A stretch of 9,482 bases of DNA from a virus (lineage: Duplodnaviria > Heunggongvirae > Uroviricota > Caudoviricetes). Location: IMG/VR virus record IMGVR_UViG_3300039377_000120. One strand, given 5' to 3'. The translations under genes and the position numbers were made by a program. The notes under the pieces are model-generated. The model worked only from the letters and a program-made list of their open reading frames with translations, made no database searches and was not told where the DNA came from. Below are positions 1-9,482 of this stretch, one piece after another. Position 1 is the stretch's first letter, and every line of letters begins with the position of its first letter.

Positions 1-1
1 A

Positions 2-1528
2 AGCGCGGCGGCTGCTTCTGCCACTGCATCAGCTAACAGTCAAAAAGCAGCAAAAACCAGTGAAACCAACGCAAAGGCGAGCGAGACTGCGGCGGCGAAC
101 TCGGCGCAAGCATCGGCAGCAAGCCAGACAGCAGCTAAAGCAAGTGAAGACGCAGCCAGAGAGTATGCAAGCCAGGCAGCGGAGCCGTATAAACAAGTTT
201 TGCAGCCGTTGCCCGATGTGTGGATACCGTTTAATGATTCACTGGATATGATTACGGGCTTTTCGCCATCATATAAAAAAATTGTTATTGGCGACGATGA
301 AATAACAATGCCTGGCGACAAGATTGTAAAGTTTAAACGCGCATCGAAAGCAACTTACATTAATAAATCTGGTGTGCTGACAGAGGCTGCCATTGACGAG
401 CCACGATTTAAACGTGATGGCCTGCTTATTGAGGGGCAAAGAACTAACCTGCTAATCAATTCAACAAATCCGACTAAATGGAACAAGTCGTCAAATATGA
501 TCTTAAGTGCATCAGGTGTAGATGATTTCGGATTCCAGTACGCAAAATTTACATTAAAACCAGAAATGGTAGGGCAAATTTCAGCGATTAACATAGTAAC
601 CGTTTCCGGCAGTAAAGGTTTTGATGTAACAGGCGGAGAAAAGTATGTAACCATATCATGCAGGGTGCAAAGTGGCACTCCAAATTTAAGATGCCGATTA
701 CGATTTGAAAACTATGATGGTTCTACCTACACATTCTTAGGTGACGCTTACTTAAATACGACAGATTTATCTATTGATAAGACGGGTGGTGCCGCTAATC
801 GCATTACTGCAAGGGCTGTTAAAGATGAAGCAAGCAAATGGATCTTTTTTGAGGCGACAATTAAGGCACTTGATACAGAAAATATGATAGGTGGAATGGT
901 TCAGTATGCCCCGGCAAAAGGAGTGGGCACTGGCGCGGATGATTATATTTATATTGCGACCCCTCAAGTTGAAGGTGGGGCATGCGCTTCATCGTTTATT
1001 ATAACAGGCGCATCCCCTGTAACACGCGCCAGCGATATTGTAACGGTCCCCATTTCTCTAAATTGGTGCAATCCCGCTATTAGTTCATTAGCAGAAGTTA
1101 ATACCAATTGGGATGAATCGCCAAACAAAGAAGGTAGCGCACGTATTCTTAATATTTCCACTACGGGAGATACAACTGAAATTGCAGATGAAAGTTATAT
1201 GTATTTGGGGTATACATCTTTGGGAGCACGCGCAATCATTACAAATGGTAAAGGCACTAAAATAGAATATAAAAGCGTTATAGAACGACCAGAGAGAAAA
1301 AGCATTATCGGCTTTAGATTCACAGAAAGTCGAGAATTGTGTGTTGTGGTTAACGGTAATATTGGTGCTAAGGTAGTTTCTCCTTATAAAAAACACAAAT
1401 ATACAGGAGGCTTCATTAATATTGGTGGTCAATCATCATCCGGCAACCGTCACCTATTTGGACACGTTCGAAATCTGCGTATTTGGCACAAGGCATTGAC
1501 TGATGCTCAGATGGGGGAGTCAATCTAA
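2..1528 (+). CDS. stf: Side tail fibre protein, 5'-truncated by window edge; C-terminal region with a LamG/concanavalin-like motif
   Basis: Frame 2 is open from nt 2 with no stop; the supplied ORF at 200 begins at an internal TTG. The N-terminal part translates to an Ala/Ser/Thr-rich repeat (…KTSETNAKASETAAANSAQASAASQTAAKASEDAAREYASQAA…) typical of lambdoid Stf shafts. The C-terminus (…GNRHLFGHVRNLRIWHKALTDAQM) resembles the closing strand motif of LamG/ConA-like jelly-roll domains. Stop TAA at 1526-1528. Confidence 0.8.
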   Translation, partial: SAAAASATASANSQKAAKTSETNAKASETAAANSAQASAASQTAAKASEDAAREYASQAAEPYKQVLQPLPDVWIPFNDSLDMITGFSPSYKKIVIGDDEITMPGDKIVKFKRASKATYINKSGVLTEAAIDEPRFKRDGLLIEGQRTNLLINSTNPTKWNKSSNMILSASGVDDFGFQYAKFTLKPEMVGQISAINIVTVSGSKGFDVTGGEKYVTISCRVQSGTPNLRCRLRFENYDGSTYTFLGDAYLNTTDLSIDKTGGAANRITARAVKDEASKWIFFEATIKALDTENMIGGMVQYAPAKGVGTGADDYIYIATPQVEGGACASSFIITGASPVTRASDIVTVPISLNWCNPAISSLAEVNTNWDESPNKEGSARILNISTTGDTTEIADESYMYLGYTSLGARAIITNGKGTKIEYKSVIERPERKSIIGFRFTESRELCVVVNGNIGAKVVSPYKKHKYTGGFINIGGQSSSGNRHLFGHVRNLRIWHKALTDAQMGESI

Positions 1529-1809
1529 TGAAAGATTTAACACTCAAATTTGCCGACAGGGCCGACTTTTCGGCCTTTATGGGAAGTATTGGCTATTATA
1601 ATGACGAGTCGATGCAGGATGATATTCTGATTGATGTGATAGGTAACGTGTACAAAGAAACCGGAGAGCTGACTGAAGATGGCGAACCGGTATGTGTTAA
1701 GGAAGATGGATATTTTGTAAACGTGCGCATTATTAAGGATATGCAAATATCGTCATTATTCGATGAATACGCGGTTGCTGTTGAGCATCAACTTCGTGGC
1801 TGGATGTGA
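1528..1809 (+). CDS. Hypothetical acidic 93-aa protein, translationally coupled to the tail fibre gene
   Basis: ATG at 1528 overlaps the stf stop (TAATG); GGGGGAG Shine-Dalgarno at 1514-1520. Occupies the position where a Tfa tail-fibre assembly chaperone is normally found, but I see no resemblance to Tfa. Confidence 0.55.
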   Translation: MKDLTLKFADRADFSAFMGSIGYYNDESMQDDILIDVIGNVYKETGELTEDGEPVCVKEDGYFVNVRIIKDMQISSLFDEYAVAVEHQLRGWM

Positions 1810-1818
1810 GGTAGAGAA

Positions 1819-2523
1819 ATGGCTACATCAACAGTAATTCCGGGAGACATCACCACGCTGAAGGGAGATGTTAGTAAAGCAAAGGAAGATATTTCCTCTA
1901 TTAACGGAAAAGTATCAACGCTTCAGACTGATATGGCCAGTGCAAAGCAGGATATCAGCACCAGATACACAAAAACTGAAGTTGATAATAAGCTGAAAAA
2001 CAAAGTGGAAGTGAACGATCTGGAAAGTGGTCGTTATGGCGGAGATTTTTACCCGCTGACTGGCCGTGAAGCGTTTTATTTATGGGGATTGGGCACAACT
2101 ACAGCGGCGGCAAATCTTTATCTTAATCCTGACCCTGCAATTTCGTCTGTGCTGCGGTCAACATCGTCTATCCGCTATAAACATTCAGTAGAGACGATAG
2201 ATTCAGAGCACGCCGATCTCATTTTCAGGATGCGCCCTGTGTGGTACAGGTCGCAATGCGAAAATGACAGGCGTGACTGGGGATTCTATGGATTGATTGC
2301 CGAGGAAGTTGGAGAAATTGCCCCTCAGTTTGTTCACTGGCGACCAGCCAACGAAGATGATGCACCGGAAACCATTTCCAGCAATGGCCTTGTTGCCGAA
2401 GGTGTAATGTACGAACGTCTGGTTGTTCCACTGATTCACCATATCCAGAAGCTGACTGAAAGAGTTGATGAACTTGAGTCAGAATTAAAGTTGTTATCCG
2501 TTTCCCGAAGCGATATCGGATAA
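1819..2523 (+). CDS. Tail-fibre-like protein with C-terminal peptidase S74 (endosialidase-type intramolecular chaperone) domain
   Basis: GAGG Shine-Dalgarno at 1808-1811, ATG at 1819. N-terminal coiled-coil-like segment, then S116-S-I-R-Y-K121 (the S-x-x-R-x-K dyad spacing of the autoproteolytic site), then …LIFRMRPVWY…GFYGLIAEEVGEIAPQFV…GLVAEGVMYERLVVPLIHHIQKLTERVDELESELK, which matches the S74 chaperone pattern including the C-terminal coiled coil. Confidence 0.75.
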   Translation: MATSTVIPGDITTLKGDVSKAKEDISSINGKVSTLQTDMASAKQDISTRYTKTEVDNKLKNKVEVNDLESGRYGGDFYPLTGREAFYLWGLGTTTAAANLYLNPDPAISSVLRSTSSIRYKHSVETIDSEHADLIFRMRPVWYRSQCENDRRDWGFYGLIAEEVGEIAPQFVHWRPANEDDAPETISSNGLVAEGVMYERLVVPLIHHIQKLTERVDELESELKLLSVSRSDIG

Positions 2524-2533
2524 AGGAGGCGTA

Positions 2534-2827
2534 ATGGATATAACACCTTTCCTTCATGCACTTTGTGCTGTGGCTGCGCAGGTACTGGTTGGTCTTTTTA
2601 CCGGAAACTGGGCTTACGGGGCGATAGCTGGTTGTACGTTCTTCATTGCGCGTGAACATACCCAGGCAGAATATCGCTGGATTGAAATGTTCGGGCATGG
2701 CAAGCGTATGAATATGCCGTGGTGGGGTGGTTTTGATCCGCGCGTGTGGGATGTGGCAAGCCTGATGGATTTTTCTGTGCCGGTGGTGGCTTGTCTGCTG
2801 GTCTGGCTGTTGGTTAATCGTGGGTGA
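2534..2827 (+). CDS. Small hydrophobic protein, 97 aa, predicted 2-3 transmembrane segments
   Basis: AGGAGG Shine-Dalgarno at 2524-2529 directly after the upstream stop; ATG at 2534. Hydrophobic stretches at the N-terminus (LHALCAVAAQVLVGLF) and C-terminus (FSVPVVACLLVWLLV). Last gene of the + strand cluster. Confidence 0.55.
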   Translation: MDITPFLHALCAVAAQVLVGLFTGNWAYGAIAGCTFFIAREHTQAEYRWIEMFGHGKRMNMPWWGGFDPRVWDVASLMDFSVPVVACLLVWLLVNRG

Positions 2828-3005
2828 AAAAGGGAGTTGTAAACGCAACACAGGAAGAGGTGCCGCTTCAGGTTGCTGGGAATAAGCGCCGGGGTCTGTT
2901 AAATCATGCCAATACGCTAATCGAGCCAGATATTGAGTAGCCTGCAGTCCGTCATGGCGTAATCGTTTTGTGATATGCTGCACGCCGTATGCAAGGAGCA
3001 TGATT

Positions 3006-3027
3006 GCGCTCGACTGGCGAGCGCTCG
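3006..3027. repeat. Nested GC-rich palindromes (gcgctcg-actgg-cgagcgc, and cgagcgctcg) flanked by an 8-bp direct repeat atgattgc at 3000-3007 and 3044-3051
   Basis: Read directly from the sequence. 7-bp stem with 5-nt loop, no adjacent T-tract. Lies in non-coding DNA after the prophage gene cluster. Confidence 0.4.
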
Positions 3028-3292
3028 ATAGTGCTACTATTGAATGATTGCTAGTCTAGGCGGATTGTACTTAAGTAATATGACGGTTCAAGGCGTTTAA
3101 TCTGAAACCAGCCACATATTAGCCTTTTCAAACATTTCCTGAACACTCAGGCTTACCTGCTCTTTCTCGTGCTTGCGCTGGCATTTGTGTTGAGCGCCGG
3201 TGAATACTCTTACTCAACACTCCCAGAATTATATCTGTTGCATCAGGCAGACCATCAAAATTCTTTTGTCATAAACGAGTTCCACGAATAAT

Positions 3293-3311
3293 GTGCCCTA
3301 TGGTAGGGCAC
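3293..3311. repeat. Perfect 8-bp inverted repeat gtgcccta-tgg-tagggcac (hairpin or dimeric protein-binding site)
   Basis: Exact reverse complement arms with a 3-nt spacer. Sits 64 nt downstream of the stop of the AT-rich gene on the - strand; no U-tract on either strand, so not a canonical intrinsic terminator. Confidence 0.4.
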
Positions 3312-3374
3312 TATTGATATGAATGAGTAGCTAAAAAGATTTTTCGTTATGTATTAATGTATCTGTCACTTATT

Positions 3375-4169
3375 TTATAGTAAAGATGATATGCCAGCAA
3401 GAAATGGAGTAAATACTGTAATGTGTGCAGATACATTATTAATAAAGTCCTTATATGCTTCTTTAAAACAGCCGCTTTGGTGACTGGCTGCCAGTGCCTG
3501 TACATTATCTATAAGGTGTGATTCTGTCGCGCCATCAAAGTTTTTCGATTTTATTGCCTCAATCATTTCATTAAATATTGTGGGCTCATTATAATTTGTC
3601 GTAGTAGTTGCCGTAGCACCTGAAGAATGTATATTGATACTAGAACCGGAAATTCCACTGACATGAATATTAGCTTCTTGTTTCATAAGAGGTAAACCAT
3701 TCTCCATCTTGTATAGGTCACTATCTTGTAGCATCTGCAATGTGATACGTACTGCTGCTAATAGTTGTTCTTGCTTTTTGAATAAGGAACACATCTGTTC
3801 TACAGACCAAAGCTGAACTGCATTTTCTTCGCATGTTTTTTTAGCTATATTTGGCACTTTCGAATCATAATTACCATAAACCCAAGTGTCCTTGAATCTT
3901 TCGATAATAGCTGTCAACGTTGGAAATTTACTGAAATCACTATTAATGGATAGTAACTCATCAGACATATAAAGTGCCATATCTCTGCCTTCCGCATATA
4001 CTGCTTCCACTTTATTCCGTGTTGCAAATGGTATTCTTGAAATAAAACGAAAATCCTCTTCATTTTTTAAATGGACCCAGTCTTTATCAAAACGGCTAAA
4101 TTCGTACCCTATCGATAACAGTCTACTTATATATTGGGCTACTGATTCCAAATCTTTTCTTATGTCCAA
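3375..4169 (-). CDS. Hypothetical AT-rich orphan protein (about 264 aa; maximal ORF 271 aa to 4190); candidate prophage moron or anti-phage/abortive-infection gene
   Basis: Long uninterrupted - strand ORF; stop TAA at 3375-3377. The only plausible start is TTG at 4167-4169, preceded by AGGAG (4177-4181, 7-nt spacer); the TTG at 4190 has no Shine-Dalgarno. No in-frame ATG until about residue 70. GC content is visibly lower than the flanking sit and phage genes. Contains a Ser/Thr-rich low-complexity linker (HVSGISGSSINIHSSGATATTTT) and a hydrophobic C-terminus. Confidence 0.6.
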   Translation of the reverse strand: MDIRKDLESVAQYISRLLSIGYEFSRFDKDWVHLKNEEDFRFISRIPFATRNKVEAVYAEGRDMALYMSDELLSINSDFSKFPTLTAIIERFKDTWVYGNYDSKVPNIAKKTCEENAVQLWSVEQMCSLFKKQEQLLAAVRITLQMLQDSDLYKMENGLPLMKQEANIHVSGISGSSINIHSSGATATTTTNYNEPTIFNEMIEAIKSKNFDGATESHLIDNVQALAASHQSGCFKEAYKDFINNVSAHITVFTPFLAGISSLL

Positions 4170-4641
4170 AGTATTACTCCTGCTTGTCAACCGAATCTGT
4201 CGGTTTTCTTACAAATGGCTTGTCTTTAAAGTTCTGATTAAAAAGACGCTAACCAATACTTAATAATACATGAAAAAAAAGCGCATAAGCTGGCTTTTTT
4301 ATCAATCGGGAACTGCGGCCCCTTTGCGTATCCTTTTTTGTTTCTTCACCGTCTGGTCGGTGTTCTGCTGAGACTGCTAATTTCCTGTTTTTGCTAGTGC
4401 TGTCTTGGCACTGTCCATCGTGATTGGTGGACTGGTGAAGTTGAAACCGCAGACACGTCGTATGCAAGAACGTGCTGCGGCTGGCTGGTGAACTTCCGAT
4501 AGTGCGAGTATTGAATGATTTACAGCCGTTATTGATTTTACATATTTTTTGTATGAAAGGATTAGCGCCTCCTCCCAACGTCCGCCCATGACTTTCTGGA
4601 CTGCAGTGTACTAGCGGACAATGCTGCCCTCGGATGTTGTG

Positions 4642-5499
4642 CTAATTGGGGGATAACAGATCCTGTCTATGAGCGTTTCCCTTTGTGCGTGCGTTGAAAC
4701 TGATAACGGTAAACGTCATGATGAACACAACCGCGAATAAGACGACAATCGTCGGAGCTGGTGCGCTGTCGATAAAAAAGGACAGCCAAACACCAGTCAT
4801 TGAGACTATTACCGATATGCCAGTCGCCAGTAGGAGTGCAATATGAAAGCGTTGTGTCAGGAGTACCGCAATGGCGCCAGGCGCAATGAGCAGAGAAATG
4901 GAGAGAATGATACCTACTGCTTTCAGCGTCGCCACAATGGTCAGGGAAACCATGCACAGCAGCCCATAATGCAGCCATCGCGTATGCAAACCGCTTACCT
5001 GCGCCTGTTGATAATCAAAGCTGAACAGCAAAAAATCCCGCCATTTTACGCTAATAACAAGTGTAACCAGCCCGGCAATAATCATCGTCTGGATTATATC
5101 GCCGATGGTTACCCCGAGCATGTCGCCGAAAAGAATATGGTCAAGATGTATGTCTGGTTTGACTGCAATATACAAGATCAGACCTGCGGCAAACATGCCA
5201 GAAAAAACAATCCCCATCACTGTATCTTGCTTGATTCGGCTGTTGTCTTTCAGGTATCCCGTCGCCACCGCGCAGAATACTCCGGCGATAAATGCCCCTG
5301 TAGCCAGAGGTAACCCCAGAATCCAGGCAAGCACGATGCCAGGAAAAACCGCATGACTCATCGCGTCACCCATCAGTGCCCAACCTTTCAGGACCAGAAA
5401 GACCGACAGCAGCGCACAGGGTATGGAAACTACCAGTGAAATCAGCAGTGCGTGACTCATAAAGGTGAACTGCAGTGGCTCCAGTAATAATGCCATCAT
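4642..5499 (-). CDS. sitD: Mn2+/Fe2+ ABC transporter permease SitD (ABC-3 family)
   Basis: 285-aa polytopic membrane protein, paralogous to the upstream permease; start overlaps the sitC stop by 4 nt (ATGA); fourth gene of the binding-protein/ATPase/permease/permease operon. Confidence 0.88.
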   Translation of the reverse strand: MMALLLEPLQFTFMSHALLISLVVSIPCALLSVFLVLKGWALMGDAMSHAVFPGIVLAWILGLPLATGAFIAGVFCAVATGYLKDNSRIKQDTVMGIVFSGMFAAGLILYIAVKPDIHLDHILFGDMLGVTIGDIIQTMIIAGLVTLVISVKWRDFLLFSFDYQQAQVSGLHTRWLHYGLLCMVSLTIVATLKAVGIILSISLLIAPGAIAVLLTQRFHIALLLATGISVIVSMTGVWLSFFIDSAPAPTIVVLFAVVFIMTFTVISFNARTKGNAHRQDLLSPN

Positions 5500-6353
5500 G
5501 AGCGATCCTCCAGCGCTTTATGCGCACGCCGACGATTTGCCAAAAGCCCATGGGTGGGCGCAAATACAAATGCTAAAAGAAACAGCAGTGTCTGCGCCAC
5601 CACGATGATTCCACCTGTCGCGCCGTCCAGAAAGTAACTGACCCACGCGCCGAGGAAACTGGTTACACTGCCAATAGTTACAGCAATTATGAGCAGGCGG
5701 GGAAAACGATCGGTTAACAACCATGCTGTTGCACCGGGAGTCACCACCAGACAGATCACCAGAAAGGCACCAACCGTTTGCAGCGCCGCAACGGTCGAAA
5801 CCGACAGCAGGGTGAAGAAGAGGATTTTTAATCTGCCCGGATGCAATCCAATAGCACGGGCGTGATTCTCGTCGAAAAAGGTCACCATAAGATCTTTCCA
5901 TTTGAAAAAAAGCACGATGATCGAGAGAATGCCAATGATAGTGAGTTGCAGGATATCCGCCGGATCGATTGCCAGAATATTGCCCAGGACGATGGTCTGA
6001 ATGTTCACGGATGTCGGGTTCAATGACACCATAAACAGCCCCAGGCCAAAAAAGGAGGAGAAGATCAGGCCGATGATGGCATCTTCTTTTAAGCGAGTGC
6101 GTTGGTTAAGAAACAGCATGCTGCCCGCTGCCAGTCCGCCGGAAAAGAAGGCTCCCAGAGAAAACGGAAGCCCCAGCATATATGCCCCCGCAACACCCGG
6201 GACAATAGAGTGCGACAGCGCATCGCCAATCAGCGACCAGCCTTTTAGCATCAGATAGCATGACAGGAAAGCGCAGAGACCGCCGACCATCGCCGAGACC
6301 CACATCGCATTGAGCATATATTCATAGCTGAAGGGTTCCAGTAGCACGTTCAT
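5496..6353 (-). CDS. sitC: Mn2+/Fe2+ ABC transporter permease SitC (ABC-3 family)
   Basis: 285-aa hydrophobic protein with multiple transmembrane segments; start overlaps the sitB stop by 4 nt; same size and architecture as SitD. Confidence 0.88.
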
Positions 6354-7177
6354 CTTGCTTCCCTCTGCACCGCTGACGGTCGATGTGCCACAAAAGGGTG
6401 TTCATCGTCAGTAATAATGCTTTCTTCCGAGGCGTTAAGTGTGACATGGCGCAGTACGCCGCTAAAAGCCAGCTCCAGGTTCTCGGCTGTAAAAGTGGTG
6501 TCTGTCGGCCCGCTTGCCAGGACGGTGCCTTTGACCATGACCGTATAATCGCAAAATGTCGTGACTGAGCCGAGATTGTGCGTTGAGACAAGCATCGTCT
6601 TGCCTTCCGCGCGTAACTCCCTCAACAGGCTGATGATTTTCGCTTCGGTTTTCACATCAACGCCGGTAAAAGGTTCATCCAGCAGGATCACATCACCCTG
6701 CTGTGCAATCGCTCTCGCCAGAAAGACGCGTTTCTTTTGTCCACCGGAAAGCTCGCCGATTTGTCGATGGCGAAAATCCACCATATCGACACGTTCCAGC
6801 GCATCGGTGACAATCTGACGATCCCTCTTTTTGGCTATACGCAACATACCCATGTGCCCATAGCGGCCCATCATCACCACATCTTCCACTAGTACAGGAA
6901 ATGACCAGTCAACCTCTTCTGACTGAGGGACGTAGGCAACCAGGTTTTTCTGTAGCGCCTGTCGCGTGGGAATACCCAGAACAGATATCTTTCCGCTGGT
7001 CAGACGCACAAATCCCATAATCGCTTTAAACAACGTCGATTTTCCGGAACCGTTTACCCCAACCAGAGCGGCAATAGATCCACTTGGTACTGTGAAGGAT
7101 GCATCGCGCAGTGCTGTGTGCCCGTTACGCCAGGTGACAGTAACATCATTAACGACAATGCCCGCAGATTGCATCAT
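6350..7177 (-). CDS. sitB: Mn2+/Fe2+ ABC transporter ATP-binding protein SitB
   Basis: Walker A (GVNGSGKST), ABC signature (LSGGQKKR) and Walker B (ILLDEP) are all present in the translation; start ATG overlaps the sitA stop by 1 nt (TAATG). Confidence 0.9.
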
Positions 7178-8091
7178 TATTTCTCCCTTTTCCCGGCTTT
7201 AATTCCCTGTACCAGCGTACTGGTAGTAACCTTCAGAAGGTCGATATACGTAGGTACCGGGCCGTTTTCTGTGCTCAGGGAATCGACATAGAGTACACCG
7301 CCGTAGTGCGCGCCGGTTTCACGCGCAACCTGACGCGCTGGTTTATCGGAAATCGTACTCTCGCTAAAGACTGCCGGGATATGATTTTTCTTCACCATAT
7401 CAACAACCTTACGTACCTGCTGCGGCGTGCCTTGTTGATCGGCATTAATCGGCCACAGATAAAGCTCTTTTAGCCCCAAATCGCGTGCGAGATAAGAAAA
7501 AGCCCCTTCACTGGTGACCATCCATCGCTGATTCTCAGGGAGTTCAGCAATCTGCTTACGCAGGGGGGCAAGGGTTTGGGTAATCTTGGCTTTATAAGTA
7601 TCGGCATTACGTTGGTAGGTTTGTGCATTTGCCGGATCGTATTTTATCAACGCATCACGAATATTATCGACGTAAATCAGAGCATTATCTGGCGACATCC
7701 AGGCATGGGGGTTAGGTTTGCCCTCATAGGGGCCTTCAGTGATCCCTACTGGCGTCACACCCGAAGAGACAATTACTTCTGGAACCCCATTAAGATGCTG
7801 GTAAAAGCGTTGGAACCACAATTCCAGATTCATACCATTGGCGAGAATCAGTTGTGCCTCCTGCGCACGTTTAATATCGCCAGGGGTAGGCTGATACTCA
7901 TGAATTTCTGCACCGGGCTTGGTTATGGATGAGACTTCTGCAGCATCTCCAGCCACGTTTTTGGCCATATCTGCGATGATGGTAAATGTTGTAATGACCT
8001 TGAATTTTTCAGTTGCACTCGCCTGAAATGCGATCGAGCAGGTGAGGGCGAGGCACCCCAAGAGCATGGTTACTTTTTTTATTGAGTACAT
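7177..8091 (-). CDS. sitA: Periplasmic Mn2+/Fe2+-binding protein SitA (TroA/ZnuA-like cluster 9 binding protein)
   Basis: N-terminal signal peptide ([18 protein letters not shown]); metal-ligand-like His motifs ([17 protein letters not shown]) typical of TroA-like binding proteins; first gene of the operon. Start could alternatively be the in-frame ATG at 8067. Confidence 0.88.
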
Positions 8092-8123
8092 AATTTAGTA
8101 CCTATAGTGAGCAAAATTAGAAC

Positions 8124-8145
8124 AAACATAGCAACGGCTATGTTT
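8124..8145. promoter_or_regulatory. MntR box: perfect inverted repeat AAACATAGC-aacg-GCTATGTTT in the sitA promoter/leader
   Basis: 9-bp arms are exact reverse complements; closely resembles the MntR operator of E. coli mntH as I recall it. Lies 33-54 nt upstream of the sitA start. Confidence 0.6.
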
Positions 8146-8167
8146 TATAGCATAAGCAATACAAAAT

Positions 8168-8186
8168 GAAAATGATTATCATTAGC
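8168..8186. promoter_or_regulatory. Fur box (gaaaatgattatcattagc) in the sitA promoter
   Basis: 16 of 19 matches to the GATAATGATAATCATTATC consensus; 77-95 nt upstream of the sitA start, just upstream of the MntR box. Confidence 0.6.
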
Positions 8187-8305
8187 AATTTTAGATCCGA
8201 ACCGGGATTAGGTTGTTTCCTGCTGGCGACGTGGTACTGAGGAAAAAAGTAGGGCACCTATTAGGCTTTGAAATGACTTGATGAGGAAAATTGTTGATGG
8301 CAAAA

Positions 8306-8348
8306 ATGGGGCAAAGCGCTGCAAAAGGGGCAAAAAAGGGCAAAAAAA
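8306..8348. repeat. Tandem degenerate GGGGCAAA(A) repeats / phased A-tracts
   Basis: ggggcaaa at 8308-8315, ggggcaaaaaa at 8327-8337 and gggcaaaaaaa at 8338-8348. Upstream of the sit promoter on the - strand, and also inside a possible 37-codon ORF on the + strand. Confidence 0.35.
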
Positions 8349-8642
8349 GAGTGGGTTATCGTAGCTTATTGTTGTCGCTGATGATATTTAACACATTGAA
8401 AAATAAGTAAAATACTTATGAGTCAGAGAGTTGTGATTTTTGCCCTTACTTGTTCAGGTTGTATTGTTCTTTCTTACTAATTTCTTGATTTTGCGACATT
8501 TAAAAGCGACTCAATTCGTTATATGGCATCAGAAGAGTATGCGTCATGCCGGAACGCCCAGCATAAGAAATCTGATATAAAAACTGTGGCGTGTATGGTA
8601 CGGATTAGAGGGGAAAATGTCAGCACATTTGCGAAATGAATC

Positions 8643-8667
8643 AAAAAGCCCGCAGCAATGTGCGGGC
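8643..8667 (-). terminator. Rho-independent terminator of uspF
   Basis: On the - strand: stem GCCCGCA/TGCGGGC (8648-8654 with 8661-8667), 6-nt loop, followed by a U5 tract (plus-strand A's at 8643-8647); begins 8 nt after the uspF stop. Confidence 0.65.
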
Positions 8668-8674
8668 GTTAGTG

Positions 8675-9190
<516 letters not shown>

Positions 9191-9215
9191 TTAGATCAAA
9201 GGAGGAAGAATAAGC

Positions 9216-9241
9216 AGAAAAAGCCCGCCATAACAGCGGGC
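9216..9241 (-). terminator. Rho-independent terminator of the porin gene
   Basis: On the - strand: stem GCCCGC/GCGGGC (9223-9228 with 9236-9241), 7-nt loop, followed by a U-tract (plus-strand A's at 9217-9222); 8 nt downstream of the porin stop. Confidence 0.65.
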
Positions 9242-9249
9242 AGGAGGAT

Positions 9250-9482
9250 TTAGAACTGATAAACCAGACCTAAAGCGACAATATCATCGGTAGAGATGCC
9301 GTTGGCAGCGTAGAAGCTGTCATCTTCATCCAACAGGTTGATTTTATAGTCAACGTAGGTGGACATATTTTTGTTGAAATAGTAAGTCGCGCCAACATCG
9401 GCGTATTGGTGATGCTGCCAACTTACTGATTTAGTGTATGATGGTGTTTTTGAGGTGCTCCAGTGGCTTCTGTTTCTATCAG
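9250..9482 (-). CDS. ompN: Outer-membrane general porin, 3' end only (OmpC/OmpN family; ompN-like by synteny with uspF)
   Basis: Reverse-strand translation ends …[51 protein letters not shown]-stop, the conserved enterobacterial porin C-terminus with terminal Phe. Stop TAA at 9250-9252; the CDS runs off the window. Confidence 0.8.

Follow-up and report, generated by a model that had tools for sequence, protein, structure and literature searches.

The window, i.e., the whole 9,482-nt stretch of DNA analysed from the caudoviricete record IMGVR_UViG_3300039377_000120, includes the 3′ end of the late operon of a lambdoid prophage. In it, three small genes and a gene remnant followed stf, the gene for the side tail fibre. 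A preliminary description, made from the sequence alone, had listed the three small open reading frames (93, 234, and 97 aa), and their coordinates were borne out:

2..1528, + strand, 3′ part of stf, encoding the proximal side tail fibre; frame open from the window start
1528..1809, + strand, gene for the 93-aa acidic protein; 1-nt overlap with the stf stop; phrog_1361
1819..2523, + strand, gene for the 234-aa protein, a proposed minimal distal fibre; PF13884 Peptidase_S74
2534..2827, + strand, gene for the 97-aa membrane protein with three predicted helices (hydropathy, AlphaFold2, phrog_1443)
2845..2949, + strand, decayed 3′ remnant of tfa (tblastn with lambda Tfa)

The stf stop codon TAA (1526–1528) and the ATG of the 93-aa gene (1528–1530) overlapped by one base (TAATG), in agreement with the coupling of these two genes noted in the preliminary description. 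Gaps of 9 nt and 10 nt separated the 93-aa gene from the 234-aa gene and the 234-aa gene from the 97-aa gene, respectively; the Shine-Dalgarno sequence was GAGG ahead of the 234-aa gene and AAGGAGG ahead of the 97-aa gene. Neither a promoter-like nor a terminator-like site was detected on the + strand in the interior of the cassette, and the three small genes are probably transcribed together with the late operon. Hundreds of homologues were found for each small protein, and each had its own PHROG family, indicating that the three ORFs are real genes and not chance open frames.

The part of Stf belonging to the cassette was a distal portion of ~440 aa with a hypervariable lectin-like head at its end. 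Its frame was continuous with the full-length Stf of PhiR49_1 and Tritos, and the lambda-type Stf N-terminal attachment domain (PF08400) was seen in relatives. The Stf part matched phrog_1419 “tail protein” (E = 9e-192), the GTA-head-spike-fibre-like domain NF048003 GTA_spike_fiber (63.7 bits, cut-off 36), and PDB 6tb9 Rcc01080. The C-terminal head was lectin-like (Laminin_G_3/ConA-like; the Laminin_G_3 match was weak), and a conservation profile placed its hypervariable stretch at about nt 1100–1400. Stf of this type had no recognisable chaperone of its own (no S74 domain). Identity to the fibre head was 68% in VSe12, 61% in SECphi27, 51% in VogelGryff, 50% in IrisVonRoten Gp22, 45% in KarlBarth, and 36% in JeffSchatz, with the values for the lateral fibres of VSe12, SECphi27, and IrisVonRoten (50–68%) measured over 440 aa. 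In each of these phages a homologue of the 93-aa protein came next after the head, its gene overlapping that of the fibre.

The 93-aa protein was acidic, as had been described, with a pI of 4.2, and it matched phrog_1361 (E = 4e-44). This ~92-aa family always sat directly after this type of fibre head, and the stop of the fibre gene was overlapped by a homologue in 181 phage records, which represented at least six lineages (elsewhere counted as at least eight). The earlier view that this protein is not Tfa was upheld: no Pfam family matched it at E ≤ 1, Caudo_TAP was matched by none of ten family members, and an hhalign comparison of the family profile with lambda Tfa gave a probability of 0.1%. 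On these grounds membership of Tfa or Caudo_TAP was rejected. The stop/start overlap with the fibre gene supports a Tfa-like job but not membership of Tfa. Structure prediction gave a pLDDT of 47. The 93-aa protein may serve as an assembly factor specific to the head or as a component of the fibre. It would most likely aid folding or assembly of the lectin-head fibre, holding the place that Tfa has beside classical Stf; alternatively, it may remain bound to the fibre.

In the 234-aa protein, the predicted S74 domain was detected by PF13884 Peptidase_S74 at residues 116–172 (27.2 bits, gathering cut-off 22), the match spanning profile positions 1–57 of 58. The proposed dyad was also present: where the domain begins, S116 and K121 were spaced by five residues, and both were invariant in an alignment of 22 homologues that included the divergent Tritos protein. 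The C-terminal half of the protein aligned in sequence with the chaperone part of the solved structure of DT57C LtfA (chain 8hqz_d, E = 1.2e-7). The S74 domain reached the C-terminus, where the last ~30 residues gave weak matches to coiled-coil families (DivIC, XLF_CC) and aligned with the C-terminal helix of DT57C LtfA. The protein could be divided as follows:

residues 1–16 (nt 1819–1866), + strand, putative docking motif, common to larger distal fibres
residues 10–51 (nt 1846–1971), + strand, six coiled-coil heptads of the form D-[IVM]-x-x-[LAI]-x-x
residues 66–115 (nt 2014–2163), + strand, tip, homologous to the tips of longer fibres
before S116 (nt 2164–2166), + strand, predicted self-cleavage site
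K121 (nt 2179–2181), + strand, second residue of the dyad
residues 116–234, + strand, S74 intramolecular chaperone and C-terminal coiled coil

The heptad region matched the coiled coil of P22 gp26, and the tip and chaperone domain were common to longer E. coli tail-fibre proteins. The docking motif was also found in proteins of Tritos (346 aa), VogelGryff (388 aa), KarlBarth (98 aa), and VSe12 and in IrisVonRoten Gp24 (574 aa). The preliminary description had expected a small released fragment of unknown role; instead, the anatomy is clearly that of a fibre, with a docking motif, six heptads, and a homologous tip.

The 97-aa protein was strongly hydrophobic at about residues 5–24 and 76–95 and more weakly so at 25–40. 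AlphaFold2 predicted helices at residues 4–23, 26–53, and 74–96 with a mean pLDDT of 92.5, in line with its earlier description as a small membrane protein. Its invariant motif was AREHTQAEYRWI...MPWWGGFD, and the loop REHTQAEYRWI...MPWWGGFD was invariant in the family. The protein matched phrog_1443 (E = 7e-59), and no family was found for it in Pfam, NCBIfam, or PADLOC. The 97-aa family formed 331 clusters at 50% identity, all of small stand-alone proteins, from alpha-, beta-, and gamma-proteobacteria and Desulfovibrio. Members often lay at the 3′ end of tail-fibre clusters; others were chromosomal and outside any prophage, beside ligA in sphingomonads and between pirin and RIO1 in Aeromonas, which argues against a purely phage-specific role. 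By hydropathy and predicted structure, the 97-aa protein is a small inner-membrane protein of an unnamed family.

Two named identities were rejected for the 97-aa protein. As a holin it would be anomalous: only 2–3 residues follow the last helix, and in the window the gene has no lysis gene next to it; Phage_holin_8 gave a weak match (E = 0.04) in one of 50 family members. A Cor- or Llp-type exclusion lipoprotein did not fit either, C11 being preceded by H-A-L and not by a lipobox, and the C11 position was not conserved within the family.

Directly after the 97-aa gene, 19 of 35 residues were identical to lambda Tfa residues 156–190 (tblastn, E = 2e-5), with an in-frame TAG in place of a Trp codon. 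In E. coli relatives the 2845–2949 stretch carries the NCBI label of an incomplete tail fiber assembly protein. The earlier statement that the cassette lacks tfa and pin stands in that no intact tfa or pin was found in the window, but it had missed this decayed tfa remnant. From the remnant it follows that the module replaced an older stf-tfa locus. In its position after J and lom the cassette corresponds to the classical stf-tfa(-pin) of lambda, Rac, and e14, and the classical lambda-type Stf N-terminal domain is also present in the window’s relatives. Apart from the tfa 3′ remnant kept in the window, pin follows the cassette in Tritos and E. coli AF14. The distal part of Stf, in contrast, belongs to a different fold family (the lectin-like head) from that of classical Stf, and classical Tfa is replaced by the unrelated 93-aa protein. 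No Pin/Gin-type invertible segment was indicated, with no pin in the window and no inverted repeat of at least 14 nt flanking the cassette.

The cassette corresponds to the distal part of a tail-fibre module that is widespread and exchanged horizontally, here in its lambdoid copy. Three parts made up the core of the module: a lectin-like-head fibre, a ~92-aa protein whose gene overlaps that of the fibre, and a second fibre with the N-terminal sequence M(A/V)T.T.IP.DIT.LK. Homology of all three core parts extended across lambdoid, T1-like, Dhillonvirus, Seuratvirus, and T5-like phages with gene order and spacing kept, and rV5-like phages also had this fibre module in common with the lambdoid cassette. 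The third gene varied between phages in length (98, 225–235, 346, 388, or 574 aa) and distal sequence; whatever its length, it lay directly after the ~92-aa gene and kept the IP.DIT.LK N-terminal motif.

Among 5,426 complete E. coli genomes, 723 (13%) contained the complete cassette and 1,913 (35%) contained parts of it. The isolated plaque-forming lambdoid phages PhiR49_1 and Tritos carried the cassette, and the isolated phage Lambda_2E9 carried it without the middle gene. The cassette had been described as non-canonical; the arrangement is ordinary, since it is a common, horizontally exchanged module found in many E. coli phages. Nothing found makes the window itself unusual.

In the Tequintavirus IrisVonRoten (Bas32), Gp22-Gp23-Gp24 had the same gene order and spacing as the window. 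The C-terminal 434 aa of Gp22 (residues 363–796) were 50% identical to the window Stf (455 columns, E = 4e-154) and Gp23 was 38% identical to the 93-aa protein (E = 1e-23). The N-terminal docking peptide was MATSTVIPGDITTLKG in the 234-aa protein and MVTKTVIPTDITKLKN in Gp24, and the C-terminal S74 chaperones of these two proteins were homologous (27% identity, 144 columns). The systems differ in fibre attachment, which is of T5 type in IrisVonRoten and of lambda Stf type in the window, and in the distal fibre, which has 574 aa in IrisVonRoten and 234 aa, without the two large receptor-binding domains, in the window. A 97-aa membrane-protein gene follows the trio in the window, where the IrisVonRoten locus differs. 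A published AlphaFold-Multimer model places distal Gp24 on proximal Gp22; in this predicted model Gp24 is T-shaped and carries an intramolecular chaperone, and the proximal fibre to which it attaches has a C-terminal domain that is galectin-like (PMC11990801).

The Drexlerviridae (Tempevirinae) phages KarlJaspers (bas06_0035-0037) and SECphi27 (gp79-81) had the same gene trio as the window. Their S74 proteins (225–235 aa) were 59–61% identical to the 234-aa protein over its full length, and their fibre heads were 42–61% identical to that of the window. These phages are virulent and have a different N-terminal fibre anchor, and their loci lack the 97-aa membrane protein, the tfa remnant, and the cargo genes. 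The established precedent for branched lateral tail fibres is LtfA/LtfB of the T5-like phage DT57C (PMC10713586; PDB 8hqz). The principle is alike, in that a second fibre protein is carried by the first. The likeness to the 234-aa protein is limited to the LtfA chaperone domain and TKTEVD shaft repeats; both DT57C fibres are long, and the gene listing in PMC10713586 includes no ~92-aa partner.

The best explanation of the 234-aa protein, read from its sequence, is that of a minimal distal fibre whose S74 domain drives its trimerisation and its subsequent trimming. The protein would trimerise via the C-terminal intramolecular chaperone and would then self-cleave before S116, leaving a trimer of 115-residue chains of 12.4 kDa each. 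The N-terminal peptide would anchor this trimer at the end of the Stf shaft, beside the lectin-like heads, as suggested by the published model of the IrisVonRoten homologues, and the resulting two-part fibre would carry two binding sites. The 115-residue mature fragment offers little room for a receptor-binding domain, which counts against a distal fibre. No experiment or proteome showing the 93-aa or the 234-aa protein in virion particles was found in the literature. Taken as a whole, a minimal distal fibre with a non-Tfa 93-aa partner and a 97-aa protein of an unnamed family is the explanation we consider probable.

Alternatively, the 234-aa protein could be a trans-acting assembly chaperone that never enters the virion, its S74 domain helping the separate Stf polypeptide, itself without an S74 domain or Tfa, to trimerise. 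The small size of the protein and the Stf type lacking its own chaperone would fit this role. The GenBank label given by the BASEL authors to a Drexlerviridae homologue, “putative lateral tail fiber chaperone,” indicates that they considered a trans-acting role. Against it, Lambda_2E9-type phages and JeffSchatz have a homologous head and ~92-aa partner yet no protein of the 234-aa type, and the proteins that have this slot and N-terminal motif in Tritos, VogelGryff, and IrisVonRoten are 346–574 aa long and include full receptor-binding parts. Moreover, from work on the K1F endosialidase and T5 pb1 (Schulz 2010; Garcia-Doval 2015), S74 chaperones reportedly work in cis, on the stretch of chain immediately ahead of them, and here the preceding residues 66–115 were conserved together with the S74 domain. 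A chaperone acting in trans is judged unlikely. Far less probable still is that the cassette is prophage debris, with the 234-aa ORF the truncated 3′ end of a longer fibre gene and the small ORFs non-functional leftovers. The 234-aa protein does align with only the last 240 of the 1,385 positions of the phrog_3299 profile, the tfa remnant shows that recombination took place at the locus, and NCBI labels the neighbouring stf a pseudogene in relatives. That flag is an annotation artefact, because relatives show an unbroken stf frame of about 800 codons. All three small genes are conserved as proteins. Virulent plaque-forming Drexlerviridae keep the 225–235 aa size, start codon, Shine-Dalgarno sequence, and N-terminal motif at 57–62% identity, and inducible lambdoid phages keep the same size, start, Shine-Dalgarno sequence, and motif at 92–97% identity. 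These conservation data contradict the debris explanation and agree with the earlier view that the 234-aa protein stands alone and is not a frameshift fragment, its length of ~225–235 aa, start, and N-terminus being kept in virulent and temperate plaque-forming phages.

For the 97-aa protein, action at the cell envelope on behalf of the phage, e.g., exclusion or progeny protection, is suggested with low confidence. The preliminary description had offered a superinfection-exclusion or receptor-masking factor, which would shield the lysogen or infected cell from phages using the same fibre; we regard this proposal as conceivable but doubtful. The gene lies at the very end of the tail-fibre cluster, a position held in other phages by Cor, Llp, and seroconversion genes. 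In unrelated phages and prophages, family members also come directly after genes for a tail fibre or tailspike, namely in Comamonas, Chelativorans, Leclercia, Desulfovibrio, Halomonas phiHAP-1, and Cobetia Carin-5, and the virulent T1-like and T5-like copies of the module lack the protein, both of which speak for exclusion. However, the central loop shows almost no variation from E. coli to Aeromonas and Comamonas, unlike factors that track variable receptors, and the purely chromosomal members (ligA; pirin-RIO1) also weigh against such a function. No promoter was detected for this gene alone, and it starts 10 nt after a late gene; this suggests late rather than lysogenic expression and also argues against exclusion. 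Finally, no lipobox was found in the protein, and it resembles neither known exclusion proteins nor PADLOC models.

This module is present, at least in part, in about a third of complete E. coli genomes, and its genes are now labelled “hypothetical,” “tail fiber domain-containing,” or, wrongly for stf, “pseudogene.” These labels would be corrected if the unit were recognised as a lectin-like-head fibre, a ~92-aa partner, and a distal fibre that is exchangeable but keeps a fixed docking peptide. For phage engineering, the docking peptide and the flanks, both conserved, resemble natural points at which parts could be swapped to re-target lambdoid particles. A more speculative reading, which we put forward only tentatively, is that the two unnamed small-protein families represent new classes of function, both linked to glycan-binding tail fibres. 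The ~92-aa family would then be a universal non-Tfa assembly factor for lectin-head fibres of siphoviruses and myoviruses, and the 97-aa family a new inner-membrane factor placed after fibre genes by phages and acting on a conserved envelope process. On this reading, too, the 115-residue mature mini-fibre could be among the smallest tail-fibre units still needing an S74 chaperone. Both families are widespread, and their roles, if worked out, would add a second type of side-tail-fibre chaperone and, in the case of the 97-aa family, might add a new kind of phage membrane factor.

In the window, the right end of a lambdoid prophage gave way to cargo and chromosomal genes, in the following layout:

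2-1528, +: tail-fibre frame (3' part of stf), open from base 2 and continuous with the ~800-aa Stf of the lambdoid phages PhiR49_1 and Tritos
1528-1809, +: ORF, gene for the 93-aa protein
1819-2523, +: ORF, gene for the 234-aa protein
2534-2827, +: ORF, gene for the 97-aa protein
2845-2949, +: decayed 3' remnant of tfa, matching lambda Tfa
3375-4190, -: low-GC ORF of 271 aa
4642-8091, -: sitDCBA iron/manganese transporter operon, beyond the fibre module
downstream of the cassette, -: uspF

The stf stop and the start of the 93-aa gene had one base in common (TAATG), and the gaps before the 234-aa and 97-aa genes were 9 and 10 nt, both with a Shine-Dalgarno sequence. This tight spacing suggests that the cassette genes (1528-2827) would be co-transcribed with the late operon; the lack of + strand promoter-like or terminator-like sites within the cassette in a simple consensus scan is weaker evidence for the same. 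The preliminary description was correct in every detail, including the ORFs, the overlap with stf and the acidity of the 93-aa protein, whose pI was found to be 4.2.

Homology to the last ~440 residues of lateral tail fibres from several phage lineages covered all 442 Stf residues encoded in the window.

Identity of lateral tail fibres to the Stf part encoded in the window
SECphi27 (T1-like): 61%
KarlJaspers (T1-like): 42%
VSe12 (Salmonella phage, T5-like): 68%
IrisVonRoten Gp22 (T5-like): 50%, E = 4e-154
VogelGryff (Seuratvirus): 51%
KarlBarth (Dhillonvirus): 45%
JeffSchatz (rV5-like myovirus): 36%

This part of Stf contained a GTA head-spike-fibre domain (NF048003, 63.7 bits vs a cut-off of 36) and also matched Rcc01080 (PDB 6tb9), while its C-terminal Laminin_G_3/ConA-like region scored under Pfam's cut-off. 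The first 80 and last 40 residues were conserved. Between these ends, inside the lectin-like head, residues ~300-400 (nt about 1100-1400, +) were hypervariable, as a receptor-binding head would be expected to be, with 9-21% conservation among six homologues; this stretch probably contacts the receptor. At their N-terminal ends the fibres varied by lineage, with the prophage tail fibre N-terminal domain (PF08400) found in lambdoid relatives. In two E. coli relatives (L001 5123-7126 and L002 5123-7123, corresponding to the window up to about 1126) stf was flagged by the NCBI pipeline as an incomplete pseudogene “missing C-terminus.” The frame was unbroken for ~800 codons in these relatives and aligned end to end with the Stf of PhiR49_1 and Tritos; the flag is probably spurious and due to a reference model without the lectin-head part.

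The window genes were homologous to the lateral fibre proteins Gp22, Gp23, and Gp24 of IrisVonRoten and, as judged from homology, the first three genes (stf and those for the 93-aa and 234-aa proteins) are a module common to many phage lineages. The BASEL authors modelled a long proximal fibre with a galectin-like domain protruding at its C-terminus and, attached to it, the T-shaped Gp24 fibre with its intramolecular chaperone (PMC11990801). DT57C is an established case of branched lateral fibres (PMC10713586). Because of this homology and the published fibre models, the 234-aa protein is read as a minimal distal fibre.

In the 234-aa protein, residues 116-172 matched Peptidase_S74 (PF13884; 27.2 bits vs a gathering score of 22), bearing out the S74 assignment of the preliminary description, and the proposed dyad was found as Ser at 116 and Lys at 121, both invariant in 22 of 22 aligned homologues. 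In the solved LtfA chain of DT57C (8hqz), the chaperone end matched the S74 region too (E = 1.2e-7), and a YTKTEVD shaft motif was present in both proteins. Most of the phages compared for the fibre head and the ~92-aa gene carried a third gene whose product began with a common peptide and diverged past it.

N-terminal peptides of third-gene products
Window, 234 aa: MATSTVIPGDITTLKG
Tritos, 346 aa: MATSTVIPDDIKTLKS
KarlJaspers, 225 aa: MATVTNIPADITALKG
VogelGryff, 388 aa: MAKTITNIPKDITNLKN
KarlBarth, 98 aa: MVTKTNIPADITALKN
VSe12 and IrisVonRoten Gp24 (574 aa): MVTKTVIPTDITKLKN

Docking segments typically show this pattern, a constant N-terminal peptide joined to distal parts that are exchanged. 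The putative docking peptide of the 234-aa protein (residues 1-16) was followed by six heptads, D-[IVM]-x-x-[LAI]-x-x (residues 10-51), resembling the P22 gp26 coiled coil, and by a tip of 50 residues (66-115). Tip and chaperone were conserved jointly and were common to longer E. coli tail-fibre proteins. Among aligned homologues the heptad number (window 1846-1971, +) differed by whole repeat units, so the length of the mini-fibre seems adjustable through heptad gain and loss. In VSe12 the peptide MVTKTVIPTDITKLKN (L016, about 3789-3900) preceded the start annotated for gp088 (“tail fiber protein”); probably this start is wrong or the gene is interrupted.

In the proposed working of the minimal distal fibre, the S74 chaperone would trimerise the 234-aa chain, which would then cleave itself before S116, and the remaining trimer of 115-residue chains (12.4 kDa each) would dock on Stf. 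Searches of the literature found no virion proteomics or functional studies dealing directly with the cassette proteins.

The GenBank label in Drexlerviridae presents the S74 protein instead as a trans-acting chaperone. Two things weaken this reading: the same fibre head occurs in phages without an S74 protein, and larger fibres with the same N-terminus occupy the same slot. Two other readings, a cassette of debris and a 234-aa ORF that is the 3' piece of a frameshifted fibre gene, conflict with the conservation in virulent phages and with an intact stf frame; here the preliminary description, which had treated the ORF as a protein in its own right, held.

The 93-aa protein belonged to a family found by tblastn in 181 phage records, and an overlapping homologue lay 3' of the fibre gene in all seven fibre-head phages compared (SECphi27 to JeffSchatz). 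Its gene holds the place that tfa has beside a classical stf; the two proteins are unrelated. Tfa homology was ruled out by Pfam (no match) and by hhalign against lambda Tfa (probability 0.1%), in agreement with the preliminary description. The AlphaFold2 model was unusable (pLDDT 47), with a shallow alignment of 38 sequences that were 82-96% identical. Since the homologue accompanied the fibre head even where the distal fibre was absent (Lambda_2E9 and JeffSchatz), the 93-aa protein more probably serves as a head partner than as a connector.

The cassette had been called non-canonical, which its distribution contradicts. A megablast search with 1528-2827 covered 5,426 complete E. coli genomes, of which 723 had 80% or more of the cassette and 1,913 some part of it; isolated, plaque-forming lambdoid phages carried it as well. 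The 93 + 234 + 97 configuration occurred in the window and PhiR49_1, and 93 + 346 + 97 in Tritos, whose 346-aa middle protein ended in an S74 domain and resembled the 234-aa protein in the first 32 residues only. Lambda_2E9 had 92 + 97 without a middle gene, with sitDCBA next. The observation behind the preliminary description was thus confirmed and its overall interpretation supported in part: the cassette is an ordinary member of the known two-part lateral fibre kind, in lambdoid and minimal form.

The statement that Tfa and Pin were lacking stands for intact copies in the window; it missed the decayed tfa 3' end at 2845-2949, which began 17 nt after the 97-aa gene. This remnant had the same residue as lambda Tfa at 19 of 35 positions (Tfa 156-190; E = 2e-5 in the window), with an in-frame TAG at a lambda Tfa Trp codon, and the stretch was labelled by NCBI in E. 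coli relatives as an incomplete tail fiber assembly protein. Homology to these relatives extended through the remnant start, to 2858 or 2982. The position of the remnant and this extended homology indicate that an incoming module would have replaced the stf 3' part and most of tfa in an ancestral lambdoid stf-tfa(-pin) locus, the remnant being the recombination border. By sequence comparison, the 97-aa gene and the remnant are now a conserved right-hand border, and among the E. coli megablast matches the middle gene was swapped between it and the 93-aa gene. A pin gene lay 3' of the cassette in Tritos and E. coli AF14; an invertible segment was rejected for the window only.

Beyond this border, uspF and ompN flanked the same junction in E. 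coli FDAARGOS_1268. Compared with that genome, the 271-aa ORF and its flanks (about 2983-4600) were an insertion between the tfa remnant and sitD. The ORF (3375-4190, -) lay in a stretch with a GC of 0.35, had no family in Pfam, PHROG, or NCBIfam, and gave a weak PADLOC match to PDC-M14B (E = 0.0017). In E. coli AF14, a different locus with the annotation “hypothetical protein | DinI family protein” matched window 2950-4640 at 100% identity. Lambda_2E9, an isolated phage, had sitDCBA (locus L005, 5399-8848) directly 3' of the 97-aa gene, making this metal-uptake operon a cargo of functional lambdoid phages.

The 97-aa protein had two strongly hydrophobic stretches and one weaker, and its AlphaFold2 model had three helices (4-23, 26-53, and 74-96; mean pLDDT 92.5), consistent with the membrane protein described earlier. 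It had no family in Pfam, NCBIfam, or PADLOC; Pfam scans of 50 members of its family found none in common. Among viral models, Foldseek found no match at E <= 0.001, and the sole related one was a 42-aa fragment in phage anhysbys. The central segment AREHTQAEYRWI..FG.GKR.NMPWWGGFD was near-invariant from Escherichia to Aeromonas, Leclercia, and Comamonas. A full HMMER scan gave 331 clusters at 50% identity, and the 150 representatives listed were all stand-alone proteins of 50-146 aa, without domain fusions.

Seventy genome loci with the family came from alpha-, beta-, and gamma-proteobacteria and Desulfovibrio. Members often lay 3' of tail fibre or tailspike genes. The preceding gene was that for GpJ in a Comamonas prophage and one for an S74 tailspike in Cobetia phage Carin-5; in Halomonas phage phiHAP-1 the member overlapped the stop of tfa. 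Four of the ten genome loci sampled showed this position, and in two of the four the fibre head belonged to the window's family. The 97-aa gene was missing from the copies of the module in T1-like and T5-like phages. In Aeromonas rivipollensis (L008 6001-6309) a homologue lay between pirin and RIO1 kinase genes at a non-phage chromosomal site, and among alphaproteobacteria, in a sphingomonad and a Pseudomonadota MAG (L083 and L085), it directly followed chromosomal ligA (NAD-dependent DNA ligase). A moron-type promoter or terminator of its own was absent from the simple consensus scan, which is weak evidence. Superinfection exclusion is a possible role, although the invariant loop and the chromosomal members both misfit a factor tracking variable receptors. 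The possible reading with the most novelty is about the two small-protein families without names, the ~92-aa and the 97-aa.

Follow-up and report, generated by a model that had tools for sequence, protein, structure and literature searches.

The 9,482-nt stretch of viral DNA analysed here (the window) contains a minus-strand gene that lies, as originally predicted, on the strand opposite to the phage tail genes, with tail-fibre genes on one side and sitD on the other (Table 1). The open reading frame has 271 codons (3375-4190) if counted from an upstream TTG at 4190. This longer form was dropped for the TTG at 4169, the start used by RefSeq and by the homologues, and the prediction of a 264-271-aa frame with a non-ATG start behind a good Shine-Dalgarno sequence was right in that AGGAG stands at 4181-4177. 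RefSeq carries the product as WP_016234320.1 / WP_000354607.1 under the label 'hypothetical protein'. Of 5,426 complete genomes of E. coli, 105 have a copy of at least 99% identity, with the frame intact in all but one of them, and neither INPHARED (phages) nor PLSDB (plasmids) gave a match to the window protein. Because start and length are conserved, pN is 0.15-0.31 against a saturated pS of at least 0.77 across homologues, which indicates purifying selection, and the frame is intact in 104 genomes, the open reading frame is a real protein-coding gene under selection.

Table 1. Positions of the gene, its modules and the flanking elements in the window
Feature	Position	Strand	Basis
Protein-coding gene, 264 aa + stop, TTG start	3375..4169	-	ORF list, RefSeq annotation, homologue starts
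Shine-Dalgarno AGGAG	4177..4181	-	Read directly in the sequence; 7-nt spacer to TTG
N-terminal helical domain, residues 1-160, conserved swappable module	3690..4169	-	
Ser/Thr/Asn-rich linker, residues 161-194 (…NIHVSGISGSSINIHSSGATATTTTNY…)	3588..3689	-	pLDDT < 50, short predicted beta strands
C-terminal three-helix module, residues 195-264, conserved hydrophobic end helix AHITVFTPFLAGISSLL	3378..3587	-	AF2 on tail alone
Frameshifted DinI-family pseudogene	3097..3285	- (same strand as gene)	RefSeq annotation in two genomes, sequence read
Copy A of 69-nt direct repeat (sequence occurring downstream of DinI-like genes)	2981..3049	+	
Copy B of the same direct repeat, within 240-bp prophage-end fragment 4302-4541	4454..4520	+	
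Terminator-like hairpin with A-tract and U8 tract	4271..4304	-	RNA fold -10.4 kcal/mol, z = -3.55
GC-rich 8-bp stem-loop	3293..3311	-	Terminator-like scan match; fold -13.3 kcal/mol, z = -5.3
Variable 1,763-bp segment: DinI remnant, gene and upstream region	2859..4621	.	Comparison of E. coli genomes

The AT-richness that had drawn attention to the gene was borne out (35.5% GC and 27.5% GC3, compared with 46.5% GC in the rest of the window, 50.4% in sit and 43.6% in the phage tail genes), and homologous genes have 33-41% GC in every host against 42-56% in their flanks. The description of about 375-450 bp of non-coding DNA on both sides did not hold. Downstream, a DinI-family pseudogene begins 89 bp after the stop codon, and the 450 bp upstream are what remains of a conserved lambdoid prophage-end sequence, a fragment of which is 88% identical over 240 bp to DNA that follows an intact DinI-like gene of another prophage. 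Diverged DinI-downstream repeats flank the 1.76-kb segment that bears the gene. Escherichia coli Nissle 1917 has 38 bp in place of this segment, which is also missing from other sit-positive E. coli strains, and the window copy lies within the resulting indel. Low GC content in every host, presence or absence of the whole segment and the bracketing repeats make it well supported, from genome comparison, that the gene is horizontally acquired and exchangeable, riding as cargo at the tail-fibre-distal end of a Rac-type lambdoid prophage. Recombination between prophage-end sequences that are conserved beside DinI probably brought it there, and the locus would then illustrate cargo swapping at lambdoid prophage ends, by a cassette beside sitABCD between diverged DinI-flanking copies.

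The gene had been called monocistronic; what can be kept of this is that a separate transcription unit is plausible, as a predicted U8 hairpin lies about 100 nt upstream of the start codon and a predicted GC-rich stem 64 nt 3' of the stop codon. The upstream hairpin likely insulates the gene from sit read-through, and the gene's own promoter would probably be located between this hairpin and the start codon. An Rfam scan of the window gave no match.

Two less favourable views of the gene follow from this setting. It adjoins sitABCD, a virulence-associated iron/manganese transporter, in extra-intestinal isolates, and an insignificant NCBIfam match to XopF1 (E = 0.11) would also suit a virulence or host-interaction moron that is delivered to or acts on eukaryotic cells. 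Such a role is highly implausible, since the sit-positive pathogens Nissle 1917, ST131 and APEC are all without the gene, homologues occur in marine and soil bacteria (among their hosts Vibrio, Marinomonas, Celerinatantimonas and Pseudomonas veronii), and neither a signal peptide nor linkage to a secretion system was seen in any context. Alternatively, the gene could be without any current function in E. coli, a passenger that is silent or in decay and is kept only since the lineage is young. Its restriction, at 99% identity or more, to about 2% of E. coli genomes suggests one clonal lineage, AT-rich DNA of this kind is likely to be silenced by H-NS, the neighbouring DinI gene is already a pseudogene, and TTG is a weak start. 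We nevertheless regard a passenger as very unlikely, because an intact frame in nearly every E. coli copy, strong purifying selection across genera, conserved length and motifs, a good Shine-Dalgarno sequence and bracketing hairpins all speak against decay.

Modules and relatives of the protein

The protein is divided into two modules by a Ser/Thr linker at residues ~161-194, as had been anticipated. AlphaFold assigns pLDDT > 90 to residues 1-160 and < 50 to residues 163-194, and the sequences of relatives part ways exactly at about residue 160. In the N-terminal domain (N-domain) R4, D6, W31, E38, D39, Y58, G61, M126, Y153, and E156 are nearly invariant; conserved polar residues of this domain (R4, D6, E38, D39, Y58, R62) could equally be catalytic. 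Residue S182 of the linker is invariant among homologues, and a similar polar, beta-like stretch precedes the tails of the relatives P0171 and P0113 and of AbiTii-labelled proteins. Modelled alone with AF2, the tail forms helices at 197-208, 213-232, and 235-262 with pLDDT > 90, and its invariant residues are F199, Y239, F242, and H249. The hydrophobic C-terminal tail of the original prediction corresponds to the stretch ITVFTPFLAGISSLL (Kyte-Doolittle 1.8 over 15 aa), which extends over only ~15-17 residues and is modelled inside a soluble three-helix bundle.

Searches with the whole protein against Pfam, PHROGs, and NCBIfam returned nothing significant, the matches to PF10119 (E = 0.03) and XopF1 being noise, and residues 1-160 had no match in Pfam, PHROG, NCBIfam or PDB. 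No relatives of solved structure were found by sequence or profile, the only matches being designed helical proteins and SflA (E = 0.16); the tail gave no fold match in the PDB and has no recognisable enzymatic or pore-forming fold. Literature searches by accession, PDC names, and PF18864 found nothing on this protein.

An R-x6-H string (RFDKDWVH) had been taken to recall, weakly, a HEPN motif, the catalytic signature of that superfamily being a conserved R-x4-6-H. In 37 homologues R25 is variable (S/R/H/Y/K/N), only H33 is ~90% conserved, and no HEPN family was matched by sequence or structure, so we rejected this reading. A HEPN-type RNase toxin, although compatible with a helical-bundle N-domain, with the conservation of H33, and with the fusion of AbiTii-type N-domains to HEPN in other proteins (PMC3710099), is refuted at the motif level and retains only the slightest probability.

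The gene is not the orphan that it had seemed to be, as close homologues number 85 and profile hits 1,368. The ~264-aa homologues are 53-75% identical, spread across Gammaproteobacteria, and always AT-rich and under purifying selection. A profile census of the N-domain in a word-indexed database added no further annotated relatives, and a second 264-aa ORF in an Enterobacter prophage was considered as a paralogue and rejected. Nearly all of ~245 relatives carry the domain at their N-terminus, followed by at least 35 unrelated C-terminal parts; this comparison across relatives shows the N-domain to be a conserved module that has been joined in evolution to many unrelated C-terminal parts. Pfam identified TIR_2/TIR, CAP12-Pycsar TIR, SEFIR, CHAT, and PNP_UDP_1 in these extensions, transmembrane segments are predicted just after the domain in about 20 of 50 relatives, and stand-alone N-domain genes were also found.

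A PADLOC analysis, which the original prediction had called for, gave a divided result. The window protein itself matches no defence model apart from a weak PDC-M14B signal, and neither it nor 36 close homologues match PDC-S54, PDC-S66, PDC-S35 or bSEFIR. Multi-domain relatives, 50 of which were analysed, do match these models: PDC-S54 (11 proteins; 1e-74), PDC-S66 (6; 2e-42), PDC-S35 (2; 4e-74), and bSEFIR (3; 3e-51), in addition to AbiTi (2; 9e-7).

Genomic contexts and a candidate anti-phage function

Homologues are present in established defence hotspots and mobile-element cargo slots elsewhere. One of them (L033) lies in a P2-like phage, with the gpA-type rep block on one side and the portal/terminase block on the other, in the gpA-gpQ interval that is the old/tin hotspot of P2-like phages (PMC9122126). 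Others reside in P4-like satellites of Pseudomonas (beside Beta_protein and P4_cII) and Serratia (beside AIPR), in lambdoid prophages, in an ICE, and in an RT + SMEK island, while the Vibrio and Celerinatantimonas homologues occupy small islets without mobile-element hallmarks. Across nine contexts compared there was no conserved neighbour gene. Stand-alone N-domain genes of Persephonella are found in a housekeeping-looking neighbourhood and are translationally coupled to a helicase-nuclease. Of eight random P4 hotspot loci of unknown function, six gave protection against phages (PMC13586616); none of the new systems in that study fits the window protein, as compared by description.

Homologues in defence hotspots and cargo slots, fusions of the N-domain to TIR, SEFIR, CHAT, and PNP, and the PADLOC matches of relatives together point to a candidate anti-phage function, and the prediction of a prophage-borne candidate anti-phage gene is well supported by this comparative evidence. 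With moderate confidence, we propose that the gene encodes a self-contained, two-module anti-phage protein of the abortive-infection type that is carried as exchangeable prophage cargo. As far as its architecture can tell, the N-domain would be the sensor or regulator, which either senses some phage cue or is kept in check until the cell is infected, and the variable C-terminal part would be the effector. In the window protein this effector would comprise the Ser/Thr linker and the three-helix tail with its conserved hydrophobic terminal helix. The tail would most likely act by self-association and/or membrane insertion, thereby stopping the infected cell; such a membrane or oligomerisation effector is speculative, because the hydrophobic stretch is short and modelled in a soluble bundle.

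The same architecture could be read with reversed polarity, the N-domain being the catalytic effector, as an unrecognised all-alpha enzyme, and the C-terminal parts serving to target, regulate or sense. An invariant charged and polar cluster (R4, D6, R16, K35, N36, E38, D39, E55, Y58, R62), the existence of N-domain genes that stand alone, and the Persephonella coupling to a helicase-nuclease are in line with this assignment, to which we give a low probability.

The contexts could also be explained by another service to the mobile element, such as an addiction or stabilisation toxin, an envelope-level superinfection-exclusion factor, or a factor for regulation or counter-defence. The gene is always on mobile elements or islets, its product ends in a hydrophobic helix, and it adjoins a DinI-like gene; the DinI family modulates RecA and the SOS response. 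The tail-distal region of lambdoid prophages bears morons of many kinds. However, no antitoxin-like neighbour was conserved in the nine contexts, DinI is a pseudogene in the window and not among the neighbours elsewhere, and N-domain fusions to TIR, CHAT, PNP, and SEFIR together with matches to defence candidates form the pattern of an immune protein and not of anti-defence or exclusion. We therefore consider such services unlikely, though less so than reversed polarity.

If the abortive-infection proposal is correct, clinical E. coli would have in this gene a native anti-phage system as compact as one protein of 264 aa. The sensing domain of this protein would be new to Pfam, PHROGs, and NCBIfam and, standing ahead of at least 35 effector modules, useful for finding effectors by association; it would also offer a route to the phage cue that is recognised and could help to account for AbiT, a system that has long gone uncharacterised. 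Should the anti-phage prediction fail, the gene would still define a strongly conserved family of mobile-element proteins.

Comparison with known systems

In its niche, AT-richness, cassette exchange, and flanking conserved phage sequences the gene resembles the accessory cargo of P2 (old/tin), P4-like satellites (psu-int / gop-beta-cII), and lambdoid morons. These names stand for locations and for no protein family, and the protein shows no relation to Old, Tin, Gop/Beta/CII or any of the systems validated in those studies. The gene also differs from type II toxin-antitoxin loci, as no small adjacent antitoxin gene is conserved and the neighbours differ in every context.

A small helical N-domain and the same effector repertoire are shared with modular TIR/CHAT/PNP conflict systems that use effector-associated (EAD) or Death-like domains (PMC7159879, PMC8195603). 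Such adaptors work in pairs, the partner that bears the same domain usually being a STAND NTPase; unlike them, the window protein was seen with no partner or NTPase, and it matches no EAD Pfam model.

The candidates PDC-S54, PDC-S66, and PDC-S35 and the validated bSEFIR, which are strongly matched by proteins sharing the N-domain, each consist of a single gene whose product has an effector-type C-terminus. What sets the window protein and the rest of its 264-aa subfamily apart is another C-terminal module and the lack of a match to their models. The only defence-library model that the window protein touches is PDC-M14B, of similar length: positions 149-242 of this 267-position profile are matched by tail residues 163-251, weakly, at E = 0.0017 for the full protein and 2.5e-4 for the tail, and 13 of 28 family tails match (best 2.6e-5). 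Unlike in the multi-gene candidate PDC-M14, the N-terminal halves do not align and the gene is without a conserved neighbour; the partner PDC-M14A was not found, the window neighbours being the DinI pseudogene and sitD.

Parallels also exist with AbiT, the lactococcal abortive-infection system made up of AbiTi and AbiTii. In UniProt the E. coli protein goes under 'AbiTii domain-containing', and its layout resembles that of AbiTii-labelled proteins from Proteobacteria (e.g., WP_158656318.1, 293 aa): an N-domain of ~160-180 aa with a conserved acidic residue, a polar beta-like linker, and a helical tail that closes in a hydrophobic helix (…PYLTALL beside …PFLAGISSLL). The AbiTii domain proper (Anantharaman 2013) spans ~180 aa at the N-terminus, with an …ELNGY-type region and a conserved Glu. 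The N-terminal domains, in contrast, are unrelated in sequence, as the N-domain profile gave E > 0.08 against five AbiTii-labelled proteins, and Pfam AbiTii matched neither the protein nor its isolated N-domain nor 37 + 10 relatives. AbiTii membership by way of CFT073 c2405 was rejected, a profile built for the c2405 family showing no relation (hhalign 0.2%); c2405 is a poor exemplar that itself has no match to Pfam AbiTii or to an AbiTii-labelled protein.

P0171 and P0186, which carry the N-domain of the window protein, share their tail with AbiTii-labelled proteins (E = 1e-22 to 7e-15). The tail of the window protein aligns to the AbiTii-type tail weakly (hhalign 46-47%, E = 2e-4, 65-70 columns), and its residues 169-232 match AbiTii-labelled residues 187-250 in register (blastp, 30% identity, E = 3e-5 against a database of five sequences). 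On these alignments, the tail appears to be distantly related to that of AbiTii-labelled proteins. In both families the N-domain is joined to alternative effectors, which for the window protein's domain fall into at least 35 C-terminal classes and for AbiTii-type N-domains include HEPN (PMC3710099); this architecture is analogous, which does not prove homology.

Two genes are needed for lactococcal AbiT, whereas a single gene with no AbiTi-like partner encodes the window protein. No adjacent AbiTi partner gene was present in nine contexts, and the two multi-domain relatives, out of 50, that match the PADLOC AbiTi model probably do so within the same polypeptide. It is tempting to go further and suggest, as a tentative and on balance doubtful extension, that the N-domain is a new, widespread phage-sensing module, functionally interchangeable with the AbiTii N-domain, that can drive TIR, SEFIR, CHAT, PNP, membrane or helicase-nuclease effectors, whether these are fused to it or come from a separate gene. 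The 264-aa protein would then be the minimal form, its three-helix tail a new kind of effector that is no enzyme and that, by assembling with itself or inserting into the membrane, kills or arrests the cell, and lactococcal AbiT, to our knowledge without an established mechanism since 2002, would be the split two-gene version with AbiTii as sensor and AbiTi as tail.

Gene model and the variable prophage-end cassette

The window gene lies in a minus-strand ORF of 271 aa when counted from TTG (3375-4190, ORF listing), and RefSeq models it as a 264-aa 'hypothetical protein' (3375-4169; WP_016234320.1 / WP_000354607.1). The codon at 4169 corresponds to the first residue in all 37 aligned homologues (M-D/E-I/V-R-K-D). 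Because this codon is TTG and AGGAG lies 7 nt before it, the 264-aa form bears out the original prediction of a good Shine-Dalgarno ahead of a TTG start. The predicted AT-richness is likewise evident, with 35.5% GC in the gene (GC3 27.5%) versus 46.5% in the remaining window, 50.4% in the sit operon (an iron/manganese transporter) and 43.6% in the tail-gene block. The flanks, described as non-coding, hold a DinI pseudogene on one side and a prophage-end fragment on the other (see table), the latter with 88% identity to DNA downstream of an intact DinI-like gene ending another prophage. Since a hairpin precedes and a stem follows the gene, a transcription unit of its own is plausible.

Features in and around the window gene
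Feature	Position	Strand	Basis
Start codon of the window gene, TTG	4169	-	homologue alignment and RefSeq
Shine-Dalgarno of the window gene, AGGAG, spacer 7 nt	4181-4177	-	sequence reading
Terminator-like hairpin and U8 tract, ~100 nt upstream of the window gene	4271-4304	-	fold z = -3.6
GC-rich 8-bp stem, 64 nt past the stop of the window gene	3293-3311	-	fold z = -5.3
DinI-family pseudogene with a frameshift, adjoining the window gene on its downstream side	3097-3285	-	RefSeq annotation, sequence reading
Prophage-end fragment, 240 bp, within the 450 bp upstream of the window gene	4302-4541		sequence comparison
Diverged 69-nt direct repeat around DinI remnant and window gene	2981-3049 and 4454-4520		

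The window derives from an E. coli chromosome with a Rac-type prophage at ttcA (intR, xisR, ralR, recT … tail-fibre genes); past the tail-fibre genes come a 97-aa phage gene, the DinI remnant, the window gene, sitDCBA and uspF. Only 105 of 5,426 complete E. coli genomes carry the window gene, all at ≥99% identity and in single copy, which indicates one carrier lineage; flanking phage or sit DNA is common to thousands of genomes. By sequence comparison, window 2859-4621 is a presence/absence cassette, because in Nissle 1917 the counterparts of 2522-2858 and 4622-5100 lie 38 bp apart, not 1,763 bp, and the same junction is found in ST131, APEC and other sit-positive strains. Both copies of the bracketing repeat match 'DinI-downstream' DNA of other lambdoid prophages (in comparison locus L018, the stretch 6149-6216 past an intact DinI-like gene), which suggests that the cassette was gained through recombination between prophage-end modules.

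Several lambdoid prophages carry the upstream fragment at their right ends, and together with the repeats it looks like a recombination scar or an exchange site for prophage-end cargo. In E. coli FELIX_MS724 (L017 5994-6107), the counterpart of window ~4448-4550 is annotated as a 37-aa 'capsid protein', a call that looks spurious; its neighbours are moron-like genes (Mn catalase, ferritin-like, general stress protein) on one side and ybhB/bio on the other. The sitABCD operon (window 4642-8091; locus L001) is part of the Rac-type prophage region, with the tail-fibre genes on one side and uspF on the other. Strain AF14 has the prophage further truncated by IS1, and a second IS1 splits its ompN. 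Two small, conserved phage genes with no assigned function occupy either side of the tail-fibre gene (2534-2827 and 1528-1809, both +; phrog_1443, phrog_1361), and the 97-aa one of the pair is the conserved boundary on the left of the variable cassette.

Family spread and mobile-element niche

The gene had been taken for an orphan, which it is not: a search of 5.8 billion proteins retrieved 85 relatives, mostly of 261-267 aa and 53-75% identity, and exhaustive searching of 1.84 billion representatives with a profile gave 1,368 at E ≤ 1e-3. Hosts of the 85 include Celerinatantimonas, Stutzerimonas, Enterobacter, Pseudomonas, Pseudoalteromonas, Vibrio, Serratia, Edwardsiella, Klebsiella and Marinomonas. 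On sequence grounds the family is under selection, horizontally mobile and keeping its own base composition, because at eight loci from different hosts gene GC is 33-41% versus 42-56% in the flanks and pN is 0.15-0.31 with synonymous sites saturated (pS ≥ 0.77).

Homologues reside in P4-like satellites of Pseudomonas veronii (AlpA, Toprim/DUF927 primase, Beta_protein, P4 cII) and Serratia liquefaciens (alpha-type primase, Ash, AlpA, Ogr/Delta, AIPR), in lambdoid prophages of E. coli and Enterobacter, in a Klebsiella ICE directly past traC, in an E. coli islet beside a 613-aa reverse transcriptase and a SMEK-domain gene, in small chromosomal islets of Vibrio and Celerinatantimonas, and on five IMG/VR viral contigs. 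No neighbour gene is conserved across the homologue loci examined; the niche of the family is mobile-element cargo without a partner gene. A P2-like Aeromonas phage carries its homologue between the replication and portal/terminase blocks, that is in the gpA-gpQ interval, home of old/tin in P2 and a defence hotspot according to Rousset et al. (PMC9122126). For P4 hotspots, a 2026 study found phage protection by six of eight randomly picked loci of unknown function (PMC13586616); none of its named systems matches the window protein. The homologue-bearing Enterobacter mori prophage also encodes, at L012 1356-4247, a 598-aa DUF7380/EMARD_N protein and, adjoining the holin, an unrelated protein of 264 aa whose N-terminal segment is hydrophobic; both may be additional cargo.

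The N-terminal domain and its C-terminal partners

The window protein consists of two modules. AlphaFold2 with the family alignment yielded a helical N-terminal domain (residues 1-160, pLDDT above 90; N-domain), a low-confidence Ser/Thr/Asn-rich linker (163-194) and a helical tail, which modelled separately forms a three-helix bundle (197-208, 213-232, 235-262; pLDDT above 90). The linker, with relatives parting ways at about residue 160, bears out the predicted Ser/Thr linker between two modules, and the conserved AHITVFTPFLAGISSLL of the last helix agrees with the predicted hydrophobic C-terminal end. The R-x6-H string once read as a HEPN hint is no HEPN motif, since its Arg varies among the 37 aligned homologues. 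The N-domain has no match in Pfam, PHROGs, NCBIfam or PDB sequences and no specific fold match by structure comparison.

The best 150 of the 1,368 relatives plus earlier hits gave 245 proteins matching the N-domain profile. In these the domain is nearly always N-terminal, and divergence sets in from about residue 160 onward; the C-terminal extensions (0-579 aa) are of at least 35 kinds that bear no relation to one another. Pfam domains in the extensions comprise TIR_2/TIR, CAP12/Pycsar TIR, SEFIR, CHAT, PNP_UDP_1, a phage tail-collar domain and LRV repeats, and transmembrane segments are predicted directly past the N-domain in about 20 of 50 relatives. Among these 50, PADLOC matched its candidate defence systems PDC-S54 (11 relatives, E = 1e-74), PDC-S66 (six, E = 2e-42) and PDC-S35 (two, E = 4e-74), the validated bSEFIR system (three, E = 3e-51) and AbiTi (two, E = 9e-7). 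Across the family, the N-domain is swappable and joined to immune-type partner domains in relatives. Residues 166-345 of one relative, P0225, appear to be an unannotated effector-like domain reused in several architectures; proteins of Photobacterium, Spirosoma and Bacillus thuringiensis plasmids that have COR, small-GTPase or TPR domains share it (tblastn E down to 2e-20). In two Persephonella genomes, stand-alone N-domain genes of 182-187 aa (L027 5001-5549, L028 5001-5564) run 13 nt into the beginning of a gene for a 1,021-aa UvrD-helicase and PD-(D/E)xK nuclease, amid otherwise housekeeping-looking neighbours (purL, COX1, ResB). This retained pair establishes no more than that the N-domain can also act with a separately encoded partner.

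Proposed function and possible relation to AbiT systems

We propose that the N-domain is the sensing or gating part and the C-terminal part the executor, which in the window protein would be a non-enzymatic three-helix tail ending in the conserved hydrophobic helix. The reversed polarity, with the N-domain of the window protein as the catalytic part, seems improbable. With the tail as executor, our best guess is that infection would make it self-associate and/or insert into the membrane, with growth arrest, and hence abortive infection, as the outcome. This step is weak, because the hydrophobic stretch has only 15-17 residues, sits within the soluble bundle of the AlphaFold2 tail model and has no structural analogue by structure comparison. 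An anti-phage or moron function, as originally predicted, is the reading best supported by architecture and context, and we rate the window protein as a modular single-gene Abi-type candidate defence protein with a previously undescribed N-terminal module. Candidate defence genes are common.

UniProt labels E. coli A0A376LPF7, in the 90% cluster of the window protein, and a Marinomonas homologue 'AbiTii domain-containing protein'. There was no AbiTii match for the window protein, its N-domain or relatives in the 2025 Pfam copy, nor for the window protein in NCBIfam or RefSeq/PGAP (RefSeq name, hypothetical), and the label probably stems from the tail region or an older model. CFT073 c2405 was cited as AbiTii plus HEPN by Anantharaman et al. 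(PMC3710099). Its family profile shows no relation to the window family, and it is a poor control because it also fails against an AbiTii-labelled protein. The c2405 protein (390 aa, HhH C-terminus, annotation 'ComEA family DNA-binding protein') is encoded in the tcpC island beside a macro-domain gene and another gene with a TIR domain; the stretch (L020 10764-16745) looks like a group of conflict genes related to NAD.

Two N-domain relatives, P0171 and P0186, have tails of 125-127 aa homologous to those of 293-aa proteins from Aeromonas, Pseudomonas and Klebsiella plasmids (34-37% identity, blastp E = 1e-22 to 7e-15), named 'AbiTii domain-containing' or 'Abort lactococcal phage infection AbiTii' in NCBI/UniRef. 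Such a protein is encoded at L025 2937-3818 (Aeromonas pKPC-038c) and on 63 other plasmids; the carrier plasmids are carbapenemase-associated, come from Aeromonas, Pseudomonas, Klebsiella and Enterobacter, and have up to four matching places each. The 293-aa proteins differ from the window protein in their N-terminal domain (…WISSELNGY…); AbiTii family membership through the N-domain is not supported, with N-domain profile E > 0.08 against AbiTii-labelled proteins and the missing Pfam match. The window tail resembles the AbiTii-labelled tail weakly and in register (hhalign 46-47%, E = 2e-4; blastp of residues 169-232 versus 187-250, 30% identity), and 13 of 28 members of the window tail family match PADLOC PDC-M14B weakly; remote kinship of the two tails is possible. 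The alignments firmly support a domain-swap network in which the unrelated N-domain and AbiTii-N both precede one tail type and each also precedes enzymatic effectors. One idea that fits the numbers is that lactococcal AbiT could be a split form, with AbiTii as sensor and AbiTi as the 127-aa tail. The breadth of the N-domain network and this possible tie to the unexplained AbiT system add somewhat to the interest of the gene.
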